Origin: Paraphysomonas bandaiensis
Taxonomy: Eukaryota > Protista > Chrysophyceae
NCBI GenBank assembly: GCA_965644295.1
Contig: CBFFRP010000377.1
Span: 62,001-126,000, forward strand
Direction: 5' to 3'
DNA: 64,000 nt
Positions 1 to 64,000 of the stretch are shown here, piece after piece. Made by a program: the position numbers and the translations under genes. Position 1 is the first letter of the stretch. Each line of letters starts with the position of its first letter. The notes under the pieces were generated by a model. That model had not been told where the DNA came from and ran no database searches. It saw only the letters and a program-made list of their open reading frames with translations.

Positions 1-502
1 GGCTGTGTATTAATGTTCGAGTTTCAGGGTGCAAGTTTTTTACTAAGGCTGCTACGTGGGCAGGTGAAGCTCATCAGATCCGTACATATTGACAAACGGC
101 TACATGCTAACTTTTTGGGGTCCATCGATATTGGTGAACCATCTGAGCAATTGTCTGAGAAAGTAGTGTCTGACATTCGGAAATACTCGGAGATCCTGGC
201 CTACTGCAATGCACAGACTGTAGTCCGGAGAATACATGCCGGGAACGGTTCTCCAGTGAGTGTCCTCCATAGTGCGCATTCTTCTATAGCTTACCATGTG
301 CTGTTACTAGGTCGAGATATCAGCAGATAATCTACAGGTGCTATGGCGGGAGGTTGTGGGTCGACCGGCCAGCAAACAGCTTTTGGCTGATACTATTGAC
401 GCATATGGCACTGGAACATCCCTCACTTACCCGCAATGCGAAGTCGCATTGCTTCAGGAGCTTCAGGAGAGTGGGGCCATCCCGACATTATCAAAAACGT
501 GA
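1..502 (+). CDS. 3' part (or internal exons) of an uncharacterised spliced gene running in from the window edge
   Basis: Open frame LIRSVHIDKR...AGNGSP, GT-AG intron ~257-311, then VEISADNLQVLW...TLSKT-TGA(500-502). A GTGAGT donor at 499 could instead splice in frame into the next gene. Confidence 0.55.
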
Positions 503-608
503 GTTTCGTATATAGTTGATTTTGGATTGTGAATATTGTGTGCCACTTCATGTACTGTGTCATTGCGTGATCCTATTTTAAAATGGAAAGCTGTGCAGGC
601 AGTTTGGT

Positions 609-3600
609 ATGTTTAAAACTGAGGAGGAAATGGTACTACTTAATCCCATTAGACAATCGAAGAAAGTGGCGGAGGATAATATGGAACAGAAGAACGCTCT
701 TGATCACCCTGTACTATCGAAGAGCTTTTCTGGAGGGCCAGAATCTGGTAAAAGGTCCCTATCTTTTTCTCCGAAAAAGCACTCTTCTTGGAGGAAGAGA
801 CTGACCAGCTTTGCATCTACAAGCTCTGCTGGAGAAAAAGAGGAGGAAATGTCGCACAAAGCCGATGATAGTTTCGGTCCTACGCCTGCAGATTGCAGTA
901 GCCATGGGCCCGATTCTCCTGGTAAAGAAACGACTACCGGCGATGATAGTTGCAAGGACTTGAAGGGGAATTCTCATGCTTCAGAGTCAGATTCCCCACT
1001 TGAGGACGCGATGATTGATGAGAATGATTGTGAGGGTGATAGGGGTCATTCTGAAATTTCAGGGTCAGTGTCCCCACTTAAGGAGGTGGTGACTGATGGT
1101 GATAGGGACCATTCTGAAATTTCAGGGTCAGTGTCCCCACTTAAGGAGGTGGTGACTGATGGTGATAGGGACCATTCTGAAATTTCAGGGTCAGTGTCCC
1201 CACTTAAGGAGGTGGTGACTGATGGTGATGGGGGTAATGAGGGTGATGAGGGATATTCTGAAGTATCTGAGTCAGATTTCGCACTTAAGGAGGCGGTGTC
1301 TGATGGTGATGATGAGGGGGGTGATGAGCGACCTTCTATATGTTCTGTTGAAAGTTCTCCTGGGGATGATGTTTCCGATGGAACAAGTGATGCTACGCAG
1401 GATATAAATGTGGAAGAGTCCTGTACTGATAATATCGAGTCCCAGACTGTGGGGTCAGATATTGGCTGTCTGTCGGGAAGCCATGAGGACAATGAATACT
1501 CTCACCCCAAGGCGTACCTCTTTAGTTTAATTGACCGCAACTGTGACGGGCGGCTGACACTGACTGAGTTCGTTCAGGCTCTTCGGACGCACCCGGAAGT
1601 GTCTCGCGTGCTACGTCTACCGAGCCACATCAGACAGGAAGATGGGAGTCGAGACAAGTGTGTGATGGTTTTCAACGAAATGGACTCGGACAATAGTGGC
1701 ATTATAGACAGACGAAAATTTTTGTTGTATGTCGACAGCTTTGATTTCGACCGGGCGATGGATGAGTCAGGGCGGTCGGGCGATGACAAGGTGGGGTATC
1801 AATCTGGCGGAGATAGCAGTGAAGGAGACGATGAGAAGGTAGTGAAAGATATGGTGCCTCCTCCAATTAGCGCAAGATCGCCGATTCGATACCAAAATAG
1901 TCTGGGAACCCGCAAATCAATTGGCACTCAAAACACAGTTCAGACGTCACTTTTGTCTAGTAGTTACCCTCCTGGCAAGGTGGGCGCAGTTCAGGTACGT
2001 GTGGCACTGTACTTAGGTTATCGCACAGAATAATATGTTTCTTAGAACAAGATAGGAAGCCTTGGCTGTTCAAACATACACGGTATGTGTGTTCAAGTTG
2101 CTTAATTTATGATGTAAGTTCCAATGTCCGCAGACTCTGGGTCGCTATGTGATCATGATATTGCGCCAACTGATAGTGCGGATTTATATTTTTCTCAAGG
2201 AGTTCTTGTGGCAAAGTCACATGGAATCAGAACTTGCGAAGTGCCACCGGAGGTCTTGAATTTAATTTTTGAAAGTGACAATAAATATAGACGTGTGCGA
2301 AAGAGTAGTGGAGTGCATAATGTACACACTCTTGTACTCAGCCACAATCTGATATCTACTGTGCTCACAGCAAGCTTTGTCTCGTTCACAGGATTGTCTC
2401 ACTTGGATTTGTCATTTAATAAAATCACTGAAATCCATGGGGAATTCCCACCCACCTTGAAAGTGCTGAAGCTTAGCCGAAACAAAATCAGTAAAATCAA
2501 AGGACTACTTCTTTGTCATTCGTTGCGGGAAATCGATTTGTCACACAACTGTATTCGCTCAGTTGTGGGACTTCCTGCTGAACTGGAGAGGATTGACATA
2601 AGTGACAACAATATTGATGGAGAACTGAATCTGAGAATGCTTTCGCTGAGTCCCAAAATTAGTGCCCTGGCTATTGATAACAACCCCATAGTTGATCGCA
2701 TGAAGAACTATAGAGCTAGGCTAATGTCTCTTCTTCCTTGTTTAAATGAAATCAATCATGTGGTGCTTCCGCGACCTCGCAAAGTGCCTCCGAGGACTGC
2801 GAATAAAGGTGTTAGGCCCACTGGATCTCCTGTAAGGAGGTCTCGACCCCTATCAAATAGTCCACGAAGACGAATGAGTAAGAAAGCGCAGCAAGAGGCC
2901 GACGAACGACGATCGAAGGAGTATTTCATGATGCAGAAATATAGAGAAAATGCCGAGAAGAATGTGACAGATATGTTCGACTCCATGTCTCGCTCTGTCC
3001 ATAAGAGGTCTATGTCTCCTAAAAAGGTGATTGCGGTAACCGATCGACTTCATGCATGGAGGCCATGGCATATCAAGAAAATAGAGGAAGAGCAGGTGGG
3101 TTGGTTGCCACATATCCCTTTTTAAAGTTTAACTATGCTACAGAGGCTCCTTCGGGTTTCCATGGAACAGGAGTCTATGAAAGAACAGAAAAAGAAGAGA
3201 GTTGTGAGAAGACGAAAAAGCCCAGCGAAGAAGATTATTCGCCGGGAAGAAGTCGTCAATTGGACATCCCGTGTGCAGTCCATTTTGTCTGCGGCGTATG
3301 AGTTGTTGTGTCAGTTATTTGACGACATTGAGTCAGGGGTGCACAGAGAAGGACAAGAAATATCTCTTGAAAGTAAACAAGAGCTGAGAGAGACATTGGC
3401 GGAATTGTATAGCGATCGTATACAAGCGTTACGCGATGAGTTTTCAAGTGTGTCGCTTCCCTCTGGTGGAGCTGTGCCTGATGATTTGTCGGAAGAAGTC
3501 CGCGCCTGGCAGGAGGACTGTTATCATTGTATGCTTTCTTTGAAGTTCACACATTCTGTCGTGGGTATATCTGATAAAAGCATAAACAAAGTGGAGCACC

Positions 3601-5189
3601 TCATAGGTTCTTTAGTATCATCGCTTCAAATAAGTGAAGATGGGTACCCACTCGAGTTTGTGAATTGGCATGCTGGTGCTAAAAGGTGTGCCGATATGGC
3701 GGTACAAATAACTCGATCCCCCTTTGTCACTCCCTCGACGTCCATCCCTTGTTCGCCCATCAAAGGAAACCAGCTGTCTGTAGAAGACAATCAATTTCCT
3801 GATTTGTCAGTAACAGATGCGTCATGCTTGCCTAATATAGAGGAAGGTCTATCAAAGGAGAGTGACCTCGTCGATGAATCTGAGTCCCATGGTATCATTT
3901 CTCAGCATAATATTTCTACTAGTGCTTTGAGTTCTGATGATGTTAAGACGCGTATGGATAATCTAAAAGCTCGAGCTCTACGAAGAGCAGGCATGGATAG
4001 TACCCTTGTGGACAATCCAAGTTTGTCTGTGGGTCCCAAAACTGCACCTGCGGTAGATACCGAAACAGTGGAATCAAGTTCTGCGGAACTAAAGACTGAA
4101 ACTGTAAAAACTAATGCTTTAGTTTCACGAGAACAAGGGTCCGAAGGAGATAATATTATCGCATCTGATGAGCAAGCTTTACAGGAACCTGAGTCGGAAC
4201 CTCGTTTGGCACTTGAGTGTACTTCCGCTCCTGCAGTTGACGAAGACGTCGAAACATCAGTTATGGAAGAAAGTGATGAAACAGAGAGCCCTGAATCTGA
4301 AGATCATGACGAGGTGGACACTAGCGACGACGACGGAATTGATGAGGCTGGAGGGGCCTTCTCTCTCCCTCTAGGTGAGGCCAGACCTTCAGGGGGGTCC
4401 GTTGGTAGTGGAAGCATTGGTAGCTTGGGCAGTCGTTCAGCAGGAATTGGGAGTATGTTGTCTCAGAAGAAGCTACAAACCTGGAAAGACGCTGAGATAA
4501 TACCCCAAAACCCCAGTCGGGGAGATTGGCGGGATGAAGCCACAGATGTAGACGATGGGGATAAGAGCTATGCATTGTCAGAAGCTATAACTGGTGGTAA
4601 TACCCAGGAATCACGTCCTCCTCCTCGTAGCATGCTCAGTTCTCTGCAGGCAGCCGTTGAAGACGAAGATGACGTCGATGGTGGGAGGTTATCACCTGTT
4701 AGTACAAGCAGCAGTCTACACTACAATGTGGCATCACGGCTGAATGGAGCAATTTCGACCCCACCTCTGGAGCCATCTCATAGGTCGTCAACAGCAGAGG
4801 TCACATCTACTGCACATAGCGTAGCGTCTGTTAGAGATGATATGTCTCGGGATGATGTAAGTGCCGAAGATATATTTAGCAGAATGGGAAATTTGAAGGA
4901 GAAGATCATGCGTGGAAGTACGAGCACCTTGAAAGACTCCCGGCCTCGATCCACTCAGAGCGGAACCGTAGCGACACCAGAGAGGCCGAACAAGACGGTT
5001 GCAACGTCCCCCAGCAGTGTTCATTCCAATGCGTCCTCTAGTGTAATGACTCCCGCCGCAGACAGTGATAGCGAATCTCTCCGAAGTATATCCAGTTCAA
5101 AGACTGGGGCGTCTGGAATGAGTGCTATGGACCGATTAAAAGCTAAGCTCGCCAAAAATCGAATGGGTAAAGGCGATAGTACCGTATAA
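609..5189 (+). CDS. Large protein with paired EF-hands, leucine-rich repeats and long Ser/Asp/Glu-rich disordered regions
   Basis: ORFs 609-2033, 2124-3125 and 3135-5189 are joined by GT-AG introns (~1996-2045, ~2083-2118, ~3096-3143). EF-hand motifs DRNCDGRLTLTEF and DSDNSGIIDRRKF; LRRs LDLSFNKI, LKLSRNKI, IDLSHNCI; LRR cap NPIVDRMKNYR. The true start is uncertain. Confidence 0.75.
1032..1229 (+). repeat. 63-bp coding tandem repeat, ~3 copies (DGDRDHSEISGSVSPLKEVVT)
   Basis: Repeat directly visible in DNA and protein, with degenerate flanking copies. Confidence 0.95.
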
Positions 5190-5897
5190 GTTGTAAGTAA
5201 TTTTACTTTGTGTCATCGAGTCGTATTGAGAAAGTCAACATTGCTATGCATGCTATGTTTTCACTATATATATACCGTTCATACTCCACATAGTTGTTTT
5301 TGTGCAATTTAAACCAGTGGTCACGTAAAGAATCGTGGTTGTAAACCTTTCCCTTGAGTGTGTTTAGGGTGACCGGTTTTAATTTTTGCCTTCTTTGCAA
5401 ATTAAGTCAACAGTGTCAACGTAGCATCTCCTTTTCCAGAATATATGGAATACACAATCATCAGTGCTTCTTCTACACTGTGAGCATAGACCTATATATA
5501 TTATATAACTCTTACACTTATCCCAATGTTGTTATTGGTAACAGTATTGCAGTTGTTGTCCAATATCAATATATTCGTGCACTACAAGCTGAGTCAATTT
5601 TACTTTGCATTTGAATAATATGAAATCAGCTACTAGCTACTTAAAGTTTATTAATAACGAATGTCGAATTTGAAACAGTGATATATACAATCTCTTTTAT
5701 AATTTCCGTGTGTTAAGATAAATGAAAGTAACTGCTACAGAGTTCTCACAAAACAGAAAAGTTATTAATTCGTTTACTCTTCCTCGTTACTCTCTATAAA
5801 GAGAGCTAAAAGTTATATAAAGTAGATCAAACTAAGACGACATTTAAGAAAACAGAAGCAATATAGAAACAAGATAGGTGTTATTTTTCATTGGTAG

Positions 5898-6245
5898 TGA
5901 GTGCTTAAATCTGATATTCTACATTTTAACACTACGAGAGCTGCTTGTGTGTTGTGTGTCACCACAGGCCCAAGGTGGAACTACTTTCGTTCTATAGCTC
6001 ATATATATAGTGTATGATACGAAAGAGTCCCTCAGCCCTCAGCAAAGTCGGACTCGCACCTTTTCGTGGTGTCATGCTGGGGGATAAGTACCGGGATACT
6101 AACATGAGGAGCCGCATATATAGTCAGAAGATAATTTTCTGTCCACTCATAATGCTCGTGCGGTATACAAGGGACCAATATAAGTGTCACTTGTGTACCT
6201 TGACGAATAAACAGTCATCCTGGACTGGGCTCCGACCTGAAACGC
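5898..6245. repeat. Dispersed repeat family A: inverted 3' piece followed by the 5' half
   Basis: Blocks such as CAAAGTCGGACTCGCACCTTTTCGTGGTG and TAAGTGTCACTTGTGTA recur at 13825-14370 (reverse) and 52261-53180. Confidence 0.85.
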
Positions 6246-6259
6246 GTGTCCGCACGTAC

Positions 6260-7495
6260 CTCTCGGCCTTGACCTTTGATTATGTATGTGATGAGGACAC
6301 ATCGGGGGCTAGTGGAATATCTAATAAGGAAGCGGCACCCCATACAGATAACTTTGATTCACGGTCTTCATCAGTAAGCTCGAAAAACTCTATTGCTCGC
6401 TCTGGCAATACCGTTAGCTCGAAGAGCTCTCGTTGCTCGAAACACAATTCAGGAAGTACTTTATCTGGTCGATCGGGGATGTCTGAATCCCGTGATGTGC
6501 CGTTGGGTAGAGTTTCAGGAAAGTCATTGAGTAAATCTTTCTTGCTGCGCTTGAAGGAAGTTCATACCTTTATTCTGGTGATAAGTCATGGAGTTTGTCG
6601 TATAGCGACAAGCTCAGCACCGCAACTCCGAATGGAATAGATGTTGCGGCCAATACTACAGTATTTACTATATTCACGAAGTGTTGCCGCTACTGCGTGT
6701 GTGCTTTGGTACAGCAGCCAAGCCACCGGTGGAACTCTTGGATCAATTTTCGGCTACAGGAAAACAAGAAATGATATGTTCGTTAGCATCTGAAATTATC
6801 ATTTATACCTCTAGCACTAAAACTTTAATAATGGAGGACCTGCAGTGGTGTGACTCGCAGTCGTTTGAAATAATTCTACGTCTACTATCCGTGATGGATT
6901 CCGGTATATTCCTTGGATCAATGAGGCCTGTGGATCGCAACAAGAAATCAAGAAACTGGTATGTTCATAACACATCATTCGATAGGTCTGCCCGAGTCAA
7001 TGATATGGACGATATAAGCTACCTTTGCCATGTAATTTCATTGGGTACATTTACACGGAACAGCGTCCGCTCCTTAATTGAAGTTACCCTAGGGTCTTCT
7101 GTGTTGGCCAATGAGCCCAATATCTTGTCCTATCAAAGTGTGACGAATATTCTCTCAAAGAGTGGAGGAGGAATAGCGGGGTTGGTGGTAGAACAAATTA
7201 AGCAGATTGAATTGCGTGTGTCCAAGATGAAGTATGGCGCTAGCTCACCCTCAAGTGGTAATCGATATGGAATGCAAGAATTTGATGGATTGTCTCATGA
7301 GAACAAGATCCTTTTAAAACTGGCTTCTGTGTGTGGTACTGACTTTTCTGTATATACCCTTAACTTAACTTTAGAAAAAATGGGGTATGGGGTGATCATT
7401 TCTCAAGTAGAGAAAGCTCTCGTTGAACTTGAAGAGATGGGGATAATTAAGCGTGTTTTTGCCATGCCTGAAAGACTCGATTCGAAGGGCATCTG
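6260..7495 (+). pseudogene. Fragment of a soluble adenylyl cyclase (ADCY10)-like STAND/AAA ATPase region, embedded in repeat family A
   Basis: LIMEDLQWCDSQSFEIILRLL...LGSMRP and ILLKLASVCGTDFS resemble that region. No start, Walker A or cyclase domain; frame changes near 6560-6680; both ends run into repeat sequence. Confidence 0.55.
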
Positions 7496-7499
7496 CAAC

Positions 7500-7700
7500 T
7501 GGAGTATTGGGCTGCCTGCTGAAGTCAAGCACCCGGGCTAGTTCACCTTAAGGACCTTGGTGCTTGCGGTGACGCACAAGCAGCTATTGTAGCGCAAAAT
7601 AGTCGGATATCAGTGTTAAGCACTAGTTAGTTAAATGGTTTTGCTACAGTAGTTCTGACTCTTACCGCCAATTGCAAATAATCAGTTATTCACTTCTACG
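7500..7700 (+). repeat. Dispersed repeat family A, 3' half
   Basis: TATTGGGCTGCCTGCTGAAGTCAA...CCTTGGTGCTTGCGGTGACGCACAAGCAGCT...GATATCAG(T/A)GTTAAGCAC is shared with 52790-53180 and, reversed, 13825-14140. Confidence 0.9.
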
Positions 7701-8173
7701 ACAGAGTACCGAGGTCTGAAAATATGACGGACAGCTTAAAAAAGAAACGAGGGTTTTAAGAATGTATAAATTGGAGTAAATTGCCGTGCCATGTACTTTC
7801 CTTCTCTTGAAGTCATTCTTTATAAATCTTATTTTTTCTCATCTATCTACTAAACTCGTACTGACTCTTGAACCTTGAACGCCAATTGCTAATAAGCAGG
7901 TGTTGTTCACAACTGATCTTTTTGACATCCTCTGTGATTTACATCGACTCTAGTTATTAGTTATACATACGTTGTTAGTTTATAATTAATTTTATATTTC
8001 TATTTACTGGTGCAATTTGTGTGGTAATAATAAAAAAGTTAAGTATGGAAAATTTATATAATACCTTGCAGCTTAAATTTTCTATGACTCAATCTAATAT
8101 ATTGACTATAGGTACTAAAAGTATCAGCAAAGCATCACACTAGACCTACTGTCTAACGCTAAATAGTAAAGTG

Positions 8174-11331
<3,158 letters not shown>

Positions 11332-11902
11332 GAGACCCTCACACGCACAGACACAGAGGGATACAGAGGAGTCACATCACAGCATACATCCCCACAGTGT
11401 CATCAACTGATCCGCAGCTGGGAGGTAATTGCGATTGCTGTCAGTCTGTATGCTGAGAGCGGAGGGTTGCAGTGCACCACCGCTACATGTACATGTCCAC
11501 ATACAGCAGTGTACTGTTAGACTTGTACTGCTCTATCGGGTCCCTGTCAGCCCTACAGCAGTACTCCGCACACGTTCTGCAACTCTAGAACAGTTTATAG
11601 GTATACACATCCACGTACATCTGCACACTGCTGTACTCGCTGGACATACATACACTCCTAGTCGTACAGACATTTCATTCGCCCAGCCGCACACTGAAGT
11701 GTACCTACGCAATGTATATCAGTGTATACACTGTATATGCAGCCCTAGTAATCTGTGTCTGCATGCAGTACTTCTGTAGCTATGTGCCGTATGTATGTGT
11801 GTGTGTGTTGATGTGCTGCGCTGGATGAGAAGAGCGGAGAGAGGAGCGGAGCGGGTTATTTATGATTAACGTGCAGCCGATTATCCAAATACTGCAGAAT
11901 TA

Positions 11903-13524
11903 ATGGTCTATGTAAATGAAGCTGTGCAAACACCCTACGGGGCAGGCAAAGTCGTGAGTGTAAGGGATAAGGATGTTGTGGTCGAGCCACTGCACTGGAG
12001 GATGGCAGGCGGACAGAAGCCGTCGTTCTATGTTAGTAAGTCAGACTTGTCGACACTGTTCACTGCGGGAGATGCTGTCAAAACACAGTTTGGGTCTGGG
12101 CGCATCAAAGAAGCTCGAGAGGATGGTATATACGTGATTGTATTGAACGACTGGAAACTAGCCACTGGCAAGTCTCCTGTGCTCTATTTGCCTGTGGATT
12201 CATTTACAAGGGAGCCAAAAGATGTACAGGTATGTCGATATGTATTAGGTGATGACTGTCTTAATTTAGTAAGCAGAGTATTGTGGTGGGAGCGAAGGTG
12301 TTCACCACTTATGGTACAGGCCAAATCACTGAAATTCGCGACACCGATGGTATCGTAGTCGTGACGCCAGATTCCTGGGTTTTAGCCGACGGCAGGGCAC
12401 CCGTTTTCTATATGAACAAGAAAGATGTGAGTCCTATTCTTGCGGCAGCTGGTGAGACGCCCACTGCTGGCACTGAGTCCAGTGAGCAGAGCTTTGAGTC
12501 CCGCATGAAACGGGCTATCGAGCTAAAGGGAAATGGAACGACGGAGTTTAAGAAAAATGAATTCGAGAAGGCAAGCATGCTTTACAGTCAGGCTTTGACG
12601 GTGATGAATGTAGGTTCCTTATTGCGCTGTACTGCCGACGTTCTAACTGTTGATGTAGTATCTAGGTGCCGGCTTGAGTAACGACCAAAAGGCGGCAGTC
12701 TTCGAGCAGGTAAGGCGAACTAAAGTGGTGATGATCTATGCATGACCATGTGCTTGGTATTTTCAGACGGTGCCTTGTCATAATAACATGTCTCTATGTT
12801 GCTTGCGCTTAAATCGATTCCGGGAAGCTGCAGAGTACGCGAACAATGTGAGTTAAACACCTATCCGAGTTACTGTTTCCTAACGACGATGTATATCGAA
12901 TATGTACAGAGTGTACAGTTGGTGGACGCTCTGGAGCAACGGATCGGAAGTAGTCGAGTGTGGACATGTTTAGAAGCTCGAGGAGTGACCCGGGATCTCT
13001 TATTGAAGAAGTGGAAGAGGCGTGCACACTACCTCTTGGGTAAGGCATATCTGGGTATGCTTGAATTGAAACTCGCCAGGAACAACTTTCGATCTGCATT
13101 GGCGCTTATTCAGGACGACCCTGTTCTTGTAAAAGAAGCAAACGAAATCCGTCAACTGGTGACGACTACCTCGAAGAAATTGGACAAACAGTCCAAGAAC
13201 GAAAAGAATATGTGGTCGAAGGCGTTCAAAAAGAGGAAGGAAGAACAACATCACGAGGAAAAGCTCAAGCAGCAGTCTCCTGCCAGCGCAGCTGTGGGCA
13301 GCCCACAGCAACAGCAGACAGGGAACACCACCAAGGGTGCTGTAGATCCTAGTGACTTCGACCTCTCGCAGTTTGGAATCGGGAAAGCGAATAAATCTGC
13401 TAACACAGGAGCAGTAGTTAAGGGGTCTAACGGCGGAAGTAGTAATCTGTGGATGGGAGGCTTGTTTATGCTTTTCACTGTGGGACTAATCGGTGGATTC
13501 ACATTTCTTAGATTCAGGAAGTGA
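11903..13524 (+). CDS. TPR protein with three N-terminal beta-rich (Tudor/SH3-like) repeats and a C-terminal transmembrane anchor
   Basis: Repeats VQTPYGAGKV / VKTQFGSGRI / VFTTYGTGQI; TPR-like AIELKGNGTTEFKKNEFEKASMLY and AHYLLGKAYLGM; C-terminal hydrophobic helix followed by FLRFRK; GT-AG introns. Confidence 0.75.
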
Positions 13525-13824
13525 ATTCTTTTAAATTAATAGCTTTTCAGCAGTAGTGTTTTGAGTAATAAGAAGTGATTACGAAGTAATATATTACAGG
13601 CCATCGGTGGAACACAGCGGAAAAGTCGTTGCTGTTTTGTTACAGAGGGTACCCCAAGGTTGTACTAAGTAGAACACTCTATCGCCGTATAGTTGATAGT
13701 TATCAGCTGTCGAATTGTAAGTGTGAGTAAAACAAATTCTAGAGGTTGAAATACGCAATGTATTTTAACATTGTCTAATGACGTGTTTCGTAGATTTTGA
13801 TTATGCTGATAGCAGTATTAAAAT

Positions 13825-14370
13825 TCTGATTATTAGCAATAAGCGTGTAAGAGTCAGAACTATTGTAGCAAAACAATTTAATTAACTAGTGCTTAACTCT
13901 GATATCCTACTATTTTGCGCTACATAAGCTGCTTGTGTTGTGTATCACCGCAAGCACCAAGGTACAACCACTTTCGCTCTATCACTCAGAGCAAACGCAG
14001 CGAGCAAGCAGAATGTTGATATACCTGACATCTGTTGCTGTTCTCATCATGTAATAATCAGATATTCTTATTTTACATCTTTTGACTTCAGGATTTTGAG
14101 CCCTTGAAATGCGTGAATTCAGCAGGCAGCCCAATACCCCGGTTACTCTTGAGGTGGGCCCAGCTCTGGGTTCTGGATGCCTGTTTATTCATTAAGGCCC
14201 AAAAACATCTACACAAGATCACAAGTGACACCTATTAGTGTCCCTTGTACCACACAAGCATTTGGCTATGAGTAGGCGAATTTTTTTTCTGACTATATAT
14301 GCGGCTTACGTTAGATTCCTTATCCCCCAGAACATCACGAAAAGGTGCGAGTCCGACTTTGGTGAGGGGA
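13825..14370 (-). repeat. Dispersed repeat family A, near full-length copy
   Basis: Reverse complement matches 6035-6245 plus 7500-7700, and 52261-53180. Confidence 0.88.
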
Positions 14371-14792
14371 TGTTGAATGTTGAGTAATGTATAATGTATA
14401 TGAAGTACAAAAGTGTACGTTGTTAGAATAGAGCTGTGGAAGACATAAAATAAACGGGTGAGCGTACTACCAATTTTAAAGTAACAGCTTCCGTGCTTTA
14501 CACTATACTAATTAGAACTTCAATAAATTGCATTAGGAGACCCAGCCTACATAAAGCGCACAGAGCACGAACAAGTTATTTGTTTGGTAAGGTTGAAACA
14601 AGTGTCTGTAATACTGTTCGACAGACTGAGGCCATAACAGTGGTCATTCGAAGAAGACTATACACAGCAACACACCACATCATACCGCTGCTCTTAATAG
14701 CAGTGCCGAGAACATGTACGAGAGCACTTTATTTACAGCTAAATACATGGAAGCACCATGCTGAAAGCTAACGAAAATACGACACTGCAGCA

Positions 14793-17020
14793 CTATCTAC
14801 TACCGAATTCTTCATCCCACGACGTATACCGAGAGATGTAGTCGGATGATACTGAGGGCTTTGTATTCTTGATCGCATCTAAGAAATCGTCCAACAAAAC
14901 CTGCATTCAAAAGTTAATGTTAGCGACTAGTCAATAGAAATACTCACCTCAGGTATATCCAATTCACCGTTCTGCTTCATTGAGTTAATTTCCTGTGGAG
15001 AGTACGTTGACAGCAGTCGACGCATTGGCATCATAGCTGCTTCCCTACAGACCAGGTGTATATCCGCTCCACTGTAACCCCCCGTATGTCTAGCCAACGT
15101 GGTTGGATTCACATCCGTCCCAACGCGGATGGAACGCAAACATATCTCAAAGAGCTCTGCACGCGCAGCAAGGTCAGGTAAGGGGATATATATACGTTTC
15201 TCAAGTCGCCTCCGAATGGCTTCGTCTAAATCCCAAGGACAATTTGTGGTTGCCAACACCATCACGCCTGATGTTCCCTGTCCCGACGAGGCAACACCAT
15301 CCATCTGGGAAAAGAACTCCGTCTTGAGTCGGCGGGATGCCTCGTGTTCTCCTTCCGCTCCACGGGAAGACACGAGAGCATCAACCTCGTCTAAAAAAAC
15401 TATAGACGGCGCGCAAATCCGGGCTGCTTCGAAGAGACATTTAACAATTTTCTCGCTCTCTCCCCTATACTTCGATATGAGGGAGGCAGCAGAGCAGCAG
15501 AAAAACGTCGAATTATTCATGTCTGCCACAGCCTTGGCCAACATTGTCTTTCCCGTGCCAGGGGGACCAAACAGTAAGACGCCCTACACAGCATTATATC
15601 ATAGTAAAAGATCACAATGCTTCGTACCTTCCAGGGCTCTCTAATGCCTGTAAAAAATTCGGGCATCATCAGTGGCAGTACGATAGCCTCATTGAGAAGG
15701 CGTTTAGCCGTGGAGAGTGCAGCAATGTCTTCGAAAGAGACTCCGAGTCCGCGCTGAACAACGTCCCTCATAACCATTTCTACCACCCCTAAAACAAGCA
15801 ACTTCTGTATCAATATATAGGACGTAAAAGCATTAATGAGCAGATATTGAAGTACAGAATTTGATTAGAAGCCGAAATTACTGACCTCTGTCGTGACGCT
15901 CCCGTAAACTTGAGGCACATTGTACAAGCCGCGGGTCCTCATTACCATGAGCCCCTGCTGCCGCAGAGTTTCTTGGTATCGGCGACGAAGATGCAGTTGC
16001 AGACGCGCTAGCCACAGACGCGGTGGGTCGATTAAGACTCTCTCGCAGAGACACAGGGCGTTTTCTCCCCCCTGATTGCTTCTCGTCTTGCCCGGAGGCG
16101 CCCCGAAGACGCCATCCCTTGACGGCAAACTTAGAGCCCTGCTATACGTCAGAACTCGCATACTATAATACAAAAAATAATACCTTAGCGAGAAGTCCGA
16201 GCATCCCGCTCAGTGTTCCGCCTTCTGCCAAGCGGACCGAGGTAAAGACCGGTGACCCATCGACATCCACCGAGACGGAGTTTCCGCGAATTTGAATAAG
16301 AATAGGGTAAAAGAAATTAGGACGTAGCTCGGCCTCAGCAGCTGAGAGTACAGTACAATCTGGTCCCATCACTCTAGAAAGTTGCCACCGTTGTGCTCGG
16401 ACGTCACACTCCAGTGATAAGTAGTCCGTCGCCGACTTGAAAGCGAAGATCACCTCGAAGCTCTGTTGACTGGGGGTGTTTTTGGCCTTGACGGCCTTCG
16501 CCGAAACAGATAAATCAAACTGAGGAGAATCAGAATCACAAGCACCGGCCCCAAGCACTGTCCGGGGCTCGTAAACACACATGAAAAGCTGACCAAGAGA
16601 GCTCTCGATCATATTATGCAGTCCGCACCTGTTATAACTCCCTGTGCCTGTGGGTGTTACCTGATACCACCCCTCTCCCACTGACATCCAATCCGCACGA
16701 GAGAGAAACAGAGGACTTGAACTACCGCAATCGGTGACATGTGACCGTTTCTTGGATTGAATCTGTCTCCTATTATCAGGATTATTCTCAGCTCTCTGTT
16801 GATCTGTAGCGGAGTGACGGCGACTGCTCGGGCGACCAAATCTTGAACCAGAGAATGTACCGGAATTGGCTGGAGCTATCCCCTCCCTCGACAGAGTGTT
16901 GGATCGTGCTGGAAGGGGGTTGGGGCGTGAGGGAGGAACACGGGAAGGAATAGAGCGTGTGCTGGAGGTTGATTTGAATGACTCGAATATAGCCGCCTGT
17001 AAATTACGATCTGTGTCCAT
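14793..17020 (-). CDS. Katanin p60-like AAA ATPase with an atypical N-terminal beta-sandwich domain
   Basis: [73 protein letters not shown]-terminal WDEEFGS; 4 introns. Confidence 0.9.
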
Positions 17021-17555
17021 GACGATCTTCAGGGGTCACTCACTTCACTGGCTAAGATATAAACACACGCACAATGAGGTATACTTATACTACACTACAC
17101 GGCTATATACTATACTACTGCTATACTACTGCTATATTTCCTTTCGCTTAATGCAGCATTGCGAACACTTCGCCCTCATTCTCTTTCTTCTTCTCACTGC
17201 AGTGTATGTCTATACGGTATACCTACACATACATACATGGGACGGGTACTCATAGCTGTGGTACCATACCATACCTAACTGCCAATCTGCTGCTCCTGCT
17301 GTCATTACAAAACTAACAGACAAAAAACAACAATTACAGTATGAAAAATACACCACTGTACAGACTGTATTCTATGTTCTACTGTACATGGAGTACGTGT
17401 GTAGACTGCTGAGTGGATATATACATAGCAGTGTGTATCTTGTGTGTGTATGCATGTACTTGTAACAGCAGGCAGGATCTGGCATACACACATGCAGAGA
17501 CATCAACGTATCTTGTCCACTCTTCCATACGATATCCTCACACCTCACAGCTCAT

Positions 17556-20500
17556 ATGAATCTTGATAATGAAGCCGCTGCAGCTTTCGTCTCATCAGCA
17601 GTGCTTGTGCGGTATATGTTCATGTGTCGTGACTCGGGACCAGTGTGCCTAGAGGACACCAAGCCCCCAACAGTCACATGGTTAACCCCATCTGCTTTTT
17701 CATGTCTGACAGCCATATGTGATGCATTTGTTCCGTCTATCGACCCGGATGATATAACTGGAGAGGATATAAGAAAGGCATTGAGAGATGTGTTCCCGGA
17801 TGGGGTGTCCCCTAATGGGGTTATCGACACCAAAACTATCTCTGATAATCGTGATTTATTTTGTGCTGGTGCTCGGAGTATGGGCACGCATATTCGAGTC
17901 GCCGAAGCTTTTCAAGAATTTGTCCCTCTGGTAGACCAGAGAAACACAGCTGCAGTACTCAGTATGCTGGCTACCTCGATGGGGTGTTTTACACTCACAG
18001 GATTCGCGGTGCCGTTTCAGAACATGTCCTTAAAAAATAGAACTCAGGCTCTAAAAGGACTTCGGGACTCAATATTTCAACCTTTAAGGGCCCTGTATCA
18101 GGTGTTAAATTCTTTGTTCCCAGCTAACCGTGAATAAAATCTCGCTAGGCACTACGCCGTGTTACACATGTAATATATATCTCGTACTGTGAGAGAGGTA
18201 ATAGCTCTGAGAGTGTTTCACTATGTTTATAATTTACTTCAGGCACGATAAATCCCCTTTGGAAACACATGCGCTATGATCCCCGCGTCGTCAGTTCATT
18301 GGCGTCCCGTTTACCCACAGAAAGTTTGACTCCCAGTCTATCACTCCCGATGCCTCCACCGAGGACAACTATAGGGCCGTGGGTACTAAATGCCGACGTA
18401 GTGGTTGTAGGAAGTGGGGCTGGTGGTGGAGTAATGGCAGCGGAACTCGTCAAGGCAGGACTACGAGTAATAGTTTTGGAGAAGGGTGGTAAGTGGATTA
18501 TGCCGTGGAGATGTTTTTAAATCTTGCAGGCTACTATCGCGCTGACACTTTCAGAGAGTGGACAGAGGTATGACTATTTGTTGTTTCTAGCATGGTACTG
18601 ATGAAATTAATGCCAGTACGAGGCGATTAATTCAGTATTCGAAAATGGAGGCCTGTTAGCCACTTCTGACGGTATGTCTGTGATCGTTTCCCTCATGGTG
18701 ATGTGAAATGATGTACAGGCCACATTCCGATTTTCGCTGGTTCGTGCGTCGGTGGAGGAACTACGATTAACTGGTCGGCATCGTTTGATCTTCCTGAAGT
18801 ATTCATTTTGTTTATTCTTGAAATCGTATGCTTTAATTCTTTTCATTTAGGCTGTGCGCAAGGACTGGGTCTCATTGGGACTTAATGCATTCAAGGAGGG
18901 AGGGGCTTTCGACAAAGCACTGCGAGAAGTAAAGCGCATGGTGGGAGTCAACACGAGGTTTTCGTTAGAATATACCGGGTTGTTGGCTTAATAACATCAC
19001 AGGTTTTCACACCGCAACTCTGGATCGGCCTCCAAAGACACTGATGCAGATTTCATTGTTAACAATAATAACGAAGCTCTATGGCGGGTGCGTGTAGTTC
19101 TTATATCATTGATGCAATTGACTTCTTATAGGGCGCTGAATCTCTAGGGTTTTGCCCTGAGAGGGTGCCCAGAAATGTCAAGGGTGAGTAGATTACGTTA
19201 ACTCTGTGGTATAATGTATGTCTTATATGACAGAGTGCGTTGATTGTGGGAACTGTGCATTCGGCTGTCCCTTCGGTTCTAAGCAGTCAACTGTACAAGC
19301 CCTTTTAGGTACTCGAATAATTGAATTGCTACAATTACAGCTATGACATTGTTATAGAGCCGCTTCAAGCTGAAAATGAAGGAAAATTGCTGCAGATTCT
19401 ACAGAGATGTAATGTGCGTAAAATAATAATGAGAAACGGACGTGCTGTTGGAGTCGAAGCAATTTTGTCAGGTGAAATGTCGTGATAGCATATTATTAAC
19501 TGCAAGAATATATGCTAACTTTTAGCAGAATTTGATGAAAACCAGGCTCCTGGATCGCAACGAGCTAGTTTTACAAGGTGTGATACAGTTTTTGTTTATG
19601 TTTCACTGACTCCCAGACAGACAGCTGGTGGTCAATGCAAGCATTGTAGTTGCGTCTTGTGGATCTATTCACACTCCAGGTGCTACATATTTGTCGAACT
19701 ATCAAGATTTTATTTGTGTTGTGCAGCACTGCTGATGCGTTCCGGTGTGAAGCATCCACTTGTGGGAAGATATTTGTCTCTGCATCCTGTTGCTGGTGCA
19801 TTGTTATCTTCGTCTTATGTTGCCACTAATGTGTGTGCGTAGCTGTTGGTGGTATATCAAGTTCATCCAATTCCACTGGTCTAAATAGAGGTGTCTGATG
19901 TCATTTCTGCATGCCACGGCTTAATATGTAGCACAGGAGTTGGCATGGGAGTGGTGGTAAAAGGCATAGAGATGGAGCGCGAAAACGATCGCGGGTGGGG
20001 TCTAGGTGTTGAAACCCCCCCATTCCATATGGTCTGTGTCTTCCAACATAGAAGTGTCTGTATGTCTTTAACGTGTAATTCATAGGGAATATTTGGATCC
20101 ACAATTCCTTGGCATAATGGGCTGCAGTATAAATTATCACTTCTGAACTATTCTCAGCAGCAAATATTTATTGGTGAGCGCAATATTATACAATGCGTTT
20201 AACTTATAGATTTATGCATACAGCCATATCTCGTGACAGATCCAGTGAGGACAATCGCATCACTATAAATGAGGTGCGTATACAGCTATAGTTTTGTGAT
20301 CTAAACCCATCAATATTATAGGATGGTGAGCCTGTTATTGAGTATACGCTGACTAAACAGGATGAAGAGAATGTCATTTTTGGGCAGGTGGGTAGAAATA
20401 TATTCCATGAGATAAGCTAATTTTTATTCTGTAGATTCAGCAACTTCGACTAATGCGTGCTTCTGGTGTAAAAGCACTGTGGCCAATACATGAAAACTTT

Positions 20501-21005
20501 CCAGCATTTGTCCCGTCGCAGCAACGAAATGGGAGTGACGACTTTGAGAAATATCTGGACACCGTGAGACGCGCTGGAATTGTAACCAACAGGACTCTGG
20601 TAATGTGGTTGCGTATTTAACAGTGACCACCTAATTGATGTTTTCCAGATATTTTCTGCACATCAGATGGGGAGCTGCAGGATGGCCGCAACAAGGAAAG
20701 ATGGTATGTTTTGGAAGTTATACATGTCAGAAGTTAAAATATTATAAGGGCCTGTCAATCCTGAGGGAGAGTGCTGGGATTGCCAAAATCTTTATGTTGC
20801 CGACGGCTCTGTGTTTCCTACATCACTTGGCATAAACCCTATGATTACAATTGAGTCTATATCATATATGATATCCCAGAATATCATTCAAAGACTCAAG
20901 GTGAGTATTATAAGCGCTGTGGAAGGTTCCTCACCATTATTGTTGCGTTTTTTGTAGTCAAATACATCAGCAAGGGGCGATTGTAAACTGTCAGATTCAT
21001 GGTAG
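17556..21005 (+). CDS. Long-chain fatty alcohol oxidase (GMC oxidoreductase)
   Basis: DVVVVGSGAGGGV, AGSCVGGGTTINW, CVDCGNCAFGC, SAHQMGSCRM, NLYVADGSVFPTSLGINPMITI; ~22 short GT-AG introns. Confidence 0.9.
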
Positions 21006-21593
21006 ATCTTCTCTGCCACTGCCGATTCGGTGTATTATTCGCAAATTACGTTCATAACTGTTGCCAGTTTATACCTCAAAGTATGAATATGATTTAATAC
21101 CGCAATGCGAAAGATAAAAATCGTGATTAACTTAATGTAATCTTTCTCGTGCGTCCATTTAATACGTATTCTAGATACAAGTGTATCGCTAATTACATCT
21201 ACTAGTTATATTGGGATATAATCCTTTTCTCTTTGGTCTGACATCACGTAGTATTATATCCCGGTAATGTTTTAAGATTAAAGGATAGTTACGTAGCTAT
21301 CCGACCATTTTATTCATTACTTCGTAATATGTGCGATGATAAGTATGCGCGGGCAGAAATTAAGAACGAACACAATATAGGATTTATATTTTATTTATCT
21401 TCTTTGTAAAAGCATCACAGCAGATACGAGCGTACGATAGATATTCGGAACATCGGAACACATAAAGGTAGCACCTAAACCTTTAAAATATATATACACG
21501 GTTTTCTTCTCGCAACTTTATATACAGTTATATTCGGCATACAACACTTTGTGCCCTAATATAACACTCTACAAACAGTAATCCTTGTGGAAA

Positions 21594-23201
21594 TTAAGAA
21601 TACTCTTGGTAATACCAAGTGACATCTCCAGTATCTCTATGCCACCTAGATGACACGATGTCAACAGTGGTCAGCATAAATACACGAACCATGAAACTTA
21701 CCAAAACAAATCCTCCATTGCATGTTCCTGAGCACACAAAACCCACCCATTGGACTCCTCAATAATGTCCTCCCAGTCGACCGGTTCTTGCCAAGTCGAG
21801 TGTCCGGTCACACTATTGAAATAAAACACCACATCAACTGTGCCATCGCTATCTGATGCATCCGTAGTGCTCTGTACCATGACCCACGCTCGCGTAACCA
21901 GCTGTGGAGGGCGCATCCAATATGGCTGTGTGCCATTGGAGTCGTAGGGTGCAAGCCCCAGCGTGACTGCAGTTTCATCTTGACCAACAGGAAGGTATAA
22001 TTCCACAAGACCACTCAGAGCGTGCATCCACGTGCAAGAGTTGCATGTGTCATCGAAGAAAGGCATCCAACCCTGTTGTATCAAATCTCGCATACTGTAC
22101 GGCCAGTCCTCGGGTGTTTCAGACCCACCATCATCAGGCCAAGTCCACACGCCAAATTGCTGCTGCTGCGAATAAAGATGATCGTCTAACTCCCAGGGCT
22201 CACTCCATGCAGCAGTGGTATCCACAACAAAGTACCCGTCATGCTTGCCAACCCATTCTCCTCCCTCTCCATCAGAGGGGTCAATCAAGTCGGCGTTATA
22301 AGCCAACACAACGGAGAGCCACGAACGAGAAGCATCAAGTATAAGTTGGCTATCGGTGTGGGACATAACCTCCCTGATGTGCTCTGTTGGGTACTCTGCG
22401 GACCGTAGCTCGCTCCATCCAACTTTTTGACCTTCATCCCCACCATCATTATCGTTGTCATCATCCAATTCCAGTTCCAATCCCTTAAACGCATTTTCAA
22501 AAAATCGCTCCCAGACAGCCATAATTCGTTCCATATCTGGTGGACTACCATTCCCTTTCTTGGCACTACGTAAGGCCCCGGTACGCTTGCCATCGATTAG
22601 GTCGACTATTTCGTGGTGCTTTAAGGTTTGTGCCAGATATCGAGGAGAGTGCCCAGCAGAATTTGTTACGGTCAGAGAAGCGCCATGGCGAATCAAGATA
22701 TCTACGACTTCCACATTATTGGACATAATCGCCAAATGTAGGGGTGTATTGCCCTTGAAGTCTTTTACTTTTAAAGCCCGCTCTCCTCCTAAAACTAATG
22801 CATACACACAAAGTAGTGATTTCTCTCCGCGTTTTCCTGCAGCCTTGTGCAGAGCTGTCAGGCCTCTTTGATCAATCTGAAATAATTAGTCAAAACAATG
22901 ACAATTTCATATTTTACTTTACCTCATATGGAGAAAATCCGGCGGACAGTAATAATTCGATGGATTCGAGTGATGAATACTTAGCTGCTATATGCAGAGG
23001 GAGCTGAGATATCAAGTCGCCGCCTCGAATCAGTAATTCCAATGAGTCGATTTCATCATTCTTGATAGAGTTAATAACGAGAGTGCGGTACTCCTCAGAG
23101 TGATCACTGAAGTAACCACTTCGACACTTTTTTTCAAGAGAATCGAAACTATCGGCTGCAATAGATGTGAACTGATGACCCACTGGAGCCCCATTCCCCA
23201 T
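21594..23201 (-). CDS. Ankyrin-repeat protein with C-terminal WW-like domains
   Basis: LPLHIAAKY and GNTPLHLAIMSNNVEVVDILIRHGA ankyrin repeats; FYFNSVTGHSTWQEP and FWWHRDTGDVTW WW-like motifs; two introns. Confidence 0.8.
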
Positions 23202-23661
23202 AACTGCTGCTGCTACTGCCTCTCTACTCTCTTATTACACACGTACACGTACAGGAGGATACGAGGGGGACAATGAGACTCATATCAGAGCACTCACTCT
23301 CACTGTTAGAAGGTGTATGGAGGGCCGGACTAGAGTAGATCTCATGGGTTACATATCGGAGGAGTGGGACATGCCACAGTCTGCAGCTGCACCATGTTGC
23401 ATATATATATATACGTATCGAAGGTACGTTATGGCTGTGTCCACATCGACGGTACTGATGTACTGCTGTACCGCTCCACTGACTGTACTTGTGTACTCTC
23501 CACTTCTACTCTGTACTCCTGTACTCCTGTACCTCGGTACCCTCTCCATCATCATCTATACAGAGGTGTGTTCAGTGTGATGTATCCAGCAGAAGTCAAC
23601 ATATCCAATCAACGCATATCGATATCATATACATGCATTCTTACGGTGTGTATTGCATAGT

Positions 23662-24615
23662 ATGCACCGCCTCCTTCTCTCTCTGTTGATCTGCATTTGC
23701 TTTCTCTCTCATGGCGTTGTAATTGATAACCGTTCCCTCTCTATAGGCATGAGCGCTCTGCATCTCAGAGCTGCCAAACCAGCCAACCTATTGCAATCTA
23801 TGAACAAGACAAGGACTCACGTTTATGTCATACATGGTACAAGTGAGTTGAGATGGAACAATGTGAGGAATTTCACGGACCAAATGGGGCTCACGGGGAG
23901 AGGCTACAGCTATGTAGATTTCGTTCCAGCGGTAAGGCTCTCCGGTCAGATTCCTATGAATACTTTCGTTTCTTCTGGACTTCTGAGCCCACAGTGGAAT
24001 GCGGCGTCAGTTAGACAGAAGGTCACTCATGGCCGTTTGGCGTGTCAACTCAGTTTAGTGTCAACGTTGGAGAGATTCTTGAATTCATCCTACACGAATG
24101 CTATCGTGTTTGAAGACGATGTGAAGGTGACAGATGGCTTATCTGTGTCTGAGGCATACAACCTTCTTGCACATATTCTTTACCCAAAGTTGACATCGTG
24201 GGATATCATCTACCTGGGCTACTGCTTTACTTGCGATGATATTACTTCTGCTGTGTCGCGTAGGCGGAGAGTGCCGTGGCTGACTCGTGGGACTGGCCCT
24301 CTCTGCACCCATGCCCTGATATTTACTCGACTAGCCGCACGCATATTTTTAGATCATTGGCGTCCACTGAAAGTTCCAGGAGATGTCAGACTCGCTGAAA
24401 TAATATGTCAAACCGGCATGAGGGTCCTTCGCCCTATTCTTCCGATATTCGACCAAAATAGAATGCTCTCCCGATCTCAGACCGGAAATGCAAATCATGA
24501 GCTTGTAGCATTTCGATCTGCTGACACTTGTGAAAAGTACCGAGCAGTGTGCCGCCGTGCGTATAGCTCTCGCCTAGCCCATACCTATGGCCTCAATAAT
24601 GGTGAGGTCGGTTGA
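23662..24615 (+). CDS. Glycosyltransferase family 25 protein with signal peptide/anchor
   Basis: Hydrophobic N-terminus; ACQLS, IVFEDDV, WDIIYLGYC, CTHALIF motifs. A terminal intron may move the stop to ~24657. Confidence 0.75.
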   Translation: MHRLLLSLLICICFLSHGVVIDNRSLSIGMSALHLRAAKPANLLQSMNKTRTHVYVIHGTSELRWNNVRNFTDQMGLTGRGYSYVDFVPAVRLSGQIPMNTFVSSGLLSPQWNAASVRQKVTHGRLACQLSLVSTLERFLNSSYTNAIVFEDDVKVTDGLSVSEAYNLLAHILYPKLTSWDIIYLGYCFTCDDITSAVSRRRRVPWLTRGTGPLCTHALIFTRLAARIFLDHWRPLKVPGDVRLAEIICQTGMRVLRPILPIFDQNRMLSRSQTGNANHELVAFRSADTCEKYRAVCRRAYSSRLAHTYGLNNGEVG

Positions 24616-25347
24616 GCAACGGTATGATTTGGAAAGTTGTTTTTTCAGTTGCATAGGTAGACGAGCGGCGTTATTGTGATGTGTCAGTCGTATAAACGGA
24701 CGGTGTACCTCGTCGAAAAACAGTTCTGGGTGTAACTGTTTAGTAGCATGAATATTCGGCACGATGATATTTGAGCTGACCCAGGCGGTAAAGGTGGTCA
24801 CTTTACGTGTTACATCGTATCTGCGCTCGTGCTTAGATTAGTTGACTTCTGTATCCTATCAGGGACATTTTGTTCGAAAACAATCAATAGTACTGCCCTG
24901 GTTTTACAGTTAAGTAGATAAGCATATAAAGTTAAGTAAATTCTGTCCAGGCGATCCATAGTATTAGCCGCCATAACACTATGACATAAAATACAACATT
25001 GCCATGTCAAAGGTGACAATACTGTGTTATCGCATGTAGTACACCACAATTTGTAAGCAAGCAGGTAAAAAACAACATCTATATTGATATAGGTCAGTGA
25101 ACAGTGAACCACCTGTAAGTGTACCACTAGAAACCAATCTTATAATGATAATCAATAAGCGTATATATTCGTAAAAAGAAAAAAAATATCAAAGAACATT
25201 AAGGATAAGAAAATCTTCTTGTTACTTATTTCAAAATTAATGAGTAGATTAAAGTGTTCTATGTAAACAATAATGCCCACATATCATATACTCACTTGCA
25301 CATTATAACAAGACAGTAATGTATTTATATATATTAGTATGACATGT

Positions 25348-26022
25348 TTAGATGGAGCTGGGATTGCTTGCTATGGCAGCATGAGCATCCTGGATTTCTG
25401 GAAGATTTCCAATCCGCTCGCGATAGGACAACACCACGGGAAACTTTGATAAGTCAATGTTGATGTAGGAACTCCATGTGAGAGCAATGTACAAGTACAG
25501 GTCAGCGACGCTCAGTTTGTCTCCAACGAGGAAAGACTTGTTGCCAATTAGGTGATCGTTCATATACTTCAGCTTCCTGTCTGCAGCAGCATGAATATAG
25601 TCACGAACAGTAGAATCCAAGTTGGGATTGAACAAGTGGCCAATTGTCATGTGATACTCTGTACCCACGTAGCTGAGGGCTTGTTGGACCAAGCTCCTCT
25701 CAACAGTACCAACCGGCGGTGCAATAATATTATTATCACCCTGTCAATAAATATAAACAACATCTCATTGCAAAGTTAAAATACCACTTACCAAGTCTGC
25801 AATGTACTGCAGAGTGGCAGCGTTCTCGTTCAGAATGGTACCATCATCAAGAACAAGGCAAGGAACGTTCCCTTTCGGATTGATTGAGTAGAAATCTTTA
25901 CCAGATGCTGTCGTGTGGGTTGAGATATCCACCTGTTCTGTTTCTAGGTGAACACCAGCGATCTTAGCTGCAATGAAGTTAGCAGCTCCACATGAGGTCG
26001 GAGTGTAGTAAAGCTTCACCAT
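25348..26022 (-). CDS. Glutathione S-transferase, beta-class-like (copy 1), 207 aa
   Basis: MVKLYYTPTSCG...INPKGNVPCL..DG..L.E and TEYH motifs; intron 25741-25791. Confidence 0.92.
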
Positions 26023-26503
26023 TATACTTGCTGTTAGTAGTAGTTGTTGCAGTTGTTATTGTGATATTTATGAGTACCATGTCTCCGTGCAACATATCAC
26101 TCATACAGCTCACTAATCCTATCAATAAATTTCTTTTAATGTTCTTTGACTCATAGCTGTGGCTGTGAGAGTGTGCGTAGAAGTCCATACCACATTCGTC
26201 CGTCCGTGTTTTTGACTCTTGGTTGAAGCTTTTTTTGATACTTTGATTTTTTTGTATGAGAAATATGCATTGAATATGATCATATCCGGATGTGGCTAAA
26301 GATTCTAGAGTCAAAAACACGGACGGACGAATGTGGTATGGACTTCTACGCACACTCTCACAGCCACAGCTATGAGTCAAAGAACATTAAAAGAAATTTA
26401 TTGATAGGATTAGTGAGCTGTATGAGTGATATGTTGCACGGAGACATGGTACTCATAAATATCACAATAACAACTGCAACAACTACTACTAACAGCAAGT
26501 ATA

Positions 26504-27178
26504 ATGGTGAAGCTTTACTACACTCCGACCTCATGTGGAGCTGCTAACTTCATTGCAGCTAAGATCGCTGGTGTTCACCTAGAAACAGAACAGGTGGATA
26601 TCTCAACCCACACGACAGCATCTGGTAAAGATTTCTACTCAATCAATCCGAAAGGGAACGTTCCTTGCCTTGTTCTTGATGATGGTACCATTCTGAACGA
26701 GAACGCTGCCACTCTGCAGTACATTGCAGACTTGGTAAGTGGTATTTTAACTTTGCAATGAGATGTTGTTTATATTTATTGACAGGGTGATAATAATATT
26801 ATTGCACCGCCGGTTGGTACTGTTGAGAGGAGCTTGGTCCAACAAGCCCTCAGCTACGTGGGTACGGAGTATCACATGACAATTGGCCACTTGTTCAATC
26901 CCAACTTGGATTCTACTGTTCGTGACTATATTCATGCTGCTGCAGACAGGAAGCTGAAGTATATGAACGATCACCTAATTGGCAACAAGTCTTTCCTCGT
27001 TGGAGACAAACTGAGCGTCGCTGACCTGTACTTGTACATTGCTCTCACATGGAGTTCCTACATCAACATTGACTTATCAAAGTTTCCCGTGGTGTTGTCC
27101 TATCGCGAGCGGATTGGAAATCTTCCAGAAATCCAGGATGCTCATGCTGCCATAGCAAGCAATCCCAGCTCCATCTAA
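26504..27178 (+). CDS. Glutathione S-transferase, beta-class-like (copy 2), 207 aa
   Basis: Same protein as copy 1; intron 26735-26785. Confidence 0.92.
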
Positions 27179-27806
27179 ACATGTCATACTAATATATATA
27201 AATACATTACTGTCTTGTTATAATGTGCAAGTGAGTATATGATATGTGGGCATTATTGTTTACATAGAACACTTTAATCTACTCATTAATTTTGAAATAA
27301 GTAACAAGAAGATTTTCTTATCCTTAATATACTGGTGGAATGAATTCCATGCATTCATGAAAGTTGAAGTTTACATAAATCTGAAGGAATTGTTTTCTAT
27401 TTAATTGCTGTATAATAAGTACTGTTTCTCGGCATTAAATGCAAATTACATTCGATAATTTGCTTTTCTATATGCATTTGAATGTCATGATGAAACTATT
27501 TATCCATTATTAAAAGATATATATTGTAGTAGCTACGTAGCTACTATATACTATATTGAATAATATGTTTTGATATGATTGTGGCCTGTTCAATGGGATG
27601 AAATTGGAACTGTTCAATTGCTGCATGATTGCTACATCAAGTGAAATCGGAACTACGGCTACCACAACATATTGTCAGTTTGTGAGAGCAGTTTCTTCCT
27701 ACCTAAATATGCGAGCGATTACAAATCCTAAGGGAAATGTTGAATATATGAAATGAAAGTACTTCCATAAATATTTGACGCGTGTTAATAACAGAGAATA
27801 TAAAAG

Positions 27807-30365
27807 TTATTTTCTAATCTCACAGGCATGATATCTACATAACGTTAATCCGTCTCTAAGTGGAATCAACACAGGACTTAGATGCGGGTGGGTAGCACAG
27901 AATGTGTTGAACTCATCCATCGCCTTTCCCAATCGACGCATTCGAAATGACTTCGGAGAAGAGTCGGCTGACGCGCTGCAACTCTTTCCCTGTGCTTCGG
28001 CCAAAACTAGTCCTTTAAATAGCGTGTTGTCAATGACTACCAAAGCCCCATCCGCTAGCATCTTTCTTCCCCCATTCTCTCCCATTAGTAGCTGTAAATA
28101 CTCCTGACAAGACCGCTTATCAGCGTCTATGAAAGCCATGTTGAAAACTCTATCACTGGAGCCTTGAATTTCTCCTAAAACATCTTTACCTCTACCTATC
28201 ACCAGGTCAATCTGGTCGTCAGATTAGTGAAAACTTTCAACATCGCTGTTGCTAGAGAGACGCACCTGCTTAGAAGTTGAGTTTTTCCAGAAATACCTCT
28301 GAGCGACCTCCGCTGCCCTACTGTCGGACTCAACAGTTAAAAGTGACCCCCCTGGGCGAAGGCCCTCCGATAGACATAACGCGGAATACCCAGTAAACGT
28401 TCCAATCTCCAGCACACTCTCTGGACTAATCATATGTGAAAGGGTTGCTAGCAGACGGCCCTGTAGATGCCCCGATAGCATGCCAGCAGCTTCTGGGAAA
28501 ACATTTGCAGTCTCCTCGCGCAAGGACTTCAAGAGTGGAGGTTCAGGAGACGACTTGCTTGCACAGTACTCCTCCATATTTACCGATGAAGTGTGAGACG
28601 GAGTTGCGAGAACAGAGAATGCTCTGCGCTGGTGTTGTTTCTGTTGCTGCCTGCGCCTTTGCTTCCGCTTGGCTCTACACAAATATTGCATGATATCACT
28701 ACGTTTTCTAACATTCCTCGCACACTTACACTTCACTACGATCATTAGCCAGATAAGGATCATTGGCTGACCGCACCGCTTCCCCATATTCCAGCCTGCA
28801 TGCCTACATATTCCGCGTAGTTAAAGGTATTGGTCAAACTAAGTAGCACTAACCTCACAACAACACCCAGAGTAAGAGAAAGCACAGTTCGGACACTGAA
28901 GGAACCTCACCTAACAATGAGGATAGAGCAGTTAGCAAAAAAGACAATCCCTCGAGATGTACGCACCGAGCACGAATTGTTGCGACAGTTGGAGAAAGTG
29001 TCGCACGGTTGACCGCAGGTCTCACAAGAAGATAAAACGTCCTCCGTTATTTTCTCACCCATTCTGTCGTCGAAAACATAGTTCGTCCCTTTGAAAGCAG
29101 ATTCTTTCGAGGAGTCCCTCTCCCTGGCATAAGATATTATTCCCCCGCGTAGTCGGCTCGTGTTGGTGAAGCCCAGCTCCTGCTCCAAGAAGGCATTGAT
29201 CTTCACACAACGAATTCCCCCGGTGCAATATGTCATAATTGGTGTGTCCTTATCCCGTCCGTGCAGTGCCTCGCGCAATGTCCTCCAACTGTCCTGAAAT
29301 CTGACAGTGTTTAGCGGGGTGGCCCCCTTAAACACACCTATATCTGATTCATAACCGTTCCTACAGTCAAATACAAGGGCATCAGGTCGTGCTATAGCCT
29401 CCTCCCACTCTTGGGGCCCCAGCTCGCGCCCTGCAGCTGACCACTCCAGGGGTGCAGACAGGCCGTCTGCAACAATCTGCTCTCGGCGACGAACATGCAA
29501 GGCTCGAAAAGGCTGGTCACGGTAGAAGTCCGGCGTAGGAATTTCACGATCTACATTCAATGACACGCCTTGAAGCAATGGTACGCATTCACAGGCACGG
29601 CTGAATGGTTCCAGTACATTGCTTGGAACAGCCATCTGCGCGTTGATACCTTCCTCGGCCACATACACCCTGCCGAGGGCTTTAAAGGGTGCCCACAAAC
29701 ATTGCAAAAGTGGCACCATATCGTCGGGCCGGTCTACCTGACGAAAAACATAGAAAGAAAGCATCGTGAATGCGGGGCTATCTAAAGGGTTCTGCATGCC
29801 CTCAAGTATGGGGCCCAATTCAGCGACAGGTGATTCCCTGGTATACATATCAGGTTGACCCTCTACAAATAGCTGCATGCAAGAAGAACTGGAATTTGAT
29901 TGCATTAATTTCTCAACAAGGTCATTATCTCCATCAAATGTTCGTGGCATAGTCATCTGGACAAGTCGAATTAAGTACGATACAGACAATATTCATCACT
30001 TACTTCATCAGGGATAATATATCTTAAAGAATACGGAATGTGCTTACAACCCGGAAAACGGCGCTCTATTTCACTCCTCAATTGTTGTACTGTAAAATTA
30101 TTCCGAGAGAAGAGAATTCTTAGTTTCGCCTTCTTATTTGGATTGTACGGCTTCAAGTACACTCTCAGACTCTTGTCTATCAACACATTGACATTGACAC
30201 CAATTAGATCACTAGAATCAGTAGAGAATGATTGGGTTTGTTCTCTTCGTGTCGTCTTTAGATATCCCGCTCCCTGAACAACCACACGTCACTGCGCTCT
30301 AACCATACCACACATAACTCCACCTGCTGTTTGACCAAGCGTCTAATGAAGGACAATCTGACCAT
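27807..30365 (-). CDS. TrhO/UPF0176 rhodanese-domain tRNA U34 hydroxylase fused to a family-3 (CCoAOMT/TrmR-like) O-methyltransferase
   Basis: GRVYVAEEGINAQ, DCRNGYESDIGVF, YCTGGIRCVK, LRGGI, FVFDDR-like YVFDDR, Cys-rich tail; then LEIGTFTGYSALCL, FIDADK, DNTLFKG, PLRDGLTL. Six GT-AG introns keep one frame. Confidence 0.82.
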
Positions 30366-30841
30366 CTGTGAACAGAACACTTCTACCTATGCTACTTCTA
30401 TTGCTCTTGTTGAGGCTAAGCGTGAAGATGGCTGACATGGACTGACAAACTACGCACTGTGCTGTGCTGTATATGGTGCTACCACTGGACTACACTCACA
30501 AAGACTCGACCTGACATCCCCACCATCCATTAGAAATTAAAGAGATGTGATTGGCTGCATAGGTACTGGTGATGGTGGCTGACAGATACAGTGCTATACG
30601 GCGGTATAACACACACAGCGAAGATGGGATCCACAATCATGTTTGGTGTTGGATTGGAGCGGAAGAATGATCCGATGAGTTACCTCCTGCACACCCGCAC
30701 TTCGAAGTTATCTGAAAGTGAAAGTGAGATAAGTGAATGTGTGATGAGGGGCGGTGGGGTGCGCTTATATATCAACTCATAACATCATATAGATGGCCAC
30801 ACATAACACTTATGCATGTACTGAGGATCTAGGACGACAGC

Positions 30842-33800
30842 ATGCTGCAATCTGTGTCCCTTCATTACTTCAAAAACTTCGGTGATAGAGCTAACAGTAG
30901 TGTACAGGTGGGCTCTGAGGGTCTCACAGTCATAGCCGGTAGAAATGGTTCAGGTACCCTCTCTCCCCTCTGTCTCTTCCTCTGATGCGGCGTAGGGAAG
31001 AGCGCTCTGCTCGAGGCCGTCCAGTGGTGTTTGTTTGCGAGAAGGGCTCATGACTTAAGGGCAAGGAGCGGCGCGCAGATGGTTAATGTCGACTCTCCTG
31101 ATGGAGCGATGGCTGTCACTGTAGTGCTGCGCGATGCTTTATCTGGGTATGCACGATGTCAAGATTAGTTCTGTCTTTCTGACAACGTTTTCATTAAGTG
31201 CCACGATGAATTTAACTAAAAAATATGACGGTCAAAAATTCACCATGCACATGGAGACAAGAGGTGCGCCAGCAGAATGGGGTCCTTCTACTTCGGTACT
31301 CTGAAGAATCGGTGTGAATTTTATAATCGTTCTTCTATAGAAATCACTGAAACATGTGAACGACATCCTAGAAAACAAATTTCGGCTGCCGGTGACTAGG
31401 TTACAGGGGTTAATGGTTGAGCAGAATTCTGTTGCTATTGTTTGTGAGTCCCCATTGGATGTCCTAAAATTTTTCGAGAAAGTTGCCAAAACAGATATAC
31501 TTGCCAATGAAGTTGCATCTAATCGCGAAAGGCTTAGACATCTTGTATCAAAGATGGATGAATTGGAAACAGAAAGAAAAAGGCTGAGATCAAAGCGAGC
31601 GCAAGCTGTGCCAGGCCTCATGCGATGCAAATCCCTTTGCGCGGAGCAGAAAGCTGTGTCTGTGGCACGGCTGAAGCTATGTGAGAATCACATAAACTTG
31701 CTAACATCGTCTTGCACCGTGGCAGAAACGCAGATCAGAGATGCCCAAATAAAATGTAAGAAAATTGAGCACGATCTAAGAGAGGCGGAAAGGAGAGTTT
31801 CTTCTGGCCGAATGGAAGAGAGAGTGGCTAGAATCGAAGCGGAAAAAGCTGCAGGGAAATACAATGAGCTGATGAAATCAATTGTTAGTTTGGAGGGTCT
31901 CGAGAGGGCAGCAATGAAGAGATCTGAGGAAGCTAGACGCAAAATAGAAGAAGCTGAGAAAAGGGAAAAATATAGGGCTACAGCGGTGAGTTGTGGGTAT
32001 GTGTATTATGGTTTTTATGTACTTCTCAAAAGGCAGAGAAATATGCTCGAAGGGTGGCTGAAAGAAATCGGAAAATAGATGACCTTCATCGAAGAATTGC
32101 TATCGAATCTGCGCGACTTGAATCAAGTCTGTCGGTGGCATGTTGCGATGACATGCAAAACCAAAAAGCTGTCGCAATGGCTGTGAAGACACTATGCTCT
32201 TGTCGTGCGGACCTAGCCGATATTGAAGCTGAGGCCAAGACAGCGCGAAGTTCTATGGTGCGTAAGGAGAAATCGATGGAACAGTTGAATGAAAAAATAT
32301 CGATTGCTATCCGTGAGGTGAAATCTCGGGAGCACGATGTATTTGAACAGACTAAAACTCTGGATGCAGCTCGGTTGGAGATTGAACAGTTACACGAAGA
32401 ACTTAGGGTTGCCGTCAGAGAAGAGCATGAGGTACAGAGTCGTTTGGGTGATATACAGGAGCGTAAGCAGTGGGGAAGGGGAGAAGCAGCCGCATATAAG
32501 GAATACTTGCATCTACGTAATCTGATAGAAGATCTGCGGTTAGTGGAGGAAGGTGTGCTTGGTATGCTGTTGGATTGTATACGACCGGAGAAAGATGCCG
32601 TCATCCCGTTGCTATCTGTTTTAGGATCGAAGGCACTGAAGTGTGTGGTAGTAGCAACCAGGGATCCTGCTGCGCTTGCAGTGGCCCGACTATGTAGAAA
32701 GAAAGGAATATTTGGAGTGCGCATAGATATAGCAGCTGAGACTGAGAAGCATACAATAATGTCTGTGCCAGAGTGTTCGTTGACTCCGCTTGTCAACCGT
32801 GTGCGGTGTTCCTCGGAACATATTAGTTCCATAATGCAACATATATTACGAGGCTGGTGGTTATACTCAGGGCAAGATGGTAACGGTAACGGCGGGGGAA
32901 GAGCGTTAGACCGGGCAATGGCAAGAATTAAGGGAAAGTGTGGAGGCATTGTCACGCTCTCTGGGCGGCGTTTGTTTCATGACGGCGAGATCCAGTCAGG
33001 GGGAGGGAGACCATGTCGCCCTGGCTCAGCATTATATCAGGCTTTGTCTGGCACGGAATTGTATCCAGGTGGACCCAACAGAAAGGGAGATACTAGCGAG
33101 AAGGAAGAGTCTTTGGCTGAATTACTTGCCAGAAAGCATGAGCGGACAGAGCATTTGAGGCTAAGACTGAATGAAAATGAGGAGAAGGTAAGGACGCTGG
33201 CCAAAGACTTGACTGCCGCGGAAACATTACTACGTACCACGAGAAGAGAAGTTGATAGGCTGAATCAACAGGCTGAAATTCAATCCAAGGATATCAACGA
33301 AAGAGACCAACATTCACTCGCATCTCTGGAGGAAAGGATTGAAGACAATAGGATTAAGGAATTCAAGGCAAGGGAAATGGTTCGAGAATTACTGGGGAAA
33401 GTGGACCAAGATGTGGTGGAGGCACATGAAAGAGTGATGGGCCTGGAACTTCAACTTATGGACATTTGCTCTTCTGCTACGTAAGCTGAGCTCAGCCTCG
33501 TTGTATACCCGCGATAGATTACAGTTATACGCAGTGTTGCTGAGTGGGAGGCAGTGGAAGCACAGCCTAGAAGCAGTGGCAATGTCATGCGGACTTCTTG
33601 GGTTCGTGATAAGTGCGAGGCAGATGAGGAAGCAGCGAAGCATAGATTGGCTCGAGATGAGCTCGCCGCTGAAGTATCTGTACTCAACGATGGGAAACGT
33701 TGTCTGTCTGACTGCAGAAAACGGGTATCTCAGGTATGATTGTAGTAATTTGTAAGTGGTCTAACGGGAATTTCAAGGATGTCCTTTTACTCAAACGGTT

Positions 33801-34820
33801 GCATAACTCTGCTCGTCTAACCAGAAATCAAGAACAGGAAGCTAAGTTAGAACTGTCACGGCTGAAAGAGGAGCGGTCGCGATTGGGTAATTCACTATCC
33901 CTAGGTGCCACGTGTACTAACAATTGTAGCCGCTACGCAGACGGAATTGGAAGCGAGGCTAAAAATGGAAGATAGTCTGGTCGAAGATATTTGTGAACTA
34001 CTCTGCAGATGCTCTGATAAAATCAACGAGAAGTGCGAAATTGGTGAGCCACTGGACTATGGAAAGGAGGGAACGTTAAGTGAAGATGCATTGCTTGCTT
34101 TGGACAGGTACGCATGTCACTCCTTTGTTTCGCATGTTATACTTCTATAGTGATGTATCTGCTCGTCTGGTTGCTTCCGATATCACGGGCACTAAAATGG
34201 CGGCAGAAAAGACGATTGAGGACGAGGAAGCGACAGTGTGTGCTCTAGAAGATATTCGCAAAGTCGTCAACGAGACCCATCGACTGATCGGTGCCACGGA
34301 GGATCGAAGGTTTGTGTTGCTCTCAGCGGCTCTACGAGAGGCAGACAGGCATATCTCATGTACATTCCTTGAGATGACTCAGAACCAAGGGGATTGCTTC
34401 CTCAGTTACGCTACGGACCCAGTGTCGATGTTTTCGGAGGGTGTCGTTATATTTGCCAGGTTTGGTGATAGCAAGGAGTATCGAGAAGCTCGTCAGCTTT
34501 CCGGAGGACAGCAGGCGGCTTGCGGACTTGCTGTGAGTGCTATTTGCGCCAGTATACTAATTAAATTGACGTGGTTCTAGTTGTTACTAGCACTGCAATT
34601 GAGCTTTCCGTCACCGCTGTATATAATGGATGAGGTAGATTCTTCGTTAGACACACGCACTGCGAAGAGGGTGGGGCAGCTTATGCAGAAGAGAGGCAAG
34701 GAGATTGGTGCACAATTCTTGTTGATATCGCATAGACCAGAGATGCAAGAAGCAGCAACAAGGGTCATTGGCCTCTATAGATATAATGGCTATCCGACCA
34801 CCCTATCAATTAAGGTGTAA
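30842..34820 (+). CDS. Divergent SMC-family ATPase (~1180 aa)
   Basis: FKNF, Walker A GRNGSGKS, coiled coils, hinge-like GVLGMLLDCI...CVVV, LSGGQ signature, Walker B PLYIMDEVDSSLD, AQFLLISH; ~9 introns. Confidence 0.85.
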
Positions 34821-35667
34821 GAAGTGTGTCGTACTTGCTTTACATACGCACTTTCATTGGATTTGGATAGTTGATGATTTACGCTTTGTTGGAGCTTTAT
34901 AGTTCGCTAAAATTTTGGCTTGTTTCATGAAAATGTTAGGTACTTAATTATCAATAATTTTGTGTTTGAGAGACACAAGTCTACCTCTGAATCCCCTATA
35001 GGGCTATAAGGTATATAGCGCCCTACAGTACTAGGGAATAATATATTGTAAAATAAAACGATCCCGCATCACGCACAAATTTAGTATGAGTTCATCTGCA
35101 AATGATGTTGTTTCTGAAAGCTGATCGACACTTGTGTCCTGGAGCATGCATATTTCAATTATTTTAAATAAATATGTGATGATGACGTTTCGAATGATGG
35201 CTCAGAGGATGGGGTTAATTGCAACTAATTATTATGCAGCCCTAGTTGGCAGTCTTTGCTTCTTGCCACTTGCCAGTATAGTGGATTTGGCTATCATGCC
35301 ATTTTGAAGACTCGAAATAAAATTAATATATTACAATAGTATCGCTGAGCCAGTTAAAAGCTCCATCAATATTAGTAATGGAACACTATTTAACAATAGT
35401 TTTGCAATATATTGTTCCCGGGCTCTGGCGGCCTGCATGTGTGTGTACGTGTGTACATGTCAAGATATCCCCTTTTGCGGAAGTAAAATTCTACTTAAAA
35501 AATTACACGATATCAGTTATCAGTCATCAAATGAATATGATAACACGACCCAGATATGGTCATATGCATTTCACAGACGCACTTAACATATCTCACACCT
35601 CACACTGTATGATCTAAAATATCATTTGTCGACTTGTACAGTACAGCTACTATGTATAAGCTAATTG

Positions 35668-36557
35668 TTAGCAAGACTCAATTCTACTGAGACCCCACTG
35701 AAGAGCTAGCGAGCTTGTGATTGGTATAGTGAGATTGTCATTTATACCAAATGGTTCATACAACTCCACAATTGTAGCAACTGCAGCTCCGAGAAAAACA
35801 GCATATTCTCGAAGATAGACTTCGCTGAAAGCCACAAGACCAACCGATGCACACGTCACGAACATAGCTATGCTACCTTCAAGTGATTTCTTTCCCTCCC
35901 GGCCCATTTTGACAGTACATACATCACCGCCAAAACTAACACCAATTAATGCGGCAGACATGTCGCCCAGAACTAGCCACACAATAGACGTAATTGCAAC
36001 GGCTGCAGGGAAGAAAGTAATGGCAAGAGTGCAACCTAAACTAAAGTAGCACGTGCCACTCAATTGATTTCTCTCCTTATCACGAATTATACTTTGAAGG
36101 GCGCTGTAAGGAAAGTAGACCCGCACAGCCGGTATTTGCACACGGATAATGTCTGCTACCCATATTAGTACAGTGCACATCCAGCAGAACTTGGAGAAGT
36201 CGGTCTGACTCCAGTGGTAATGCTCCATAAGAAATTGGTAAGTAAACGGCACTGCTAAACCTGCTCGATACGTCGTTAATAGGGGGGATTATGTACAATA
36301 CTCTCACCTGCCAGGTGAAACATTTTCCTCTCGATTTCCATAGCTGTGCGAGAGATTTTGTTCAATCGAACTCCAAAATCCTGAATAAGTAAACGAATAT
36401 TTCTCGTGCTTAATGTTTTGAGGTACCAAACAACCATAACTCCAACTCCTGCCAGACACGCCATTATTATTCCTAGATGCTGAGATGAGGGCTGCCGGCC
36501 GTGATCTCCCGTAATGCCGGTCCACAACATGTCGATATCACTCTCAACTGTTCTCAT
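35668..36557 (-). CDS. CTP-dependent diacylglycerol/phytol kinase family (Dgk1-like) membrane protein
   Basis: RKMFHL, LVLGDMSAALIG, KKSLEGS, NDNLTIP motifs; one intron. Confidence 0.85.
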
Positions 36558-37136
36558 GTCGTCTTGTTTTACTGACTATAGTCTTGAAGATCGAATGCCA
36601 AAGCAATTGTTAATCTAATGAAAGAATCACAGATAGCCCGACACAGCATAGCATAACATAGCATAGCATAGATATCCGCTGTGAGGATCACTGTGCTGCT
36701 GTATACCTGCCCTATAGAGGTATACACTACACTACACTGCACTGCACAGATGTTCAATTGTGTTCCGAGAAATTCTTGTAGTGTGCCGTATACTTCCAAT
36801 GCATAAACTCTGCATTTCTAGATAACAGGAATGTAAAAGGTCCAATTTTCAGGAGGATATTCTACCACACTACACTGTATATTCTCCTTGACTACGAAGT
36901 ACAAAGTTGTGGACTGGTGGCCGTATATCGTGTAGTGTGTAGGTATACTATCCGGTATGGATGGTATGGTATGGTATGGTATGTCGCAGTGTGTATAGTT
37001 TGAATGAAATGAAGTGGAAGAAGAAAGAAGTGTGACTGCTATTGGCTGACGTAACTCCCCATCATCCATATATATATATGCGTGTGCATGCATCGTAGTG
37101 TATCAGAGACACGCACATACCCTCCAGTGTCCTCGG

Positions 37137-38730
37137 ATGAATAACGCCCTCCCAGCAGAGCATCTGCCCGGCAGGAAGACAGCATACGCCATCTTGTTCC
37201 TACAGGGTCTGGGCAATCTGTTTCCATGGAACTCATTCATAACAGCCGCTCACTACTTTTCTATGAGACTGTGCGGCTCTCCCTTTCAGAACAGCTTCGA
37301 GAACTACCTGTCGGTCACCACTATGCTGTCCCAGTGTCTGGGTCTCTGGGTGTCTGTCAGATATCTGCAGCATCTCCCTCTCAAGTGCTGTGTTCTGGTC
37401 TCTATTCTCATATCGACTCTTGTTATGATTGGCACTAGTGTACTTGTCGTCACAGAGGTGTCACAGATGTTTCTCTTCAACATCACTGTGCTGTCGTGTT
37501 GTCTGATTGGTCTCTGCAGCGCTACTTCAGGTGGTGGGCTCTTTGGACTCAGTGGATGCCTCCCGCCGTCATACACAGGGGCTCTTATGAGCGGTCAAGC
37601 CTTGGGAGGGCTTGTGGTTTCCTTATTTAGTATGCTGACTATCTGGTTGGGTGGAAGGAGCAACAGCTTTTGTAACCTTCCTGTGAATATACACGGCAAG
37701 GACGAATGTCCAATGAGCATTGACTATGGAGCGCTTTCTTTCTTTGTCATTGCGTGTGTTATTCTTTGTCTCTGTCTGCTCTCTTTCGTTGGACTGTTTG
37801 TTCTGCCTTTCACCAAGTATGTCGATTTGATAGTATTGAATTTGAACGTGATGTATTCACAGGTTTCACGAGGGGCGGGTGGAAAAAGACCGGCTTCGGT
37901 GTGATTCTATAGATGATATTCAGCCGAGTGAAGTGGAAGCACACTCAGAGGAGCGGGTAGCCGCTGCTCTGCTGCGTGGATGTTCCCTCGATGACATACA
38001 GGAAGTTTCTGCTGCAAATCCTGTTTTTGATTGCGAGCAAAACGGAGGGACTGAGTTGACCCCGCTAAACTCGAGTAGAAAAGACCATACCGTTTCTTAC
38101 AACGGTGATAACAACAGTAGTAGTGGTACAGTAAAACGTCAATATGAGCGATCGGACACCGTCTCAGTTTCAGCACGAGAGCGGCAACTGCGGATTTTCA
38201 GGAAAATTAGGCCTGCTGCACTGGCTGTGTTTGGCACATTTCTTTGCACACTTTCACTCTTTCCCTCTCTCACTGTCAAGATAACTTCCCAGTATCGTTG
38301 TCAAACAAACTCGACGTTATTCGATAATGATCTATTTGTTCCTTCTTTGTTTGTACTTTTCAATGTGTCCGACTTCATGGGAAGAATGCTAGCAGGTGTC
38401 AGCCGATTAGGGGTCTCCTCGGATAATATATGGGTTCCTGTCGTGCTACGGTTCCTCTTCGTACCACTCTTTTTATTTTGTCGTGTTATGGACTCACAAC
38501 TTCCCCTTATCTTTGAATCGGACGCTTGGCCACTGGTATTCATGGTGCTGTTCGGTCTTTCCAATGGTTTCCTCTCAACTGTCGGAATGATGATAGGACC
38601 CCAGATGGTGTCGCCAAGAAAGGCACCCCTAGCTGGCACAATTATGATGCTTTCTCTGAATTTAGGGCTGTTGTTTGGTGCGGCATGTTCCTTTCCTATA
38701 GTTCAAATTAGTCTAGGAACGCTTTATTAG
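37137..38730 (+). CDS. Equilibrative nucleoside transporter (SLC29/ENT)
   Basis: LQGLGNLFPWNSFITA, YTGALMSGQALGG, FNVSDFMGR, FGLSNGF motifs; intron ~37818-37862. Confidence 0.9.
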
Positions 38731-40121
38731 AACTTTCTGACTGGGTAAATATGTGGTCACTTGTAAGTACTGCTCACCCAGTTTATGTTATATATAGACC
38801 CTTTGTATTGCAGCTTTTATGGCACCACCTCCAGGCCAATATACTGTGGTGTTTTCTTTGTAATTGAAGAATTTTCATGAAAGCGCTGGCAGTGATACTT
38901 TACTGGTACAATATAGCATATATCATATATTACACAACAGGACCTAGTAGTTGTCATCATGCTGGCGGCACGTTTTAATACAAATATGAATTACGGTTGA
39001 TTTTCTAGCTTTCTTCGATATGATATTATCCACGGTAGTATTGTATGAGTGATACTGCAGTACTTGCCCACTAAATCTCGTGCTATTACTTACTTACTTA
39101 CTTACGTACTATGTACTAAACTGGAAGAGGTGTTCAATATTATACAACACATTTGGTGGTCAAGCAAATTTTTTGTGTGTAATATGTAATATATATACGA
39201 ATCTGAATTAATAGCAAAATGACAGAGTTACCGGTTGAGCAATCTTGTAAAGTATTCCCCTCTACCCTCCACCCACTACTGCTACAGAATAGTAGCAGTT
39301 AAGCCTATGATCAGGATCTGTCAAGAGTATAAGGAAATTAGTTGACTTGTTACTTTTGCTAGTCTCTGCGGTTGCAGTGAAACATATGATGGATTTCTTC
39401 TGTGCACTGCCAAATTTGAATCCGTGAATTCAATGTATTGAAGTTTATGCGAATTAGATGATAGTTTTCTGATCACCCATGAACTATTACTGTATGTATT
39501 ATTGGAAATTGCTCATTTTAAGCTAGATCACAGAGAGAATTTGTCGTAAGACTAGATAGATTTATTAATATCGTTTACACGAAGTTGTGATAACCAACAC
39601 TAACTCATTTTAATCCATGCATAATATCCTACATATGCGAACCTCTCGTTACTCGTTACTGAACATATCTTGAAAGATCAAACTATTTCAGTTTCTCAAT
39701 ATCATCACAACATTTGTACATCACTGTATTCTCGTACATATGTCTTCAAGTGACATACTGAATAAACTAGAATAAGTTCCATATTCTAATACGTATGTAT
39801 AAGGTCCACTTTTAGTATATACTACATACTACGAATGCATCAAGCTATTAACTATGGTATGTGTAATTGATTTCATACAGGATAATCTCATTCATTCCTG
39901 CTTGACTCTTGCAACGCCAGAAATATTAATCACCGATATTACATAATATAGCCTCTCAATGCATTTCAGTTTTTCAGATAAATAACTTATTATTATATTG
40001 AAAACTGAAACAGCACACACGCATGGCATGTGATACAACTCACTAGCCGCGCATTTGAGATTAGTTGTCGACGTTGATACCGGAAATCAAAATGTATTGT
40101 TCAGCACCATCGGTAAATTAG

Positions 40122-43100
40122 CTAATTCTTCATTGATTGAAACGTTTGAAGCGCAACCATCGTCTTTTCCATCTCTGCTTCGTACGCTTGTACTTTCTCG
40201 GTATTAAGAACACGGACATGTTCTGGCACTTTATCCTCGTAATCAGGAGCGCTCATCTTCTTTTTATAGGTCTCGACTTGAGTAGTTAGTCTGGCCACCT
40301 CTTTTTCCAAGCGCGCAATCTCGTCATCGACATTAATAAGTCCGGACAGATCCACCAACAGAGAAAGCTGATCGTTAATTACTTTAATGCAGCAACCCTT
40401 AGGGATGGGAATATCATTTCGGAGACGTGTGAGGGATGCACCCTTAGCAAGAGTACAGAAGTCATCTGCCTGGACGGACAAAACATCCGCAACTTCGTCG
40501 CTAGTGGTCTGGATGAAGAATGTGGCTTGCACATGATTTGGAACTTTGTAGTCTGATCGAAGCGACCGGGCAGCGTGGATGGTATCATTCACCATAGACA
40601 TATATTGCTCAACATTATCATTGCTCCACTCCGGAACCTCCTCAGGATAAGCTGTAAGCATAATACTTGGAGTTGTATTCATACTGGTGCGCATTGGGAG
40701 CCTTTGCCAGAGTTCCTCTGTAACGAATGGCATGATAGGGTGGGCTAAACGCAGGAATTGCTCCAAGCATGTATACAGCGTGGCCTGTGCTAGCAACTTG
40801 CTCTCCTCACGCTGCCGCAATTCCTCGCTGCTAAGTTCCGACTCTGCGGTCTGGTGAGCTCCAACAATGGGCTTGATGAGCTCCAAGTAGACATCGCACA
40901 AATCGTACAAGAAGAAAGAGTGCAGCGCAGTTGTAACAGCAGCGAACTGGTAGAGACCCATATTCTCATTGCACTGTCGAATTGTTCTGTTAAGTTTAGA
41001 GAGCACAAAAGCGTCTCTGCGGGCGACGGCGGGATTATTCACAATATTTCGGTGCATGTCAGGAGTTGGGGTAAATTCGTTTAGGTAGGTCACGGCAAAC
41101 CTTACGGCGTTCCACACCTTGTTGCAGAATTGTCTGTAACCGACAACTCGCTTGATATCAAGGTTAACATCACGACCCTGCACAGTGTACGCAAGCAGAC
41201 CGAAACGGAGAGCATCTGTCCCGCACTCCGGAATACCAGTAGGAAAATCAAGCTTCTGCGCCTCTATTGCTTTCTTGACCTCCTTCTCTGAGAGGTTACC
41301 AGACTGGATCTTCATTATTAGATGGTCTAATGTGCAACCAGCAATTACTTCCTGGGGGTCAATAACGTTGCCAAGAGACTTCGACATCTTCCTGCCCATT
41401 TTGTCGCGCACCATTGCATGCAAGTACACAGTCTTGAAGGGCAAGACACCTGTCAGCTGTAGGCCCATCATCACCATGCGTGCAACCCAGAAGAAGAGGA
41501 TATCACCACCTGTCTCTAACAGAGTTGTGGGGTAGAATGCTTTAAAGTCTTCTGTCTCGTTGGGCCATCCGAATACGGAAAAAGGAAAAAGCCCAGATGA
41601 GAACCACGTATCTAGCACGTCCTCATCCTGCGTAAGAACAACGCTTTCCTGAGGAACATTCAACATTTCCGCAGCCTTCTCGAGTGCACCGTCAGGGGTA
41701 CGACTTACGACCCAACGAGAGGAGTTAGCAGGGTCATTCTTGTCTAAGTCCTCGCCCTCAACGGTAGCAAAGTAGGCAGGAATGCGATGTCCCCACCAAA
41801 GCTGTCGGGAGACGCACCAGTCCCTGATATTCTCCAACCAACGGTACCAGATCGCTTCGTGGAAATCTGGAACAAGCTTCAAATCTCCACCTCGAACAGC
41901 AGCAATTGCTTTCTCCGCCATCGAATTACAGTTGACATACCACTGTGGAGTCATCATTGGCTCAATAATATCGCCAGATCGAGAGCAGATACCAAGCCTC
42001 ATCTTGTTTGGCTCCTTGCCGCGATACAGGTCCAGCCGCTTTAGCTCCTCTTCCATTGCAACACGCGCATCGTACCGCATCATTCCCGCGAACATTCCCC
42101 CGTTGGATGCTATTCTACCATCTTCCGTTAACATGATTATCATGTCCAAGTTGTTTCGCTTTCCGGACATATTATCATTCGGGTCATGAGCTGGAGTGAT
42201 TTTCACTGCACCCGTACCAAACGACATGTCCACTAAGGTAGCGTCAGTGATAATAGGGATCTTCCTGTCGACAAAAGGATGCTGGAGGTACTTTCCATGC
42301 AGGTGCGTGTAACGTGGATCCTCTGGATGCACTGCCACTGCAGTATCACCCAGCATGGTCTCCAGACGTGTGGTAGCAACCACGATCTCATCGCCCGATG
42401 GGGTACCATCTTCACCCAGAACCTTGTATGCGAATGATGTGATTACACCAAACTCATATTTATCTCGCTTGGTATGATTCGGCACGCGCAAAAAAGTAGG
42501 CTTTTCAACATCAATGTAATCAACCTCAATCTCCGATATTGCTGATTTGAGAGCGCAGCTCCAATTAACGAGTCGTGTGTCCCTATATATGAGTCCCTGT
42601 TCATGGAAGGTGACAAATGCCTCAGTGACAGCACGGGAGAGGTTATCATCCATAGTAAAGGCCTCGCGTGTCCAGTCGGCAGAGATACCCATCATGCGCT
42701 GCTGTTCGGTAATGCGAGTGCCGTATGCGTTTTTCCACTCCCAGACGCGTTTGGTGAACTCCTCACGACCAATATCATGGCGGCTGAGATTTTCCTCCTT
42801 CTTCAGGCGCTTCTCAACAACAGATTGCGTAGCGATTCCTGCATGATCAATACCAGGGACCCAAAGTGTGACCTTGCCTTTCATACGGTTCCATCTAACA
42901 ATAGTGTCTTCTATGGCAGAAGTGAGAGCGTGGCCCAGGTGCAAAGAACCCGTGACATTAGGCGGGGGAATAACCATAACAAACTTCTCATCATCACTCT
43001 TACCCAGCGCATCACTAGCAGTTGCAGAATAATAACCACACTTCTCCCACCATGCCTGCCATGCTGCCTCCACATACTGCGGCTGATAAGAGGAGGGGAA

Positions 43101-43343
43101 GGGGCCGTCTAATATCTTCTTGTCTCCGGCGGGAGTGTTATCCACAAACACCTCCTCTGGAACCTTCTCCTTCTTCGGCTTCTTCTCTTTCTTTGCAGTG
43201 GGCTCTCCTTTAGCCACAGCAGCGTCCTTGGTCTCCTTCTTCTTCTTAGTCTTGCCCTTCTCAAGCCTCTTAAGAGCGTTCTTGCTCAACTTTTGACCCT
43301 CGCCATCACACACAGGTGTATCGGGAGTATCCGGTGAACTCAT
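40122..43343 (-). CDS. valS: Valyl-tRNA synthetase, intronless (1073 aa)
   Basis: PPPNVTGSLHLGH, DWCVSRQLWWGH, KMSKS and C-terminal coiled coil. The start is placed at MSSPDTP because the upstream part of the ORF is CA/TG low-complexity DNA. Confidence 0.96.
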   Translation of the reverse strand: MSSPDTPDTPVCDGEGQKLSKNALKRLEKGKTKKKKETKDAAVAKGEPTAKKEKKPKKEKVPEEVFVDNTPAGDKKILDGPFPSSYQPQYVEAAWQAWWEKCGYYSATASDALGKSDDEKFVMVIPPPNVTGSLHLGHALTSAIEDTIVRWNRMKGKVTLWVPGIDHAGIATQSVVEKRLKKEENLSRHDIGREEFTKRVWEWKNAYGTRITEQQRMMGISADWTREAFTMDDNLSRAVTEAFVTFHEQGLIYRDTRLVNWSCALKSAISEIEVDYIDVEKPTFLRVPNHTKRDKYEFGVITSFAYKVLGEDGTPSGDEIVVATTRLETMLGDTAVAVHPEDPRYTHLHGKYLQHPFVDRKIPIITDATLVDMSFGTGAVKITPAHDPNDNMSGKRNNLDMIIMLTEDGRIASNGGMFAGMMRYDARVAMEEELKRLDLYRGKEPNKMRLGICSRSGDIIEPMMTPQWYVNCNSMAEKAIAAVRGGDLKLVPDFHEAIWYRWLENIRDWCVSRQLWWGHRIPAYFATVEGEDLDKNDPANSSRWVVSRTPDGALEKAAEMLNVPQESVVLTQDEDVLDTWFSSGLFPFSVFGWPNETEDFKAFYPTTLLETGGDILFFWVARMVMMGLQLTGVLPFKTVYLHAMVRDKMGRKMSKSLGNVIDPQEVIAGCTLDHLIMKIQSGNLSEKEVKKAIEAQKLDFPTGIPECGTDALRFGLLAYTVQGRDVNLDIKRVVGYRQFCNKVWNAVRFAVTYLNEFTPTPDMHRNIVNNPAVARRDAFVLSKLNRTIRQCNENMGLYQFAAVTTALHSFFLYDLCDVYLELIKPIVGAHQTAESELSSEELRQREESKLLAQATLYTCLEQFLRLAHPIMPFVTEELWQRLPMRTSMNTTPSIMLTAYPEEVPEWSNDNVEQYMSMVNDTIHAARSLRSDYKVPNHVQATFFIQTTSDEVADVLSVQADDFCTLAKGASLTRLRNDIPIPKGCCIKVINDQLSLLVDLSGLINVDDEIARLEKEVARLTTQVETYKKKMSAPDYEDKVPEHVRVLNTEKVQAYEAEMEKTMVALQTFQSMKN

Positions 43344-44609
43344 TGGACAGTGTTTGTTTGTCTGTCTGTCTCTGTGGGGGGTGTGTATATATATGATAGA
43401 TATGAGCCTCTGCAGATATATGTGTACACTCACTCCACCATACACACAGCACACACCATACGGACCGTGCCATACACACAGCACGCCTCTCTCCTACATA
43501 CACACACTGTACTACAGCGCTCTGCTTCTTCACTCTTCTTGTGGCTGGGAGTCTCTCTTCTTATATTCGAATACAGTAGGAATACATAGCCCTACCGTTC
43601 AAGTAGTATTGCAGCATGTTTGTCCCCTGTGTGTCCACGGAGCCCTGAGGGTCATGCAGGCAGTTCAACAATCCAGTACAGTCCGCAACTCACAGAAGAA
43701 TCTAATAATTAGCTGTTTCAATAATTACACCCGAAAATATGGCTATGTCTGGTCACCAGAACCTAAAGTGGGAAACCACCACCACTAGGTAGCCACAGTG
43801 GGTATCCTACATAATTTAATCACATCGGCAACTCTCGATCTAATGTTATGTTGCCCACGGGCACGAAATGCAAAACTCTACTTCTATACCAAACGAAAGC
43901 ACATGGGTAAACATCATCCCTTCATAATCTGTAATCTGCAGAGCCCGACAATCCATAACAGTCATATGAAGACCACAACTGGAAGAGATATAGTGTGGGT
44001 TGAGCTAGGATAATATTTATATATCAAGATGATGTCATACCATGAACTACTAGTTCATGCTTTCAAATCAAGAATCTATGTTTGCATATATTTGTCGATT
44101 CTAATATAAAACGAAGAATTAGGTACAGAGCAATCAAATACTACTTGTACAGTTTGCAGCTTAATTTTTATGTTGTGGTATGAATAAATACTTTTTGCAA
44201 ATTATGAATGACCGTTCTTACAAACCATTATACCTATACTACTTCGTACTTCTTAGTGACATTCCTATATGACCTCAGTCTTTCTCAGTAGTTGTAACCC
44301 ATATGGATCATCAATGTATACGATATAGCATATGTGAAATGTATGATATGGCACAACTACGCTATGAACTATACACTATACCGTATTACAGAATTTGGTG
44401 TTAATTGCGCATCTCTCTTCCAGTCTGAAAAAGTGCATAGAAACTATATCCGCAAATACGTGTTATTGTATATATTATTTAATTCACATATTCAAAGGAG
44501 AAACGTATTGCGTCATACACAATTCACAGGACACCTAACAGCTTTAGGGCGAACTCCAATCTATAATACTACATTCGATTGTCGTTTATGGACAGTCAAA
44601 AACGTTAAC

Positions 44610-46701
<2,092 letters not shown>

Positions 46702-47209
46702 ACTTTAAACAGATATAATATTTGTTAATATCAACTATTAGATGAAACAATTGTGAACGACTGGCTCTACGACCACTAAACTGTCTGGTGTTTTAACTGG
46801 AACTACTACAAGTACTACACACTACACTGGTACGATACCTGGATGTTGTGTTCGAACACACACATCATTTCACTCATTCTCACTTTATTTCTGTGGTCTT
46901 GGTAAGAAAATTGGTATCTTTAATGGACACATTTCTTTCACAGCGAAAGTGATACATGTACGTTTCAGGTATAGCCTGAAATCTAGCAGAAATCCATGGA
47001 TATCGCATATTATAGACTTTCCGTCAATAAAACATCATATTTTCTCACAAAATATGATCATACCGAGTACAGCAGTATCTCATATGTACAGCAGGTAGCA
47101 TATCATCTCCGCAGACGCAGCTTCTGACTTGCATATAGCTATATTTCCATCTCCTAACTGCACCACGCACTCGTATCTAGAGACACGTTTAAAGATAATT
47201 CTTGAAACT

Positions 47210-48160
47210 ATGAGGAGGATTTTAAAGCGATCATTTTCTTCTGTGCCGGAGTTGGTAGTTAAATCCACTAAGAACAATGTAACCACGATACGGTATTGAG
47301 ATGGTGCCATATGTTAGTATATGTCATGCACTCTCGTAGGATGAATGACCCAAAGAAATTGAATGGATGGACAGAGCCAATGATGAGAGCAGTTTTCGAT
47401 GTAATTAAACCAGTACTTTTTATAGTTTGCTGATGCTAATTCATAGGCTATAAAACACGCTGATTCAGATGATGAGACAAAGGCAGTTATTCTTACTGGT
47501 ACGGATCCTTACTACTGCGCTGGCGTTAATCTGAGTGGGACAATTAAGCTGATGCACCCAAAAAAACTTTTCAAAACCATTGTAGAGCACAATCAAAGTG
47601 TATTCGATACCTTTTTGGACCGTAAGAAGCCTATGCTAGTTGCTATAAATGGTCCCGCTATTGGTGCCTGCGTGACATCAGCCACTTTATGTGACGCAGT
47701 AATAGCCTCTGAGAAGGCGAAGTTTTTGACTCCGTTTGGACGTCTTGGGATTACTCCCGAAGGGTGTTCAAGCTTTTTATTTTATCACTTGATAGGCAAC
47801 GATAATGCGAGAAGAATGCTTCACGAAGATTGGGAGCCTACGGCCACAGAGGCTAAGGAAATTGGTCTCATAACGGACGTTGTGCCTCATGATAAATTGA
47901 TGGACACTGCACAGTCTATTGCTGAGAAGTGGGTACAAGAAGAGAGACATTTGCAGCCAAGATCGGCTATGGGATACTCGGACTTACAACATCTCAAAGA
48001 GGTTAATGCCCGAGAATCTGTCGAGCTCGGGCACGCCTTTTTATCAGAGAAATTCTTAAGCGCACAGGTAAAATTTCTGGAATCGAAAGGGAAGAGCCAA
48101 CTAGCGTTGATTTTCAAATCTATTCTCTATACCAGACCTGCGTGGTCGAAGCTTTTGTAG
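47210..48160 (+). CDS. Enoyl-CoA delta-isomerase/hydratase (crotonase fold), probably mitochondrial
   Basis: MRRILKRSFSS presequence-like start, YYCAGVNL, KPMLVAINGPAIG, PFGRLGITPEGCSS; two introns. Confidence 0.88.
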
Positions 48161-48389
48161 ACTTAAGCATGTGATTGCAAGAAATCGCATTGACTGTCAC
48201 CACTGTGTGTTGTATATCATAACATGATACGTTCGAAGTCAATAATTGTAAGTAAACGCTAGTTCACTCTATCTGTGTTTCGTGGAGCGGAAATTTTCAC
48301 ATACCCTTTTCTTACGTCTAGGAACTAGGAAGCTACTTATACTTTATACTTCGTATTAGGATTCAGCTTAATACAAGATAGTATCTGTG

Positions 48390-48605
48390 AGTTATAATGT
48401 TCAATGAAATATAGCATGAACTTAATTAGAGAGAGTATCTGTTGAAGATACATGATCGTCATTATCAGTTACACTTCTAACTATTTCGTTGTGCATGACA
48501 GTTATGTTTTATATTGTTATTCATAGTTCTCACTTTACAGTGCTTATCACTTCCGTTCTAATAATCACAATATTGTTTTACTATTACTAAGATCAATTCT
48601 TTATT
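48390..48605 (+). repeat. Dispersed AT-rich repeat family B, copy 1
   Basis: Aligns with 53500-53671 (AATTAGAGAGAGTATCTGT...TATTGTTTTACTATTACTAAGATCAATTC). Confidence 0.85.
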
Positions 48606-48868
48606 CTTCGTTCTTAGTATTGCTACATGTACCTACATTACTCCACTCTCCACTAGCACTACATCGCGTTGTTAACAATAAAGGGTATGCAGTAAAGATG
48701 CATGAAGAAAACGACTGGTCCAAATATCTACTAAAATTATTCTATAATTACCTTACGCGTTTCTATGTGAGCAATCTATTTTTCTCCTTACGCTAATTCA
48801 TGTCTCATGGGCGGGTGATGATACAAGAGCGCACTTGGGACTAGTCACATATGCACCTCGATTGGTAC

Positions 48869-49961
48869 TTATTTATCGGATCCGATTCCAAGCAATAGGT
48901 TACTTCCACTAGATCCAGAACCAGAGCCGTTATTCCCTGGGATGTATGTCACGTTGCGGGCTCTACCCACGACACCGGCAACCTCCTTCGCAGTGTCGAT
49001 ACGACGGAGCTCAATGATTCCATTACCCGCCTTTGCAATTGCATTCGAGATCAATGTAGCGGCCTATATATAGATTTAAAAATACTTTTAAGAAACGCTT
49101 TCCTCACCTCCGCTTCTCCCTCGGCGCGAATAACAGCTGCCTTCCGCTCCTGGTCGGATTTGGCCACAACCCAGCTCTGGCGCTCGGCTTCTTGCTGCGC
49201 CACCTGTTTATGCTCAATCGCCTTCGCAAATTCACGTCCGAATGTGAGATGGGTGATGCTAACGTCATCCAGAATGAGATGGAAATGTGCAGCTCGCTTA
49301 ATGAGGTCCCTTCTGATCTGCTGGGATATTATGGCTCTTTTAGACAAAAGCTCCTCCGCATTGTACTGTGCGACAACCGCCTTCAGAACCTCGTTTCCTA
49401 ATATATGTAAGATCGATCCGACAACCATGACATAAAATAATTACCGAGGGATGGAAGAACACGGTCATCAAAGTCAACTCCTAGCGTCTTATATATTTCA
49501 GGAAGATCCTCCTCCTGTGGTCTTGACAGCACTCTCAAAGAGATGTTTACCTACAATGAGTTCTAAGGCATAGCTAGATAGGACATAAATATGATTACCA
49601 TTTGCAGATCTTTAGTTCCAGTTGAGGAATGGATAGATCTTGGACGTGCTCTGATGTCCATAATGATTGGTTCCTACGAAAAATGTAATGGAAAAAACTT
49701 CAATTATGTGTCACTGCACCTGGAGAAAAGGAATACGGACGTGAGTCCCCTCACCAACAACTTGCTTCTGGATTCCACTGATTTTATCAAAAATAACAGC
49801 CCTTCTACCTCCATCAACTAAGAGCAACACAACAAACAAAAATTACACCACTGCAAAACAACACACAGCTCCCTACCATCATAAAGACAGAGCTCAGAAA
49901 CCACCCCTGCGGCAACAGCCAGTGAGCCAGCACGTGTAGCGAACTTGATTAAAGGTTCCAT
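48869..49961 (-). CDS. PHB1: Prohibitin (PHB1-like)
   Basis: [51 protein letters not shown]; several introns. Confidence 0.93.
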
Positions 49962-50294
49962 CGATGCTATTATGAGGGTTATGTATCAGTGGACTAAACT
50001 ATACTTGACTGAAGGAAACGGAGTGACTGAGACATGCACAATACTTGTGGCACAGAACAGCCAGAACTAAAACATCTAGACAACACACACAAAAAAAAGT
50101 ACAGGTACGGGTACAGAAGTACGTCGTACGTATATACATACCTACTGTACCTACCTACAGAGCTATGACATAAATACAGCGGTACATACATTTTATACGT
50201 AGCTACATATACATATACAAGCATTTGCATGCATATCTTGCAGCCGCATGATGCACTTCTTCAGGTAGATGCATGGTATAGTCTGCGGGGAGTG

Positions 50295-51392
50295 ATGCAT
50301 AGATATTCCGTGTATTTAGTAATATGTATGCTCTATTTCTCGTCTGGGGGTTTAGTGTCAGAGGTTGGTGTTGATGGGGGGGGGTTGTCTGCTGAGGGTA
50401 TGCCCTCTATAGGCCGGGCAGTGTATAATTTGGTTGATATAGAAGGGTATGTTCCACGTAGATGTAATGTGGATGATCGCATATGCATCATCATGGATAC
50501 TCTTTACTCTGTTATTGATGCGATGCCATCTAGTGGCTCCGACTATCAGTCTAATGCTTGTGAGTTCTCAACTGCGCTTTCGAATTACTTCTGTGGGGTG
50601 GAGCAACTGTGGATGGTACTGGACAGGATGATGGAGAAACACGGCCCTCACTCGTATATGTATGGCTATATTCGAAAGGTACAGTTAGCTAAAATGCTCG
50701 AAGCTATCGATAACCTGCAGGCGTCGACTTACTGCGAGGTTGGAATGAATGGTGGTCACTCGGCAGCTGCAATTCTTTCTGCGCGAGACGATATAAAGGT
50801 TTATTCCTTTGACATTGCTGCTTTTGGATACAGCAGGCCAATAGCAGAACTACTAGATACAGTGTTTCCGGGTAGGTTTACTGCTATATTTGGACCCTCT
50901 GCAGAGACAGCGCCAGACTACATTCGACAGCATCTCGAAAATAAGTGCGACATCATATTCATTGATGGAAGTCATGCGGAAGACGATGCACTTGTTGATA
51001 TTGTTAATTTTGCAAAGGCAGCATCGCCTCAACATGCACTGTTTTTAGATGACACACCATGCTTGGACTGGGAGTGCTACCTCGGCTCTTTCCGCTCGCA
51101 GTGGTGTCGATACTCTAGTGTACTTCATTTGCCAGTTGCAGTACGATATGTGATAAAGCACTTGGCTACATTATCATTGTTGCGAGATGTGGAATTTTTT
51201 GATTATGAATGTGGTCACCCTTGCAACGACCCTGTTCAAGTTGACTCATCCACCCACAGAATGGTGTGGGGCTGGGCCAGTGCAAAGTACAACTTGAATA
51301 ATCGCAATATGTGTGATGGAGATTCCATGCATCAATGCTCCTCTAGAAATAAAATATCACCTCATTTTCTTTTCTGGGAACATGAGCTCTAA
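50295..51392 (+). CDS. Secreted/membrane-anchored class I SAM methyltransferase (Methyltransf_24-like)
   Basis: EVGMNGGHSA, YSFD, CDIIFIDGSH, LFLDD motifs; hydrophobic N-terminus; alternative start at 50229. Confidence 0.75.
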   Translation: MHRYSVYLVICMLYFSSGGLVSEVGVDGGGLSAEGMPSIGRAVYNLVDIEGYVPRRCNVDDRICIIMDTLYSVIDAMPSSGSDYQSNACEFSTALSNYFCGVEQLWMVLDRMMEKHGPHSYMYGYIRKVQLAKMLEAIDNLQASTYCEVGMNGGHSAAAILSARDDIKVYSFDIAAFGYSRPIAELLDTVFPGRFTAIFGPSAETAPDYIRQHLENKCDIIFIDGSHAEDDALVDIVNFAKAASPQHALFLDDTPCLDWECYLGSFRSQWCRYSSVLHLPVAVRYVIKHLATLSLLRDVEFFDYECGHPCNDPVQVDSSTHRMVWGWASAKYNLNNRNMCDGDSMHQCSSRNKISPHFLFWEHEL

Positions 51393-52260
51393 GAACGGTG
51401 CATGATATTTGTAAAATATATTTCATTATGTAAGTTTACTCGTAGAACAGGCCTTTTATATAACTTGTTAATACTCTGCATTATTTACTCGTATCAGTAG
51501 TATCTACATTGCTGCTTAAACGAATCGAGTTCGTGTACTACAATTTTCAACTGCTGTATTCTACAAGTAACTATCATACTTCGAATACCTTAAAATGCAG
51601 GTTTTAATTGCTTACAAGTATGCAAAACTCGACAAGGAAAACAGTATTTATGTCGTTGACTTTGGATCTAAAAATCTACTGATTCGGGGATATTGTTTTT
51701 TGCTCTGAGGAGACAAGCACAGTCGAATTAAAAGTTGCCGCTTTGGATGCTAAATGGAATTAAGGATCATAAACTGGAATATACAAATACTTTATAGAAA
51801 CAGTACTATTGCAAACTATAGTAGTTTCACTGATCAGTAAGTAAGTAGTATCACTGATCAGTAAGTAAGCACATCCGTATATGCTATCTTAAGTATTTGT
51901 CATTTTTTTCCTCGTCATCTGAGCCATCATATCGATGACGCCAGCATCTCCATTATTGTGAGCTACTTTAGCAAAAACAATATTGATGGAAATTTTTGCC
52001 GGTCCACCAATCAATATACTGTTACCGAACCCTGGTACTATCTATAATGGCCCGTTTTTGTAATCCAGAAGTACGATATGTTTTTTCTACTTCTATCACT
52101 CTGATCTCTGGTAACAACTGTACATGTTTTAGAAAATTCACACATAATATATTATAGTATATATAAAGTAAGGTTTGAAATTTCTTTTTCACGTAAATTT
52201 GTAAACACATAAAAGGGTACCACAAAAGAGTGATCTCTAATCAGTTATCGTTAGTAATTG

Positions 52261-53180
52261 CCCTCAACAAAGTCGGACTCGAATCTTTTCGTGGTGTTCT
52301 GGGGAGTAAGTACCGGAGATATTTCAGCGGGAAACTAACGTGAGCAGCAAACATATAGACAGTAGTAGATAACGCTATGTCAACTCATATTCATATACAT
52401 CTCGCCTCATCCGCCCCTCACATAATCCATGGCACAGGCCCGCCAGACACATTGCCCAAAGGTATACCCCCCGACTAACCTCAATACAAGGGACGGCTGC
52501 ACCATGGTGCTCGCAGCGATGCACAAGCAGTCCCGAGACGGTTGCCTGCCACTAGTAGTATTTAGCAAATCTAGTTATTACTGTTGTTAGTCTATAGATA
52601 TAAACTAGTTTCTGTACACAACTGTTTTCATGTAATAATCAGACTTTCCTATATGTCCACTCATATTCAAATATTTGTGGGGTATACAATATAAGTGTCA
52701 CTTGTGTAGAGATGTCTTTTGGCCTTGATGAATAAACAGGCATCCGGAAATGGGCCCACCTCAAGGGTCACCGGGTATTATTACGATGCATGAAGTCAAC
52801 CATCCGGGCTGTTCACCACTTAAGCGAAAGTGGTTGCACCTTGGTGCTTGCGGTGACGCACAAGCAGCTTTCGTAGCGCCAACAAATAATATATAGTAGG
52901 ATATCAGAGTTAAGCACAAGTTAGTTCAAATATAGTTGCTTTTTGCTAACTCAGTTCTGATTCGTACGCGCCTATTTTGCTAATAACCAGACATTCACTA
53001 CATTGTAGCTTTAAATACTAGGATATCAGAGTTAAGCAGTAAGTACCAGTTAGTTAAATTGTTTTGCTATAAGCTAGTTCCAACTATTATATATAATAAG
53101 ACATTCACTACTATTGGGCTACCTGCTGAAGAAGTCAATCATCCGGGCTGTTAACCTTAGAAACTCAAAAATCCTGAAGT
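52261..53180 (+). repeat. Dispersed repeat family A, rearranged multi-module cluster
   Basis: Carries the family A modules, several duplicated (GATATCAGAGTTAAGCA twice; GAAGTCAA..CATCCGGGCTGTT twice). A further piece lies at 53777-53855. Confidence 0.85.
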
Positions 53181-53193
53181 TAGCAGATATCAG

Positions 53194-53884
53194 CAGGGCC
53201 AGCCAACGATTGCAATATATTGCAATCAAAAATAAAAAATAATAATAATAATTTCTAGACCAATAATAATTATTAAGAATTGAGCTCGATTGGTAGTAGA
53301 GGTTACAACATAATGATGCAACAGCTTGTACTCTAAGTGTTCCAACTCTTCGTCACTGTCGTCCACATTCTTGTAATCGGACAGTTCATCATCAATGTCC
53401 TGTTGCACTACTGTAGTTGCGGTCCACAAGTGCTTGTTGAAGCGAAGGAACTGCAGCAGTTTTATTAGGATTCATCTTAATGCAAAATAGTATGCGTGCG
53501 TTATGATGTTCAATGAAATTTATCATGAACTGAATTAGAGAGAGTATCTGTCTAATACTTCTAACTATTACGTTGTGTATGATAGTTATGTTCTGAATTA
53601 CTATTCACTTTTCTCACTTTATTGTGTTTATCACTATATTGTTTTACTATTACTAAGATCAATTCCTTATTAGCTCGAGACGTCGTGGGGTCATGATAAT
53701 CTTGGCTCAGCTGAATAAACGCTCCGCAACGTTTGTTGTACTGAATATGTGCTTGGTCAATTGATACTGGGAGTCAAGCGCAAAATAGTAGGATATCATC
53801 AGAGTTAAGCACCAGTTAGTTAAATTGTTTTGCTAAATTAGTTCTGACTCTTATTGCAACCCAATATATTATTACCTGGCCCTG
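53194..53884. mobile_element. hAT-like non-autonomous relic
   Basis: Terminal inverted repeat CAGGGCCAG...CTGGCCCTG with shared subterminal ATTGCAA/CAATATATT motifs; internal FLRFNKHLW resembles a hAT transposase C-terminus; no 8-bp TSD visible. Confidence 0.5.
53500..53671 (+). repeat. Dispersed AT-rich repeat family B, copy 2
   Basis: Aligns with 48390-48605, with two internal deletions. Confidence 0.85.
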
Positions 53885-54663
53885 TACGTTAGTAATTAAC
53901 TACATAGAGTAATACTATTTAATACGGGATCTATTTTTCGACCTCTAGTCAATTTGGTGGAATTTCCTAGTCACACCAAAATTGGTGTAAAAACCTAGTC
54001 AAAAGGTTGAAAAACCTAGTCATTAAATAATTAGATTTTTAACTTTACAATGACTAGGTTGACTTGGTGGAATAGGGTATTCACCTAGTCAAACGTGGGA
54101 GCATACTCTAGCAAATATTGCATGCATGCAATATGCAATGTGCAATGTGCATCATATATTTCAGCATCGTATCTTAGGATGGACAAATATCTCATCAGGG
54201 GCATCAGAGAACCGACGCTGCCATCGAAACCCTTTCTCGCTCTTGTATACCAGCACCAATCCAAGCATATACATATCTCCAGGCACTCGAATTATTGCAA
54301 GGACTGCCGCAAATCCTTTCAGGCATAATGGAGCTTGTTGACAATAATGTTCCCTGACGATAACATTAAGATATGTACAGGACAATATATATCTCGTAGA
54401 GACTATTGAGGGAAAACTGCCAGTGATCCATCCCGTGGCAGAGAGATTAAAGTGCTCCACTGTACGACGGACTCCTCATCGTTTGATCTGCTCCTGGAAA
54501 GGCAGTCCATTTCAGTGATGTTGTTTTTACGAATACACAGACTTTGACATGAAAACCCCTCTTTTTTCTTAATCGGTCTAGAAACATGGGGTATTCATGC
54601 ACTCCTGGGAGTCAAAGCAGTCGCTCAACAAGCAAGTCGCTGAAGGAAGGTAAGCGATCTCAC

Positions 54664-54970
54664 TATTAATTTACGCTTTTAGTTAGTGCAATATTGACTG
54701 ATTGATATTATAGGAGATATAGTAAGTTTATGATGTTGTAGCCCTGTGAGTTAGGAACCACGTCATTCACCAACATCAACATTCTGTTCTACAAATCATA
54801 TCTTTAACAGCTACTATATTTTCAGTTTCTTTGTATACTTGTAATAGCTACTCCTATACTGTAGTCATGTATATTCTGTATTTCATTGCTACATAGAATA
54901 CAGGATAACTACTAGCGATTGACTTTACCAAACTTCAAGTACGCACGTAGGAGTTGGTTGTAGTTCAATA
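54664..54970 (-). repeat. 3' LTR
   Basis: Direct repeat of 59536-59842; termini TATT...AATA. Confidence 0.95.
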
Positions 54971-55018
54971 CTCCCACTCAATGAACATATCAGAATATAC
55001 TGTGATGAGCAAGTCTAC

Positions 55019-58000
55019 TTAGTGCGATACCATAGTGTGCACATGCTGATAGTGCAGCTTCTCGGACAAGGCTTTAGTCATCACGTCTGCTGTCATCTCT
55101 GCCGTTGGCACATGATTCAGCCTGACGATACAGCCTCCCACTTGCTCTCGAATCCAATGATACTTGATCCGAATATGCTTGGAACGTTTATGATTTACCG
55201 GGTTCTGAGCTAGATCAATCGCACTCTTGCTGTCCATATTCAAGATTGTTGGAGACGCATTCTTACTGAGCTCAAATCCACGAATTCCGAGCTCTGTCAT
55301 CACCCCTCGTATCCATACAATCTCCTGAATTGCAGCATATGCAGCCATATATTCAGCTTCCATAGTCGACGTAGCCACTGTTGGCTGCAGTCTGGACTGC
55401 CATGCAATTGGAGCACCCCACAGATATACGATATACCCTGTAGTGGATCTGCATGTATCCAGATCTCCGGCCCAATCTGCATCAGAGTACACACATAGAG
55501 GGTCTTCATCTGTGAAATTAGGAAATATGATACCTTGATCAACTGTATTTTCTAAATACAATAAAGTATGCAGAGCAGCTTGACATGCAGCGTACGTGGG
55601 TCTTGTGGTGAACCGGGAGAGAAGATTTACTGTATATGCCATGTCTGGTCTAGTATGCACTGCCAAATACATTAAGGCACCAATAACAGATTGATAGGGA
55701 AATGCATCAACGTATTCTCTCTGTTTTCGAGTTTCTTCCTCTTTTGCATCCTTGGACAACTTTAGGCCAGGTGGTAGAGGTGTGGTTGCCTTGCACCGTC
55801 TCTTCTTTTCTGACAACAAGTGATTGAATCTGGCCACAACATCTTTAGCATATGCAGACTGATGTAACTTAATCTGGCCATTATGACGCTCAATGGTAAG
55901 ACCTAAATAATGCTTAAGGTCCCCCATATCTTGCATGGCATATTGAGTCTTAAAGGCGCTGATGACTTCTTCAATATGACGGCTGTCAGAGCTGAGCACA
56001 ATGATATCATCTACATACACAAGTATCATATGTAGGTTATCATCAGTACCCTTGAGTACAAATAAACATGGGTCAAGAACACATTGTTTATACCCCATCG
56101 CCTTTATACTGTCCTTCAGCATTGAATGCCAATTTCGAGGCGCTTGTTTTAGGCCATACAAACTCTTCAGAATCTTCAAACAACAGCCTTGTGGAATATC
56201 TATTCCTGCAGGTGGAGACATAAACACGTCTTCGTCCAGATCTGCATACGGAAATGCCGTTTCTACATCGAGTTGACGGAGTTGCAGATTGTATCGCAGA
56301 GCCAGTGCTAGTGCTAGCCTAAATGATACACCTTTAGCTACTGGGGAGAATGTCTCATTATAGTCGACTCCTTGTTCTTGAGTAAACCCTTTCGCCACAA
56401 GTCGAACTTTGAACTTCTTAATTTTTCCAAGATGGTCGCGCTTTACTTTAAAGACCAATTTAGATTTTATGATTTTTCGGTGTTTCGGCCTTCGGACAAT
56501 CTTCCAGCATGTCCTTCGTTCAAGCTTGTGCACCTCCTTCCTGGTAGCTTCAATCCAGTATGTTCTCTGTGGAGTCTTCTTTGCTTCTGCCAGCGTCTGT
56601 GGCTCTTTAATTGTGCTGTTGGAGGAATCAAGAAACAATGAGACATCGCCGAGGACACCAACGTTAACAATGTGCCGTTTTTTTCGAGGTCGTTTTTCAG
56701 TTCTGGGATTTCGATCTGCCCCACCTGTTGAAGATGCGCCCCGATTTGAGCGGTCAGGAGTCCTCTGTTCATTGTCACTGTCATTACAAGTCTGATCCAA
56801 CTCATTTCGCAAACTATTAAACTTGTCGGTCTGACACTTTGTAGAGTGAGTCATCTTTACTACATCTTTGATATGAATTGGAGTTTGCTCCTCGGTAGTA
56901 TTTCCTTTCATATCTAATCTCCTATATGCAACAATGACTCCTCTTCTCTCTATCACTCTGGTGGTAACATAACACAGGTGTCCATCAAGATGTCTGAGGC
57001 CCACCAGGTACTGATAGTCATTTACACTCTCTGCTGTTTCTGAGGTGTCGATTTGTAGATTATCTATTTCGTCGAAATACTCCTGTGAACGCTCTGGAAT
57101 TGACTCATCAAACTGTGCATTGACTGCAACAATAATAGCATTCAGGTCTGGAATATATATTTGGTGTCCAACAGGTTGTTGACATTGTCCCATATAGTAT
57201 CCAGGTTTTCCCTTTTCTTTCCACTCTTTGCGGCGCTGCTCCTTCGGCACAATAGCCCATGCCTTGCAGCCCCAGATCTTCAAGTCACTCACATCTGGTG
57301 CGGTTCCAGTAATATACTCAAAAGGTGAGATGTATCCTTTCGTTGTCTTCGTAGGTAACCTGTTGATCAGATATACAGCATGCAAGACTGCTTTGAACCA
57401 AAATACTGATGGCATGCCACTATCGAGCAATATAGCAAGGGCCATCTCCTTCACTGTACGATTAGTGCGTTCCGATAGCGAATTCATTTCGGGTGTGTCA
57501 CGTGGAGTCCAAGTAACCTGTACAGTCCTTGTGCTGGTGGTTTCACGTAAGTACTGCCTGACATGTTGCCCTACTAGTTCTCCTGCGCCATCTGCATGAT
57601 ATCGTCGTAGTTGCAATCCTTCTTTGACAAGTTGGGTCTCTACCATGTCCTTCATACACTTTAACACTTCACTCCCAGTCTTGTTTTTCAACCCATAAGC
57701 CCATACATGTTTTGCATCACTGTGCTTGAATAGTAACACATGTTTGTAGCCTTCCATCGATGGCGTGTTTAGGACTTCCATCGTATCTGCACTGAGCACC
57801 CCTCTCTCCTTTGGGTTGTTGTCTAAGTTCATCAACTGGCGTGGAGTCCTGAAGTTCTTTCTCGTGAGTTTCGATCGCATGCAGGTATTACATTTGCATA
57901 TCGTTTTTTTGTGTTTTTTTCTGAAATATTTCTTGTCCAGATTTATTCCATCAACTAGGCCTCGGCGGTCGGACTCAGTCAGTTTATCATAGTTGACATG

Positions 58001-59536
58001 GCCAAGTCTTTTGTGCCATAGAATTCGCTGGTCATCAAACCCCTGCTCCTCAAGTGCTGCTGAGGATTCTTCTCCAAGCTGAAGTAAGTCTTCGAGTCGA
58101 ACTGGATATAATCCATTAACACTTCTCTGTCTAATGAGTGTCTTGTTCGTAGTCTTATTTCGAATGACGACTTCATCATTATCGAACGTCACAACACAAC
58201 CCCTATCTGTGATGCTCTTCATATCTACGAGGTTCTTACTTGCTTCAGGTGCGTAGTACACCTTTTTAAAGCTTCCTACATCGCCAACACTGTGTATTGA
58301 CAGTTTACCTTTGTTCGCTGTGGACATCTGCCTATCAGCGCGCTGAAGGTTGGTCATGTGGTTTTTGGAGGTAAGGATCATCTTGTTGCACCCGCTGTCT
58401 AAATAAATAACATCTGACATGCTCTGTGCTAGATTCACCTCTTCTTCCACACATATCATCGATTCGTATCCCGCTTCATCTTCTGAATCATGTACAGACA
58501 CTCGCGGTTTCTTCTTGTTCTTGTAGGGTGCCGTTTCCCTTCTAGAGTCTCGCCCCCGTTTAGAACTGACCACTGCAGCTTTAGCAGTCTTCAAGTGGAA
58601 GCAGTCTTTAGTCTGATGGCCTGGGATGTCACATATCTCACACACAGGTAGCTTTGTTTTGTTATCACCCCTGTTTCTGTGATCTCTATCTTTTCTCTGT
58701 GATCTTGTCCCCTTCATCCTCTTTATGACATGCTCTGGAGTCTTGCACTCCCTAGCAAAGTGGCCAAGTTTCTTGCACTTATTGCATCTGCCCTTTCTCT
58801 TGTGCTCTTTCCATTTACTGTCATCCACTGCTTGATTGACACTGTCTTCCCCTGAATTTTGCAACGCATGCTTGCCGAATGATGTGTTTTCATACCCTTT
58901 GATTAGGCTGCTTGCTCTTGCGTATGTCACATCGTTTGCTGTATACAGGCTGTGTGCTAGTTGGGAATATCTCTTGTCTGTGAGACCTTCCTTTAGTCGA
59001 GTGAGCTTGTCGTCTTCCGTGACTTCACGACCTAGATTCTCGAGAATCTTGGCCTGGGCTTCAACGCTGTCGACGAACTCTGCTCCTGACTGACTTGAGG
59101 TAATCTTCATTGAATTGAACTTTGTGACCTCTGCCTGTACTGTATTCTTTTCAACATTGAGAAATCTCTCTTCCAGTGCCTGTAGTAACCCTTTTGCTGT
59201 ACTTCCTTCGTAGAGAGCCGCTGTTGTGCCTGCTTTTGGGTGAGCATTGCACACTTCCATCAGGAAGGAGTACGCGGTCTCGTTCCGGGTGTTCCAGAGT
59301 TTCTTCGCTTTGCGTAGTCGCTTCTTCTGTGCATCAGTCATATGAGCTCCCGCTGGGACTGTAGAGTCTAGATCATGAATGTGCCTTGGTTTATCCTTTG
59401 AGAGGACAAGATGAGCTCGATTGTGTCTCATGAGGAATGAGGTGAAGAACTTCTTGAATTTCTTGAAGTTCAGTTCCTCGAAGGGAGGTACCTTTGAGCC
59501 TGAGGCGACATTCGTGAAATTTCCATCCGCTGCCAT
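55019..59536 (-). CDS. Copia Gag-Pol polyprotein (gag, two CCHC knuckles, protease, integrase, RT, RNase H)
   Basis: CNKCKKLGHFAREC, CEICDIPGHQTKDC, YLDSGC, LWHKRLGH, integrase D-D-E region, YGLKQAP, YVDD, YSDADWAG, ADVMTK; uninterrupted 1505 aa in copia domain order. Confidence 0.97.
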   Translation of the reverse strand: MAADGNFTNVASGSKVPPFEELNFKKFKKFFTSFLMRHNRAHLVLSKDKPRHIHDLDSTVPAGAHMTDAQKKRLRKAKKLWNTRNETAYSFLMEVCNAHPKAGTTAALYEGSTAKGLLQALEERFLNVEKNTVQAEVTKFNSMKITSSQSGAEFVDSVEAQAKILENLGREVTEDDKLTRLKEGLTDKRYSQLAHSLYTANDVTYARASSLIKGYENTSFGKHALQNSGEDSVNQAVDDSKWKEHKRKGRCNKCKKLGHFARECKTPEHVIKRMKGTRSQRKDRDHRNRGDNKTKLPVCEICDIPGHQTKDCFHLKTAKAAVVSSKRGRDSRRETAPYKNKKKPRVSVHDSEDEAGYESMICVEEEVNLAQSMSDVIYLDSGCNKMILTSKNHMTNLQRADRQMSTANKGKLSIHSVGDVGSFKKVYYAPEASKNLVDMKSITDRGCVVTFDNDEVVIRNKTTNKTLIRQRSVNGLYPVRLEDLLQLGEESSAALEEQGFDDQRILWHKRLGHVNYDKLTESDRRGLVDGINLDKKYFRKKHKKTICKCNTCMRSKLTRKNFRTPRQLMNLDNNPKERGVLSADTMEVLNTPSMEGYKHVLLFKHSDAKHVWAYGLKNKTGSEVLKCMKDMVETQLVKEGLQLRRYHADGAGELVGQHVRQYLRETTSTRTVQVTWTPRDTPEMNSLSERTNRTVKEMALAILLDSGMPSVFWFKAVLHAVYLINRLPTKTTKGYISPFEYITGTAPDVSDLKIWGCKAWAIVPKEQRRKEWKEKGKPGYYMGQCQQPVGHQIYIPDLNAIIVAVNAQFDESIPERSQEYFDEIDNLQIDTSETAESVNDYQYLVGLRHLDGHLCYVTTRVIERRGVIVAYRRLDMKGNTTEEQTPIHIKDVVKMTHSTKCQTDKFNSLRNELDQTCNDSDNEQRTPDRSNRGASSTGGADRNPRTEKRPRKKRHIVNVGVLGDVSLFLDSSNSTIKEPQTLAEAKKTPQRTYWIEATRKEVHKLERRTCWKIVRRPKHRKIIKSKLVFKVKRDHLGKIKKFKVRLVAKGFTQEQGVDYNETFSPVAKGVSFRLALALALRYNLQLRQLDVETAFPYADLDEDVFMSPPAGIDIPQGCCLKILKSLYGLKQAPRNWHSMLKDSIKAMGYKQCVLDPCLFVLKGTDDNLHMILVYVDDIIVLSSDSRHIEEVISAFKTQYAMQDMGDLKHYLGLTIERHNGQIKLHQSAYAKDVVARFNHLLSEKKRRCKATTPLPPGLKLSKDAKEEETRKQREYVDAFPYQSVIGALMYLAVHTRPDMAYTVNLLSRFTTRPTYAACQAALHTLLYLENTVDQGIIFPNFTDEDPLCVYSDADWAGDLDTCRSTTGYIVYLWGAPIAWQSRLQPTVATSTMEAEYMAAYAAIQEIVWIRGVMTELGIRGFELSKNASPTILNMDSKSAIDLAQNPVNHKRSKHIRIKYHWIREQVGGCIVRLNHVPTAEMTADVMTKALSEKLHYQHVHTMVSH

Positions 59537-59842
59537 ATTAATTTACGCTTTTAGTTAGTGCAATATTGACTGATTGATATTATAGGAGATATAGTAAGTT
59601 TATGATGTTGTAGCCCTGTGAGTTAGGAACCACGTCATTCACCAACATCAACATTCTGTTCTACAAATCATATCTTTAACAGCTACTATATTTTCAGTTT
59701 CTTTGTATACTTGTAATAGCTACTCCTATACTGTAGTCATGTATATTCTGTATTTCATTGCTACATAGAATACAGGATAACTACTAGCGATTGACTTTAC
59801 CAAACTTCAAGTACGCACGTAGGAGTTGGTTGTAGTTCAATA
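59536..59842 (-). repeat. 5' LTR
   Basis: Direct repeat of 54664-54970. Confidence 0.95.
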
Positions 59843-60489
59843 CTCACTCATAGCGTATGAAGATCTCCAGGTGTCTGTCTACGTATATTCATGGGGGTAT
59901 GTCCACAGCACAGCTACACTGACCACTCCTCTTCCTCATAACACTGATAAGAGACCCATCGTACACTAATAAGCTATACAGATATGCTGCATATACATAC
60001 ACATACACTGTTAAGTAGATATTTATGTAGATATGAATGAATTGTTATGTTTGTTGTGATGCTCCACGAGCCATCAATATGTTGTGTGGTGTGTGCACGT
60101 ATCTTAGACAGTCGCAATGTGTAATCAATGGATATAAGAACGACTAGGTTTAATATTTAATATTATAATTGGCTAGGTTGAGTCATTTATGGCTTTGACT
60201 AGGTTTTTACACCGAAAATGGAATGACTAGGAAACTCCACCAAATTGACTAGGTTGAATAATATATCCCATTTAATACACTGCAGTAGTATGAATTGTTG
60301 TGTGCTAAATTTAAATATGACTGTCAAAATTCAGTCTGACAATACGTATTTGAAGTAAAGTAGTCATTCACGGAAATTTACAAATGCAGAATCTTTTCCA
60401 TTATAACTAAGGTGCAGTATGTTGAAAAAATCCAAGCAATACTACGAAACACGAAATCACATACTGTACTTGTAACCACTGTCCAACAT

Positions 60490-63400
60490 TTATTTCAGAT
60501 CAGGCATGCACGTTAGGAACGCCGTCGTCTTTGTCATCGGATCATCTCTCAGAGTTACATTCGGAGGTAGTGTAGGTGGATGGTGATGGGCAGACATACT
60601 ACATATATGTTACACACAACAACAACTTCATTCATTCACTTACCGTTCGCTAGCTGCTTGCTGAGCCTTGAATTTGGCCATGTTAGCCAGTCCACTCTCA
60701 TCAGTTTCACCTTGAGCTCCCTATGAAACAGAACATTTATATTTATCCCGACCCCGGTATGCACACACAGTACCATTTTCTCGGCCAACTTCTTGCTCCT
60801 CGCTTCTTCTTTTTCCTTGCGCGCAGCTTCGGCGGAGATTCGAGTGCTCAGACGCTTAACAGCATGTCTATTGAGAATGTCATCTTCTGATATAGACTTA
60901 GCTGCTGCAGCTCCTGGTTTGTCGTCCTTGGTAGCAGAGTTAAGCATCTACATATTATATTAATCACCGTGGTGCAATATTCTAATAATTCAAACCTGGG
61001 GGGTAGTGGTTGTAGTATGAGGAAGGCCTGGGGTTGTTGGCTCCGATTGAAATGAAGAATCATCAGTATCAGCGAGACTAATGTCATCTGCTGAAACCAT
61101 GAGCACACTTCTTAAGCAACGTTGCTTTACAGAATGTACCTTTGCTGAATCCAAAAGCGCCCGATGAAGGAAACTGAAAGGAGTCATGATCTTCAGAATC
61201 TCTCTTTGTCCGCCGTGACCTGTTGAAAGGGATTAGCATAGAACAAGACGCAATATAATATAGTACCTCACGCGAACATTGTTTGTCATCGATGGGGCCT
61301 CAGTTGCGACCTCAGATTCTATTGCACAGTGATGAGAACATGACATAATAGCAGCACATCATATCAACATACCGCCATCAAAACCTTGTCCAAAGTTATC
61401 GAATGAACTGCTCTGGTCCAAAGTTCCAGTACCAATCTTGGTTGGCGATGGGTCTCCACCCCCAATTATCTCCAACATTTTAGAGAGAACTTGCTCGGCA
61501 GTACCAAGAGCATCCATGGTCTCTGCCCATGTGTCCGTTTCCTCATTTCCCACCGCGGCGCTCGTAAGCTCAAATACACCAGCGTCTACAAGCGACACAT
61601 ATGGCTGCACACGCTGCAGTAAACCGTGTGCACCCTGGCGAAGAGCCACCAAAACAGCGTGTAGTCGGTCTGAGCCCGCCTTTGTTATCTGCAAGTGGAC
61701 AACGGATGATCAAAAAAAGGGACAAACTGACTGCAACGAACCTTGTACTCGTGTCGTGCAGCTTGAATTTTCTCTTCCACAGTCACAGTCGTGTCTCTGC
61801 GTATGGTTAAATAAAAATGTGCGATGTTCTGTCTGACTTTACCTATTGCTTTCGCTTTCCCCAACACCAGAGCTCTTTCGTTCTTGGAAAGCCTGCAACG
61901 CCGGTCAGACAACATGCAATACCATGGACGGCATGTACCTGCTCGGCTTTAATATTGAGCTTCTTCGCTTCAGCAAGCCGCATCTCCACCTCGCTGACCT
62001 CTTTCTCAAGATTCTTCTTGTTCGTTCTTTGTGCAGAGAACTTGTCTACCATGTCATCAAGAGAACTCATACCAGTGATCTGGGATATGAGTTAATTTTC
62101 AGAAAATACAAGTCTCGTTTCGAAAACACCTGCTTAATTTTGGTGAAAGCATCGTCCATTAAGGACACCTTTCGTTGACTCTCTTCATTCGCCTTTTGCA
62201 GTCGCTTCGTTTTCTCTTCCTTTTCTTTTAGCTGAAGTATGGATTAAACTTTCAAGCCTTCGCGCATATATAAACCAACCTGTGTTCGCAACAGAAGCTC
62301 TTCTTCCTTCGTGAGATCGCCACGAAGCTCCGTAGCAAGAGCCATTTTGACAACAGCCCTTTCCTTCATCCAACGCTTAAGCCTGCACCAGAGAGAGGAC
62401 AGGTCACAGGGCTGCAAAAAGCAGGATAATAGTCATATGTACAAACCTATGAGCGTTTCGTAGCTCCGCCTTACGAACAGCAAGAGTTCTATTTCTCTCG
62501 TGCCGGAGAATCCGTACCCGCTCAGCGCATTCCTCATATACAAGCTCAGCCCTGGCAAGACCAGAGTCAAGTCCCCTTCGCATTAGGCGGCACTACAGGG
62601 AGAAAAACTCAGGTACTGTAATAGTCATAATTCAACTTTGTACCTCCTCCCATTCCTTTTTCACTGCGCGGTACGTATCTTCCATACCATTCATGTGTGC
62701 GTCAAACTTGATCTGAAACATATGTTACTACTACTGACACATACCGACACAAAAACCTACTTGGTTACGCTTCAAACGAGCGAGCATATGTTCCAACTGA
62801 CGGCGGTAGTGTTGAGATCGTAAAATATCATTCTCAACTTCCTCAATTTCCTAAATTGCCAGTACAAGTAAGAATACAATGTCATAAAACATACTCAAAA
62901 GAAAAAAATACTCACCACTTTTAATGCATCGATTCTGCGTGCCTCGTGGGTGTCTCTCGTTTTCATTTTATCCATACCGTCATGCTCTAGCTTTAAAGTG
63001 TCAAGTTCATCTAATTTTGATTTAAGTTCTGATGCTTTTCTATCGCACAGCACCCGAAGATCGTTATAACGTCGAGCGGCATTATTTACCCCATCTTCAA
63101 CAATAGATAGTTGCTGCCGCACATCGGCGTCGTCGATCGCAATCTGTAACCACAATATTAAAACTGTCAGATAAATTACGAAGCCAGCAACCGTTTTTAA
63201 ATTCCCAGTAATGTCATGAAATAGAGCAGGTGATAAAGATACAGACGCTGGAGCAACTTTTCTCACTGCTTCGATCAAGTCTCTCTTGTGCTGAATGGTT
63301 TTCACCTTCGAAATCATCTGGTTGCCTTTGGTGGATAGATTTGCATCTATAATAGACAGACATATCGCACGTCATCACACAGCATAACATGGAGCTCATG

Positions 63401-63530
63401 AGCGACTATCGTTACCTTCTAGAGGGGCGAGCTTCTTCGGCTTCTTTGTTGCTTTCTTTTTCGTGTGCAATTTGCCTGTTGGTAGACCGGCATTGCTCGA
63501 TGATGCCCCTGATGATACGGAATCATCCAT
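60490..63530 (-). CDS. Multi-exon coiled-coil protein, outer-dynein-arm docking complex-like (CCDC151/ODA-DC family)
   Basis: Coiled-coil exons, DAFTKIKQITGMSSLDDMVDKF and NNVR motifs, many short introns. The family call is by resemblance only. Confidence 0.55.
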
Positions 63531-64000
63531 ATCTCCTCACCTTATCTACACGGCTGATATAATGGGAGGGAGGGTGTTGATAACTATTCAATCCTGTTGA
63601 GTAGACGATCACTATGGCTCATTACAAATGCATCCCAGTACAGGCAGATCTGTGTACCGGGCCCCTGTAATAACAATGAAGCTGAGCGATGTAACTAACA
63701 CTCAGCTCAGTCGTGTGCGTGCTGTGCGGTATACATATAGACAGCGCCATCTACGTACAGGACCTACACATACACATACATACATACACATACATACATA
63801 CACATTCATACACACCCCAACATGAAACTGCTGTAGTGCGTGCTGCTCGTGATGTCTTAATACATGCTGCTGTACTCGCGGAATACATACAACGCAGTCC
63901 GTATACCGTATACCGGTATACAGGCAGCTGCTGTGGATACATACATACATGTACCCACATAGCAGCAGCAGACACGCATGTCATCATGGAGCACACAGAG

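What the first reader, a model, noticed from the sequence alone, without database searches (positions are those of the whole stretch)
27807..30365. TrhO tRNA hydroxylase fused to an O-methyltransferase: possible single-polypeptide mo5U34 pathway in a eukaryotic organelle
Seen: canonical splicing joins a complete TrhO/YceA-type module (YCTGGIRC rhodanese loop, Cys-rich tail) in frame to a family-3 SAM O-methyltransferase. The N-terminus MVRLSFIRRLVKQQ looks like a mitochondrial presequence. Established: bacterial TrhO makes 5-hydroxyuridine at tRNA position 34, and in Bacillus the family-3 OMT TrmR methylates it to 5-methoxyuridine. xo5U wobble modifications are chiefly known from bacteria. Inference: this is a Rosetta-stone fusion of two consecutive steps, predicting mo5U34 in organellar tRNAs. 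Caveat: the OMT motifs (EIGTFTGYS) are CCoAOMT-like rather than diagnostic of TrmR.
Basis: partly seen in the sequence, partly recalled or inferred. Interest (0 to 1): 0.82.

Follow-up and report, generated by a model that had tools for sequence, protein, structure and literature searches.

The report
TrhO–O-methyltransferase fusion gene, already reported
This is a real, spliced and expressed gene of a non-photosynthetic marine protist that joins a tRNA uridine hydroxylase (TrhO) to an O-methyltransferase in one protein, but the same fusion in related organisms was already published in 2019 as the clue that led to TrhO, so it is one more member of a known and still untested family.

Summary
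A minus-strand gene of seven exons (30365 to 27807) has six GT-AG introns of 47-56 nt and encodes 748 codons. One transcript contig lacks all six introns. A second crosses the 55-nt intron that joins TrhO to the methyltransferase and ends in a poly(A) tail.

The hydroxylase part passes NCBI's TrhO equivalog cut-off and keeps the CTGGIR loop. The methyltransferase is Pfam Methyltransf_3.

The fusion is not new. Sakai et al. 2019 (PMC6599085) used a yceA-trmR fusion in Phytophthora sojae, P. ramorum and Phaeodactylum to find TrhO, while calling these organisms bacteria. More than 80 collinear homologues exist in chrysophytes, diatoms, brown algae, Triparma, Vitrella and Porphyridium.

The methyltransferase is not a close TrmR orthologue, so the mo5U product rests on the fusion logic. 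The genome lacks photosystem, light-harvesting, CmoB and peptidase-U32 genes. Its mitochondrial DNA encodes five sole family-box tRNAs with the anticodon-loop pattern TrmR accepts, which makes mitochondrial tRNA the likeliest substrate. Neither localisation nor product was tested.

I saw no note of it on other DNA. Interest is low to moderate.

The parts
30366..30410 (-). 5' untranslated region present in the cDNA contigs, with an in-frame stop (30389-30387) upstream of the ATG
   Evidence: X1 record 1 and X2 record 5 both begin their match at 30410.
30324..30365 (-). Exon 1: start codon and 14 residues (MVRLSFIRRLVKQQ), a basic presequence-like N-terminus
   Evidence: It has 4 K/R and no D/E, and no hydrophobic run longer than 2, so it is not a signal peptide.
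30274..30323 (-). Intron 1 (50 nt, GT-AG)
   Evidence: Joint 30272|30323 (cut +1) in X1, X2 and X4.
30004..30273 (-). Exon 2: end of the presequence-like stretch, then a conserved N-terminal domain of about 70 residues with unknown fold
   Evidence: Alignment A1 with 19 homologues. No Pfam or NCBIfam family. AlphaFold pLDDT 66 with a beta-alpha-beta-alpha-beta order. No PDB fold match. This is its only copy in the genome.
29957..30003 (-). Intron 2 (47 nt, GTAAGT...AG)
   Evidence: Joint 29956|30004 in X1 and X2.
28967..29956 (-). Exon 3: TrhO core (UPF0176_N, Rhodanese with the YCTGGIRC loop, start of Rhodanese_C)
   Evidence: Pfam. NCBIfam NF001133 TrhO equivalog, 181.8 bits against a cut-off of 170. 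PDB 9j5o, tRNA uridine(34) hydroxylase, 1.6e-28.
28911..28966 (-). Intron 3 (56 nt, GT-AG)
   Evidence: Joint 28907|28964 (cut +3) in X1 and X2.
28854..28910 (-). Exon 4: 19 residues that continue the Cys-rich Rhodanese_C tail (QCPNC...GCCCE)
   Evidence: Homologues conserve it at 44-76% identity.
28804..28853 (-). Intron 4 (50 nt, GT-AG)
   Evidence: Joint 28802|28853 (cut +1) in X1 and X2.
28730..28803 (-). Exon 5: last Cys of the TrhO tail and the start of the linker; it ends in phase 2
28675..28729 (-). Intron 5 (55 nt, GTAAGT...AG), the junction intron. If it were retained, a TAA at 28728-28726 would end a stand-alone TrhO.
   Evidence: Joint 28674|28730 with no ambiguity in X1 (2342-nt contig) and X2 (1422-nt contig with a poly(A) tail).
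28266..28674 (-). Exon 6: basic linker (11 K/R in 32 residues), then the N half of the Methyltransf_3 domain (SAM motif LEIGTFTGYS)
   Evidence: Pfam 1.9e-15. PDB 3tr6 1.2e-14 and 2avd 8e-12. Linker composition.
28212..28265 (-). Intron 6 (54 nt, GT-AG) inside the methyltransferase domain
   Evidence: Joint 28211|28266 in X1, X2, X4 and X9.
27807..28211 (-). Exon 7: C half of the Methyltransf_3 domain (FIDADK, IDNTLFKG, arginine loop PKSFRMRRL) and the TAA stop
   Evidence: Pfam 2.1e-13. The best PDB match is B. subtilis YrrM/TrmR, 5zw3, at 8e-7.
27768..27806 (-). 3' untranslated region and poly(A) site
   Evidence: X2 record 4 ends at 27768 with a T21 loose end.

Best explanation
This is one nuclear gene of a non-photosynthetic, chrysophyte-like marine protist. 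It encodes a single 748-residue protein with five parts in order. These are a short basic presequence-like N-terminus, a conserved domain of about 70 residues with unknown fold, a complete TrhO-type oxygen-dependent tRNA uridine-34 hydroxylase, a basic linker, and a cation-dependent family-3 SAM O-methyltransferase. It is an orthologue of the stramenopile TrhO-'TrmR' fusion that Sakai et al. noted in 2019.

Shown here: the gene structure, the single spliced polyadenylated mRNA, the domain identities, the intact catalytic motifs, and conservation of the same domain order in more than 80 homologues.

Inferred: the hydroxylase domain converts U34 to ho5U34 in tRNAs that read four-codon boxes, and the tethered methyltransferase converts ho5U34 to mo5U34. 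This is the Bacillus-type route with both enzymes in one chain.

Inferred more weakly: in this organism the substrates are the mitochondrial tRNAs Pro-UGG, Ser-UGA, Ala-UGC, Val-UAC and Leu-UAG.

The confidence given (0.6) is for the whole statement including the mo5U34 product. The gene structure and family assignment alone I would put above 0.95, and the mitochondrial compartment at about 0.45.
For: Structure and expression: with all six introns removed in one contig and a poly(A) tail on another.

TrhO identity: NF001133 at 181.8 bits against a cut-off of 170, and PDB 9j5o at 1.6e-28 with CTGGIRC aligned. Sakai et al. showed that C200, T201, G203 and R205 of this loop are essential.

Methyltransferase: Pfam PF01596 in both halves. 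The SAM motif, DADK and DN metal/catalytic motifs are kept.

TrmR loop: an arginine equivalent to TrmR R178 is kept in at least 80% of fusion homologues, and the window reads RMRRL where TrmR reads RRRRL. Ryu et al. name R178 as TrmR-specific.

Fusion family: Sakai et al. describe the yceA-trmR fusion in two Phytophthora species and Phaeodactylum. There are 432 homologues at E<=1e-20, and most of the best 120 carry all four Pfam domains. They are collinear with the window's exons. The fused methyltransferase domains form one group against the 48 nearest bacterial ones, with SH-aLRT 96.9.

Pathway context in this genome: no CmoB and no peptidase U32/TrhP, so TrhO followed by this methyltransferase is the only recognisable xo5U route.

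Substrates: no Photo_RC or light-harvesting genes. The 61.6-kb mitochondrial contig encodes Pro-UGG, Ser-UGA, Ala-UGC, Val-UAC and Leu-UAG as the only tRNAs for their boxes. All five have Py32-U33-U34-Pu35, the pattern Ryu et al. give for TrmR substrates.
Against: No modification or enzyme activity was measured.

The methyltransferase is not a close TrmR relative. The fusion-domain profile scores 94.5 and 90.8 bits against the TrmR structures, compared with 171 against Coxiella 3tr6 and 119 against CCoAOMT. TrmR residues R86 and R90 could not be mapped.

None of the 80 nearest bacterial methyltransferases has a trhO gene within 4 kb.

Mitochondria are generally held to use unmodified U34 in family boxes, and xo5U was not found in Chlamydomonas by mass spectrometry, according to a chloroplast tRNA review.

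The N-terminus gave no amphipathic signal above shuffled controls in a crude test. No targeting predictor was available.

Several orthologues have signal-peptide-like N-termini that suggest plastid targeting in photosynthetic relatives, so the compartment may differ between lineages.

The genome has four further TrhO-like loci, so TrhO-type proteins here need not all serve one substrate.
Confidence: 0.6

Rival explanations
1. There are two adjacent same-strand genes, a TrhO ending at the TAA inside 'intron 5' and a methyltransferase starting at the ATG at 28577. On this view the fused reading is an artefact of gene modelling or transcript assembly.
For: If intron 5 is retained, a TAA (28728-28726) closes the TrhO frame. 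The methyltransferase has an internal Met (MEEY...) at about the point where stand-alone family-3 enzymes begin. Assembled contigs cannot exclude minor isoforms.
Against: Two independent transcript assemblies carry the exact 28674|28730 joint inside long contigs that continue into both domains. No contig covers the intron. The splice restores the frame precisely. More than 80 homologues from many lineages have both domains in one protein in the same order.
Confidence: 0.03
2. The fusion is real, but the methyltransferase acts on something other than ho5U34 of tRNA. Candidates are another hydroxylated base or RNA made by the TrhO-like domain, or a small catechol-like molecule.
For: The methyltransferase is nearest to generic bacterial and animal catechol-type family-3 enzymes (3tr6, 2hnk, 3cbg, 2avd), not to TrmR. 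The protein-feature search returned only generic O-methyltransferase clusters. The nearest bacterial relatives have no trhO neighbour. This genome has five TrhO-like loci, which hints at varied substrates.
Against: A covalent link to a TrhO that passes the equivalog cut-off and keeps every tested catalytic residue is hard to explain unless the two domains share a substrate. The basic loop aligned with TrmR's tRNA-binding loop is conserved. The only product of TrhO reported in the papers read here is ho5U34.
Confidence: 0.2
3. The enzyme makes mo5U34, but on cytosolic tRNAs rather than organellar ones.
For: The N-terminal stretch is short, and the crude amphipathicity test gave no support. Some homologue models (P0130, P0132, Vitrella P0154) have almost no N-terminal extension. 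Sakai et al. only suggest 'an xo5U-type modification in eukaryotes', without naming a compartment.
Against: The first 24 residues have 7 K/R and no acidic residue, which is typical of a presequence. Many orthologues have long N-terminal extensions, some like signal peptides. From my own knowledge, eukaryotic cytosolic U34 in family boxes is handled by the Elongator-type xm5U system. The mitochondrial tRNA set fits the substrate pattern.
Confidence: 0.15
4. The protein is imported as a polyprotein and cut in the linker by the mitochondrial processing peptidase, releasing a separate TrhO and methyltransferase.
For: The linker is Arg/Lys/Gln-rich and contains R-A-F-S, which resembles an R-3 cleavage pattern.
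Against: The pattern is not conserved in the linkers of 40 homologues, which instead share a different short motif. There is no experimental support.
Confidence: 0.08

Closest known systems
Stramenopile YceA(TrhO)-TrmR fusion proteins of Phytophthora sojae, P. ramorum and Phaeodactylum tricornutum (Sakai et al. 2019, Nat Commun 10:2858, Fig. 3b)
   Same: One polypeptide with the TrhO domains followed by a Methyltransf_3 domain. The window's exons are collinear with diatom, chrysophyte, brown-alga, Triparma, Vitrella and Porphyridium homologues.
   Different: This copy comes from a non-photosynthetic chrysophyte-like protist. The paper gives no sequence analysis, localisation or activity for the fusions and calls the hosts bacterial species. 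I did not retrieve the three named proteins themselves.
Bacterial TrhO (E. coli YceA, B. subtilis YbfQ; PDB 9j5o, 4f67)
   Same: UPF0176_N + Rhodanese + Rhodanese_C architecture. CTGGIR active-site loop. Basic strand before the rhodanese domain. Cys-rich C-terminal tail.
   Different: It is fused to a methyltransferase, preceded by an extra domain of about 70 residues and a presequence-like stretch, split by introns and encoded in a eukaryotic nucleus.
TrmR (B. subtilis YrrM; PDB 5zw3/5zw4, 8k1f), the tRNA ho5U34 methyltransferase
   Same: The same Pfam family (PF01596), SAM and metal-site motifs. The C half of the window's domain matches TrmR best (8e-7). An arginine-rich loop aligns with TrmR's tRNA-binding loop (R178, R181).
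   Different: Overall it is more similar to generic family-3 O-methyltransferases (3tr6, 2hnk, 3cbg) and to CCoAOMT than to TrmR. Ryu et al. find TrmR's close relatives only in Firmicutes. R86 and R90 were not mapped.
Human TSTD2 and other stand-alone eukaryotic TrhO homologues
   Same: A eukaryotic nuclear gene with the TrhO architecture and no reported function.
   Different: TSTD2 has no methyltransferase domain. This genome also has four stand-alone TrhO-like loci.

Membership tests
TrhO (oxygen-dependent tRNA uridine(34) hydroxylase) | Domain architecture UPF0176_N + Rhodanese + Rhodanese_C | tested here: met
   Pfam: 3.2e-16, 3.2e-9 and 2e-12, all above the gathering scores.
TrhO (oxygen-dependent tRNA uridine(34) hydroxylase) | Score above NCBI's equivalog cut-off (NF001133) | tested here: met
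   181.8 bits against a cut-off of 170, for exon 3 alone.
TrhO (oxygen-dependent tRNA uridine(34) hydroxylase) | CXGGXR active-site loop with the essential C200, T201, G203 and R205 (E. coli numbering) | tested here: met
   The window reads YCTGGIRC, aligned with CTGGVRC of 9j5o and CTGGIRC of 4f67. Essentiality is from Sakai et al..
TrhO (oxygen-dependent tRNA uridine(34) hydroxylase) | Basic residues on the beta-sheet next to the loop (K112, R114) | tested here: inconclusive
   The window has HVRRRE where 9j5o has FVRHKKE. I did not make an exact mapping to E. coli numbering.
TrhO (oxygen-dependent tRNA uridine(34) hydroxylase) | Forms ho5U34 on tRNA with O2 | not testable with these tools
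   This needs a complementation or in vitro assay.
TrmR (tRNA 5-hydroxyuridine methyltransferase) | Cation-dependent family-3 O-methyltransferase fold with SAM and metal-site motifs | tested here: met
   PF01596 in both halves. LEIGTFTGYS, FIDADK and IDN are conserved.
TrmR (tRNA 5-hydroxyuridine methyltransferase) | Belongs to the TrmR sequence neighbourhood (Ryu et al.: above about 40% identity, Firmicutes only) | tested here: not met
   The fusion-domain profile scores 94.5 bits (5zw3) and 90.8 (8k1f), against 171 (3tr6) and 119 (CCoAOMT 1sui). The N half alone gives 5e-5 against 8k1f, and 5zw3 is not listed at E<=0.01.
TrmR (tRNA 5-hydroxyuridine methyltransferase) | TrmR-specific tRNA-binding arginines R86, R90 and R178 (plus R181) | tested here: inconclusive
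   Equivalents of R178 and R181 are present (RMRRL against RRRRL). The R178 equivalent is kept in at least 80% of fusion homologues. R86 and R90 could not be mapped, because no TrmR sequence could be brought into an alignment.
TrmR (tRNA 5-hydroxyuridine methyltransferase) | Methylates ho5U34-tRNA | not testable with these tools
   This needs an enzyme assay or complementation of a cmoB mutant, as in Ryu et al..
Eukaryotic TrhO-O-methyltransferase fusion family (Sakai et al. 2019) | TrhO and Methyltransf_3 in one reading frame, in that order, on one mRNA | tested here: met
   Spliced contigs and frame arithmetic.
Eukaryotic TrhO-O-methyltransferase fusion family (Sakai et al. 2019) | Homology of both halves to the fusions of other stramenopiles | tested here: met
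   Exon 3 is 37-58% identical and exons 6 and 7 are 26-58% identical to collinear proteins of diatoms, chrysophytes, Triparma and others. The fused methyltransferase domains form one group in a quick tree.

The most novel reading that the evidence does not exclude
In this plastid-gene-free heterotroph, the fusion enzyme installs mo5U34 on the five mitochondrial tRNAs that each read a whole four-codon box alone. That would be the first xo5U-type wobble modification shown in a mitochondrion, or in any eukaryote. It would go against the common view that mitochondria read family boxes with unmodified U34. The conserved N-terminal domain of about 70 residues would then be a eukaryote-specific accessory module for RNA or partner binding.
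Probability: 0.3. Interest if true: 0.6.

Novelty: new member of a known kind. Interest (0 to 1): 0.3.

Why it matters
Whether eukaryotes carry xo5U-type wobble modifications is an open question that Sakai et al. raised. No paper I found reports ho5U or mo5U at position 34 of a eukaryotic organellar tRNA. The fusion family is the strongest genomic hint that such a pathway exists in red-lineage algae, stramenopiles and chromerids.

This copy adds one useful point. It sits in an organism without photosynthesis genes, CmoB or TrhP, so the likely substrates narrow to five mitochondrial tRNAs that can be purified and tested by mass spectrometry. The same test can be run in the model diatom Phaeodactylum, so this window is not needed to pose the question.

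Tried and rejected

**TrmR model.** NCBIfam returned no methyltransferase-family match for four homologous fusion proteins, which suggests it has no TrmR model, so an equivalog test was not possible.

**TrmR reference sequence.** I could not bring a TrmR sequence into an alignment, because PDB hits are not stored as proteins. R86 and R90 therefore stayed unmapped, and TrmR is missing from the tree.

**Synteny.** The 80 nearest bacterial methyltransferases showed no trhO within 4 kb, so this gave no functional link.

**N-terminal domain.** There was no Pfam hit; the best was PB1 at E 0.08 in one member. The AlphaFold model had pLDDT of only 66. Foldseek against the PDB gave nothing below E 3.8. 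The fold is left open.

**Amphipathic helix in exon 1.** The hydrophobic moment was 0.32 against a shuffled mean of 0.39. This gives no support, and no real targeting predictor was available.

**Linker as a processing-peptidase site.** The R-A-F-S pattern is not conserved in homologues, so I rejected it as a main reading.

**Protein-feature search.** It returned only generic TrhO and O-methyltransferase clusters.

**The large all-protein search.** I did not use it, because the claim does not rest on an absence of relatives.
Full report
**What is there.** The finding lies on the minus strand. Pfam places UPF0176_N, Rhodanese and Rhodanese_C in the long reading frame 28907-29989. It places the two halves of Methyltransf_3 (profile positions 2-101 and 103-202) in the frames 28224-28787 and 27807-28202.

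Reading the minus strand gives seven exons:
- E1 30365-30324
- E2 30273-30004
- E3 29956-28967
- E4 28910-28854
- E5 28803-28730
- E6 28674-28266
- E7 28211-27810, with the stop at 27809-27807

The six introns are 50, 47, 56, 50, 55 and 54 nt long and all are GT-AG. Each exon lies in an open frame and the phases match. E5 ends two bases into a codon and E6 supplies the third base, giving GTA (Val). The total is 748 codons. Exons were searched separately by reference.

**Is the fusion real?** The critical element is the 55-nt intron 28729-28675. If it stayed in the mRNA, a TAA at 28728-28726 would end a stand-alone TrhO, and the methyltransferase could start at an internal ATG (28577).

Public runs settle this:
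- Three runs of the same organism hold 0.75-0.77 of the sampled words, which is the exonic share. Three others hold 0.99 and are probably the genome data.
- In run X1, one 2342-nt contig covers 30410 to 27779 with all six introns removed exactly at the predicted borders.
- In run X2, a 1422-nt contig runs from the TrhO core (29383) across the 28674|28730 joint to 27768. It ends in a run of 21 T on the plus strand, which is a poly(A) tail.
- No contig in X1 or X2 covers the junction intron.
- A poly(A) marine metatranscriptome (X4) has pieces at 99% identity or more with two of the joints, so the gene is expressed in the sea.

An in-frame stop at 30389-30387 inside the transcribed leader fixes the ATG at 30365 as the start. 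Contigs cannot exclude rare isoforms.

**The hydroxylase half.** Exon 3 alone scores 181.8 bits on NCBI's TrhO equivalog model, whose cut-off is 170. It matches the solved tRNA uridine(34) hydroxylase 9j5o at 1.6e-28. The active-site loop reads YCTGGIRC. Sakai et al. showed that C200, T201, G203 and R205 of this CTGGIR loop are essential in E. coli. Exons 4 and 5 continue the Cys-rich Rhodanese_C tail and are conserved in homologues.

**The methyltransferase half.** It belongs to Pfam PF01596 and keeps the SAM motif, FIDADK and the DN pair.

- The N half is closest to a Coxiella O-methyltransferase (3tr6, 1e-14) and human COMTD1 (2avd). One TrmR structure (8k1f) reaches only 5e-5.
- The C half matches B. 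subtilis YrrM/TrmR best, at 8e-7.
- A profile of twelve fused methyltransferase domains scores 171 bits on 3tr6, about 152 on 2hnk and 3cbg, and 119 on plant CCoAOMT. It scores 94.5 and 90.8 on the two TrmR structures.

So this is not a member of the Firmicute TrmR neighbourhood that Ryu et al. describe. In its favour, the loop that orders on tRNA binding in TrmR (R178-R181, RRRRL) aligns with RMRRL in the window. The R178 equivalent is kept in at least 80% of the fusion homologues. R86 and R90 could not be mapped.

The 80 nearest bacterial methyltransferases are 31-43% identical and come mostly from Bacteroidota, Nitrospirota, Actinomycetota and Sorangium. None has a trhO gene within 4 kb. 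The claim that the product is mo5U therefore rests mainly on the fusion itself.

**It is already known.** Sakai et al. [quoted passage not shown] These are stramenopile eukaryotes, not bacteria. The paper's discussion adds that eukaryotic trhO homologues suggest 'the presence of an xo5U-type modification in eukaryotes'. In the library I searched, no other paper mentions the fusion.

**The family is large.** A word search with exon 3 already found proteins that carry both domain sets, some named by JGI 'predicted sulfurtransferase/predicted O-methyltransferase YrrM'. A search with one full-length homologue gave 432 proteins at E<=1e-20. Most of the best 120 are 700-1000 residues long and carry all four Pfam domains.

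Named sources are Ochromonadaceae CCMP2298, Ochromonas, Ectocarpus, Phaeothamnion, two Triparma species, the diatoms Cylindrotheca, Fistulifera, Cyclotella, Stephanocyclus and Amphora, the chromerid Vitrella and the red alga Porphyridium. Chaetoceros appeared.

All are collinear with the window's exons. In a quick maximum-likelihood tree, 80 fused methyltransferase domains form one side of a branch against the 48 closest bacterial ones, with SH-aLRT 96.9. The tree is unrooted, the careful search did not finish, and TrmR is not included. The result is consistent with one old fusion event.

**Extra N-terminal domain.** Exon 2 encodes a domain of about 70 residues. Its consensus is roughly NIYVD..IR.HL.M.N..RKAR......LR..IE.R...L..QPYVLRY, conserved in 19 aligned homologues. 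A profile of it detects 74 of the 206 collected proteins, weakly including Triparma and Amphora. It has no Pfam or NCBIfam family. It occurs only once in this genome. The AlphaFold model is only moderately confident (pLDDT 66, beta-alpha-beta-alpha-beta) and has no PDB fold match. Its role is unknown.

**Which compartment and which substrates?** The 62.6-Mb assembly has no Photo_RC (psbA/psbD) match and no light-harvesting protein match. This agrees with earlier notes that call the organism a non-photosynthetic chrysophyte, Paraphysomonas. It also lacks CmoB and peptidase U32/TrhP. The only recognisable xo5U route is therefore TrhO followed by this methyltransferase.

The mitochondrial genome is present as a 61.6-kb contig. 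It encodes Pro-UGG, Ser-UGA, Ala-UGC, Val-UAC and Leu-UAG as the only tRNAs for their four-codon boxes. All five have Py32-U33-U34-Pu35, the pattern that Ryu et al. describe for TrmR substrates.

The protein's first 24 residues hold seven K/R and no acidic residue, and have no hydrophobic run longer than two. This looks like a mitochondrial presequence and not like a signal peptide. A crude hydrophobic-moment test was not above shuffled controls, and I had no targeting predictor.

Several orthologues from photosynthetic lineages start with signal-peptide-like stretches, so they may go to the plastid. According to Sakai et al., the plastid-free oomycetes also carry the fusion. Mitochondrial tRNA is thus the most economical substrate here, but this is inference. 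A chloroplast tRNA review reports that xo5U was not found in Chlamydomonas by mass spectrometry and lists unmodified U34 for mitochondria.

**Linker.** The 32 residues between the domains are rich in K, R and Q and contain R-A-F-S, which resembles a processing-peptidase site. Forty homologues do not conserve this pattern, so I give post-import cleavage a low probability.

**Verdict.** However, the fusion is a published Rosetta-stone case and a widespread family, so this is a new member of a known kind. What is still missing everywhere is the experiment: nobody has shown ho5U or mo5U in a eukaryotic organellar tRNA, or any activity for one of these fusions. I rate interest at 0.3.

Noticed in passing
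G000 contigs C240:2213-2488, C396:15009-15290, C147:74589-74876, C91:95405-95542 (loci L003, L004, L006, L007): There are four further UPF0176_N/TrhO-like loci in the same genome. They are 27-33% identical to the window's TrhO, and some keep the CTGGIRC or CTGGVR loop. None lies on the contig of the only other Methyltransf_3 gene. This is an unusually large TrhO family for one organism.
   Followed up: partly
G000 C287:10969-11415 (L002): The second and only other Methyltransf_3 gene of the genome (50 bits). It is stand-alone and is not on any contig that carries a TrhO-like locus.
   Followed up: no
G000 whole genome: There are no matches to Photo_RC (psbA/D), Chloroa_b-bind (light-harvesting proteins), Methyltransf_9 (CmoB) or Peptidase_U32 (TrhP). 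The organism looks non-photosynthetic, and the assembly contains no plastid photosystem genes.
   Followed up: partly
G000 C669 (61,647 bases; L008-L014): This is the mitochondrial genome contig (cox1 at 49607-50944) with 23 tRNA genes in three clusters. No tRNA-Thr or tRNA-Gly was found. ARAGORN also calls an odd tRNA-Ile with anticodon AAT at L011:5555-5632.
   Followed up: partly
window 30411-30500 and the 5' ends of the cDNA contigs: The two transcript contigs carry 22 and 44 extra 5' letters that do not lie next to 30410 on the genome. They could be an upstream non-coding exon, a leader or adaptor remains. The coding start is not affected, because an in-frame stop lies at 30389-30387.
   Followed up: no
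window 26834-27178 (+): A glutathione-S-transferase C-terminal-like reading frame lies just beyond the 3' end of the fusion gene, on the opposite strand, so the two genes converge.
   Followed up: no
linkers of homologues P0123-P0145: Many fusion homologues share a short linker motif of the type A-M-(L/T/I)-(P/S)-R between the TrhO tail and the methyltransferase. The window's linker lacks it.
   Followed up: no
PMC6599085, Results and Fig. 3b legend: The paper that reports the fusion calls Phytophthora sojae, P. ramorum and Phaeodactylum tricornutum 'bacterial species'. This may explain why the eukaryotic nature of the fusion has gone unremarked.
   Followed up: yes
run X9 (organism B), pieces at window 27884-28569 and 29042-29301: A differently labelled organism from the same study holds pieces of this gene at 99% identity or more, including the 28211|28266 splice. 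It is either a very close relative or cross-contamination between cultures.
   Followed up: no
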